From Elainellaceae cyanobacterium (GTDB lineage Bacteria; Cyanobacteriota; Cyanobacteriia; CAZCXK01): a stretch of DNA of 45,233 bases. Below are positions 1 to 45,233 of this stretch, piece by piece; position 1 is the stretch's first letter, and each line of letters starts with the position of its first letter. The position numbers and the translations under genes are program-made. The stretch is from assembly GCA_051117555.1 (NCBI GenBank), contig JBNPEG010000001.1:1-45233 (forward strand), written 5' to 3'. The notes below the pieces were generated by a model. It did no database searches. It was not told the origin of the DNA and worked only from the letters and a program-made list of their open reading frames with translations.

Positions 1-1
1 C

Positions 2-403
2 TATCAAGCCCACGGCAACTATGCGGTGGAATATCGCTTGACGCTGCCGCTCGTCAACCCCACTCGTCAAGACCAGCGGGTGACAGTGGCACTCGAAACC
101 CCCATTAAAGAAGATAATCTTTCTGAAGACGGCTTACAGTTCTTCGACCCGCTGCCGCCGCAGGTGTTTTTTCGGGGCACGGTGAGGGTCCGCTATACGG
201 ATGATGCTGGGCTTCCCCGAACTCGTTACGTGCATCTCGTCCAGCGTCGCGGTCAAGAAGGAGAACCCCTCGTATCCCTCACCTTACCGGGACTGACTTC
301 TGAGGGCGATCGCCCCCAAACTCGACTGGTGCAAGTGGACTTTCTCTATCCGCCTGATTCAACTCCTCCACAGGTCTTGACGATTCACACCACACGTCCC
401 TAA
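2..403 (+). CDS. DUF3370-family protein, C-terminal part (5' end lies outside window)
   Basis: Frame open from position 2 (YQAHGNYAVEY...); motifs FFRGTVRVRY, YVHLVQRRG, VDFLYPPDSTPPQVLT recalled from cyanobacterial DUF3370. Confidence 0.8.
   Translation, partial: YQAHGNYAVEYRLTLPLVNPTRQDQRVTVALETPIKEDNLSEDGLQFFDPLPPQVFFRGTVRVRYTDDAGLPRTRYVHLVQRRGQEGEPLVSLTLPGLTSEGDRPQTRLVQVDFLYPPDSTPPQVLTIHTTRP
306..370 (+). repeat. Left copy of 65-bp direct repeat (DUF3370 3' end), starts at a HIP1 site
   Basis: Matches 10274-10338 at 57/65 positions by manual alignment. Confidence 0.9.
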
Positions 404-534
404 TAGGGGATATACACAATTTGTGTAACGCATTTAGGTAAACGGGCAGTTGGGTAGGGCAAACGGCCATTTGACCGTGCAGAACCATTGCCAATGGTAG
501 GTTATTGACAAGCGAGTCCGTAAGACGAGTCGCG

Positions 535-1072
535 GTCTGATATTAAGCTTTCTATATCTGATATCAAGCGTTCTGTATCTGATATCAATCATTTAGTGTC
601 GGATAGGCAGCATTCACTGTCGGATATCAAGCGTTTTATATCCGATGGCAATCATTCACAATCAGATAATCATCATTTACTATCCGATGGCAATCATTCA
701 CTATCGGATAATCATCATTTACTATCCGATGGTGATTGTTCACTATCCGATGGTCATCATTTAATGGCAGATGGTAAATGTTCACTATCCGATGGTCATC
801 ATTTAATGCCTGATAATGAACGTTCACTGTCTGATAGTGATCATTCACTATCTGATGGTCATCATTTCATACTCGATTAAGAAAATCTTATACTTCGCAT
901 GGATTGATCACTATCCAATATCAAATTTTCACCACTCGATATCAAGTGAAGTCGGTCGGATATGAAATCGAGACCAACGAGATTAGAAAATTCTATATTG
1001 CCAGTCAAAAATTGCGGTTGGTTTGGCAAATCGAGACCACTACCTATGAAATCGAAACAGCTCATATCAGTT
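535..1072 (+). repeat. Degenerate 21-bp tandem repeat array, two sub-arrays (~535-875 and ~905-1072)
   Basis: Units such as TCACTATCCGATGGTCATCAT recur every 21 bp; ORF 596-880 reads as heptads SLSDGNH/HLLSDGH. Confidence 0.85.
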
Positions 1073-1223
1073 TTCCTAATTTGGGGATGTGAGTCGAGGG
1101 GCGAATGCACAATGTTCTGAAAGTTCTGTAGAAATACGGGTTAGCCGATTCTAAATGGAGGGCACTTCTAAAATGGGCTGGCAATGTCCAGTTCAATCCA
1201 CTCTAATCATCTAGGAATATGAT

Positions 1224-1694
1224 ATGGCTCCAAATTTAGATCAGGTTGTGCTCTCCGATAGCGACCACAACGACGTGATGGTGGCGATCGCCACCATTCG
1301 AGCAAAGCTGGACTTCTTAGTCAACCTAACGGTCGATGAACGCCGATCGTCAGCCAAAATGGGAGATAAAACTCGCATCTTTATCCAAAAAGCGATGGAT
1401 GTCGCCAATCGCCACTCTGACTTTCTACCCCGCTCATTTGACGTAGACGAAATGCGTCGAGAAGTCGATCTGTTTGAAAAGCTTTATCCGGTTCTACTAT
1501 CGCTGTCTCAACTGCATGAATTAGTTGAAGATACCTATATGATCGCCGGTGATGAAGCCTATGCGTCAGCACGCACGGTTTATCAATCAGCCAAAGCCAA
1601 TGGTCGTGGCATCGGGATTGATGCAGTGGTTGAAGAACTTGGACAACGCTTTACCCGTAAGCCTCGGAAGCCGCAGGTACGGACGGAGGCGTGA
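1224..1694 (+). CDS. Conserved hypothetical helical protein (156 aa)
   Basis: AGGA RBS-like motif upstream; FLVNLT.DER...KMGDK...F..KA, FLPRSFDVDE and G.EAY..A..VY motifs resemble a widespread uncharacterised family. Confidence 0.8.
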   Translation: MAPNLDQVVLSDSDHNDVMVAIATIRAKLDFLVNLTVDERRSSAKMGDKTRIFIQKAMDVANRHSDFLPRSFDVDEMRREVDLFEKLYPVLLSLSQLHELVEDTYMIAGDEAYASARTVYQSAKANGRGIGIDAVVEELGQRFTRKPRKPQVRTEA

Positions 1695-1778
1695 TGGGGT
1701 AATGGGATGATGGAGTGGTGGAGTGATCAAGTCATCTCCATCACTCCCTTACTCCCTTACTCCCTTACTCCCTTACTT
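1693..1778. repeat. Short tandem repeats (8-bp ACTCCCTT x4) with a complementary GGAGTG arm between convergent genes
   Basis: ACTCCCTT repeats at ~1743-1777; GATGGAGTGGTGGAGTGAT at ~1707-1727 can pair with them. Confidence 0.75.
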
Positions 1779-2063
1779 CTAAACGGGCGATCGCCAGCGA
1801 ATCAGATAACTCATCACATCACCTTGTTCGGGTGTGATAATGATGCCCGTTTCAGGTACGTGAAGTAGCGGACTCCACAATCGCTGCTCCACATAGCCCA
1901 GCACATGTAGATGATGAATAGTACTTTGCACACCGTTGGTAGAACCGAGCAGAATATGCCGCAAGGGTTCTCGCTCAGGTTGAGCAGTAGGAGAGACGAG
2001 CAATAGCGGACTGTTCGCCTCACCCTCAAGGGCAGGCGATGAAGTATTAGGTAAGTATGTCAC
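1779..2063 (-). CDS. Small conserved cyanobacterial hypothetical protein (~94 aa from GTG)
   Basis: GGAGG 7 nt before GTG at 2063; EPLRHILLGS...TIHHLHVLGY...WSPLL...G.VMS.L motif. Confidence 0.7.
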   Translation of the reverse strand: MTYLPNTSSPALEGEANSPLLLVSPTAQPEREPLRHILLGSTNGVQSTIHHLHVLGYVEQRLWSPLLHVPETGIIITPEQGDVMSYLIRWRSPV

Positions 2064-2508
2064 TGGGATTCCTCCGAGAGTGAGTAGGGTAAGGAATCCC
2101 AACAACTTGGCCGTCCCAGACGGTGTACAGTGCGAGACGGCCTAGAATAAATCTAGCCTTCGCGACTGGCTGCTTCAGTCGTGGGGGTTAGGTATCGGGT
2201 TTTGTTGGCTGCAATTCCCGGTACCGCCTGACCAAGTTCTTGGGAAAACAAGCTGCGGACAAAACAGCTATAGCTCAAAACGCTACCGAATTTGACGAAC
2301 CAAGTCAAGTCAAATTTGATACTAATTTTGGATGAGATGATCGGATGAGCACAGTGCAACTGTTGTGAATGATGCACTCGCGCTTCAGAATTTCTTAATG
2401 GCACGTTTTGGTGGAGAGTGGATAGGATGAGGGGCGACTAGGTCGCTTTTACTCTGCCGTTGTTTATCCGTCCACTGAGGTTCTCCCATGGAACTGAGCA
2501 AGATGAGG

Positions 2509-2671
2509 ATATGAGCAATCTATCTCTTAGGAATAGACATTATCGGTAATAAGTTGCTCAGTCCGAGAATCGATGACAAAGCTATAGAAATTGACGATTC
2601 TGTGTCGAGAATTGAGCACTTTTTTATTTCCGATTAAGTCTAATATATGAGCAATCTATCTCTTAGGAATA
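2509..2671 (+). repeat. Perfect 27-bp direct repeat ATATGAGCAATCTATCTCTTAGGAATA (2509-2535 and 2645-2671)
   Basis: Identical copies 136 bp apart, upstream of the TPR-TIR gene. Confidence 0.9.
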
Positions 2672-2918
2672 TTGGATTCCCTGTGTCAATCTAATTTATG
2701 AGAGCTATTTCAAAACAGGTATTTCGGCAGGCGATTGATATAGATGATCACTATCGCAATTCCGATTTTCATAAGCACCTGACAAAACAAAGTTTGGATG
2801 CAGCATACAACAGGGTGGAGTGCTGAAACAAATCCTTGCAGCAATAGAGTAACTGTGCGATAAGTGTGTTAAAGAAGTCGGTATTCTGGAAGAGTTGATG
2901 GAGGTATGACTGCTAAGG

Positions 2919-3818
2919 ATGGGATTCTTTGATGATTATTTTCTGGGAGATGATGAAAAGCAAGCATTAGACTATTGGAGACAGCAAAAAGCGTCGACGC
3001 AACAAGCAGCCTACCTGTACCAACAAGGAGTACAATATCGAGACCAAAATAATTTACCAGCAGCAATCGAGCTATTCATTCAAGCAATTCACACAAACCA
3101 TAGTGAAGCCACTTATTGGAATGACTATGCTTACACAAGGTGTATGCAAAGTTACAGTAATCAAATTTCTCTTGCTGATGACGTTTTAGATGCTGCTAAT
3201 ACAGCAGTTATGTTGCGCGACGATTGTGTCACTCGCTTCACAAGGGGATGGGTACTTTTGTATTTAGGAAGATTGCCAGAAGCGTTGTTCGAGTGGAGTG
3301 TCTCAGTCAGATGGAATCGAAATAATGAACAGCTCAAATCATGGATTGAGCACACACTTAGTCGAGTATTTATTTCATACGGTTTCAATCCTTTGGATCA
3401 AGTATTAGCAGAGGGATTAGAATTGTATTTGAAATCTCAAAATTTTAGCCCTGTTACAGGAAAAGAGTTTGAAGTTGGTAGCGTTCCTCAAAAAGTGAGA
3501 AAAAGAATTTCTAATTCCTTTTTTCTAATTGCAATTCTGACTCAAAAGCAGCAACAGCTCGACGAAACTTTCTCAACAAGTAATTGGTTAATTGCAGAAG
3601 CATCGGCTGCTCGCGCACTGAATCGACAAGTCATTCTGATGGTTGAACAAGGTATCAATAGAGATAGTTATTCTTGTGTATTAGGAGATGAGGAGTATAT
3701 TACGTTTAATAGAAATAACTATACAAGCCAGTGTGGAAAACTCATTCAGGCGTTAAATAAAAAACGTCAACAAATTTTTAATGACATCCTCCAGGGCAGG
3801 TATACCCTTTTATCTTAA
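2919..3818 (+). CDS. TPR-repeat plus C-terminal TIR-like domain protein
   Basis: N-terminal TPR-like helices (LYQQG...AAIELFIQAI; RGWVLLYLGRLPEAL); C-terminal VFISY, FFLIAILT, SNWLIAE (E227) and EYITF match the TIR strand/helix pattern. Confidence 0.7.
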   Translation: MGFFDDYFLGDDEKQALDYWRQQKASTQQAAYLYQQGVQYRDQNNLPAAIELFIQAIHTNHSEATYWNDYAYTRCMQSYSNQISLADDVLDAANTAVMLRDDCVTRFTRGWVLLYLGRLPEALFEWSVSVRWNRNNEQLKSWIEHTLSRVFISYGFNPLDQVLAEGLELYLKSQNFSPVTGKEFEVGSVPQKVRKRISNSFFLIAILTQKQQQLDETFSTSNWLIAEASAARALNRQVILMVEQGINRDSYSCVLGDEEYITFNRNNYTSQCGKLIQALNKKRQQIFNDILQGRYTLLS

Positions 3819-3830
3819 GCAATATCTCTC

Positions 3831-4322
3831 ATGGGAAGAATGACAAAGGAAAAATATGGAGACCAGTATCAACTTCATCTTCTGGAGCAATATAAGCTTT
3901 ATGTAGAAATGGCAGATCGAATTAGCGCTAGAAGATTACAGACCAACGGTTTTTATATCACACTTCTTTCCGGTCTGCTAACGCTTCTCTCATTTCTGAA
4001 TGTAGATAAAGATCAAGAAGTTCATACTCAAAATAATATTTTTTTTCTTGTTGTCGGCGTAATTGGACTGACATTATGTGCTACGTGGCTCTTTAATATT
4101 CGCTCATTCAAACAGATTAATTCGCTCAAGTTTAAAGTAATTCATGAAATGGAACAGAATTTACCCTTCCCTTGCTATAGCAGAGAATGGGAAATTCTAA
4201 AACAAGATGGAAGCCGAGAGAAGTATTTAAGACAAACAAAGATTGAGCAATTTATCCCTTTTATTCTCGCGGTTCCCTATTGTGGATTCATTCTCTATTG
4301 GCTTAGGAGTCTACTTTTTTAG
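3831..4322 (+). CDS. Multi-TM membrane protein, RipA/8xMP-like octameric membrane protein family
   Basis: LLEQYKLYVEMADRISARR...N.FY, W...I.SFKQINS.KFKVI.EME..LP and T.IEQFIP motifs; about three hydrophobic segments; 12 nt after the TIR gene. Confidence 0.7.
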   Translation: MGRMTKEKYGDQYQLHLLEQYKLYVEMADRISARRLQTNGFYITLLSGLLTLLSFLNVDKDQEVHTQNNIFFLVVGVIGLTLCATWLFNIRSFKQINSLKFKVIHEMEQNLPFPCYSREWEILKQDGSREKYLRQTKIEQFIPFILAVPYCGFILYWLRSLLF

Positions 4323-4483
4323 TGCGATTGCTCCCTCTGCGAATTCAGTTGACATAAGGAAACCCAACATCAAACCCGTTAGATCACCTCATTAATTCCC
4401 CATGCTAAACAATTGAGGAATTTACCAGAGTGCTAATCCTATCAATGACTCAATGGTAGCAATCGCCCGTGACTTTTTAGGGG

Positions 4484-4599
4484 GCGATCGCCCCTTGTCG
4501 CTCTAAAAGGTAGTACTACAAAAACTCCTGACGGTAAGTTTTTGTGGAAAGTGGATAGGATGAGGGGCAATTAGGCGAAGTTTGTTAAGGGGCGATCGC
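4484..4599. mobile_element. HIP1-terminated ~115-bp MITE-like element, copy 1
   Basis: Ends GCGATCGCCCCTT...AAGGGGCGATCGC are inverted repeats; internal hairpin CTACAAAAACT/AGTTTTTGTGG. Confidence 0.7.
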
Positions 4600-4684
4600 T
4601 CAGTGTGTTTTGTGACAATTACGCTGAAGTTTGCACATATGATGTGATTAGGAATGTCGCGTGTCTTCATAGACACCTCAACAC

Positions 4685-4909
4685 ATGGAAGTTCTAAAAC
4701 TAACAGCAACAATCGATGAATCTGGATATCTCAACGTCAGAATTCCGACAGAGTTAGCCTCGGTTGACGTTAACGTGGTGGTCATTCTAAATCCGGTTTC
4801 ACCATCTGAGCACTTGCATTCCAAATACGACTTTTCTGATCTAGCTGGCCGACTGGCCTGGCAAGGCGACGCGGTGACCGCACAGAGGTCATTACGAGAT
4901 GAATGGTAA
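4685..4909 (+). CDS. Putative antitoxin (VapB-like partner)
   Basis: 74 aa ending in QRSLRDEW, overlapping the downstream PIN gene. Confidence 0.75.
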   Translation: MEVLKLTATIDESGYLNVRIPTELASVDVNVVVILNPVSPSEHLHSKYDFSDLAGRLAWQGDAVTAQRSLRDEW

Positions 4910-5279
4910 TGATCGCTATGTGCTAGACACAAATGCTATTGTTACGCTATTGCGGGGAGATTATCGACTGGTTGAGTTGTTGAGCAACGCAAGCTGGATC
5001 GGCATCTCCATTATTAGCCAAATCGAGTTTTTAGCGTTTTCCGACCTCAGCCAGGATGACCGCAATCTGTTCCGACAGTTTCTACAGCGAATCGACGTTG
5101 TTGGATTAACAGTCGGCGATGAAGTATTAGTTGAGAAAATCGTTGAAATTCGTCAGCAGTATCGGTTAAAACTACCAGATGCGATAATTGCAGCGATCGC
5201 AATCCAAAACACAGCCTCTTTGGTAACGGCTGATAAGGAATTTACCAAGGTGCCAATTCTATCAATGACTCAATGGTAG
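4899..5279 (+). CDS. vapC: PIN-domain VapC toxin
   Basis: YVLDTN, ISQIE, LKLPDAIIAA and LVTAD PIN motifs. Confidence 0.92.
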   Translation: MNGNDRYVLDTNAIVTLLRGDYRLVELLSNASWIGISIISQIEFLAFSDLSQDDRNLFRQFLQRIDVVGLTVGDEVLVEKIVEIRQQYRLKLPDAIIAAIAIQNTASLVTADKEFTKVPILSMTQW

Positions 5280-5303
5280 CGATCGCACGTGACTTTTTAG
5301 GGG

Positions 5304-5418
5304 GCGATCGCCCCTTATCGCTCTAAAAGGTAGCACCACAAAAACTCCTGACGGTAAGTTTTTGTGGAGAGTGGACAGGATTAGGGGCGATTAGGTGAAG
5401 TAGTTGATGGGCGATCGA
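5304..5418. mobile_element. HIP1-terminated MITE-like element, copy 2
   Basis: Near-identical to 4484-4599; perfect CCACAAAAACT/AGTTTTTGTGG stem; right HIP1 degenerate (GCGATCGA). Confidence 0.7.
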
Positions 5419-5534
5419 TTTACCCTCTTTCACTGAGTCTCTTATTATGGGATTGTTCAACACAATTCCGCATAACATTCTGCTAAAAATGGGATCTGAT
5501 TTCATTGAAGCTACTAAACGGTAAGGCTTTAGAC

Positions 5535-5587
5535 AAATTAAAGTCCCAGATCTTATGCCGAAAAATCCCGTCTAATCATTGTTGTAC
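5535..5587 (+). other. Putative attI-like recombination site, copy A (…CGTCTAATCATT GTTGTAC)
   Basis: ~50 bp shared with 6712-6764 and 7817-7869; identity stops right after GTT. Confidence 0.6.
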
Positions 5588-5786
5588 TGCCTGAGTTCTC
5601 GGTTAGGATATAAGTTAAAGCCTGTAAGTTGCAAATGCTTAATGCATCCAAATCTGGGTTTGAGGTTTGGTTGAGCAAGTGTTAATGAGATAAAATCGAG
5701 GCAGAGTCATACTGGCTACAGTTTTCAACTCTAGAAGGTAAGCAGTATGGTAGCGGCTTGAATCAGCACAATGAGGGCTTGAGCTA

Positions 5787-5993
5787 ATGACTTTTAGTGA
5801 TGTGGTTGAAGTGATCAAAAGTCTTTCCACAGATGAGAAGCGCGAAATTCATCTGTTGTTGCAGCAGTACCTCCGTGAAGAGCGCCGGGACGAAATACAT
5901 AACAACTTCGAGTTAGCGCAAGTTGAGCAGCAAAAAGGTGAACTGAAGTTTTCCTCCAACATTGAAGAACTGAAACAGTTGATAGAGGAATAA
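5787..5993 (+). CDS. Putative antitoxin paired with YafQ-like toxin
   Basis: 68-aa acidic ORF ending 2 nt before a RelE-superfamily toxin. Confidence 0.75.
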   Translation: MTFSDVVEVIKSLSTDEKREIHLLLQQYLREERRDEIHNNFELAQVEQQKGELKFSSNIEELKQLIEE

Positions 5994-5995
5994 TT

Positions 5996-6262
5996 GTGGA
6001 GGTCAGTTTCAGTTCTCCATTTAAACGGGCTTTCAAGAAGCGCATCAAAGGCAATGCAGATCTAGAGGCAAGATTTTGGCAAAAGTTGGAACAATTCACC
6101 ACAGATCCGTTTGACCCAAGTTTGAAAACGCATAAACTATCGGGCAAGCTCAAAGAGTTTTGGAGTTTTAGCGTAGATTACGATGAAAGAGTGTTGTTCT
6201 ACTTTATGGAAGACGGAAAGGCTGTGTTTGTAGATATCGGTAGCCATGATGAGGTGTATTGA
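5996..6262 (+). CDS. RelE/YafQ-family mRNA interferase toxin
   Basis: FKRAFKK, PSLKTHKLSG.L, WSFSV.YD.R and DIGSHDEVY motifs. Confidence 0.88.
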   Translation: MEVSFSSPFKRAFKKRIKGNADLEARFWQKLEQFTTDPFDPSLKTHKLSGKLKEFWSFSVDYDERVLFYFMEDGKAVFVDIGSHDEVY

Positions 6263-6399
6263 GAGCATTCAACATCAAACCCCGTTATATCACCTCATTA
6301 ATTACCCATCCTAAAAATTCTCCAGCGGGTAATCCCAACCCTATCGCCGAGCCAACACACCGGGATCTATCTACTTCTTTAAAGTTGTCACCCGATGCC

Positions 6400-6465
6400 G
6401 CCTCTTTAGTAACGGCTAATAAGGAATTTATCAAGGTGCTAATCCTATCAATTACTCAGTGGTAG
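6400..6465 (+). pseudogene. Duplicated 3' tail of vapC (shorter copy also at ~4416-4459)
   Basis: Matches ~5214-5279 (ASLVTA.KEF.KV.ILS.TQW*). Confidence 0.85.
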
Positions 6466-6488
6466 CGATCGCCCGTGACCTTTTTGGG

Positions 6489-6604
6489 GCGATCGCCCCT
6501 TGTCGTTCTAAAAGGTAGTACTACAAAAACTCCCTGACGGTAAGTTTTTGTGGAGAGTGGATAGGATTAGGAGCGATTAGGTGAAGTCTGTTAAGGGCGA
6601 TCGC
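6489..6604. mobile_element. HIP1-terminated MITE-like element, copy 3
   Basis: Near-identical to 4484-4599. Confidence 0.7.
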
Positions 6605-6627
6605 TCAGTGTGTTTTGTGATAATTAC

Positions 6628-6712
6628 ATTGTTACGCTATTGCGGGGAGATTATCGACTGGTTGAGTTGTTGAGCAACGCAAGTTGGATCGGCATCTCCA
6701 TTATTGGCCAAA
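6628..6712 (+). pseudogene. Internal vapC fragment (IVTLLRGDYRLVELLSNASWIGISII)
   Basis: Near-identical to ~4938-5022. Confidence 0.88.
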
Positions 6713-6764
6713 AATCAAAGTCCCAGATTTTATACCGAAAGATTCCGTCTAATCATTGTTGGCC
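6712..6764 (+). other. Putative attI-like site, copy B (…CGTCTAATCATT GTTGGCC)
   Basis: Shared with copies A and C up to GTT at 6758-6760. Confidence 0.6.
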
Positions 6765-6893
6765 TGCTTCAATCCTCGCTTGGGACAGGACTCAAATCGC
6801 TTCTGTTGAGTACCGAAAGCGATCGCATTAATACCCCATGTCACACCGAAAATTGTATTGACAATGTAAATACAGCTTGCCTACACTACAGAC

Positions 6894-7190
6894 ATGGATG
6901 TGTATTTCGTACTCAACGGCATTACTTTCGTCTGGAATGACGAAAAAGCCAAGATCAACTCGATCAGCCATGATGGTGTTACGTTTCAGCAAGCCACAGA
7001 AGCCTTCTTCGATCCACTACTTGTGGTTGTTGATGCTAGTCGTAATGATGAAGCGCGAGATGCCATTATTGGTTTAGATAGGCGTTGGAACTTGCTGTAC
7101 GTTGTCTTTGTTGAGCGGGAAAACGACATCATTCGGATCATTTCGGCTCGTAAAGCAACACGGAAGGAACGGGAATTTTATGAAACCTGA
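6894..7190 (+). CDS. brnT: BrnT-family toxin
   Basis: F.WN.EKA..N...H.GVTF..A.E.F.DP and IIRIISARKAT..ER..Y motifs. Confidence 0.9.
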   Translation: MDVYFVLNGITFVWNDEKAKINSISHDGVTFQQATEAFFDPLLVVVDASRNDEARDAIIGLDRRWNLLYVVFVERENDIIRIISARKATRKEREFYET

Positions 7191-7464
7191 GGCGTTGAAA
7201 AAGCGGTTGGATAGGAATCGTCCCATGACAACAATCACCATTCGTATGCCTGAAGATGTGATTGAAGATTTGAAGCAAGTTGCACCCCTGCTTGGTTTTT
7301 CTGGGTATCAACCTCTAGTGCGCGCTTATATTGGACAAGGGTTGCGAGCTGACTTGGAGCGTTTAGAAGGTGATACAGTACCTGCATTGATTGCAAGCCT
7401 CAAGCGTCACGGTGTCAGTGATGAAGTGATTCAAGAGGCACTAGGCGAAGTGACTGGGCGTTAG
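7180..7464 (+). CDS. BrnA/CopG-like RHH antitoxin
   Basis: ATG at 7180 overlaps the brnT end; ITIRMPEDVIEDLK...GYQPLVRAYI. Confidence 0.82.
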   Translation: MKPEALKKRLDRNRPMTTITIRMPEDVIEDLKQVAPLLGFSGYQPLVRAYIGQGLRADLERLEGDTVPALIASLKRHGVSDEVIQEALGEVTGR

Positions 7465-7488
7465 TTTGATCCTGGGTTGCCGCCAGCA

Positions 7489-7575
7489 TCCCAACAACCC
7501 CAACGCAGGGGACAGACGAGAGCCGCTGGTGCTAAGTTTGAGGTGAGCTGCTGCCGCTGGTCGGGAACGTCATGT
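7489..7575 (+). other. Degenerate attC site
   Basis: R'' TCCCAAC (7489-7495), L arms GCAGGGGAC…GCCGCTG, R' mutated to GTCATGT (7569-7575); same layout and length as the 9505-9590 site. Confidence 0.6.
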
Positions 7576-7596
7576 TGCCTCAAGTTATTGGTGGAG

Positions 7597-7709
7597 GCGA
7601 TCGCCCCTTATCGCTCTAAGAGAGAGTACTACAACTCCTGATGGTAAGTCTCTGTGGAGAGTGGACAGGATTAGGAGCGATTAGGCGAAGTCTGTTAAGG
7701 GGCGATCGC
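7597..7709. mobile_element. HIP1-terminated MITE-like element, copy 4
   Basis: 14-bp perfect terminal inverted repeat GCGATCGCCCCTTA/TAAGGGGCGATCGC. Confidence 0.7.
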
Positions 7710-7732
7710 TCAGTGTGTTTTGTGATAATTAC

Positions 7733-7817
7733 ATTGTTGCGCTGTTGCGGGGAGATTATCGACTGGTTGAGTTGTTGAGCAACGCAAGTTGGATCGGCAT
7801 CTCCATTATTAGCCAAA
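7733..7817 (+). pseudogene. Internal vapC fragment, second copy
   Basis: Near-identical to 6628-6712 and ~4938-5022. Confidence 0.85.
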
Positions 7818-7869
7818 AATCAAAGTCCCAGATCTTATGCCGAAAGATTCCGTCTAATCATTGTTAGGC
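7817..7869 (+). other. Putative attI-like site, copy C (…CGTCTAATCATT GTTAGGC)
   Basis: Ends in the canonical integron core GTTRRRY = GTTAGGC at 7863-7869. Confidence 0.65.
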
Positions 7870-7947
7870 GGCAGATACCTCGGAGTAGAAAATTACGGTT
7901 AAAGGCAGGGTGGCGAGGTGAGTTTTTGCGCTGAGTAGTGATTCAAA

Positions 7948-8480
7948 ATGACTGAAAATCTGACTTTCTCAAAATTTAAGGCTCAAGAATTTGATCCGAT
8001 ATCTGGACTGCTGTGCAATATTTTCGATACAACAAGGCCAGAGCTAGAATTGCTCTACAAAGAAGTAATTAACGATTTCGGTAAAGATGGGTGGCCGCCT
8101 CATTTTGTTCGGCGAAATTTCTTCAGGAGTCAGCATCAAGATTTTCAAAAAATATATGAAACATCCCCTTCAATTGCTATAGACTTGCCAAGTCTCTTTA
8201 CTACGGTGTAAAACTACCGAGAGCGGATCAAGAAAAATTTATAAGTACTTTGAAATTAGAAAATCTGGCTATGAGTCTCGTTGCTCTAGTTACCTGGGGG
8301 AAAGAGTCAGCGAATAGTGTTAAGGAATTAGATCTCAATATTCAGCACTTGAATTTTCCCCACCCTAGTGGCGCTGCCAATGGAACTTGGAAAAAGTTGA
8401 TGAATCAATCTCCTCCCTATGAAAATAAGCTGGTATACTGGAGTTCCGAGATCTCAAAGGTGCTACCTAAAAGTATCTGA
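7948..8480 (+). pseudogene. Disrupted gene, possibly uracil-DNA-glycosylase-like superfamily (fragments 7948-8211 and 8250-8480)
   Basis: Second fragment has LVTWG and FPHPSGAAN, resembling the UDG-superfamily HPS motif; no continuous ORF. Confidence 0.4.
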
Positions 8481-8518
8481 TGAGTTTGATCTAAGCATTA
8501 ATAATCGCAGTCTAAATC

Positions 8519-8824
8519 ATGAGCGATAAAGAAGTTATTTCTGAATTCATACAAGTCAAACAAGAAAGTAATGGAATTCAGCTCCTTGTTCGTGGTATAT
8601 CCTGGCCACATCCTCATGAACCCGTATCTAGTTGGACAGTAGCCTCTGTACTCCCACAAACCTCCTCACCTCAGGAAGTAGATTTCAAAATTCAAGCAAT
8701 TCTGCAAAACAAGCAATATTTTCAAGTTTGCCAGGAGTGTGGGGAGCGGAATCCTCGTGGTTGGATGCATAATGATGGCATCTGCCAGAGTTGTGCCGAG
8801 AAGAATCATGGCGTTGTCTACTAA
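8519..8824 (+). CDS. Hypothetical protein with C-terminal CxxC...CxxC putative zinc ribbon
   Basis: CQEC...CQSC in a 101-aa ORF. Confidence 0.7.
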   Translation: MSDKEVISEFIQVKQESNGIQLLVRGISWPHPHEPVSSWTVASVLPQTSSPQEVDFKIQAILQNKQYFQVCQECGERNPRGWMHNDGICQSCAEKNHGVVY

Positions 8825-8851
8825 ACGCAAGCTATACGGGAGCCGAGTGTT

Positions 8852-9112
8852 ATGACTATCTCTTTGGATTTACCATTAGAGCTAGAGAATGAGCTTTCTG
8901 CTGAGGCTTCCCAGCTTAAATTGCCTCTAGCAGAGTATATTCTTCGCGTTCTCTCCTTTCGCCCTTTTCTACAAAATCCTCCCACAACAGGGGTGGAGCT
9001 GGTTGCCTACTGGGAGAGCGTTGGGGTAATTAACTCTCGACCCGATATTGCTGACAGCCAGGAGCACGCCCGCCAGTTGCGCGACCAAGCTGAACACCGT
9101 GAGCGGGCTTAG
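8852..9112 (+). CDS. Putative antitoxin (RHH-like N-terminus)
   Basis: MTISLDLP.ELE..L..EA; ends 7 nt upstream of a PIN toxin. Confidence 0.75.
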   Translation: MTISLDLPLELENELSAEASQLKLPLAEYILRVLSFRPFLQNPPTTGVELVAYWESVGVINSRPDIADSQEHARQLRDQAEHRERA

Positions 9113-9119
9113 GTAGCGA

Positions 9120-9500
9120 ATGTACCTTGTCGATACCGATGTCATGATCGATATTCAGCGAGGGTATGCGCCAGCACTGGCTTGGTTTGCCTCTGTCCGA
9201 GAACTGCCGAGCATCCCAGGCTTTGTGGTGATGGAATTAATTCAGGACGCTCAGAACAAGCAGCAGGTGCGGAAAGTCCTACAGCTTGTAGCGCCTTTGA
9301 CCATCGTTTGGCCTACCGAAACTGACTGTGCTCGGGCTTTGTCTGATTTCACCGCTTATCATCTGGCTCACAAGGTTGGTTTGATTGATGCCTTGATTGC
9401 GGCCTGTGCTGTTGGGCGTAGCGCAACCCTCTGTACTTTCAACGTGAAGCACTACCAAGTCATCTCAGGCTTGAGTCTGGAGCAACCCTATAGTCGCTAA
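9120..9500 (+). CDS. vapC: PIN-domain VapC toxin
   Basis: YLVDTDVMID, VMEL, IDALIAA and TFNVKHY motifs. Confidence 0.92.
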   Translation: MYLVDTDVMIDIQRGYAPALAWFASVRELPSIPGFVVMELIQDAQNKQQVRKVLQLVAPLTIVWPTETDCARALSDFTAYHLAHKVGLIDALIAACAVGRSATLCTFNVKHYQVISGLSLEQPYSR

Positions 9501-9504
9501 AGCC

Positions 9505-9590
9505 GCCTAACACCTCCTTGGTGCGGACGGTATAGAGGTTATCGGTGGGAGTTCGAGGTTATCTGCCGCCGCTCAACTTAGCCGTTCTAC
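9505..9590 (+). other. attC site (86 bp)
   Basis: R'' GCCTAAC 9505-9511 just after the vapC stop; L'' TTGGTGCGG pairs with L' CCGCTCAA with an extrahelical base; R' GTTCTAC 9584-9590. Confidence 0.8.
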
Positions 9591-9747
9591 TGATTCATCC
9601 AAGAGGTCTGGTAGCCTTTGAGTTCCGGTTGTTAGACATCAAGTATTGAATCGGAACTAGAGAAAGGGATCGTTGTCTAGCTTTGTCATGACTGGTGAAT
9701 GCCAGATTGTGAAATAGAGGTGGCAAACTACTATTTTTGAGAAATCC

Positions 9748-9978
9748 ATGTCCTCTGCTGCTATTGCCACGATTGTGAAGATGGTTGAATCCTTGCCCGA
9801 TGAGTTGCAGGAAAAAGTCGTAGAACACATCCGAGACTACATTGCGGATTTAGAAGATGAGAAGCGTTGGGATACCTTATTCCAACGGACACAGAGTAAT
9901 CTAGTCGCGGCAGCCCGGAAAGCGAAGCAGGAAACTGCAGCGGGGCAATCGGTGCCAATGGACTATGAGCAACTATGA
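9748..9978 (+). CDS. Putative antitoxin of a RelE/ParE-like pair
   Basis: 76-aa acidic ORF (…DEKRWD..F…PMDYEQL); stop overlaps the next ATG. Confidence 0.72.
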   Translation: MSSAAIATIVKMVESLPDELQEKVVEHIRDYIADLEDEKRWDTLFQRTQSNLVAAARKAKQETAAGQSVPMDYEQL

Positions 9979-10058
9979 AGTCTGCCACGCTGCCCTCTTT
10001 TTGGTCGAGGTATCGAAAATTAAGCAGTTCCATGAGGGCAAGGGCTGGCAAGGGATGA
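9975..10058 (+). pseudogene. Truncated RelE/ParE-like toxin (27 aa)
   Basis: ATGA overlap; MKSATLPSFW..YR.L resembles a toxin N-terminus, then an early stop. Confidence 0.6.
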
Positions 10059-10273
10059 AGCGCAAATAGACAACGATGATGAAACCGATGTAGCTAGTAG
10101 GTTCGGTTAAACAGCGTGTTCGCGTAGCGTCTCCAGCGGAGAAAACCCAACATCAACACTGTTACATCACTCCATCAACGTGCCCATACTAACAGTGCCT
10201 TAATGGGTCAATCCTATACATTACCGCCGCACCAATACGCCAATAGCCGCATAGAGTAAGAGACGTGCTAGCC

Positions 10274-10338
10274 GCGATCGCCACCCAACTCAATTGGTGC
10301 AAGTGGACTTTCTCTACCCGCCTGATTCGAGCCCTCCA
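10274..10338 (+). repeat. Right copy of the DUF3370 3'-end direct repeat (putative island boundary)
   Basis: Encodes QLVQVDFLYPPDSSPP; starts at a HIP1 site. Confidence 0.9.
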
Positions 10339-10379
10339 CTGCTCACACAGAGTTCACAAGCGATTTAGGATCGGCTATA
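10336..10379. mobile_element. Right half of the MITE found complete at 23140-23231
   Basis: TTCACAAGCGATTTAGGATC shared. Confidence 0.7.
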
Positions 10380-10457
10380 TATACTAGATCGCAGTAGTTG
10401 CGTGCTGATGAAAACACATGTCCGCGCTTTGGTTTCAAGCAGGAGTCATGTCCTAAG

Positions 10458-10670
10458 CTATCTGGCTAACGCAATAACATCATCTGCAACCGGAAACGCA
10501 GTCAATGCTGAGTCAAAGAGCGATCGCATATGGTGAATGGCGTTTCTATCTTTTTCGTGAATCAGGGGCATGATTTCCTGACTCAACTCTCTGACCGTCT
10601 GAATGACCGCCTGAATGACCGTCTCTAGTGATTGGCCGTCTGATTTGCAGTCATGGCTTATTCTCTCCAT
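10458..10670 (-). CDS. Hypothetical protein (70 aa)
   Basis: ATG-started ORF; no recognised family. Confidence 0.35.
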   Translation of the reverse strand: MERISHDCKSDGQSLETVIQAVIQTVRELSQEIMPLIHEKDRNAIHHMRSLFDSALTAFPVADDVIALAR

Positions 10671-10776
10671 TATTTTTTGTAAACAGATTAGAATTTTGGT
10701 GGGTTACGGCATTGCCTAACCCACCCTTGTCTTTGGGATTACGAGATTGATATGGCTAGCCGTTATGCCAAGGCGA

Positions 10777-12387
10777 TTATGCTAGAGCAAAGTTGTCGGC
10801 GGTAAAGTTGGCTAGGTCAGCAACATCTGTGATGCTTTCCATGTTGGCAAGCACGTTAAATTCACCCCCCTCGCTAAGATTTTGAGAATGGACAAGTCGA
10901 CCAATTCCGAATGTCTCGTTGAAGTAGACAAATACCCCTTCTTGCGACGTAACTTGGTTGTTATCGGCGATCGCCTGAGCTGCTGCTCCTGCATTGGCAA
11001 AGCCGTCTTGCAGAATCACGACAGTCGTGTTGCCTGCAAGATCATCGGATAGGGCATTCTGAAATGCGATCGCATCAATGCCGAGTTCATTCCCGTTGAG
11101 CACATACTGATCATTTGCAATCTCATAGTCGGAGATGCGATCGGTCGTACCTAGGGCATTGCTACCGTAGACAAAGCGATCGCGCCCTGAGCCGCCAGTC
11201 AGAGCATCCACCCCCGCTCCACCTGTGAGCATATCGTCAGAACTACCTCCAATGAGGGTGTCATCACCGTCTCCACCGTCTGCATTGATTTCAACGCCAG
11301 CGGCAGCCGCATTGAGAACGTCGTTGCCCAATCCTCCGTTAAAAAACACCAATCTAAGATCGGTGTTTGAAACATCACTGACTTCAAATGAGTCGTTACC
11401 ATCATTTCCGTTCAGCTCCATGATTTCAGCCTCGGTGATATTGAGCGTAAACGGACCGGGATTCACTCGGTCAAAGATTGCTACGCCGTTTTCCTGTCGG
11501 AGCGTAAACTGTTCATCTCTACTTCCACCATTTACGGCAGCAGTATCGATGCCCTCACCACCAACCATCACGTCGCTGCCACCACCAGGATTCCAAATCA
11601 TGCGATCGTCGCCCGCGCCGCCTAGCATGATGTCATCGCCGCGATCGCCATCAATTACATCATTGCCGTCGCCGCCTTGCAGAAAGTCGTCTGCATCGCC
11701 CCCAATCAAGGTGTCATCCCCCGCATCGCCATTCGCGCTGATCGGAGTTGTTGTCTCACTGGCGTCAAGGCTGTCATTGCCATCGCCACCGTTAAAGACC
11801 ACCAAGTCGACATCGGTATTTGACAAATCTCCCACAGTAAAGGAATCATCCCCCCCTCCTGCATTCAACGCAACGATTTCAGTTCCATCAATATTGAGAT
11901 TGAAGGGAAACGGATCGACGCGATCAAAGATGGCGCGTCTACCATTTTGCACGAGCGTAAAGATTTCACCTGCGCCCCCTCCATTCGCTACTGCCGTGTC
12001 ATTGCCCGCGCCACCCCGCATGATGTCGTCGCCATCACCCGGATTCCAAATCATTCGGTCATTGCCTCCACCCCCCCGCATGGTGTCATCTCCTGCATCA
12101 CCGATGAGGATGTCGTCTCCACTTCCGCCTCCGAGTATATCGTTGTCATCGCCACCACGCAGTTTGTCATCCCCTCCACCCCCACGGAGGTTATCGTTTC
12201 CAGCCTGTCCTCGAATCGTGTCGTTACCGCGTCGTCCCTGGGCTCTATCCTCTCCAGCACCGGCAATGATAATGTCGTCTCCATTTTTACCCTGGATAAA
12301 ATCATCGCCTCCTAATCCGAGAATGCGATCGCTTTCTCCGGTGCCCAATAGTTGGTTATTGTCGTTATCACCAATAATGCGAGCCAT
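10777..12387 (-). CDS. RTX/hemolysin-type calcium-binding repeat protein
   Basis: Many GGxGxD nonapeptides; AGGAG RBS; duplicated internal block (RMIWNPG…AIFDRV.P.PF.LNI). Confidence 0.9.
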   Translation of the reverse strand: MARIIGDNDNNQLLGTGESDRILGLGGDDFIQGKNGDDIIIAGAGEDRAQGRRGNDTIRGQAGNDNLRGGGGDDKLRGGDDNDILGGGSGDDILIGDAGDDTMRGGGGNDRMIWNPGDGDDIMRGGAGNDTAVANGGGAGEIFTLVQNGRRAIFDRVDPFPFNLNIDGTEIVALNAGGGDDSFTVGDLSNTDVDLVVFNGGDGNDSLDASETTTPISANGDAGDDTLIGGDADDFLQGGDGNDVIDGDRGDDIMLGGAGDDRMIWNPGGGSDVMVGGEGIDTAAVNGGSRDEQFTLRQENGVAIFDRVNPGPFTLNITEAEIMELNGNDGNDSFEVSDVSNTDLRLVFFNGGLGNDVLNAAAAGVEINADGGDGDDTLIGGSSDDMLTGGAGVDALTGGSGRDRFVYGSNALGTTDRISDYEIANDQYVLNGNELGIDAIAFQNALSDDLAGNTTVVILQDGFANAGAAAQAIADNNQVTSQEGVFVYFNETFGIGRLVHSQNLSEGGEFNVLANMESITDVADLANFTADNFALA

Positions 12388-13070
12388 AGCTGATCTCCTG
12401 ATGAATTGAACTCTATAAAGCAGTTGTCGTGTGAGTTGAAACCGTGTTGGTTTGCTTCGACGTTATGCCTCAATCGAGAAGATCACGGGTGGAATTATTT
12501 GATTTGAAGAATGAATTTTATAGCCCTACGCTCCCGTGGCTCGATGCAGTCCAAATCGTGAGCACTACTTTAAATTCCGTTTACTGCTCATTTTCCCTAC
12601 TTCTTCTCGATTGCTCCCTAAATTTGAAGCATTCACATAGAACGCACGAAACCGGAGTTGAATGTTATGCAACGCATATGTCTTGCGGGTTTGTCTGTGA
12701 TCGCGTTGTTGACATGGTTTGATCCACCCAAGCATGCGATCGCCTTACAACTATTGAATGATCAACGAGATGAGGTTTTAGAGCATCTGCATCATCTGCG
12801 GAGTCGCCAACGCGAAGAATATTAGCCTGCCACTAACTGAAGGGAATATCCCTTGAAAGGCTGGCTCGTTTAATCAGGGAACCAAAGATTAACCGCAACT
12901 AGTATTTTTGTACTGTAATATGATACTCTTCTTGAACGATGCCCAATCTCCGTCCATGGATGGTCATGCGAATGCCATGGAGATTTCATCAATCCTTCAT
13001 TTCTCTTGTCTATACTCTGACCACTAGGCCATACCTAGGCACACTCGTACTCCCAGGAGGCTCCGTCGAT

Positions 13071-13262
13071 ATGAATTCAAATACTGGTCAGCATCGTCTT
13101 GTCCGCTTCTTAGAAGATGAGCTTGCTATTCCATCGACATCGGTGGCAATAGGGCTCCGTCATCAAGAACATCCGAGCCTGCTCCCCATGGTGCTTTGGC
13201 AGTATGGATTGATCACTCTTGATCAGCTAGATCGCATCTTTGATTGGCTAGAAATGGATTAG
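13071..13262 (+). CDS. DUF2949-family protein
   Basis: AGGAGG at 13055-13060; FL..ELAI…LPMVLWQYGLITLDQLDRIFDWLE. Confidence 0.85.
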   Translation: MNSNTGQHRLVRFLEDELAIPSTSVAIGLRHQEHPSLLPMVLWQYGLITLDQLDRIFDWLEMD

Positions 13263-13479
13263 TATCGCATCCAGATCAAAATGCTGGGCTATCGTAGGAT
13301 GGTGGACTATCGCAGGATGGATTGGCGCAGCGTAACCCATGCTGGTCAGGTGTTTTAGCTTCCATCGATACTCCAAGAATTAACCTGGACACGCTACTAG
13401 TCCAAGATGACAGAAGTTTCATAACCATAGTGTGAGCGTCTCGCTCACGTCGCTGGCAAGATGCTCGCAAACAGTTGGC

Positions 13480-13656
13480 TTATTTCTGCCAAACGGTACT
13501 GGTCAGAATATCTGTGGGATAGATAGAAGCGGTGTGTTTATGGTGTGCTAAAAACTCACCGTAGTCTGCAAGATGGTCAAGCCCCATTATGCTCAAGACG
13601 ACTTCCGCAACGAGCCAAACACTAATTTTAAGTAAGAAAATATGCCACCGAATCAT
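13480..13656 (-). CDS. Small membrane-associated hypothetical protein (58 aa, absent from the ORF track)
   Basis: Manual translation MIRWHIFLLKISVWLVAEVVLSIMGLDHLADYGEF…; GGAG RBS upstream; resembles a small cyanobacterial family. Confidence 0.65.
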   Translation of the reverse strand: MIRWHIFLLKISVWLVAEVVLSIMGLDHLADYGEFLAHHKHTASIYPTDILTSTVWQK

Positions 13657-14019
13657 AGTTGGTTCTCCGTTTTTTGGGGACTGATTTCACGGAGCAAACG
13701 AGCTGCTTTGATGGCTTCATCATAACGAGCCAGTTTGGTCAATATGCCTTTAGGAGTAACACTTTTAGAATCGGTTGATTTTTTGAGAACGAAGCGATGT
13801 TAAATTATCCAGTTGATTCACAACAAATCTTTTGAGGACGCTTGTCAAACGGGTTAGCTTACCTCAATCCAGATAGGTTTGACGTTTTCCACAGCGGACC
13901 CCTCAAAATCAGGCGTTGCTAATTCATCCCTTCATTCAGAAGTGCCCCCTATGATAAAGTCTTGATTATTTTGCTACAATCACCCCTGAAGAAATTAAGC
14001 ATGAGTCAAAATTCTTGAA

Positions 14020-14325
14020 ATGGCTGACTCGAAAATAGATGACTCGAAAATAGATAACTCGAAAATAGATGACTCGACGATCACGGTGACGGTTAAGCTT
14101 TTTGCAGCTTATCAAGAAGCGTATGGGGCGTCAGAATTAGCCATGCAATTGCCTCCCCAAACGCCGGTTGTTGCGGTGCGCGATCGCCTAATTGCAGACC
14201 ATCCCGAACTTAATCAATGGCGCGATTTAACTCGATTTGGCATCAACCTTCAGTTTGTCAAACCCGACACCTTGCTTAAGGAGGGGGACGAAGTGGTGCT
14301 TATTCCTCCTGTGAGCGGTGGATAA
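14020..14325 (+). CDS. moaD: Molybdopterin synthase sulfur carrier (MoaD/ThiS)
   Basis: VKLFA, GDEVVLIPPVSGG C-terminus. Confidence 0.92.
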   Translation: MADSKIDDSKIDNSKIDDSTITVTVKLFAAYQEAYGASELAMQLPPQTPVVAVRDRLIADHPELNQWRDLTRFGINLQFVKPDTLLKEGDEVVLIPPVSGG

Positions 14326-14563
14326 AGGCATTAAAGCGTCATGGGCGAGCGGGATTTGATTCCATGATTGAGTGCTACAACACTGTAGTATTTACTCCAT
14401 CAGGCATCGTATGTTTTCCACATCTCGTGCGAAATGTAAAATGCAAATCCCCTAGGCCGCATCGGTGTCCGGAAACGACGCGCATAATGTTCAGCCGCAA
14501 CGGTAGCTGCCAAGATGATTTTCTGAATGATTCGATGCAGCTTGGCGTATGCCTAATACGCTG

Positions 14564-15220
14564 CTACAGAACTCCCTTCGAACTTGGAATCATCTGCGCC
14601 CGACGCGGATCAATCTCGATCGCCATTCTGGTTGCCCGCGCAAAGGCTTTGAACGTGGCCTCGATGATGTGATGAGAGTTGATGCCGTCGAGTTGGCGAA
14701 TGTGAAGAGTAAATTGAGCATGATTCACAATCGCCACAAAAAACTCCCGCACTAGTTGGGTGTCATAGGTGCCGACGCGCTCTGTCGGAATCTCTAGCCC
14801 ATAGCTAAGGTGAGGACGACCCGAAAAATCTAGCGTGACGTGAACCAGGGCTTCGTCGAGGGGCGCAAAGAAATGCCCAAACCGATGAATGCCCTTGCGA
14901 TCGCCCAATGCCTGATGCAATGCCTGCCCTACTGTGATCCCGACATCTTCATTGGTATGGTGGTCATCAATTTCTAAATCTCCGGTCGCTCGCACATCCA
15001 GATCAATCAGCCCGTGAGACGAAATCTGATGCAGCATATGATCGAGAAACGGAATGCCGGTTGTCGCATGGCAACGTCCCTGACCGTCTAGATTGAGACT
15101 CACCTGCACGTCTGTTTCCTGGGTCTTGCGACTCACCGATGCGCTGCGATTTGGCAACACAAAACCAGATGAAGTCGATGGTTGACTCAAAGATGCAGCG
15201 TATGAATCACGGGTTTGCAT
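14564..15220 (-). CDS. hisB: Imidazoleglycerol-phosphate dehydratase
   Basis: [35 protein letters not shown]. Confidence 0.97.
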
Positions 15221-15390
15221 AGAGCTAGCAGATTGAATGACGTCAGTATAATAAATCGCGTAATGACTCCATTATGGCGTGCCGTGACGATCTGACTAGA
15301 ATTAGATATTGAATTAGACGCTTGCAATACTATCCGCGCATGATTCAACGCATGAGGGAGCGCACGAGGGGGCGCATAAGGGGGCGATCG

Positions 15391-16167
15391 CTACATTCCC
15401 ATGATTTCGTAGCCCGCATCGACATAGAGAATTTGCCCCGTAATGCCGCTTGCCAGATCGCTGCACAAAAATGCGGCTGCATTGCCGACTTCAATCTGAG
15501 TGACTGTGCGACGAAGCGGAGCAACCTCTTCTACATGGTGAATCATATCTAAGATCCCGCCGACGGCTGACGAGGCTAGTGTTCGAATCGGACCTGCCGA
15601 AATCCCGTTGACTCGAACATTATTTGGACCCAGCTCCGCTGCCAGATATCGCACATTCATTTCAAGGGCAGACTTGGCAATGCCCATGACGTTGTAGTTG
15701 GGCACCACCCGCACTCCACCTAAATACGTCATCGTGACTACGCTGCCACCCTCTGTCATCAGAGGTTTGGCGCCCCTACAAAGCTGGACTAGAGAAAATG
15801 CGCTCACCTCAAGCGCCAGGTTAAATCCATCTCGGGAAACATTGCTAAAGTCACTGCTGAGGTCATCTTTACGAGCAAATGCTAAACAGTGAATTAAAAT
15901 ATCGAGCTTCCCCCACTTATCACGAATGGAGGCAAACGTTTCATCAACTTGAGCGTCATTTTGAACATCGCACGGCAAAAACAGAGCGGGGTCTAGAGGT
16001 TCGACCAGCTCTCTCACCTTTTTCTCATGGCGACCGCGATCATCTGGCAGATAGGTGATGGCTAAGCTCGCACCAGCCTTATGAAGCTGTTGAGCAATCC
16101 CCCATGCAATCGAGCGATTGTTGGCGATGCCGGTCACAAGAGCAGTTTTTCCAGTTAAATCCAACAT
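15391..16167 (-). CDS. fabI: Enoyl-ACP reductase
   Basis: GIANNRSIAWGIA, YNVMGIAK, AGPIRTLAS. Confidence 0.97.
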   Translation of the reverse strand: MLDLTGKTALVTGIANNRSIAWGIAQQLHKAGASLAITYLPDDRGRHEKKVRELVEPLDPALFLPCDVQNDAQVDETFASIRDKWGKLDILIHCLAFARKDDLSSDFSNVSRDGFNLALEVSAFSLVQLCRGAKPLMTEGGSVVTMTYLGGVRVVPNYNVMGIAKSALEMNVRYLAAELGPNNVRVNGISAGPIRTLASSAVGGILDMIHHVEEVAPLRRTVTQIEVGNAAAFLCSDLASGITGQILYVDAGYEIMGM

Positions 16168-16415
16168 AGTGATCTACTTAAAGCGCAATTAGGAGAATAC
16201 TGAAAAATTGAGCATAGCGATAGGGTGCATGATCTCGGTGATATCAAGTCAGACGTCGCCAAGAGTTTACCAAGCGTTCTATAATTCAATTAAATCAAGC
16301 AGTTCAGACTATCGAATACTTGGAGCGAAGACGCTGCTGATTCATTAATTTAAGGGGCTTTCTTTGACTCGAAAGAACGTTGAGCGCGAAAAAATAGGGG
16401 GGCAAGCCGAAGTTT

Positions 16416-16431
16416 TGTAATTTTTTATACA
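16416..16431. promoter_or_regulatory. NtcA box upstream of ntcA (autoregulation)
   Basis: TGTA-ATTTTTTA-TACA, matching GTA-N8-TAC. Confidence 0.75.
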
Positions 16432-16574
16432 AAAAATAGGTTCTAACTTAAGTTTAAGTGTTTTAAAGTCATAAGTTTCTCACAGTGGGGCAGAATTCCC
16501 AATGAGCTTGACTTTCTCTGACATTATTGACCGGATGTGGTGAAATCTCGTGAGTATCGAGAAGGGCAAGAGGC

Positions 16575-17246
16575 ATGGTAGTGACGCAAGATAGGCCGCT
16601 GGCAGATGTGTTCCGCCAAATTAGCGGGGGTGCGTTTCCGCCCGTCGTTGAAACCTTTGAGCGTAGCAAGACCATCTTTTTTCCAGGAGATCCAGCAGAG
16701 CGAGTCTATTTCTTACTCAAGGGTGCGGTCAAGCTATCGCGCGTCTATGAGGCTGGAGAAGAAATTACAGTTGCGCTGCTAAGAGAAAATAGTGTGTTTG
16801 GGGTATTGTCTCTAATCACAGGGCATCGGTCTGATCGGTTTTATCATGCCGTTGCGTTTACGCCGGTTGAGCTTCTTTCTGTGCCGATCGAACAAGTTGA
16901 GAAAGCCTTAAAAGAAAATCCTGATTTATCGATGCTGATGCTGCAGGGGCTTTCATCTCGAATTTTGCAGACTGAGATGATGATCGAAACCCTGGCTCAT
17001 CGAGATATGGGGTCCCGGTTGGTCAGTTTTTTGCTGATTCTGTGTCGAGATTTTGGAATGCCCAGTCAGGATGGCATCACCATTGATTTAAAGCTTTCTC
17101 ACCAGGCGATCGCCGAAGCAATTGGCTCAACGCGCGTAACTGTCACTCGATTGCTGGGTGACCTGCGTCAAGAGCAGATGATTTCTATTCATAAAAAAAA
17201 GATTACGGTTCACAATCCGGTGACGCTGAGCCAGCAGTTTACTTAG
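16575..17246 (+). CDS. ntcA: Global nitrogen regulator NtcA
   Basis: [39 protein letters not shown]; divergent from fabI. Confidence 0.98.
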
Positions 17247-17386
17247 AAGATTAGATAGTCTATAGCCGGGCTTTATTCGTGTCGTCTCTGAGTGAGCTCT
17301 GATACTGCTGAGAATGTTCGTTCACGTCAATCAACCGTCGGTGTCCAGAATACAGTAGGCTGTAGCTGGACTATGTTTCGCGGATA

Positions 17387-18775
17387 ATGACAACTGGGCT
17401 GGTCCTGATTGCGGCAGTTTTAATTCTGGGAGGTGTGATTGCGACATTGGGCGATCGCATCGGTATGCGTGTTGGCAAAGCTCGGCTCAGTTTGTTTAAT
17501 CTGCGTCCTCGCCAGACTGCAACATTAGTCACGATTTTGACTGGGGTGATTATTTCAGCGACGACTTTCGCCCTGTTATTCGCCGTTAGCGACCAGTTGA
17601 GAACGGGAGTCTTTGAACTCAGAGAAATCCAAGATGATTTAGAGGCAGCGCGCACTAATTTAGGTGCTGCCCGGACTGAGTTAAGTCAAGCCAGGAGTCA
17701 GCGAAACCGAGTGCAAACTGAGCTTGAAGAGGCTCGTGCTGAGCGACGTGACGCCCAGCAGCGACTCCGATCGATTAATCAGTCACTTGAAGACGCCATC
17801 GCCCGACAAGCGCGCACTGAATCTCAACTCGCCACCACTCGCGAAGAGCTCAACCGGATCGAGGCGAATTTTCAGCAGGCACAATCGCAATTGATAGAAG
17901 TCTCTCAGCAAGCCGACGCACTGCGTTCGGAGATTCAAGAGCTTGAAGCTGAGCGAGAGGCACAGATTGCCCAGCGGGATCGAGAAATCGCGGAGCGCAA
18001 TGAGGCGATCGCGGAACGAGAAGCCCGCCTGAGAGAATTAGAAAACCAGCGAGCCTCTCTCAATCGAGAACTGCAAAATCTAGAGCAAGAAATTAAAGCA
18101 CTGCGAGAGGGCAGCGTTGTATTGTTACGCAACCAAACTCTTGCATCAGGAGTCATACGGGTCATTGATCCAGACGCAGCTCCGCAAGCCGTTGACCAAC
18201 TGCTCCGAGAAGCCAATCGGTCGGCAATTCAAGCGATTTTACCGGGATCGGATGCTCAAGCGGTTCAGGTGATTCAGATCACCAATGCTGAGGTAGAACA
18301 GCTCATCAACGAAATTCGAGGCGGTGAAGATTACCTAGTCCGAATCTTTTCACAAGGAAATTATCTGGTCGGAGAACCCTGTGTCTTGGCAGGGCAAACC
18401 TGCATTCAGGTGGCGGCTGATGCAGTGATTAATGAGGTTGTCTTTGAGGAGGATGAAGTGTTGGCTGCGACTACCCTCGATCCGTCTGAAATGACGACCG
18501 AAAGCCTGATCGACCGTATTGAACTGCTCATCGCCGCAACTCAATTTCGAGCCCAGCGGGCTGGAATACTCTCTAATATTGTCCAAATTGCCTACGGTCG
18601 GGAGCAGCGCGTCAGCGAATTTTTCCAGACGTTGCAAGATTCTGATAATCCAGTGGAGGTTCAAACCGTTTCCGCAGAACCAATCTATACAGCAGGGCCG
18701 GTTATTGTCCATCTGGCTGCTGTTCTAGACGATCAGGTTTTATTTAGCACGGAAGATACCGATGAAGATATCTAA
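17387..18775 (+). CDS. DUF3084 coiled-coil protein
   Basis: GG.IAT.GDR.G..VGKARLSLF.LRPR.TA; long coiled coil; usual ntcA neighbour. Confidence 0.9.
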   Translation: MTTGLVLIAAVLILGGVIATLGDRIGMRVGKARLSLFNLRPRQTATLVTILTGVIISATTFALLFAVSDQLRTGVFELREIQDDLEAARTNLGAARTELSQARSQRNRVQTELEEARAERRDAQQRLRSINQSLEDAIARQARTESQLATTREELNRIEANFQQAQSQLIEVSQQADALRSEIQELEAEREAQIAQRDREIAERNEAIAEREARLRELENQRASLNRELQNLEQEIKALREGSVVLLRNQTLASGVIRVIDPDAAPQAVDQLLREANRSAIQAILPGSDAQAVQVIQITNAEVEQLINEIRGGEDYLVRIFSQGNYLVGEPCVLAGQTCIQVAADAVINEVVFEEDEVLAATTLDPSEMTTESLIDRIELLIAATQFRAQRAGILSNIVQIAYGREQRVSEFFQTLQDSDNPVEVQTVSAEPIYTAGPVIVHLAAVLDDQVLFSTEDTDEDI

Positions 18776-18987
18776 TCAGAGAATAGAAGTTCAAGCGAAT
18801 TGATGCGATTATCCTAAGGTTCTAGTCCTGGTTTAATCACAGTTTGGATCGCCTTACGCTCTCGCGTTCGGATATCAGACGAATGTAGGCTCTCTGCGGC
18901 GCTGGGGGTCTATGCACAAATCCAAGCCCGCAGGGATATAGTTTGTGAAACCTGATTGGTTCGTCGAATTTGGGTCATCGTTCGTTC

Positions 18988-19425
18988 ATGGTCACCTCTG
19001 ATTTTGAGCACCCTAAACAACCTGTGATCCTGGGATTTGATCCGGGACGACAGAAATGTGGTCTAGCCATTATGGGGCTCGACCGAGTGCTCTATTATCA
19101 TCAGGTTGTTTCGGCAGAGAGGGCGATCGCCACCGTTCAAGATCTCCGCAAGCAATTTCCCATTTCAATAGTGGTAATTGGGGATCAAACCTCTGCGAAG
19201 GATTGGAAAGAACGATTGACAGAAAATTTGACAGATTCTCCCTCGATTGTGATGGTTGACGAACGCTATACCACCTTAGAAGCCCGCGATCGCTACTGGG
19301 ATATGAATCCACCTCATGGCATTTACCGTCTGCTTCCTCAATCATTGCGTCGCATTCCGTGTCCCATCGACGATATCGTGGCAATTTTATTAATCGAACG
19401 ATACTTAGGACGATTAACAAACTAA
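18988..19425 (+). CDS. YqgF/RuvX-like RNase H-fold nuclease
   Basis: ILGFDPG..KCG, VDERYTT.EAR, DDIVA. Confidence 0.85.
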   Translation: MVTSDFEHPKQPVILGFDPGRQKCGLAIMGLDRVLYYHQVVSAERAIATVQDLRKQFPISIVVIGDQTSAKDWKERLTENLTDSPSIVMVDERYTTLEARDRYWDMNPPHGIYRLLPQSLRRIPCPIDDIVAILLIERYLGRLTN

Positions 19426-19640
19426 TAATTTGGGGACAATACTCCCCACGCTGCTATAGAGTCGAGTTAAAGTGCGATTCAGCAAATGGCAAGGAAGCAG
19501 ATCATGACCTGCAATAGGCAAGCAATAGGCAAATTGGCGCTTTGATTGCCCGTTAGATTAAAGGAGCTAATTTCACAAAACTTTATTCCGTCGCATTCGT
19601 AGCTTATACTCATGAGGGTGACAAAAAGGAGTGAATATAG

Positions 19641-20582
19641 ATGTCGGAGGCAGAGCGGCCCCTGACTGAGACAAAAATTACGGTACCCAAAGAACTACTC
19701 GGTTCTCATGGTGCAATGAGTCCAAATCTGCTGATGTTTCTGTCTGCCGTGCTGATGGTTACGGCATCAGTGCTTGGATATTGGCAGTGGAGTTGGCCTG
19801 GGTGGTGCTGTTTTATTACAAACGTGATTGCGCTTCACCTGGTCGGGACTGTAATTCACGATGCGTCTCATAACGTGGCACACCACAATCGAATTGTGAA
19901 TGCTGCCTTAGGGCATGGCAGCGCCTTGATGTTGGGGTTTTCTTTTCCGGTGTTTACTCGTGTTCATATGCAGCATCATGCCCATGTTAATGATCCTGAC
20001 AATGATCCTGACCATTTTGTATCGACAGGCGGGCCACTTTGGCTAATTGCTGCACGTTTCTTCTACCACGAAGTGTATTTCTTTCGCCGCCAGCTCTGGC
20101 GCAAGTTTGAGCTGTTTGAGTGGTTTTTGAGTCGTCTAGCAGTCGCAACCATGGTCTTTTTGGCGATTCAATATAACTTTTTGGGCTACATTTTCAACTT
20201 CTGGTTTTCTCCAGCCTTGGTTGTCGGCTTAGCTCTAGGGTTGTTTTTTGATTATTTGCCCCATCGTCCCTTCAAAGAGCGCGATCGCTGGAAAAATGCC
20301 AGGGTGTATCCTAGTCCGATTTTGAATCTATTGATCATGGGGCAAAACTATCATCTGATTCATCATTTGTGGCCTTCAATTCCTTGGTATAACTATCAAG
20401 CAGCCTATCAAGCAACTCGACCGCTTCTAGATGAAAAGGGATGCCATCAATCTCTAGGCTTACTTCGAGGCAGAGACTTTCTAAGCTTTCTCTACGACAT
20501 TGTCTTAGGGATTCGATTCCATGGGCATAGTGTCCAAAAATCTGTAACGGAGTCGGTGCAGAAAACTAAGAAGCAGTCATAG
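19641..20582 (+). CDS. crtR: Beta-carotene hydroxylase
   Basis: His boxes HDASH, HMQHH, HLIHH; FFDYLPHRPF. Confidence 0.92.
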   Translation: MSEAERPLTETKITVPKELLGSHGAMSPNLLMFLSAVLMVTASVLGYWQWSWPGWCCFITNVIALHLVGTVIHDASHNVAHHNRIVNAALGHGSALMLGFSFPVFTRVHMQHHAHVNDPDNDPDHFVSTGGPLWLIAARFFYHEVYFFRRQLWRKFELFEWFLSRLAVATMVFLAIQYNFLGYIFNFWFSPALVVGLALGLFFDYLPHRPFKERDRWKNARVYPSPILNLLIMGQNYHLIHHLWPSIPWYNYQAAYQATRPLLDEKGCHQSLGLLRGRDFLSFLYDIVLGIRFHGHSVQKSVTESVQKTKKQS

Positions 20583-20659
20583 GATCGCATCCAACGGCGA
20601 GCAGCAATTCCAGGCATTACTTCATGTAGGATTTGGGATTGCCCATACATAGGAACTAC

Positions 20660-20690
20660 AAGGCATCTGGTAAGGGTGCCTTATTTTTAT
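20660..20690 (+). terminator. Probable intrinsic terminator after crtR
   Basis: AAGGCATC…GGTGCCTT stem followed by ATTTTTAT. Confidence 0.6.
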
Positions 20691-21001
20691 GAGACAGCGG
20701 TGCGTTACGCTGACACCCTATTTCCGCCTTTTGCCTTCCGCCTTCTGGTTGACCAAACGCATAAATGGTAGCCCCCGAACATTAAAAATTGTGCTGAATT
20801 TCGGGCGATCGCCTGAAATTTCAAGGAATTTCTAAATTTGTAGTGCAATCTACGCGATCCCCTTAGATTAGTGGCTGATTGGGCTTATTCTCGCGATCGC
20901 CCCGCTAGCTGTAGCGCAGACTCGCTTGAGACTGACCTGAGGAGTCTGAGGGTTTATGTCACAATGAAATTCATTGCGTTAAGGATATAAATGCGGCGCT
21001 C

Positions 21002-22567
21002 GTGATTGAGGTAGAAGTTCATCAACAGCTTCGTGCGTTTCTGCGTCAGCAGGGAGAGCCATACTGGCCTCACCATCTGACAATGGCTCGATTGGTTGCG
21101 CGTGCTCTACGCCTAGAGCGGAGTGCATTAATTCAGGCTGGGGCTCCGTCGGGGTATCACGGGCGCTATCGCCTAAGCTATCTGATGGCGGCGCTCATCT
21201 GGTCAGGCCCAGTGATTATCGTGGCACCAGAGCCTATTCAGACGCGTTTGCTGAGGGTTGAAATACCTCGGTTGCGCCAGTGGATTTCAAACCATAAACC
21301 CATTCAAACGGGCGATCGCATTCCCGCTGAATCGTTCGACGGTATCCTGATGATGTCGCCCCAAGCTTGGTTGCGCGATCGCCTAGAAACACGGCATTTG
21401 CCTCTAGGAGTGCCAACCATTCTTGATGGAGCAGACGATTTGGCTCACTGGGCGCATGAACAGCTTACAGCGACGATTCATCCTCAAGATTGGGACAGTT
21501 TGATGCTGGCATGTCCCGATCAAACTACCATCATTCGGGATATCCGAGTGCAGCTAACTCGTCATATTTTTCAGCATCCTAACAACCCCTACAACTGCTA
21601 TCTCGTTGATTCATTTGAGCAAGATCTGTTGCGAGAGCTGGCTCAGCGGCTTCAGTTTTCTCCCAATCCGGCCTCTCAAACTCAACATCATTCGTCGTCT
21701 CGATATCTGCCCAACAACTGGGAGCGGTTTTTGGGGAATGTCCATGCACAGGATCAGGTAATCTGGGCTGAAATTGCGCGCCGCCAGGGACAATTTTCGC
21801 TCTATTGTGGGCCTGCTGATGTTGCCACCGCTCTCAAACCTATTTGGCTGGAGCAGCCGATCGTCCTGATTGGGGGGGCTGTCGATCTCGAACCCGATGC
21901 ATCCATTTATAGACAGCAGATTGGATTGGGCGAATTAACCTATCTCAAGTTTTCTCTCGATCGCCAGAATGAGCTGATTCAACTATATTTGCCCGATCGT
22001 CTGCCAATGCCCAATACGCCTCAATTCCAGCCTGCCTTGCTCCAAAAGATGCGCATGCTGCTAGCGGCAAGTGCTGATCGGGAAGGGCTGACGGTGCTGC
22101 TCGTGGGTGATATGCCGCTCAAGGCTCAGGTGGGCGCCGTCATGGCATCAGAATTTGGATCACGCGTTCAAGTTGAAAAAACGTGTTTTGATGAAAATGG
22201 CATTTTGGTGACAGGATGGGCATTTTGGCGACACCATCAAGCGGTCTTGCCAACGCCAAACTTACTCGTAATTGCGACACTCCCCATTCCATCTCTTGAA
22301 GATCCGCGAGTTGCAGGGCGTGTCTCCCACTATAAGCGCAAGCGGCAGGATTGGTTCCGGCTATATCTCTTGCCAGAAGCACTCAGCGAACTTCAGCGGG
22401 CGATCGCCCCGATGCGCGAAACCCAAGGCGTTGTCGCCTTGTTAGACAACCGGGTCAACCATCGTAGCTATGGACATCAAGTCTTGGCTGCATTGAGCCC
22501 GCTAGCGCGAATTAATTATTTGGATGCCAGCATCTTTACTGCCGCAGACTACCCTGTGCTTGATTAA
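21002..22567 (+). CDS. DinG-like helicase C-terminal-domain protein (cyanobacterial)
   Basis: WPHHLTMARLVARAL; LP.PS.E.P…DWFRLYLLP…LLD.R..HRSYG. Confidence 0.8.
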   Translation: MIEVEVHQQLRAFLRQQGEPYWPHHLTMARLVARALRLERSALIQAGAPSGYHGRYRLSYLMAALIWSGPVIIVAPEPIQTRLLRVEIPRLRQWISNHKPIQTGDRIPAESFDGILMMSPQAWLRDRLETRHLPLGVPTILDGADDLAHWAHEQLTATIHPQDWDSLMLACPDQTTIIRDIRVQLTRHIFQHPNNPYNCYLVDSFEQDLLRELAQRLQFSPNPASQTQHHSSSRYLPNNWERFLGNVHAQDQVIWAEIARRQGQFSLYCGPADVATALKPIWLEQPIVLIGGAVDLEPDASIYRQQIGLGELTYLKFSLDRQNELIQLYLPDRLPMPNTPQFQPALLQKMRMLLAASADREGLTVLLVGDMPLKAQVGAVMASEFGSRVQVEKTCFDENGILVTGWAFWRHHQAVLPTPNLLVIATLPIPSLEDPRVAGRVSHYKRKRQDWFRLYLLPEALSELQRAIAPMRETQGVVALLDNRVNHRSYGHQVLAALSPLARINYLDASIFTAADYPVLD

Positions 22568-22687
22568 GGAACGTATCTATTTATCTGTCTTCTACTCCGA
22601 ATCTCAAATTCAAGCTGAAAATAGATAATGAACTTGCAGTGTTTTCACCGAGCAGGAGCTCAACATTTCAAACGACGGAGGTCAGTA

Positions 22688-22903
22688 ATGGGTGACGCAA
22701 AACGCCGTAAAGAGAATATGGGAGAAAAATATGGGCAAGAGCCGAATATTTTTCCCTGGTTGCCAATCAAAAAGAGGCTCGCTCAGCAGTTTGTCAAACT
22801 AACAACTCGTGGAGCCTGGGTCGGGATTGGTGCTCTGGTGTTTTATTGGGTAGTGGTTCGTTTTATTGGGCCTAGCTTGGGCTGGTGGCAGATTCAGCAG
22901 TAA
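22688..22903 (+). CDS. DUF2839-family protein
   Basis: MGDAKRRKE…PWLP…TRGAW.GIG…VRFIGP..GWW. Confidence 0.88.
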   Translation: MGDAKRRKENMGEKYGQEPNIFPWLPIKKRLAQQFVKLTTRGAWVGIGALVFYWVVVRFIGPSLGWWQIQQ

Positions 22904-23139
22904 CGAAACCTCATCTCATTCAGATCATTGATAATCGGTCATCTGTCCTGAGATTGTTTATAGCTATTCCCACCGTTAGATTTAGAGATGAATCATTCCA
23001 GCTATGATTGGCAATGATTTATCTCTAAATTTTTCTAGGGAGAAATGTAGCAATTTTCAATCGTGTTAAATACCGAAATGATGGTGTGGTGTATGCCGCG
23101 CCCCATATTGCCGTGCTTAAATCAAGCTCACATTGCTTA

Positions 23140-23231
23140 TATATCAGTCCTAGATGGGTTGTGAGTGGTAGGGCGGGCGGCGTCCGCTCCACCACTCACA
23201 CACAATTCACAAGCGATTTAGGATCGCTATA
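23140..23231. mobile_element. MITE with TATA-ended inverted repeats
   Basis: TATATCAGTCCTAGATGGGTTGTGA … TCACAAGCGATTTAGGATCGCTATA; internal hairpin. Confidence 0.7.
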
Positions 23232-23651
23232 GTTAGATGAGCATCTTTGATTAATGTCATGAGTTTGTCTAATGCATCCCCCGAATAGTCTTGTGCCTAT
23301 GATTTAACTGGATTTGTTAGTTCTGCTTATATCAGTAGTCAAGCTCTTATAAAACGGGTTAGTCTAGGAAGAGATTTGTCGAAACAAGACTTATCGTTTG
23401 CTTAAGGATATACTTTTTAGACTGTCACACTTAATACTTTGTTGGCGTAAACCGTTAGCTAACCTGGGTAGAAGTCGATAGGGTGTATTGAAAATAGCCG
23501 TATTGTATCGGGTTGGCGCCGACCGTCAGTAAGTAGAGAAGATGCTTCTTCTTGCAATGCGTTTGAGTGAATCAAGCCTACAGCTCATAGGATTAAATGT
23601 TAAGAAATTATTTAAGGCGTTTAGAATCAAGTGTGGTGACAGGAGGTAAGC

Positions 23652-23996
23652 ATGTTTCTTAGACTTGCAGAGCAGCATCGCCAGTTCGTCCAAGACCTGG
23701 TAACCAATCTTCAGGCTTTAGCGATTGTTCTAGAAAATAGAGGATATCTCGCATCGTGCTATACCTGTGGAGGGCGGATGAATAGTGCGTCGTTTATGGC
23801 TAGCCTTGGCGATGATCATCTGATTCGGTTCTTGGTATCCGATTATGGCATCACCTGGACGGAGATGCGAGACGACCGAGAGCTCATGAAATTAGAAGGA
23901 GCTGAGGCAATTAGCCAACTTCAAGAGCTTGCGAATCTGGTGAAATATCAGATCAAACCATCTGATTATCGTCCGGCAGTTGCTCAGGTGTCGTAA
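23652..23996 (+). CDS. DUF1815-family protein
   Basis: AGGAGG RBS; MF.RLA.QHR…ASCYTCG…HLIRFLVSDYGITWTE. Confidence 0.88.
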   Translation: MFLRLAEQHRQFVQDLVTNLQALAIVLENRGYLASCYTCGGRMNSASFMASLGDDHLIRFLVSDYGITWTEMRDDRELMKLEGAEAISQLQELANLVKYQIKPSDYRPAVAQVS

Positions 23997-24143
23997 GATC
24001 GTTACAAGAAAATCCATGAACCTCTTACCATCCAGGGATAGTAAGAGTCGCTTCGATGCCTCCTCTACTATGATCCCAGATGATGCTAGGGTTCCTGATG
24101 CCGGCCTGATGATAGCTTGATGTAATCTGCGTGACCTAGACCG

Positions 24144-24962
24144 CTAGTGAGCTCTTACAAATAAGTCGTAAAGCGAGAGCAAGATCTCACCGACGATCAG
24201 TAGCACGATGTACCATTCAACCCGCAATGCGCTGTTGTGCTGCATGAGCCCCAATACAGTTTCAGCGGTGCGAGAAATGAGATCAAGTTTTCGTTCGAGG
24301 GCGAGATGGCGCTCCCGAATTTCGTATTCGTCTTCTAGTCGGAGGTAAAGCCGCTCAAGCTCCGGCGCGTCCCATAGTAGTTCAGGCTTATCAATAATTT
24401 CGACGCGACCTACAATCTTATGCTGAATTGAGAGAGCCCTTCCCAATTGCCTGAGCAATTCTTTGCCCCAGCGTTCATTTTTGGTACTGCGTTGCAGCCC
24501 CTCAGCAAATGGCTCGACTTGCTTAAAGATTTGAGCGGTACGCGACTCGTAGTGGGCGAGGACAACGCTCTTGGCCAAGACATCAGCGACGATTTGCAAC
24601 TGTTCGATCCCCGATTTGACCAGCCATATGATGCCATTTTCAACTCGCCCTGCTCCGGCACTATCAAGTTGAAGCGTCACCTCTTCAGTCTCAGGTGAAG
24701 AAAATGAATCGGCGATGAGCGATTCGAGCTGATTGAGAAACGATGCTTCCTCGACGGGTTCTAGTCCAAATAAAACAACAACGCCATACGGAAACAAGAC
24801 GGCATAGCCGTCATTTCCTGCATTAACGACTAAAGGACCCGTCGCGAGACTATTGGTGTGCTCCATCGAGCGAAGCTTAAGCTCCTCTCCAATGAAGATT
24901 GCCCGACCTTTGACATTGGTTTGTGTAATGGAGGATTGTTTGGTAGGAATGAGATCTTGCAT
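24144..24962 (-). CDS. RMD1/DUF155-family protein
   Basis: LF.YGVVV.F, LAKSV.L..YE, P.LLW, YEI.ER…L..KL, EW.I..LI. Confidence 0.88.
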   Translation of the reverse strand: MQDLIPTKQSSITQTNVKGRAIFIGEELKLRSMEHTNSLATGPLVVNAGNDGYAVLFPYGVVVLFGLEPVEEASFLNQLESLIADSFSSPETEEVTLQLDSAGAGRVENGIIWLVKSGIEQLQIVADVLAKSVVLAHYESRTAQIFKQVEPFAEGLQRSTKNERWGKELLRQLGRALSIQHKIVGRVEIIDKPELLWDAPELERLYLRLEDEYEIRERHLALERKLDLISRTAETVLGLMQHNSALRVEWYIVLLIVGEILLSLYDLFVRAH

Positions 24963-25510
24963 ATAACAATTATGACGCGATCGCCTACTTGAACGAGTAC
25001 GGAGAGTTACCCTTTGAGCTTTAATTCAGAGATAACTCAGCATTCTAGTGCGATCGCATCCGCTTTGGGTGTAACAGTTGACATACTTAGCGAGTTATTT
25101 TGCTAAGCATTGGCTAAAGATACGGCATCGACAGCCCACTTCTAGTCTAAGCTCTGACCCTCGTGGATGGGCAAAAAAAACCCTCGATAGCTGCTCAGAT
25201 CTGACTCGACAAGATGCTTATCGTTGATTAATGCATCCTGGTTTTTTCGCGTATTGACACACTTTTGCCCAAAGACTTGCGCGAGTTCCGGGAGGGCCCG
25301 CAGAAAATATCACTCTATCACCGCCTATCATAGGCACGATTTTAACCCCGCAAACCGGACATGTTTGAGATTTTTGCTCAGACATGAGACGTATTTCGTA
25401 ATATTAATAGTAGTTAGGAGCGGCGATCGCTCAATATGTATAGAATACTACATTCCTCCCCGAATTGATTCTATCAGGCAATTTAGTGCAGGCAATTTAG
25501 TACAGGCAAT

Positions 25511-26821
25511 TCAATAAATATTGGCGGATTGCAATGTCTGCTGACATCGTTCCATATAAATTTCGGCAACCGAATCGGTCGGATTAGTGTCTATAATTTG
25601 CTGAAAGTAGGCTAAAGCTCTATCAAATTCTTTGGCATTCCAAGCGCTGATACCCTGTGTGTATAGGGATTGTGCTTTGATTTTTAGCGTATCAATTGGC
25701 TGAGTGCAGGAGCCCATTACTTCATAGAGCTCAACGAGTTTGCGTTTACCGCGCGGTAATACAGAGTCAATCCAGCGTAGATGAAAATGGTTGGGTCGAG
25801 TCAATCGGGCTATCACCGCATTGCTCGTTAAAACCTGGCAGCCATAAATCTTAGTGAGTTCTTCTAAACGAGATGCTGTATTGACGACATCTCCAATCAC
25901 CGTTGAATCCATTCGATGATTTGAGCCAACTGTGCCAATCAGCCCAATTCCGCTATGAACGCCGATTCCGATATTGAGCGGACTCGTCAACCCAAATTGA
26001 TCTCGATTGCAGTTAAATTTGATCAGGGTTTGACGCATGGCGATCGCAGCATTGAGGGCATCTTGGGCATGAACCGTCGGGCGATCAAACACTGCTAAAA
26101 CTGCATCACCCAAATATTTATCGATACATCCGTGGTGAGTGATAATCACATCGTTCATGCGCTGAAAGAATACATTCAGCCACTTAAAGGTTTCAGCTGC
26201 GTGTTGAGATTCTGCGATCGCTGTAAATTCGCGGATATCACAGAATAAGACTGACATCTCTGCTTCAATTGAATTGCCGACCTGGATTGAATCGACTCCA
26301 CCCGGCGCAATTCTTTCTAAAAACTGATCGGGTACAAAGAGACGAAACTTTTCAGACAACGATTCATTGGCTTTCCATGCGATCGCCACTTGCTGCTGAA
26401 ATCGGTCATTTGCCTGGGTTTCTGACTGTTGCGATCGTAGATGATGTAGCTTCAGAACATTAGCAACCTTCGCAAGTAATAGACGACTCCGAATCGGCTT
26501 TGTTAGATAGTCATCCCCTGTAACTTCCAATCCTTTCAGCCGCGATTCTTCATCATCGAGAGCAGTCAGAAAGATAATAGGAGTCACACTTAACGATGCA
26601 TTACTTCTGAGCTGATGGCATACCTCAAAGCCATCCATTCCTGGCATCATGACATCAAGCAAAATTAAATCGGGCTGAGCGCTGTAAGCAATATCGAGTG
26701 CTTGCTGCCCAGATGATGCAGACTGAGTTTCATATCCTTCAGCGGCTAGAAGTTCCTCTAAAAGAAATAAATTATTCTCATCATCATCGACTAGCAATAT
26801 GTAAGGCAACTTAGACTGCAT
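25511..26821 (-). CDS. Response regulator receiver plus class III adenylate cyclase (C-terminal TPR-like segment)
   Basis: ILLVDD…LLDVMMPG..G; FCDIREFT, DKYLGD, TVIGDVVNTASRLE. Confidence 0.92.
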   Translation of the reverse strand: MQSKLPYILLVDDDENNLFLLEELLAAEGYETQSASSGQQALDIAYSAQPDLILLDVMMPGMDGFEVCHQLRSNASLSVTPIIFLTALDDEESRLKGLEVTGDDYLTKPIRSRLLLAKVANVLKLHHLRSQQSETQANDRFQQQVAIAWKANESLSEKFRLFVPDQFLERIAPGGVDSIQVGNSIEAEMSVLFCDIREFTAIAESQHAAETFKWLNVFFQRMNDVIITHHGCIDKYLGDAVLAVFDRPTVHAQDALNAAIAMRQTLIKFNCNRDQFGLTSPLNIGIGVHSGIGLIGTVGSNHRMDSTVIGDVVNTASRLEELTKIYGCQVLTSNAVIARLTRPNHFHLRWIDSVLPRGKRKLVELYEVMGSCTQPIDTLKIKAQSLYTQGISAWNAKEFDRALAYFQQIIDTNPTDSVAEIYMERCQQTLQSANIY

Positions 26822-27039
26822 GGGAATGAATAAGCAATCAACGGGAATATAATAGATTTATCTGTGGTCAGTCTGGAAAAGAAACTAGCTCTAAGTTCAG
26901 CGCGTCTTCGTGCTGCATGAAACTAAGCATGATAGAGAATGTCACTCTTCTGAATTAAACCCCAAAAAACGACTGACGATTCCTAATAAACGATGATGCA
27001 TCCCTGATTGGACAAGCCATTAGCAGCCTATGGCAACTA

Positions 27040-29268
27040 TTATTCTGATAATCGAGCCTGTCGAGTATCGAAAAGGAACCGAATTTCATCCAGCACCTTA
27101 TCCAGATCTAATGGCTTACTAAAGTAAGCATCAGCCCCGGCTTCAAGACAGCGATGGCGATCGCCTGCCATCGCCATCGCAGTGAGCGCAATCACCGGAA
27201 CATCCTGCCAAAGTTTATGGGCTTTTAGTTGTTTCAAGAGCTGAAAGCCATCAACACCCGGCAATTGAATATCCATCAAAATCAAATCCGGCAACGTCTG
27301 TTGAGTAACGAACTCCGAGTGAATCGTCTCAGACATCGTTGCTCCCTCAATGATGATTTCGACATGATATCCTTCAGATTCTAAAAACTCCGAAATCAAT
27401 ACCTGGTTATAAGGCTGATCTTCAACGACTAAAATGCGCTGAACTCCGGGTCTGGAAACATAGTCAGGGCGTCGTGACGCGGCAAAGTCTTCAAAGTCGG
27501 ATTGAGGCTCTACACGCTCTGACAACTCCTGCTTAAGCTCAGTCAAGGGTAGCCAGATACGAAACTTACTACCCTGCCCTTCAGTCGATTGAAACGACAC
27601 CGTCCCCCCGTGCAACTCTGCCAATCGCTTGGTTAGTGCTAATCCTAAACCTGTTCCGTCGTGACGGCGATTTAATGATGCATCAATCTGCTGAAATGGC
27701 TGAAACAAAAGATGCTGTTTATTTTGAGAGACTCCAATTCCTGAATCAGCAACCTCTAAAAGTAAATAGGGTGTACTCGAATTAACCGGACTTTGGTCAG
27801 GGCGGATGTCGTGTAACAACTGTTCTCCATACGCTAACTTGCCGGAAAGTTTAATCACACCTCTCTCAGGGGTGAATTTCACCGCGTTTGACAGTAAATT
27901 GACGATCATTTGTCGAACCCGACGTTCGTCCAAGATGACCTGTTCGAGAGGATAATCTAGCTCTAAGGTAAGATCGAGGCGCTTTTTATCGGCGGTTGGC
28001 TGAATCATGCGCAGGCAATCGCGGCAAAGGCTCGTGATACAAACCTGCCTCAGGTCAAGCTCGACTTTACCCGCTTCAACTTTAGACAGATCGAGAATCT
28101 CATTAATCAGTTGTAGGAGATGATGACCACTGCGTTCGATGGCTTGCACATGTCGAATCTGGCGATCGCCCAGTTGATGGGAGACTTGCCGCTGGAGCAA
28201 ATCTGCGAATCCAAGAATGCTGTTGAGCGGCGTTCTGAGTTCGTGGGACATCGATGCCAAGAATTCTGACTTGAGTCGGGATGCCTGCTCCAAATCTTTA
28301 TTAATGCTCCAAAGCCGAGCTTCCGATCGGGCCCGCTCGATCGCCGCCCCCAGCGTGCGACAAGCCGCCAGCAGCATATCCTGCTGGGGAGCATCTTGAA
28401 GCTTGCGAAGATTTCGAGATTCTAATGTTAAAACGCCGATAATCGTGCCATCGGCGGCAGGGATTGGGAAAATACCAAGTTGCCCAATTCCAGGATATCT
28501 AAAGCCCTGAAATGCTCTGGGATGATTGGCATAATCTTCAACAAAGATTGGCTTGCCCGTTTCAACGACATCCCAGAGCAGACCCTGCCCGTATGGAATG
28601 CCCTTCCATAAGTAGCCTTCCATTTCTTGGACAGCAGGTTCTCCATAGGTGGCAATAAATTCGCTGGCAATTTGGTTGGTAATGGGTGCTGCATGGCGAT
28701 CGTATCCGGTGCCTCGAATTACCTTAACATCACCAAAAGCCGCATCCATCGCTTGCACGAGATACGAGAGTGCAAATTTGCCAATTTCTCGCATGCCCTC
28801 GGAAGTTTGGAGTCGTTCGGTGAGCCCCAATAAAAAGGTGAGCCGACGCACCTCGGCATTGAGATCAGCCTGAGCCTTTCGTTGGATGGTCACATCCCGA
28901 AAGTTAAAGAGTCGCCCTCCCTCTGAAGTGGCGCTGGCATAGACCTCTAGACACATCCCATTGGGCTGCGTTAATGAAAAGGACGTTCCAATTTGACGGG
29001 TTTGTGCAAACGCTTGTTCAACCGTGTGTTGCTGGTCGCTCGTCCAGCATCCTTGGCAAGCAATCTCAGAAAACACATCACCGTAGCGCGGTTGTTGAAC
29101 CAGCCAACTCGGAATTAAGCCCCACATTTGGGTGAGTTTTTGATTAAACAAGATTAAGCGACCGTCGCGATCAAACAGAGCGATCGCATTATCAACCTGA
29201 TCTAGAATCAGCGCCTGCTCGGCTTGGAGTCGCTGTAAACGTAAATCAATTTCTTCGGCAGAGATCAT
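27040..29268 (-). CDS. Hybrid sensor histidine kinase (PAS-GAF-HisKA-HATPase-REC); start uncertain
   Basis: SHELRTPLN, NLLSNAVKFT, DSGIG, GTGLGL, LMDIQLP; ATG 29268 is more plausible than 29535. Confidence 0.9.
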   Translation of the reverse strand: MISAEEIDLRLQRLQAEQALILDQVDNAIALFDRDGRLILFNQKLTQMWGLIPSWLVQQPRYGDVFSEIACQGCWTSDQQHTVEQAFAQTRQIGTSFSLTQPNGMCLEVYASATSEGGRLFNFRDVTIQRKAQADLNAEVRRLTFLLGLTERLQTSEGMREIGKFALSYLVQAMDAAFGDVKVIRGTGYDRHAAPITNQIASEFIATYGEPAVQEMEGYLWKGIPYGQGLLWDVVETGKPIFVEDYANHPRAFQGFRYPGIGQLGIFPIPAADGTIIGVLTLESRNLRKLQDAPQQDMLLAACRTLGAAIERARSEARLWSINKDLEQASRLKSEFLASMSHELRTPLNSILGFADLLQRQVSHQLGDRQIRHVQAIERSGHHLLQLINEILDLSKVEAGKVELDLRQVCITSLCRDCLRMIQPTADKKRLDLTLELDYPLEQVILDERRVRQMIVNLLSNAVKFTPERGVIKLSGKLAYGEQLLHDIRPDQSPVNSSTPYLLLEVADSGIGVSQNKQHLLFQPFQQIDASLNRRHDGTGLGLALTKRLAELHGGTVSFQSTEGQGSKFRIWLPLTELKQELSERVEPQSDFEDFAASRRPDYVSRPGVQRILVVEDQPYNQVLISEFLESEGYHVEIIIEGATMSETIHSEFVTQQTLPDLILMDIQLPGVDGFQLLKQLKAHKLWQDVPVIALTAMAMAGDRHRCLEAGADAYFSKPLDLDKVLDEIRFLFDTRQARLSE

Positions 29269-29571
29269 AATTCTGGGGCGAGCGGCGGATGACGAATCTC
29301 GATGGAGGTAGACTAAACAAGCACCCGGCAGACTGCACTGTCTCGATGTAATACACACATATCTTAACATCTTATTGTCTTTGGAAAGGATGAATGTCAA
29401 GACTGCGACAATCGGCTGAGGGTACGAGGATGGTTGTTGTTCTGTGTGGCCTTGGCGACTAAAATCTTCTTGACAGGATCGGCGTGCTGTGATCAGCCAG
29501 CCACCCAATCCTTTTCTAAGAGTGCGATCGCCCATTAAGCTATTTAAACGCGAGCAGACATCGTAAAAAAC

Positions 29572-29587
29572 TGTATTCTATAATACA
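29572..29587. promoter_or_regulatory. Putative NtcA box upstream of the hybrid kinase
   Basis: TGTA-TTCTATAA-TACA. Confidence 0.5.
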
Positions 29588-29910
29588 AATAGAGTTCGTT
29601 ACAGAGGTGTACCGTCAGTCTCGATTTGCCATAAATTGGCATGAAAGCACTTCAAATAGGGCACCTCAAATGAAATCTCTATCACCTGGCTGCACCTGAT
29701 AATGAGAGCCAGGGATGATAGCCACTAGCAGACGCTAACATTTGTATTTCGTCAGGCACTTCCTGCAGCGATGCAGGTCTGTGCAGATTGAATCAGTTTC
29801 GTGGGAGTCAGTTGCGACAAGGCTCTGAGCAGCCTTGAGCCGCGATAGGACGACCCGGTGCTTGCATCGGGTCTTTTCTTTGCATGGGTGTCGGTTTTGG
29901 GGTCAGGCTA

Positions 29911-30762
29911 TTACAGCATCTTGCGGCGCAAGAAGGTCGTTAGGGTGGCAGATACCTTCTCATGCCAGTCCTCTTGCGCATAGTGACCGACCTCTTCTAG
30001 GCGAACCAACTCTGAATCTGGGAGCGCTTTGGCGAAGTCTTCCGCCATGCTCAGCGGCAGCCACGGGTCGGCAATTCCCCAGACAAGGAGAGTGGGCTGC
30101 TTCCAGTCCGTAAACCCGTTCTGAATATCTGCCATCGTCTGCTGGAGCTGTAACCGCCTCACCAACACAAACAAAGCACGCCCTGCATCAGAACTTTTGA
30201 GAAACGGGCGGCGATAGACATCTAAATCGTCATCATCGATTTGATAGGGCCCACCGCCTTCCAAGGTGCGGTCAACCAATAACGGATCTTGGGTCAGCAT
30301 TTCGCCCACCAGAGGAATTCCAAGCTGTTTAATTTTCCACGGCAGCTTGGCATCAGTCGATATGGGGGTGTTAATGATCACCAGTCGTTCAATCTGGTCA
30401 GCATGACGACTTGCATACTGTAATCCAACCGAGCCTAGAAAACCCTGCACAACCAGCGAAAAGCGTGAAATTTCGAGGGCTTCTAAAAAGTCAGCCAGAG
30501 CCTGACGATACGCATCGGGCGTGTATGCAAATTTTCGTTTATCAGGCTTATCGGAAAACCCTAACCCTAGCCAGTCGGGGGCGATCGCCACAAATCCTTG
30601 ATCGGATAAGGCTGAGAGCACATGTCGCCAACTGTAACTCTGGGATGGCAGCCCGTGCAGACAGATCACGGGAGGTTTATCAGACGGATTAATTGGCTCA
30701 GCTTTCCGGTAAAACCACTGGAATGATCCCACATCAATGAAGTGTTCTGTGGCTCTTACCAT
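29911..30762 (-). CDS. Alpha/beta hydrolase (haloalkane-dehalogenase-like)
   Basis: LHGLPSQSYSWR, APDW.G.G.SDKP, GHYAQED. Confidence 0.9.
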   Translation of the reverse strand: MVRATEHFIDVGSFQWFYRKAEPINPSDKPPVICLHGLPSQSYSWRHVLSALSDQGFVAIAPDWLGLGFSDKPDKRKFAYTPDAYRQALADFLEALEISRFSLVVQGFLGSVGLQYASRHADQIERLVIINTPISTDAKLPWKIKQLGIPLVGEMLTQDPLLVDRTLEGGGPYQIDDDDLDVYRRPFLKSSDAGRALFVLVRRLQLQQTMADIQNGFTDWKQPTLLVWGIADPWLPLSMAEDFAKALPDSELVRLEEVGHYAQEDWHEKVSATLTTFLRRKML

Positions 30763-30871
30763 GCCGTTCTCCCCGTACTGTTGCGAATATCGTTAATTAA
30801 GCGGATATCCTACCTTGGTTTGGGGATCACCTCAAGCGAATTCTCAGCATACCCTGTTTAAATCGTTGACG

Positions 30872-31858
30872 TTAGGCATCACAGTCCCGGTCTTCCACCG
30901 CGCCATTTGGCATAGTGGTATTACAAAGGATTGTAAACGTCAGATCGACACCATTCAGATTTGCCCCGGTCAAATCCGCTTTGCGGAGATTTGCGCCTTC
31001 AAGATTGGCACCCCGAAGATTCGCGTTTCTTAAGACAGCACGGGGTAACGTGGCTCCCCGCAGATCAACCTGGACTAAACTCGAATTGCTGAGGTTGGCA
31101 TCTCGCAGATAGGCTCGAAACAGGCTGGCCTTAAACAGATCAACCTCAGATAAATCAACATCGTTGAGGGTCGTATCCGCCAAATTAGTGCGTCTGAGAT
31201 TGGCAGAGCGAAGGGTTGCCCGGCGCAAATCTGCCCGGCGCAAATCTGCCCCTTTAAGATTTGCATAGCTGAGATCTGTATCGACCAGATTGGCGCGAGT
31301 AAGTTTTGAATTTCTTAAATCAGCCCCTCTCAAATTTGATTCTGCAAAATCAACTCGGCGGAGGTCAGTATCTCTCAAATTTGCATCTTGCAAATCAGAC
31401 CGATTGAGAACTGCGTCATCGAGACTGGCGCGATTGAGAACTGCCTTTGTAAGTGAGGCATCTCCGATGTAAGCTCGACGCAGATCAGCTTGATTAAGTT
31501 TTGCTTTATTTAGAGAAGCGCCGCTGAGAACTGCCTGGGTTAGATTGGCGCCACTGAGATTCACCTCTGACAGAGAGGTGCCGCTTAGGACAGCGTCGCT
31601 AAAATTTACACCTCCCAAATCTGAACCGCTTAGGTCGGCGTTTCTCAAGCTGACATTTTGAAGGTTGGCGTCTTCTAGATCGGCATTCTTTAAGTTGATC
31701 CCGTCTAGGTCACACCGAGCGCAAGCGCCTGTTTGTAGCAGACGATTGACTCGCTCAGACTTGGCAGCCTGACTAGAGATTGCCATTCCTAAGATGGCAA
31801 CAAGAGCACTGAAGAATACCGCTAGAATCAAAAACGCTCTTAAATCTCGTTTGTCCAT
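30872..31858 (-). CDS. Pentapeptide-repeat protein with N-terminal signal/TM segment
   Basis: A(D/N)Lxx repeats; C..CDL cap; LCNTTMPNG end. Confidence 0.92.
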   Translation of the reverse strand: MDKRDLRAFLILAVFFSALVAILGMAISSQAAKSERVNRLLQTGACARCDLDGINLKNADLEDANLQNVSLRNADLSGSDLGGVNFSDAVLSGTSLSEVNLSGANLTQAVLSGASLNKAKLNQADLRRAYIGDASLTKAVLNRASLDDAVLNRSDLQDANLRDTDLRRVDFAESNLRGADLRNSKLTRANLVDTDLSYANLKGADLRRADLRRATLRSANLRRTNLADTTLNDVDLSEVDLFKASLFRAYLRDANLSNSSLVQVDLRGATLPRAVLRNANLRGANLEGANLRKADLTGANLNGVDLTFTILCNTTMPNGAVEDRDCDA

Positions 31859-31959
31859 ATGCCTTTGCTGTGAGCCTGCTCCAAGTGTATCGCCCTCGCC
31901 CTAGTTTGCAGGAGTTGGAGACACAAAAAACATCATGCTCTCGCTCACAGCCCAACCAT

Positions 31960-33291
31960 TCATGGAGTTAGAACGTGATTGCGACTGGGGTTTCCTAGCT
32001 GAGTCTGCTCACCCGATGCAATATTCGGAGTAATGGCCTCAGACAATGCCGTGGGAATGCTCCATCCGGCAGATAGAGCATTGAGGAGACTGTCTTGTTC
32101 GCCTCGCAACTGGTCAAGATCGGGGCCGCGATTGAGAATGGCAAACCACACCAGGTCGCGATCGCCCGTTGGGATCACCCCCGCTAAGGAGCTAACAACA
32201 GCCAGCGTCCCGGTTTTGACTGCCGAATGTGCGGGCAGATTTCGTCCTTTGAGGGTGCCAATATCTCGGCCCACCACCGGAAATAAATCAGCCACGTCTA
32301 AGTCGCTAGACTGCAAATATCCCTGAATGGTCATGAGCATGGCGCATACCGCACGAGCCGATAGTTGATTGTCTTCTCCGAGCCCCGATCCGTTGACGAG
32401 CTGAATCTCTGCTGCGGGCACGCCAGAGAGTTCTGCTGCGTGTCGAGATAGTTCAGCCGCGCCACCCACGGCATCGGCAAGCATTTCAGCCATGGCATTA
32501 TTGCTGTAGACATTCATGCGTTTGAGGATTTGCGCTAGAGGCAGCGATTGATGGCGAATCAGGGGCGCTGTTTGGGGCGTTGTTTCAGAACTGCCGTCTT
32601 CAGCGGCGATCGCCCGCACTGCCCCGGTAATCACAATCCTGGGCTGGGGCGTTCCGGCAGGCATCGTCTCATATTGCGTCAGTGCTTCCGATGACCACAT
32701 CTCCGAGTTGAGGGCTTGTCGCAACAAGCGTCCTGCCGTCCGTGGGTCCGATTCAAAGTTCATGGCAAAATTGCCCGTGATCACGAGATCGCCATTCACG
32801 ACTTCGATTCCCGCGTGGTTCAGGGCATTCCCCAAGGCGATCGCCTCTTCCCAAACAAAAAACGGATCTCCTCCGCCTCGAATCACCAGGTCGCCTGATA
32901 AAACGCCATTTTCGATTGATCCGGTGATATCAACCTGCGTCTCAAATTGATGATCAGCGCCCCATGTGGACAGCGCAACGAGTGTTGTGGCGATTTTGGT
33001 GAGTGATGCTGCTGGCAGTGGAGTCGTGCCCTCGTGAGCACCTAAAACGTTGCGCCCGGACTGAATCCAGATGCTTTGCTGAGCCTCTCCGAGCCCTGCA
33101 TTCGTCAAATTGTCTAGATGGTTTTGAATGGCGGCGATCGCCACCGGGTCAGACACAAATTGGGGCTGTAACAGAGCATCTGGGCTTGTCGAGTCAACCC
33201 ATTTCGATAGCTCAGTCGTCCGCAAGGTTTCTGCGTGAGATGGCTGTTCAACCCATAGCGAAAGCAACCACGAGCTAAGAAGCTCTAGCAC
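31960..33291 (-). CDS. dacB: D-alanyl-D-alanine carboxypeptidase/endopeptidase (peptidase S13)
   Basis: PAASLTK, GGGDP, SNN, NGSGL, KTGTL. Confidence 0.88.
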   Translation of the reverse strand: MLELLSSWLLSLWVEQPSHAETLRTTELSKWVDSTSPDALLQPQFVSDPVAIAAIQNHLDNLTNAGLGEAQQSIWIQSGRNVLGAHEGTTPLPAASLTKIATTLVALSTWGADHQFETQVDITGSIENGVLSGDLVIRGGGDPFFVWEEAIALGNALNHAGIEVVNGDLVITGNFAMNFESDPRTAGRLLRQALNSEMWSSEALTQYETMPAGTPQPRIVITGAVRAIAAEDGSSETTPQTAPLIRHQSLPLAQILKRMNVYSNNAMAEMLADAVGGAAELSRHAAELSGVPAAEIQLVNGSGLGEDNQLSARAVCAMLMTIQGYLQSSDLDVADLFPVVGRDIGTLKGRNLPAHSAVKTGTLAVVSSLAGVIPTGDRDLVWFAILNRGPDLDQLRGEQDSLLNALSAGWSIPTALSEAITPNIASGEQTQLGNPSRNHVLTP

Positions 33292-33394
33292 GATTCAATG
33301 TCCTCCAAGATGGTTCATGATGTTCAACAATTAGAATAGTGACAGACAGAAATTATGCTGAGTTTATTTGTATTCTCTATCTGCGCGAAACGTT

Positions 33395-34072
33395 GTGGCT
33401 AAACCGGATCAAAATAATGTTTTACGGCGATTACCTATTGTAGTGGGTGGTTTGGCAGGGGTGTTGTTGATGGTCAACCGCCTGCTCACTCCTAATTTAA
33501 CTGAGTCTCAAGCTCGTTCCGATGCCGTTGGCGTTATTATTAGCGCGGTGCTGATTTTAACGGGGCTCTTGTGGGAGCGAATTCAGCCTAAGGCTCCCGA
33601 TACGGTTGACCTCATTGGGGATGCCGGGTTCGAACTCGCAGATGATTTACCTGACCCGGTGCAAACTGAACTCGCATGGTCATCGCATCTGTTGCTGACG
33701 AATACGGTGACGCGATCGCTCATTGTTTGGTATCAAGGGCGAGTGCTGTTGCGTCGAGGCATTCTCAGCCCAAAATCAGACGTGCAGCCCGGCGCAATTT
33801 TGAAGCGGGCGATCGAAATGCAAAAGCCCGTTTATTTAGTCAATCTCAGCCTCTATCCCGGACGGGTCGAGTTTGACTATCTCCCCGAAAATACTCAGGG
33901 TCTGATTTGTCAGCCAATTGGCGATCGCGGCGCGCTTATCCTGGGGGCAAACGCACCCCGCAGCTACACCAAACAAGATGAAAACTGGGTGGCGGGCATT
34001 GCAGATAAACTCGATGATACGCTAAACCGCTATTGTGCTGACTCACGAGCTGACTCCCGAATTGAAGCATGA
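33395..34072 (+). CDS. Cofactor assembly of complex C subunit B (CCB2/CCB4 family)
   Basis: SQARSD, ELAW.S.LLLTNT, L.LYPGR.EFDYLP.N.Q. Confidence 0.8.
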   Translation: MAKPDQNNVLRRLPIVVGGLAGVLLMVNRLLTPNLTESQARSDAVGVIISAVLILTGLLWERIQPKAPDTVDLIGDAGFELADDLPDPVQTELAWSSHLLLTNTVTRSLIVWYQGRVLLRRGILSPKSDVQPGAILKRAIEMQKPVYLVNLSLYPGRVEFDYLPENTQGLICQPIGDRGALILGANAPRSYTKQDENWVAGIADKLDDTLNRYCADSRADSRIEA

Positions 34073-34079
34073 GGGGGGC

Positions 34080-36068
34080 TCATCGCTTAGAGTCGGCAGG
34101 AGGAAGCGGAACAGCCGTTCCCGGGCCAACCTGTGAGTCGGTTTTCTTGCCTGTGCTACGAATGTCAATCACTTTGCCCAAAATGCCATACCAGAAGGAT
34201 GCTCCCATCGAAATCGCAATCCCGCTAATTAACCATCCCAAGGCATATCGAAATCGACTGCCCCAGACTCCAAATCGTGTTTCCCAGGGCTGAATCGCAG
34301 TGCGTTGATTATTGCGGTTAGACTCTCCCCACCCAATCGGTAAAGGAATCTGTGAACTTGCCTGTTCGATCTCAGTCGTCAGCGCACTTAAATTTTCTTC
34401 CCGCTCTGCAAACGAACTGGCAGATTGAGAAATGGCATCTCTGAGCGGCTGATCATTGGCGAGCCGTTGGACGATGTGCAGTGTATCGGCATTGATCATC
34501 ACCGCAACAATAATTCCGATTAAAAGCGCAACGAGACGGGCATTTCGTTTATAGACCCCGGAGGCGCGATCCATCGAGCGGTTAAACCACTTTGCCGTTT
34601 CATCTTGAAGCCGCTCTAGTTCGTCTTTAACATCTTCAAGTTTGTTTTGAGCTTGTTGAGCAAGAGAGGTAAGGTTTTGCTCTAACGACTCAGGCAGGTT
34701 ATTTTTTACAATTTCAGATACCTGCATGACTTTAGTCTCTAGCAACTCAAATTCTTCAGAATTTTGGATTGCTTTAGAGGCTGCTAAAAACGTCAATCCT
34801 TTCCGAATATTTTGTCTGGTGATTTTATCAATTTTTTGAGGGTCTTCATCATTTCGTTGAGGGTCTTCATCCGTGGTTTCGGTAAGTCCGGCAAGCTCTT
34901 CAAATTTGCCACGAGTACTAAAATCGTCTTGGAGCTGGTTGTAGAATGCCGTTTCCCAAGCCTCAGAACCCGGCTGGTCTGCTATTTGGATGAAACGCTG
35001 ATAGCTGGGATGCTGCCAAATTTTGTTAATCAGATAACATGTTTTGATGATGCCAATTGTCTCTGAAATGCTGATTTGGAGACGACGCTTTAAAAATGTC
35101 TTTTCAGTAGTATCAAGAGTTTGATTTTGCTGATTCGAATTTGGGCTGTCGGACGGACTTTCGCCAAATAAATCATCTCTCAACGCGGTCAAATCACCAA
35201 TTTTGTCGCTAAGTTCTGAATTACCTCTTGATGTACGAGCCACATAGTTATTGACACTATCGCTGATTCTATCGACTGCAACTGCGAGCGGAATTTCGTT
35301 GTTTTTATAATCTTGAATAATTTGGCGGAGATTACGCTTCAGGCGATTAAAATCCCGCATCACTGATAAATTATCTTCCGGCAGAGGATAGCCAATTACA
35401 TCATCATCCTCATTTAAATTAGTTAGTTCATTGAGTTGATCAAAACTAGCATTGTGAGAAGACTGCGGTTCATTTGGATTCTCCGACGTCTCTGAATCTT
35501 CCGAAGATGCTATGCCTGAAACATCGGCAATTTTATCTTGAATAATAACTGCGATCGCCTGCAGAAGTTCTCGTTGAACAAACAGTTGCAGCTTCAAGGC
35601 AGTGATTCGCAGGGCGAATTGAGAAATTCCGATCGTTTCTAGAAAACTTGTGGAAAGAGTTTTGAAGTCAATATAAGAGGGGCCGCTAAACTTATCTTTT
35701 CCAAATAAAAATTGAGGCTCGGATTTGCCCGAAATTTTATGCAGAATTCGAATACTTTGTCGGTATAAACTCCCAAAGAATCGGTTGAAATAACGGGGTA
35801 TGCGAGCCAAATTGCCTTTTGCCTCTTGATTGAGAACCTCAATTAGGGGATGGGCATATAAGGCATTGGCCAAGTCTCGAATTTGGGCTAATTCTTTACT
35901 ATCACGACTGTCTCCGGCCAAAATGCCTTCGATGGATTCTTTGAAGTGAACTGCTCTCCATTGCAACAGTGTCGTGATCAATTCTTGAATCTCGGATGCC
36001 AGGAGGCTCAAGGTGAGATAGATAAAAATAATGCCAATGACGATGTCGAAAATAAAGGGCAAATTCAT
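34080..36068 (-). CDS. Large hypothetical membrane protein
   Basis: N-terminal TM (IFIYLTLSLLASEIQE…QWRA); C-terminal WF..SMDRASGVYKRN and GASFW. Confidence 0.85.
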   Translation of the reverse strand: MNLPFIFDIVIGIIFIYLTLSLLASEIQELITTLLQWRAVHFKESIEGILAGDSRDSKELAQIRDLANALYAHPLIEVLNQEAKGNLARIPRYFNRFFGSLYRQSIRILHKISGKSEPQFLFGKDKFSGPSYIDFKTLSTSFLETIGISQFALRITALKLQLFVQRELLQAIAVIIQDKIADVSGIASSEDSETSENPNEPQSSHNASFDQLNELTNLNEDDDVIGYPLPEDNLSVMRDFNRLKRNLRQIIQDYKNNEIPLAVAVDRISDSVNNYVARTSRGNSELSDKIGDLTALRDDLFGESPSDSPNSNQQNQTLDTTEKTFLKRRLQISISETIGIIKTCYLINKIWQHPSYQRFIQIADQPGSEAWETAFYNQLQDDFSTRGKFEELAGLTETTDEDPQRNDEDPQKIDKITRQNIRKGLTFLAASKAIQNSEEFELLETKVMQVSEIVKNNLPESLEQNLTSLAQQAQNKLEDVKDELERLQDETAKWFNRSMDRASGVYKRNARLVALLIGIIVAVMINADTLHIVQRLANDQPLRDAISQSASSFAEREENLSALTTEIEQASSQIPLPIGWGESNRNNQRTAIQPWETRFGVWGSRFRYALGWLISGIAISMGASFWYGILGKVIDIRSTGKKTDSQVGPGTAVPLPPADSKR

Positions 36069-36099
36069 AGGTGATGTGCACTAAATTGAAGAACAGAAA

Positions 36100-36193
36100 C
36101 TATAGCCCTACGGGCTTAGGGTTGTGTGGTGAGCCCCCGCGCTGCGGGGGCTCACCACACGTTCAACGTCCTAACGTGAGAGCGTACAGCTAT
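36100..36193. mobile_element. MITE (CTATAGCCCTACG…CGTACAGCTAT) with central GC hairpin
   Basis: Inverted-orientation homolog at 38864-39100; end fragment at ~12519-12538. Confidence 0.75.
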
Positions 36194-36348
36194 TCACTAT
36201 GACCCGTAATATGAACGGACGCTGGAAATACAACATCCTGCTAGTGGGTGACCGGCAATCATGCCATCCGAATTAATTACCACGGTTTGGAGACATCTTG
36301 AGAGTGATGCAATTACTTTTAACGAAGAGAATCTGTATATCCGTTCGT

Positions 36349-37383
36349 TTAGCAGTCATCGTCTTCGAGGAGGGCATTCAGCGCGGCACTGATTTCATCG
36401 GTGGTGGTGGTGGCAGTGCCAAACTGACGCACAACAATGCTGGCTGCCAAATTTCCTAACACGGCTGCTTCCCAAGGCGTTGCGCCCACGACTAATGCCA
36501 ATGTCAACGCGGCTACAACCGTGTCTCCTGCACCTGTTACGTCAAAAACATCGGTGCGATTGAAGGCAGGAATATGAGACACCGCGCCCGATTGCTCGAA
36601 GAGGCTCATGCCGTCTTCACCCCGAGTGATGAGGATGTAGTCTGCCTGAGTCAGGTTCAAGAGGTCTTGTCCGGCGCGGTGAAGGTCGTCAGCAGTGGCG
36701 ATCGCATATCCGACTGCCTCCTCTGCCTCAGGAAGATTGGGCGTAAAGAGGGTTGCCCCGGTATAGCGCTGCAAGTTTTTTTGAGCATCAACAATCACGT
36801 TAGACTGCGACAGCGCGGCTTTAATCACCGGGGGTGTCAGCACGCCGTCTCCATAGTCAGAACAGACGATGCTATCGACGTCTACCGCGTGCTGATGAAT
36901 GTAGTTGGCAAGCTGATGTTGTAACTCTAAGCTTGGTACGTTATCAGACTTGCGATCAACTCGGACAATCTGCTGAGTGACAGACTGACGCGCGTGCCCA
37001 GAGATGCGGGTTTTGGTCACGGTCGGGCGATCGGGATCGAGCAGAATACCACGCGTATCGATACTGGAGGCTTCAAAAATTCGCCGCAGAGCGTGTCCTT
37101 GATCATCCTTGCCGACTAGCCCAACGGCTTTCACCCGTGCGCCCAGCGTGGCTAGGTTGTAAACCGCATTTGCGCCTCCTCCCGGAACTTGCTGAGTGGT
37201 TTCGTGGCGCAAAATTAGAACCGGTGCTTCCCGCGATAGCCGCTCAACCTGACCCGTTAGAAATTCATCGAGAGTTAAATCTCCAATAACCAAGATGCGA
37301 GCCTCTGAAAAGCGATCGAGGAGGGCCACCAATCGAGTTTTGGATGCGTGAAGTCGAGTATTGAAAGCAGAGTCTAGACCCAT
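36349..37383 (-). CDS. PfkB-family D-glycero-D-manno-heptose-7-phosphate kinase (RfaE/HldA domain I)
   Basis: GD..LDEF..G.VER.SREAPV, GG.AN, SDYG.G, DVTGAGDT. Confidence 0.88.
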   Translation of the reverse strand: MGLDSAFNTRLHASKTRLVALLDRFSEARILVIGDLTLDEFLTGQVERLSREAPVLILRHETTQQVPGGGANAVYNLATLGARVKAVGLVGKDDQGHALRRIFEASSIDTRGILLDPDRPTVTKTRISGHARQSVTQQIVRVDRKSDNVPSLELQHQLANYIHQHAVDVDSIVCSDYGDGVLTPPVIKAALSQSNVIVDAQKNLQRYTGATLFTPNLPEAEEAVGYAIATADDLHRAGQDLLNLTQADYILITRGEDGMSLFEQSGAVSHIPAFNRTDVFDVTGAGDTVVAALTLALVVGATPWEAAVLGNLAASIVVRQFGTATTTTDEISAALNALLEDDDC

Positions 37384-37468
37384 GAGCAGCGAAACTACCG
37401 CCGAAATCAACCCCCATATTCTCGCTCAATGAGGCATCGATTTGACGGAAAGTTTGATGTCGGCTGAA

Positions 37469-38674
37469 TTATCCCTCAGATGAGGGCTGAGGATTCTGAG
37501 ATGTTTCGCGTCTGGTGGCTGGGGCGGTGGGAGCCGATGCATCGACCTCATTGCCGCTAGCTTCATCAGATCCTACAGATTGGCCAGATTGGCTGGGGGC
37601 GTCGTTTTCGGGACAGTCTCCGCTTTCAGCTTGAAACTCGACTGTGACCGTGTAGGTTCTGACTGCGCCGGACTCGTTCTCAAAACTATGATTGGCGATC
37701 GCCTCTAGAGCTTGCCGGTTGAAATATTCGTACCCCGAACTGAGCAGCAGTTTAGGCTCTTCAACAAACTGATTTTGTGGATTAATGAACACCCCATAAA
37801 TGGCGGTGATTGGCTCATCAGAGGCTGATTCTCGCTCTGACTCGCCATCTTTAATCATGCAGGCGATCGCCGCAGGATAGTTTCGGGCAATTGAAATGGG
37901 CTCTCCTTCCTGATATCCGCCTGCTTGGGCGCGATCGCGCCATTCTCCAATCGATTCGTTAATCTGATTGCCATCCGGAGGATTGTACGCAAACAAATTT
38001 CTCATCTCTTGTTGCTGCGCCAACAACTCCTGCATTTGCTGCTGTCGGGCTGCATCTCGCTGAGCATCCAAGTCAGGTCTTGGTGCTGTTTCCCCCAATT
38101 CGTCCAGCTCCTGTAGGTCGTCTGCTGAGCGACGCGCGTAGGTTTCTGAGTCGGGTTGCTGATTTTGAGTGGGAGGCTGACTCTGTTGGGGTTGTTGGGA
38201 GGGTGGCGTTGGCTGAGCTTGCGGGGGCGGCGTTGGGGTCGCTGGCGGAGCGGTCGCTGGCGGAGTCGACGGCAGCGGAATATTGAAAATTGGTGGAGGC
38301 GGAATATAGGGAATAGGAGGCAAGAAGGGAGACTGATAATTAGGCTTGGCAGGAGAGTCTAACTCTGGATTGCTAAACGAATCAAAATCGTTGTTAAACG
38401 AGTAAAAATCGTCGTCAGGAATCGGGGGCAGCTCAGGTTCGGAGGTTGACGCACTGGGGAGCCGGCCTAGCTCTTCGGGCGTAAGCTCCACCATGGGAAC
38501 AGAGCGCCGAATGTCAGGCTCACTGGCATCCGAAAAGGAGAGGGGAATAAACGGCAGTGCGGCTAGGAACAGTGCGTGAAACCCAAGAGACGCGACAGCG
38601 GGCCACCAATAGGGCTGCTGTGTGAGTTGACGAACGTTAGACGGAAGGGATTGAAGGAGAGATGGGTAAGACAT
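37469..38674 (-). CDS. Proline-rich TonB-like membrane-anchored protein
   Basis: SLGFH TM, Pro/Gln-rich linker, SSGY..FN..A C-terminal domain. Confidence 0.65.
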   Translation of the reverse strand: MSYPSLLQSLPSNVRQLTQQPYWWPAVASLGFHALFLAALPFIPLSFSDASEPDIRRSVPMVELTPEELGRLPSASTSEPELPPIPDDDFYSFNNDFDSFSNPELDSPAKPNYQSPFLPPIPYIPPPPIFNIPLPSTPPATAPPATPTPPPQAQPTPPSQQPQQSQPPTQNQQPDSETYARRSADDLQELDELGETAPRPDLDAQRDAARQQQMQELLAQQQEMRNLFAYNPPDGNQINESIGEWRDRAQAGGYQEGEPISIARNYPAAIACMIKDGESERESASDEPITAIYGVFINPQNQFVEEPKLLLSSGYEYFNRQALEAIANHSFENESGAVRTYTVTVEFQAESGDCPENDAPSQSGQSVGSDEASGNEVDASAPTAPATRRETSQNPQPSSEG

Positions 38675-38863
38675 AGCCGGGAGGGGGTGCTGCTCTAAGA
38701 TTCAGTGCTGCTCCAAATTGAGCGGGTTTGGATTGCCGACCCACTCGATTTCAGCAATTCTAACGATTGCGACTCAAAAACTGCCAATACGATTCTAGAT
38801 CTTGTTCTGTTGACCTGCGTGTCATTTCGGATGTTGCCACTAATACAGAATTTCAATGCGTGA

Positions 38864-39100
38864 TATAGCCGTACGCTCCCGTGTTAGGACGTTGAATGTG
38901 TGTGAGCCCCTGCGCCGTATGCGTTTAGCGCATGTGTGAGATCCCCCGCTGTCGCTGCCCCCTTGAAAAGGGGGCTATCTATCAGGTTGCTGAAGTCCCC
39001 CTTTTTAAGGGGGATTTAGGGGGATCTCTAGGGCGTTACGCTAAATACATACCCCGCGGCGCGGGGGCTTACACACAACCTTAAGCCCGTAGGGCTATAG
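38864..39100. mobile_element. Nested MITE: homolog of 36100-36193 interrupted by a second element (38917-39052) that contains a third palindromic repeat
   Basis: Outer arms match the reverse complement of 36100-36193; inner inverted repeat GTATGCGTTTAGCG/CGCTAAATACATAC; innermost GAGATCCCCC…GGGGGATCTC. Confidence 0.75.
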
Positions 39101-39833
39101 CGGTTGGGTTGACATGAATAATGAGCAATGAAAAATAGGACAGTTCAAGCATGGGGCGATCGCCCAAATCCGCATAGATTTTTTGGTGAGGATGACTGAC
39201 CCATTCGACGACAACACTCGATGACAGCAAATGATGACGCTGAAGAATCTGCCAAACCTCCGGATATACCGACTTAATTTTCATTAAAACAATCACATCG
39301 GCTGCATCAAGGGCGGTTTCCAAATCTGAAACGGCATATAAAGCAGGCAACACCAGTAATCGCTGCTCCCGAACCGTGAGGGGTAGCCCCAGTGCGGCAG
39401 TCGCTGCCATAGGCGAACACACGCCTGGAATGGCTTCGATCTCAACGGTGGGGTGCGATCGCTGGAGGGTCTGAGCTAAATAGGTAAACGTGCTATAAAA
39501 ACTCACATCGCCTTCGGTTACAAAGGCAATGTCTTCACCACGGGCAAGATAGTGCCAAAGTTTTTCGGCAGACTCGTTCCATGCGTGGGTGAGCACCTCA
39601 GGATCTCGCACATAGGGAAAATTAAGCGCAACTTGGGTCTGATGCGGATGAATCAATTGGGAAACAATCTGTTGGGCAATCCCCGGCTTGCCCCCTATCC
39701 CTGCTGGAAATGCCACCACCGGAGCACTCTTGAGAATTCGCACCCCTTTCAATGTGATCAGTTCTGGATCGCCGGGGCCGACGCTGATGCCGTAGAGCTT
39801 ACCGATTTGAGAAGGGTTCATGGGCGATCGCAT
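39081..39833 (-). CDS. cobI: Precorrin-2 C20-methyltransferase
   Basis: LYGISVGPGDPELITLK, EGD..FYSTF, IPGV.S, YFSL. Confidence 0.9.
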   Translation of the reverse strand: MRSPMNPSQIGKLYGISVGPGDPELITLKGVRILKSAPVVAFPAGIGGKPGIAQQIVSQLIHPHQTQVALNFPYVRDPEVLTHAWNESAEKLWHYLARGEDIAFVTEGDVSFYSTFTYLAQTLQRSHPTVEIEAIPGVCSPMAATAALGLPLTVREQRLLVLPALYAVSDLETALDAADVIVLMKIKSVYPEVWQILQRHHLLSSSVVVEWVSHPHQKIYADLGDRPMLELSYFSLLIIHVNPTAIALRA

Positions 39834-39984
39834 ATCTAAATCTAAAAATGACTAAGCTATTTATCGCACTATTAAGCGTTTTGTAACTCTTGTTTCGTCT
39901 TGTATGGTGTCGACTTTGATAGCGGTAAAGAATGAGTATAGTCATAGTCGTAAGGATAGATATCTGAAAATACCTGGAGATCGT

Positions 39985-40194
39985 ATGACTCCTCCGATGT
40001 TACGTCAGCTTTGGTCTGTGATTGAGCAAACCCAAACCAATAGGCTTATCGGTATGGATGATGCCAGCTTGTCGTCATGGCTGATCTCTGAGCTGCGCGC
40101 TGAGCGACCCGTTGATTCTCGCGAAGCGGATATGTTCAGTGCCTATATCCGTTCAAGAATTACCTTGATTCGCGACCTTGCCCAGGCTCGATGA
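39985..40194 (+). CDS. Conserved cyanobacterial hypothetical protein
   Basis: GGAG RBS; MTP..LRQLWS.IE.TQ…YI.SR..LIRDLA. Confidence 0.75.
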   Translation: MTPPMLRQLWSVIEQTQTNRLIGMDDASLSSWLISELRAERPVDSREADMFSAYIRSRITLIRDLAQAR

Positions 40195-40196
40195 TG

Positions 40197-41519
40197 TCAT
40201 TCGGGAGTCGAGAGGGCCAATTCTGAGCGAAGAAAATCTATAAATTGCCGAGCTGTTCTACCCGATCGCCCATTGTGTCGGGTTGCCCACTGTAACGCTC
40301 GATCGGTGAGTTCGTCTTCGCTGAGAGAGAGTTCAAATTGCTGAGCTAAATGGTGGACAATCGTGAGATACGTAGGTTGGTCAGCGGGTTCGAAGGTGAG
40401 CGTCAAGCCAAAGCGATCGCTGAATGAAAGCTTTTCCTGCACCGTATCCCAGGCGTGAATTTCATCGGAATCGCGGGGACGGGGGCGATCGCCAAAAAAT
40501 TCTCGAATTAAGTGGCGGCGGTTGGAGGTAGCATAGACCACTACATTTTGAGGGCGGGCTGTCAGGCTTCCTTCTAAGACCACCTTCAAGGCTTTGTAGG
40601 CATCGTCGTCTTCCTCAAATGACAGATCATCGACAAAGAGAATGAATTTCTGCGGCACAGGTCGCAGACGATCCACGATGATCGGCAAATCACTTAGGTC
40701 TGACTTAGCAACTTCGACGAGTCGCAACCCGCGATCGCCAAATGCGTTGACCAACGATTTTACCAACGACGACTTGCCCGATCCCCGACTGCCATAGAGC
40801 AGCACATGAAGGGCTGGATAACCGGCTAATAGTGCCTGTGTGTTTTGCAGGAGCGTCTCATGCTGATGAGAATAGCCCGCAAGCTCCTGAAGACGAATGG
40901 GATCAGGATAGGCAATGCCAACCAACTGCCCTGCCTGCCATCGCAGCGCTCGATATTGAGCATATAAACCAGCGCCGACTTGGCGATGATAAGCGGCTAA
41001 TTCATAAACCGCATCGCCCCAATCTTCGCGCTGCTCTAGCTTCTGCCAGATGGGATAGCTTTGAAGGCCGTTGACAGAGGGGGTGGGGTCATCCCAGGCA
41101 ATGAGCGGCTCATCGAGTTGCGCGATGTGTTGAGTCCAGCGACTCACCTGCTGGCTCGCGCATGAGTATAAGGCTTGTAGTGCACGGAGATCGTGGACAG
41201 CCGCCGCCGTCAGTGCAGAAGGTAATTCGTCTAGCTCGTCGTGCTGCACCTGTCGAGAAAAGGGAGTGTCAGCGCGCAAGATTTGAGAGATCACATAATA
41301 TTGCCAGCTTTGCCGATGCTCAGCCAAACTGCTAAACCATTGCCCATACGCCTGTAGGCAGTCGAGCGGTTGATGGTTCTCCTGCTGCAAACACGCCAGC
41401 AGATTTAGAAACGCGTGCCCAATCGGATCATCTAAAACGGCTCGATAAACTAGTAGGGAAGCGGCATGGCGCTGTAGCTGCCTCGCTTGGTGTTGAATGG
41501 TCTGCGTCTCGATACTCAT
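40197..41519 (-). CDS. DUF815-family AAA+ ATPase
   Basis: GSRGSGKSS, FVDDLSFE, YATSNRRHL, SGRTARQF. Confidence 0.9.
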   Translation of the reverse strand: MSIETQTIQHQARQLQRHAASLLVYRAVLDDPIGHAFLNLLACLQQENHQPLDCLQAYGQWFSSLAEHRQSWQYYVISQILRADTPFSRQVQHDELDELPSALTAAAVHDLRALQALYSCASQQVSRWTQHIAQLDEPLIAWDDPTPSVNGLQSYPIWQKLEQREDWGDAVYELAAYHRQVGAGLYAQYRALRWQAGQLVGIAYPDPIRLQELAGYSHQHETLLQNTQALLAGYPALHVLLYGSRGSGKSSLVKSLVNAFGDRGLRLVEVAKSDLSDLPIIVDRLRPVPQKFILFVDDLSFEEDDDAYKALKVVLEGSLTARPQNVVVYATSNRRHLIREFFGDRPRPRDSDEIHAWDTVQEKLSFSDRFGLTLTFEPADQPTYLTIVHHLAQQFELSLSEDELTDRALQWATRHNGRSGRTARQFIDFLRSELALSTPE

Positions 41520-41618
41520 GCGTCATGACAACCTGCATTCAGTTCTTCATACTACCGCTCAGGATGAAATAATGGATCCATGCAGACCTAACCCCTGGTG
41601 TAATTCACCACGATACTC

Positions 41619-41927
41619 ATGATAGTTGGAATAATTGCGGCGATCGCCTACGGAGTCCTTGCTTTAGTGGGCGGAATCATCGGCTACACCAAAGCAAAGA
41701 GCTTACCCTCCTTAATCTCTGGAGTGATTAGCGGGGCTTTGTTAATCCTAGGAGGCACTATCGCCAGCTTGGGTGCAAATTGGGGCATGGTGCTGTCTAT
41801 GATTGTGACGGCAATCCTGGTGATTGTCTTTGTCGTGCGCTTAACCAAAACACGCAAATTTATGCCGGCTGGGCTGATGGTCATTGTCGGCGTTGCCGCC
41901 TTCATTCTCATGTGGAACTCAGGTTAG
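41619..41927 (+). CDS. TMEM14-family small membrane protein
   Basis: GGIIGY.KAKS..SL.SG, RKFMPAG. Confidence 0.88.
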   Translation: MIVGIIAAIAYGVLALVGGIIGYTKAKSLPSLISGVISGALLILGGTIASLGANWGMVLSMIVTAILVIVFVVRLTKTRKFMPAGLMVIVGVAAFILMWNSG

Positions 41928-42183
41928 TCGACTCAACCTGATTGACTGACAAAAGATTCTGCATTAGGCGAGGAAACCTCGCCCCTACGGAATTTTGGAC
42001 AATGTAGGGGTCAGGTTATCTGACCCTTTGAATGGTCTGGGTTCTGGTAAGATAGCATAACGCATCAAACCCTTGCTGAGCGGTGCGTTACGGCTACGCC
42101 TAACAGCATCTTGTAGAGAACCGCCCGCATGAATTTCAGCAAATCAGCATTGCAAATCAGCACCGCCAATCAGCCCCGCCAAT

Positions 42184-42927
42184 TTATTCACCAGAGTCTT
42201 GCGGAGCCTCATCTTGAGGAAGCACAACACACTCTTGCGTCTGACATTGGTTTCCGTAGAGCTGATTAACATAGGGTTCTTGCCAGCTCAGCGGAATCTC
42301 TAATAAGTCGCGTGTTCCAGTGAACCCTTGCCCAATAAACAGCAACACAGCAATCACATTCAAAAAGGCATGAGCACGTCGCCAGCGAAGTTGCCGATCT
42401 TTATAGATATCCGGAACAATCGCCAGAGAAAAAATCATCAACAGAGCGGCTGCAATTCCATAGTAATAGTGGGATACAAACCACTCATATCCTCGACGAA
42501 ATACTTCGGGCTGGCTGCCTAGCAGAATGAGCCCCATTCCTGTCAAAGTAGCAAAGACGCCTCGCCAAACCTTTTGCTTTGCTTGATACAGCAAGGCGAG
42601 TGATGCAAGCGTTAGCACGAACATGATGATGACAAACGTAAAGCGTCCTGTCTCGCTCGCCCAGGTTTGGTTTGCAATCATCTTCGAGAAAATGGGATAG
42701 CCAATGCCTAGCAGAGCCAGCACTACTACCGAACCGGACAACCATCGTCCAAGTTGGAGATGGGTAGGCCCAACCGTAGGCGGAATTTTACTTTTTTCTT
42801 TATTGGCGGTTTGTAACCGACGCTGACGAGTTTGATACGACAAACGAACGACGCTTCCGATGAGTGGAAATACGATGGCAACAGCCAGAGCAGGGTGGAT
42901 AATGGCGGCGAAGTCTTTGAGATCCAT
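42184..42927 (-). CDS. DUF4079-family membrane protein
   Basis: IHP, QTRQRR, SHYYYG, WR..H..LN, GTRDLLEIPL.WQ. Confidence 0.8.
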   Translation of the reverse strand: MDLKDFAAIIHPALAVAIVFPLIGSVVRLSYQTRQRRLQTANKEKSKIPPTVGPTHLQLGRWLSGSVVVLALLGIGYPIFSKMIANQTWASETGRFTFVIIMFVLTLASLALLYQAKQKVWRGVFATLTGMGLILLGSQPEVFRRGYEWFVSHYYYGIAAALLMIFSLAIVPDIYKDRQLRWRRAHAFLNVIAVLLFIGQGFTGTRDLLEIPLSWQEPYVNQLYGNQCQTQECVVLPQDEAPQDSGE

Positions 42928-43329
42928 GCAGTGTCTCCGAGGGAACGGCAATTTAGACGATTAATGGAACGGTAGAGCAGGGCGCGACTCAACGTCGTCG
43001 ATTTCTAGAACATGTGAGCGATGTCTGTAGATAGTGTAAAAGCTTAATGCGGAGAGCTAAATGATTGGAACCTGAGAAATTGCTGAATAGGGTTTTTATC
43101 TGTTTCATTATCTAGCGGTAAGTGATACTAATTCTCCCAAGTAGTGCTCCAGATAAACAGGCTGGAATCTAATCAGGTCTTGTGCCCGTCTATCCAAAAT
43201 CGAAAATCCAAAATCGAGAATTGGTATGAGTCAGGTACGGCGCTATTCAGCTTCATTCTATTGGTCTGATATTTTGAGAAAAAAGCCCGTATATCAGCAC
43301 ACAATTTTGCAAGGATTTTTTGATGAGAA

Positions 43330-44394
43330 CTATCGAATTGGGGTCAAGATACCTGGCTTTCGTAAATCATTTAGGGTTTGGCTGCCTGTGCAGAACAGCA
43401 CTGTCCTAATCTCGGCCATGAGGGCATCGACCAAGTCATGGAGCGCAGCGGGTGATTCCGATGCAGCCTGCAAAAATGGGAATGCCATGCCAACGAGGTC
43501 GGCGCCAAGGGCGATCGCCTTTGATGCTTCTAACCCGTCGCGCAGCCCACCCGACGCAATGAGAGGAATATCAGGGGCGATCGCCCGCACCGACTGCACG
43601 CATTCCGCTGTTGGAATTCCCCAATTTGCAAAGGTTGCTCCTAATCGTCGCTGCTTCGCATCTTGCGCCCGTTCACTTTCAACTTTTGCCCACGACGTAC
43701 CGCCCGCTCCTGCAACATCAATGGCGCTTACCCCCACCTCCAGTAATCGCTGTGCCATGGGAGCAGAAATGCCGTTTCCCACTTCTTTCGCCACGACTGG
43801 AACCGGCAGCGCATTGCAGAGCCGTTCAATTTTTGACGATAGCCCTCGAAAGTTGGTGTCTCCTTTTGTTTGCACACACTCCTGCATAGGGTTGAGGTGT
43901 AATATCAACGCATCGGCTTCCAGCCAGTCAACAACGCGCAAACATTCATCGAGCCCGTAGTCATAATTCAACTGCACGGCTCCTAAGTTGGCAAAGAGCA
44001 AGATATCAGGAGCGTGCGATCGCACTGAGAAGGTAGACGCAACTGTTGGATTTTCAACCGCGACTCGTTGAGAACCGACGCCCATTGCAATCCGATAATG
44101 CTGAGCAACCTCGGCAAGCCGATGATTGATCAATTTGGCTTGCTCGGTGCCACCCGTCATCGACGAGATCAGTAGCGGCGCACTCAGCGACTTACCTAAG
44201 AAAGATGTCTCTAGCCGAATATCATTCTGATCAAGCTCTGGTAAGCAGGAGTGGGTAAATCGATATTGTTCAAAGCCGTTCGTAGTCTGACGAAACTGAA
44301 CATCTTCATCAAGACAAATTCGTAAGTGATCTGCCTTCCGATTTTGAGTCACCGTTGCGTCTTCTAACGTCGTTTTTCTATTGATAGAAGTCAT
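43330..44394 (-). CDS. fni: Type 2 isopentenyl-diphosphate isomerase
   Basis: RK.DH, SMTGG, GSQR, HLNP.QE, KEVG.G, GAGGTSW. Confidence 0.95.
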
Positions 44395-44504
44395 GCGATA
44401 TTGCGTAGAAATGAATGACAGGTAAAAACAGGGAACGCCAAAGTAATATCAAATCTTTCGTCCCCATAGCAATCCCGAATCATTCGTCACTCTAGTTCGT
44501 CACG

Positions 44505-45062
44505 CTAGGATGTTGAATCGGTTCGTGGACGAGTAATCAGCTCGACGGCATCTCGCCCATCCACATCGTGGAGACATACTCGAATCTGTTCCTCTTTTGC
44601 GGTTGGAAGCTGCTTTCCAGTGAAATCAGGATGAATCGGCACCTCTCGATGTCCCCGATCGACCAAGACTGCCAACCGAATCACTTCAGGTCGTCCATAG
44701 TCATTGACTGCATTCAGCGCAGCTCGAATGGTGCGCCCTTTGAAAATCACATCATCAACCAAGACCACCGTTTTCCCCGACAAATCGATTGGAATTTTGG
44801 TTTTAGCAGGAGTTCGTAATCGAACCTGATCTAAATCATCTCGATAGAAGGTGATATCTAACGCACCCACCGCCACTTTTATTGATTCCAGCATTTCGAT
44901 TTGCCGTGCTAGTAACTCTGCGAGCGGCGCACCTCGCGTATAGATGCCAATCAGCGCAAGTTTTGACAAATCGCCCGCCTGCTCGATGATTTCAGACGCA
45001 ATGCGCGTGACCGTGCGGCGAAGCTCATCCGGTGAAAGAATTTCGACAACTTCTGAGGTCAT
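44505..45062 (-). CDS. pyrR: Pyrimidine operon regulator / uracil phosphoribosyltransferase
   Basis: [14 protein letters not shown]…GRT.RAA, VDRGHRE.PI. Confidence 0.95.
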
Positions 45063-45096
45063 GGGAGGTGGGGATATTGAAACGGCGAGGAGTGAG

Positions 45097-45131
45097 TTAG
45101 ATTTTAGATTTTAGATTTTAGATTTTGGATT
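45097..45131. repeat. Heptamer STRR-type repeat (TTTTAGA)n
   Basis: TTAGATTTTAGATTTTAGATTTTAGATTTTGGATT. Confidence 0.85.
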
Positions 45132-45233
45132 GCAGCCGTAGGGTGATGTTAGCGTCAGCGTAACGCACCACCATGAGAGTCTCCATCACACAGCATGTCC
45201 GGTTTACCTTGCCCAGGTTTTCACCACCTTGCC

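Follow-up and report, generated by a model that had tools for sequence, protein, structure and literature searches.

A probable decayed chromosomal integron array with multiplied orphan attI sites in an Elainellaceae cyanobacterium

The attI sites of integrons, such as attI1 of class 1, are double-stranded, non-hairpin sites with a G|TT crossover in a GTTRRRY-type box; in attI1-type sites an inverted core box lies a few bases upstream of the crossover, with accessory direct repeats beyond it. The Vibrio superintegron is sedentary, with a species-specific family of similar attC sites, toxin-antitoxin (TA) cassettes and a fixed chromosomal place, and TA cassettes stabilise large chromosomal integrons. 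CALINs, in the cited passages of PMC4889954, are defined by attC sites alone and proposed to arise through intI loss or rearrangement, and IntegronFinder is described there as finding attI solely by exact match to classes 1-3. The CALIN concept thus does not cover orphan attI sites, and a literature search found no report of orphan attI sites inside a CALIN.

The window analysed here (a stretch of 45,233 nt) contains a region that we consider fairly likely to be the decayed array of a chromosomal integron (CALIN) in which orphan attI sites were multiplied, built from duplicated units and integrase-made cassette junctions. Like attI1-type sites, its repeat is of non-hairpin form with a G|TT crossover, an inverted core box and an accessory repeat, and at homologous loci the site separates the first cassette from a divergently oriented intI. 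Unlike attI sites, the window copies lack an adjacent intI, are cut to one or two units and number three per array; the full cyanobacterial site, with four tandem ~40-bp units, is also more regular than the two repeats of attI1. As in the Vibrio superintegron, the attC sites form a family that is species-specific and mutually similar, TA pairs occur among the cassettes and the chromosomal location is fixed, but here the arrays are short and scattered, intI appears to have been lost locally and attI is present more than once. With 1.9 kb between its two attC sites and intI absent from the vicinity, the region resembles the CALINs of the cited passages of PMC4889954, and as in about half of those CALINs an IntI is encoded elsewhere in the genome. 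Cassettes away from an intI-attI platform also recall the attG sites and isolated cassettes of the cited parts of preprint 10.1101/2022.09.11.507474, but here the cassettes appear to have entered a site derived from attI and conserved as such, as opposed to any GTT in the genome.

Three copies of an attI-type unit

An earlier note, made from the letters of the window, had described a ~50-bp sequence at 5535, 6712 and 7817 whose identity stops exactly at GTT. All three copies were recovered, with 44-49 nt in common:

5535..5583, + strand: attI unit copy 1 (E1), crossover GTT 5581-5583
6712..6760, + strand: attI unit copy 2 (E2), crossover GTT 6758-6760
7817..7865, + strand: attI unit copy 3 (E3), crossover GTT 7863-7865

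A 44-nt degenerate pattern matched the window at 5540-5583, 6717-6760 and 7822-7865, each on the + strand, while none of the shuffles yielded a match (0/100); across the 6.06-Mb genome there were three matches in total (<=3 mismatches), all in the window. Identity by BLASTN was 93.9% between copies 1 and 3 (49 nt), 95.1% between copies 2 and 3 (61 nt) and 87.5% between copies 1 and 2 (56 nt). Past GTT the three copies diverge at once (GTT|GTACTGC, GTT|GGCCTGC, GTT|AGGCGGC). Homologues do not continue beyond this point either: likeness was lost exactly there in 11/11 compared copies from five genomes, and a metagenome contig from run X1 matches window 5456-5583 and diverges directly past 5583. 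The repeat comprises an accessory repeat containing TTATGCCGAAAGATTC and an inverted core box, GTCTAAT, which a short spacer separates from the G|TT crossover box, and no hairpin fold was found on either strand (fold z-scores -0.2 to -1.5).

At loci with an intact intI, in the sister genome (G002) and in another family, the E-type sequence is the last of the four tandem ~40-bp units; E2 and E3 retain one unit each, and E1 one plus a degenerate second. These attI sites lie ~90-240 bp from the intI start, upstream and on the divergent strand, and the E-type sequence aligns with them full-length, scoring 69 at G002:C13, 53 at G002:C66, 48 at G026:C72 and 32 at G026:C54. The alignment with C211 of the genome itself (G000:C211) is weaker (41-42), and shuffles gave a mean of 11 (sd 1.7, max 19). 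By BLASTN, the attI next to intI on G002:C13 matches E3 at 86.5% over 37 nt (E 2.7e-7), and in a multiple alignment the last unit closes with ..TCTAAT-N4-6-GTT| in orphan and intI-adjacent copies alike. Because homologous sites adjoin intact, divergent intI genes and have the same crossover, these comparisons support the 49-nt repeat as the crossover-proximal attI unit of a cyanobacterial integron lineage. The proposed attI-type, non-hairpin nature of the site was thus upheld, including intI adjacency in cyanobacterial relatives, found at G002 and G026 loci. Short of the full four units, E1, E2 and E3 may bind integrase more weakly, and E2 and E3, reduced to a single unit, may be inactive.

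Cassettes, attC sites and junctions

The cargo behind the copies had been read as a YafQ-like pair, brnTA and a multi-gene block ending in vapBC, and Pfam matches agree with this, the block having a PIN/VapC end:

5584..6262, + strand: cargo 1, with a 68-aa ORF (5787-5993) and a YafQ/RelE-type toxin (5996-6262), no attC
6759..7571, + strand: cassette 2, with brnT (6894-7190), putative brnA (7180-7464) and attC 7486-7577
7572..7599, + strand: start of cassette X, its first 28 nt, truncated at a GCGATCGC site where repeat B is fused on
7864..9586, + strand: cassette 3, a five-ORF block ending in a PIN toxin, with attC 9502-9592
9585..10139, + strand: cassette 4 remnant, with a 76-aa ORF (9748-9978) and a 27-codon stub

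The YafQ-type toxin matched PF15738 (32.7 bits, cut-off 30) and, below cut-off, TIGR00053 (38.2 bits); cargo 1 is 98.2% identical to G002:C74 over 872 nt. BrnT matched PF04365 (79.7 bits), the 94-aa ORF after it (putative brnA) had a weak CopG match below cut-off, and a promoter-like TTGACA-18-TACACT lies in this cassette at 6858-6887. The start of cassette X is identical at 28/31 nt to the sequence behind an attI unit of G002:C74. Cassette 3 carries ORFs at 7948-8211, 8250-8480, 8519-8824 and 8852-9112 and closes with PIN/VapC at 9120-9500 (PF01850, 35.8 bits); in run X3 a homologous cassette follows the end of an attC. A fourth unit opens, as claimed, at GTTCTAC (9584-9590), and model scans gave no attC match in its remnant at 9585-10139.

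The attC sites reported at 7489-7575 and 9505-9590 were found, with slightly wider limits, by an attC model (R2) trained on 19 sites with window sequences excluded. The site at 9502-9592 scored 81.2 bits (E 2.8e-18) and that at 7486-7577 scored 61.1 bits (E 3.4e-13); at E<=1 no further attC appeared over the 45 kb. Of the 11 pairs in the inner helix, 8 show compensatory changes, and 93.8% of cells are paired. Genome-wide, 22 attC matches are spread over 14 contigs in short, scattered arrays. At its crossover, attC 7486-7577 has the triplet GTC (7569-7571) and not GTT, so the brnTA cassette may be immobile.

As a junction signature, the 7 nt past GTT were compared with the reverse-complemented R'' box of the next attC, the 7 nt that precede its AAC. 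The mean match was 5.73/7 in 11 cognate pairs, 4/11 of which have one common cassette start and so are not independent, versus 3.78 over the 110 non-cognate pairs; the observed sum was attained in 0/20,000 permutations. One cognate pair, in G036, matched at only 2/7. Cassette 2 matched at 5/7 and cassette 3 at 7/7 (10/10 when extended), and three more attI sites of this genome at 7/7, 6/7 and 5/7 (read off printed strings). Cargo 1 had no attC match, and its start agreed at ~2/7 with the bases next to AAC in repeat A (hand count). Given the genome's own attC family and the exact G|TT joining, we infer that integron-integrase recombination made the junctions of copies 2 and 3, behind which true cassettes (brnTA and the five-ORF block ending in vapBC) lie. 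Cassette capture, proposed for every copy, is therefore retained for these two; it does not extend to cargo 1, which has neither an attC nor a start/R'' match.

Integrases, duplicated units and alternative explanations

The description of the array as integrase-less holds for the locus and not for the genome. Neither intI nor a remnant of it was found in the window (best tblastn E 0.36) or on the rest of its contig. The sole intact IntI of the genome is encoded on C211 (TIGR02249, 466 bits, cut-off 265), and C168 carries an intI with an internal deletion, whose adjoining attI is 96% identical to that of G002:C66. The C211 enzyme is 67-71% identical to IntIs that adjoin E-like attI sites, and the attI beside its own gene is divergent in the last unit; more orphan attI sites lie on C7 and C182. 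The integrase for the copy 2 and 3 junctions would have been encoded at another locus of the genome, or by a gene that has disappeared since.

Upstream of the attI units lie the following features:

4416..4622, + strand: repeat B copy, with vapC 3' remnant, HIP1 hairpin and ~160 nt non-coding (repeat families D2/D3/D5, BLASTN)
4685..5279, + strand: intact vapBC (74-aa ORF, 126-aa PIN toxin), shortly upstream of platform copy 1
5236..5534, + strand: repeat B and stretch x, the longer upstream section that usually accompanies the attI element
6422..6711, + strand: repeat B and vapC 5' fragment (6628-6711), fused upstream of copy 2
7593..7816, + strand: repeat B' and the same vapC 5' fragment (7733-7816), upstream of copy 3

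The PIN toxin of the intact pair matched PF01850 (57.6 bits), with NCBIfam VapC matches below cut-off. The stretch upstream of copy 1 is the usual one in the sister genomes (aligned with six copies from G002 and G001), and its repeat B and x region is 90% identical to G002:C74 over 376 nt. Copies 2 and 3, from which copy 1 differs here, have a further ~270 nt of upstream sequence in common (repeat B and the 85-nt vapC 5' fragment), which amends the earlier description. The fragment at 6628-6711 is 97.6% identical to vapC 4938-5022 (85 nt, BLASTN), and the copy 3 unit is 92.7% identical to 6488-6760 over 274 nt. Because both deletion junctions are common to copies 2 and 3, the proposal that the attI platform was multiplied is sustained; judged by sequence, these copies are duplicates of a single unit in which rearrangement brought together repeat B, the vapC 5' fragment and attI.

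In the favoured reading, window 2.4-10.3 kb would be a decayed array anchored downstream of the DUF3370 gene and ORF108, which lost its integrase gene while the landing site survived, now in three copies. Copy 1 retains the longer upstream section, repeat B and an undamaged vapBC pair; in the unit duplicated as copies 2 and 3, one deletion would have joined repeat B to the vapC 5' fragment and another would have joined this fragment to the last attI unit. Ordinary duplication and deletion, and not the integrase, most likely produced the copies; plain recombination or deletion would explain them no less well than spread by the integrase.

It is possible, though unlikely, that the unit which carries attI, together with repeat B and a TA gene or what remains of one, itself moves as a cassette, a circle being cut between an upstream attC/attI and the attI unit and reinserted at another attC/attI, which would seed landing sites within arrays as nested platforms. 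Three attI-bearing units with crossover points on either side fit such movement: window 7572-7865 directly past attC 7486-7577; the G002:C74 unit, with the same first 28 nt, directly past another attI unit; and a PIN fragment with a four-unit attI between attC sites on G000:C182. The cited part of Cury 2016 also gives attI x attC as the preferred integron reaction. However, any DNA past an attC has a left crossover, so this pattern cannot discriminate; the difference between window and G002 is simpler if the brnTA cassette was inserted at, or excised from, an attI in the ordinary way, the window unit has on its left a fusion at a GCGATCGC site that is not of integrase type, and the deletion junctions common to copies 2 and 3 point to plain duplication.

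A non-integron repeat (a promoter or leader module, MITE-like), spread by homologous recombination and ending at GTT by coincidence, would suit copies that lie within larger repeats (B, vapC fragments), with many GCGATCGC sites, in a region that is a deletion mosaic. It is nevertheless very improbable given the homology to intI-adjacent sites at >=4 loci and the junction signature with cognate attC; promoter-like sites are no commoner than chance (4 found vs 9.6 expected), and neither an Rfam match nor terminal inverted repeats were seen. Still harder to credit is a short-read assembly artefact, with repeats collapsed or expanded or cargo blocks mis-ordered. The genome is in 256 contigs, the repeats are ~280 nt at 93% identity, no run held >16% of sampled words, and short metagenome contigs cover single junctions only; but the copies differ at ~20 positions per 274 nt, so reads could separate them, and contigs of runs X1/X2, possibly the sample of origin, bridge E2-cargo 2 (6707-6911), vapC fragment-E3 (7703-7867) and attC-B' (7432-7606, 7547-7740). 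Five such sites also occur in sister G002, independently of the window assembly. Least probable of all is cassette insertion at secondary genomic attG-type sites, which need little beyond GTT. The cited parts of preprint 10.1101/2022.09.11.507474 describe integrases able to insert cassettes outside att sites, but also attG sites that differ greatly from att in sequence and structure, whereas one 49-nt site, homologous to intI-adjacent attI, precedes cassettes in five genomes.

Flanks and persistence of the array

The flanks and dispersed repeats of the favoured array are:

306..371, + strand: 3' end of the DUF3370 gene, left 66-bp direct repeat bracketing the whole region
1779..2105, - strand: ORF108, conserved neighbour of the array head (synteny)
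2398..2443, + strand: repeat B remnant where the array head putatively lay in the ancestor (platform copy 0, without its attI)
4357..4409, + strand: repeat A, with further copies at 6263-6315 and 10140-10192 (repeat families D7/D8, BLASTN)
10274..10339, + strand: right copy of the DUF3370 3'-end repeat, 88% to 306-371 over 66 nt

The DUF3370 ORF (2-403) matched PF11850. Window 1775-2443 matches G002:C7 at 92.5%, and there an attI element lies directly behind the ORF108 homologue, at the array head. The remnant at 2398-2443 is 89.5% identical to B over 38 nt (BLASTN); at the equivalent point G002:C7 continues into stretch x and an attI unit. The TA cargo probably guards the region against deletion, and the array is probably frozen or in slow turnover. 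On this reading, attI landing sites can outlast their integrase and multiply without an integrase gene alongside.

ORF108 has no family in Pfam or NCBIfam and weakly resembles the ORF that follows intI on C211 (pairwise E 8e-5, with 37% over 35 aa). Repeat A is also present in G002 and G001.

attI-type sites in the array and their integrase-adjacent homologues

The window makes up the first 45,233 bases of C248, a 104-kb contig; the draft genome totals 6.06 Mb in 256 contigs. The cassette region of the window is most likely a decayed chromosomal integron array. The three ~50-bp repeats that an earlier note had read as attI-like sites were recovered with a degenerate 44-nt pattern at 5540-5583, 6717-6760 and 7822-7865. 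This pattern matched in none of 100 shuffles, and no further copy was found in the 6.06-Mb genome at up to three mismatches. The elements of the array are as follows.

Features of the cassette array
5535-5583 (+), attI unit copy 1 (E1)
5996-6262, YafQ/RelE-type toxin with a small ORF upstream (cargo 1)
6712-6760 (+), attI unit copy 2 (E2)
6894-7190, BrnT toxin with a small ORF downstream (cassette 2, brnTA)
7486-7577, first attC site
7817-7865 (+), attI unit copy 3 (E3)
9120-9500, PIN toxin, last of five ORFs (cassette 3)
9502-9592, second attC site, followed by a remnant (cargo 4)
4357-4409, 6263-6315 and 10140-10192, repeat A (..CCAACATCAAACCCGTTAGATCACC..), behind cargo 1 and cargo 4, kept in the sister genomes G002 and G001

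The likeness of the three copies stops right after GTT, as had been claimed. The same boundary was observed more widely: all 11 copies compared, from five genomes, and one metagenome contig diverge exactly after GTT, consistent with crossover at G/TT. The metagenome contig, from run X1, matches the window at 5456-5583 and departs exactly past 5583. The non-hairpin character proposed for the sites also held, folding of 150-nt stretches giving z-scores between -0.2 and -1.5 on either strand, and the attC model gave at most 10.7 bits at these positions. The possibility that the 49-nt site is an unusual attC was rejected because folding shows no significant structure. An inverted core-type box followed by a crossover box, GTCTAAT-CATT-GTTAGGC, can be read in the window sequence.

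These sites were aligned against eight intI loci, comprising six full-length genes and two fragments. Full-length matches were found just upstream of, and divergent from, intI at two loci of the sister genome G002 (contig C13, score 69; contig C66, score 53) and two of another genome, G026 (C72, score 48; C54, score 32). The intI locus of the own genome on C211 gave a weaker match (score 41); shuffle controls, run for C211 only, had a mean of 11 with standard deviations of 1.7-1.9 and maxima of 19-23. No match to the attI-type sites at a score of 24 or more was detected at G007:C55 or at the two loci with intI fragments. By BLASTN, the G002:C13 attI is 86.5% identical to the window over 37 nt (E 2.7e-7).

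In the multiple alignment, sites of this family consist of ~40-bp units (..TATGCGGAAAGATTC..CTAAT..), four in tandem. Whether a copy is orphan or adjoins intI, its final unit ends in ..TCTAAT-N4-6-GTT, and the first cassette begins there. While the intI-adjacent homologues carry four tandem units, E2 and E3 have one each and E1 has one plus a degenerate second. Homologues at G002:C13, G002:C66, G026:C72, G026:C54 and the intI remnant on C168 of the own genome lie between intI and the first cassette; the window copies do not, as neither the window nor the rest of its contig carries intI, which makes them attI-derived orphans. The earlier note would have given up its reading had the site never been found beside intI, and homologues do adjoin intI in sister and other genomes. 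The 3′ half of the repeat recurs at five sites in G002, at one in G001, and in G036 and G269, which are genomes of other families; the repeat is present in at least 5 of 401 sampled genomes of the class, with two candidates scored per genome.

Rfam returned no matches at gathering thresholds for the whole window and none at E<=1 for 4300-10400. A promoter and terminator scan found fewer sites than expected by chance and so gives no support to a cassette promoter within the attI element. Palindromes of the GCGATCGC type, which are typical of cyanobacteria, are abundant in the window.

attC sites, cargo and cassette junctions

Both hairpins that had been named as attC scored as such with R2, a covariance model of the own attC family: 61.1 bits for the first and 81.2 bits for the second, the latter covering the 9505-9590 interval singled out for this check. 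R2 was trained on 19 sites, none from the window, and is our own family model rather than that of IntegronFinder; it found no other match in the 45-kb window at E<=1. The second site is bounded by the boxes GCCTAAC ... GTTCTAC, and the first has a TCCCAAC box and the crossover triplet GTC.

The two hairpins share a conserved core with a family scattered over the genome. A 12-sequence alignment gave a consensus hairpin with compensatory change in 8 of 11 pairs. In the own genome, the model R1 built from it gave at least 22 matches at E<=0.01, distributed over 14 contigs, 8 of the 22 being training sequences, with 150 of 1281 candidates scored. In the 19-site alignment, 93.8% of cells in the inner 11-pair helix are paired and eight pairs are changed on both sides, with a covariation score of 0.545 versus 0.114 in shuffles (0/500 shuffles reach 0.545). 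With two attC sites 1.9 kb apart by our own model and no intI on the 104-kb contig, the locus is a CALIN as defined by Cury et al. 2016.

The cargo described in the earlier note was likewise confirmed by Pfam: a YafQ-type toxin with a small ORF behind E1, BrnT with a small ORF behind E2 and, behind E3, a PIN toxin as the last of five ORFs. The toxin domains all exceed Pfam cut-offs (PIN, 57.6 and 35.8 bits; BrnT, 79.7 bits; YafQ, 32.7 bits), as befits type II toxin-antitoxin systems; partner ORFs adjoin the toxins and have no family matches above cut-off.

In cassette arrays, each cassette opens, after G/TT, with the reverse complement of its own attC's R'' box. This was examined in 11 attI-cassette-attC triplets, two from the window, six from orphan sites elsewhere and three adjacent to intI. 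Cognate pairs matched at a mean of 5.73 of 7 positions, compared to 3.78 for 110 non-cognate pairs, and none of 20,000 permutations reached the observed sum; four of the 11 pairs share the same start, and the pair from G036 matches at only 2/7. Within the window, cassette 3 behind E3 matches its R'' box at 7/7 positions (10/10 when extended) and cassette 2 behind E2 at 5/7. E1 lacks this feature, its cargo having no attC, and the exact R'' 7-mers GTACAAC (cargo 1) and GGCCAAC (cargo 2) do not occur downstream.

A homologue of cassette 3 on a contig of metagenome run X3 has an attC 3′ end in front of it, with an identical boundary. Past the first attC, the 28 nt at 7572-7599 agree at 28/31 positions with the sequence behind an attI unit in G002:C74. 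This fits gain of the brnTA cassette, or its loss, at an attI after the species split, the orthology of the two attI copies being uncertain. The metagenome contigs are short, with none bridging two repeats; no sequencing run contained more than 16% of the sampled words, and no RNA run with the sequence was found. The YafQ-type cargo together with repeat A (5625-6495) is 98.2% identical to G002:C74 over 872 nt, compared to 92-94% for flanking chromosomal DNA, and this near-identity in two species suggests recent exchange or strong constraint.

Integrase genes and other orphan attI sites

The array had been called integrase-less, which is correct for the locus but not for the genome. While no intI is present on the 104-kb contig, C211 of the same genome encodes a full integron integrase (TIGR02249, 466 bits; cut-off 265), 67-71% identical to the IntIs that adjoin E-like attI sites. 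TIGR02249 matches in the own genome are confined to C211 and C168, the latter with integron integrase fragments only, and several integron integrase genes occur in relatives. A tblastn search of the window for intI or a remnant with six IntI proteins had a best E of 0.36, and no intI remnant was found between ORF108, a conserved neighbour of the array head, and the array. The window thus lacks what defines a complete integron, an intI with the integron-specific domain beside the array.

Further attI sites without an intact integrase were found in the same genome.

Other attI sites in the own genome
C168 attI: next to the deleted intI; 96% identity with the attI of G002:C66; start/R'' match 6/7
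C7 attI: orphan with four units; 86.8% identity with the site of G036; start/R'' match 7/7
C182 attI: orphan with four units, flanked by attC sites and preceded by a PIN fragment; 84.3% identity with the site of G036; start/R'' match 5/7

At C168 (29988-30451, L040) the intI is internally deleted, with N-terminal residues 17-52 abutting C-terminal residues 277-314. G002:C66, whose attI is so similar to the one beside this gene, is an intact integron, and the comparison points to recent loss of that integrase in the own genome. C182 (26556-28658, L041) holds a second orphan attI within an array of this genome: upstream of its four-unit site (27400-27554, -) lie two weaker attC matches and downstream two strong ones, and the ORF just before the site is PIN-like and truncated. 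G269 (99% complete) has no integron integrase above cut-off; at C1:1333650-1334490 (L048, 1350-2190) it carries a four-unit attI with a single cassette and an attC of 71.2 bits, surrounded by ordinary chromosomal genes. The cassette ORF, read by eye, looks GNAT-like. On the evidence of C168, C7, C182 and G269, orphan attI sites are a recurrent feature here and not a peculiarity of the window. The own genome has one intact intI versus at least seven attI-type sites and at least 22 attC matches on 14 contigs.

Duplication, history and surroundings of the array

Copies 2 and 3 each form part of a longer repeat, which is 92.7% identical over 274 nt. It comprises the non-coding repeat B, opening with the last vapC codons and a GGGGCGATCGCCCC hairpin, and an 85-nt vapC 5′ fragment, 97.6% and 96.5% identical to the intact vapC at 4899-5279. 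Copy 1 is preceded by intact vapBC, full B and a 92-nt stretch x, the usual arrangement in G002 and G001. Copies 2 and 3 have both fusion points in common and are therefore duplicates of a single rearranged unit. The toxin fragments directly upstream of attI, in the window and on C182, fit a model in which deletions starting within the toxin gene would be tolerated.

In the model we favour, the local integrase gene would have been lost from the array, and the landing site would have outlasted it and been copied by ordinary recombination or deletion. Integrase-type events would have put in or swapped cassettes behind at least two of the attI copies. A more far-reaching model, in which the landing site of this cyanobacterial lineage is itself cargo and the integrase cuts out a module of toxin-antitoxin gene plus attI and re-inserts it as it would a cassette, is improbable in our view, as each pattern that supports it has a simpler explanation. 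If it were true, an array would acquire multiple independent insertion points, with an addiction module guarding each of them, and gene capture could continue after loss of the local integrase gene.

Integron surveys rely on intI and attC to define elements, and attI is recognised for classes 1-3 only (Cury 2016, PMC4889954). The locus appears to contain an attI that survived its integrase, was duplicated and still stands at exact cassette junctions, and it is missed by current tools; functional landing sites, or ones functional until recently, may therefore lie hidden in arrays filed as "integrase-less". The alignment provides a concrete sequence definition for an attI family of cyanobacteria, a tandem of four ~40-bp units that terminates in ..TCTAAT-N4-6-G/TT. 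If the sites were active in trans, one integrase could serve many scattered arrays. CALINs, intI loss, toxin-antitoxin cassettes and secondary insertion sites are already described in previous work (Cury 2016, PMC4889954; Loot preprint, 10.1101/2022.09.11.507474). Orphan attI sites multiplied inside a cassette array appear to be new here, no earlier report having been found in open-access text.

Repeat A resembles R'' and R' boxes minus the hairpin and follows cargo blocks without attC. It was considered as a collapsed attC and rejected, with 9.4 bits (E 1.1) under the attC model; by manual count, its AAC-proximal bases are complementary to the starts of the preceding cassettes at only ~2/7 and ~1/7 positions. 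The regex search for repeat A in G002 was blind to copies with indels.

In the syntenic locus of G002 (C7), the DUF3370 3′ end and an ORF108 homologue are found with the last part of B directly behind them, then x, the attI unit and finally cassettes. At the array head of the window, only a remnant of B is present (2398-2443), and ~3 kb of other material, namely TPR and 8xMP genes, A, B and vapBC, precedes copy 1. Here a 163-aa ORF (3831-4322) beside the TPR protein matches the octameric membrane protein family 8xMP (PF24838, 136.6 bits). The entire cassette region of 10 kb lies between the two copies (306-371 and 10274-10339) of a 66-bp direct repeat of the DUF3370 3′ end; the copies are 88% identical and could be a trace of block insertion or rearrangement. 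ORF108 (1779-2105, -) is 37% identical over 35 aa, at the same positions, to the ORF directly downstream of the intact intI (C211, 2436-2744, +; pairwise E 8e-5), and on this protein alignment the two may represent a conserved integron neighbour. At 536-866, tandem repeats of 21/42 nt (~5-10 copies with 68-82% matches) form an array that overlaps with an ORF of 94 aa; the segment 419-1774, which contains this array and a 156-aa ORF (1224-1694), is missing from the syntenic locus of G002. Beyond the cassettes, a 536-aa ORF (10777-12387, -) carries glycine/aspartate repeats of the GGxGxD type, which we take to be RTX-like calcium-binding repeats.
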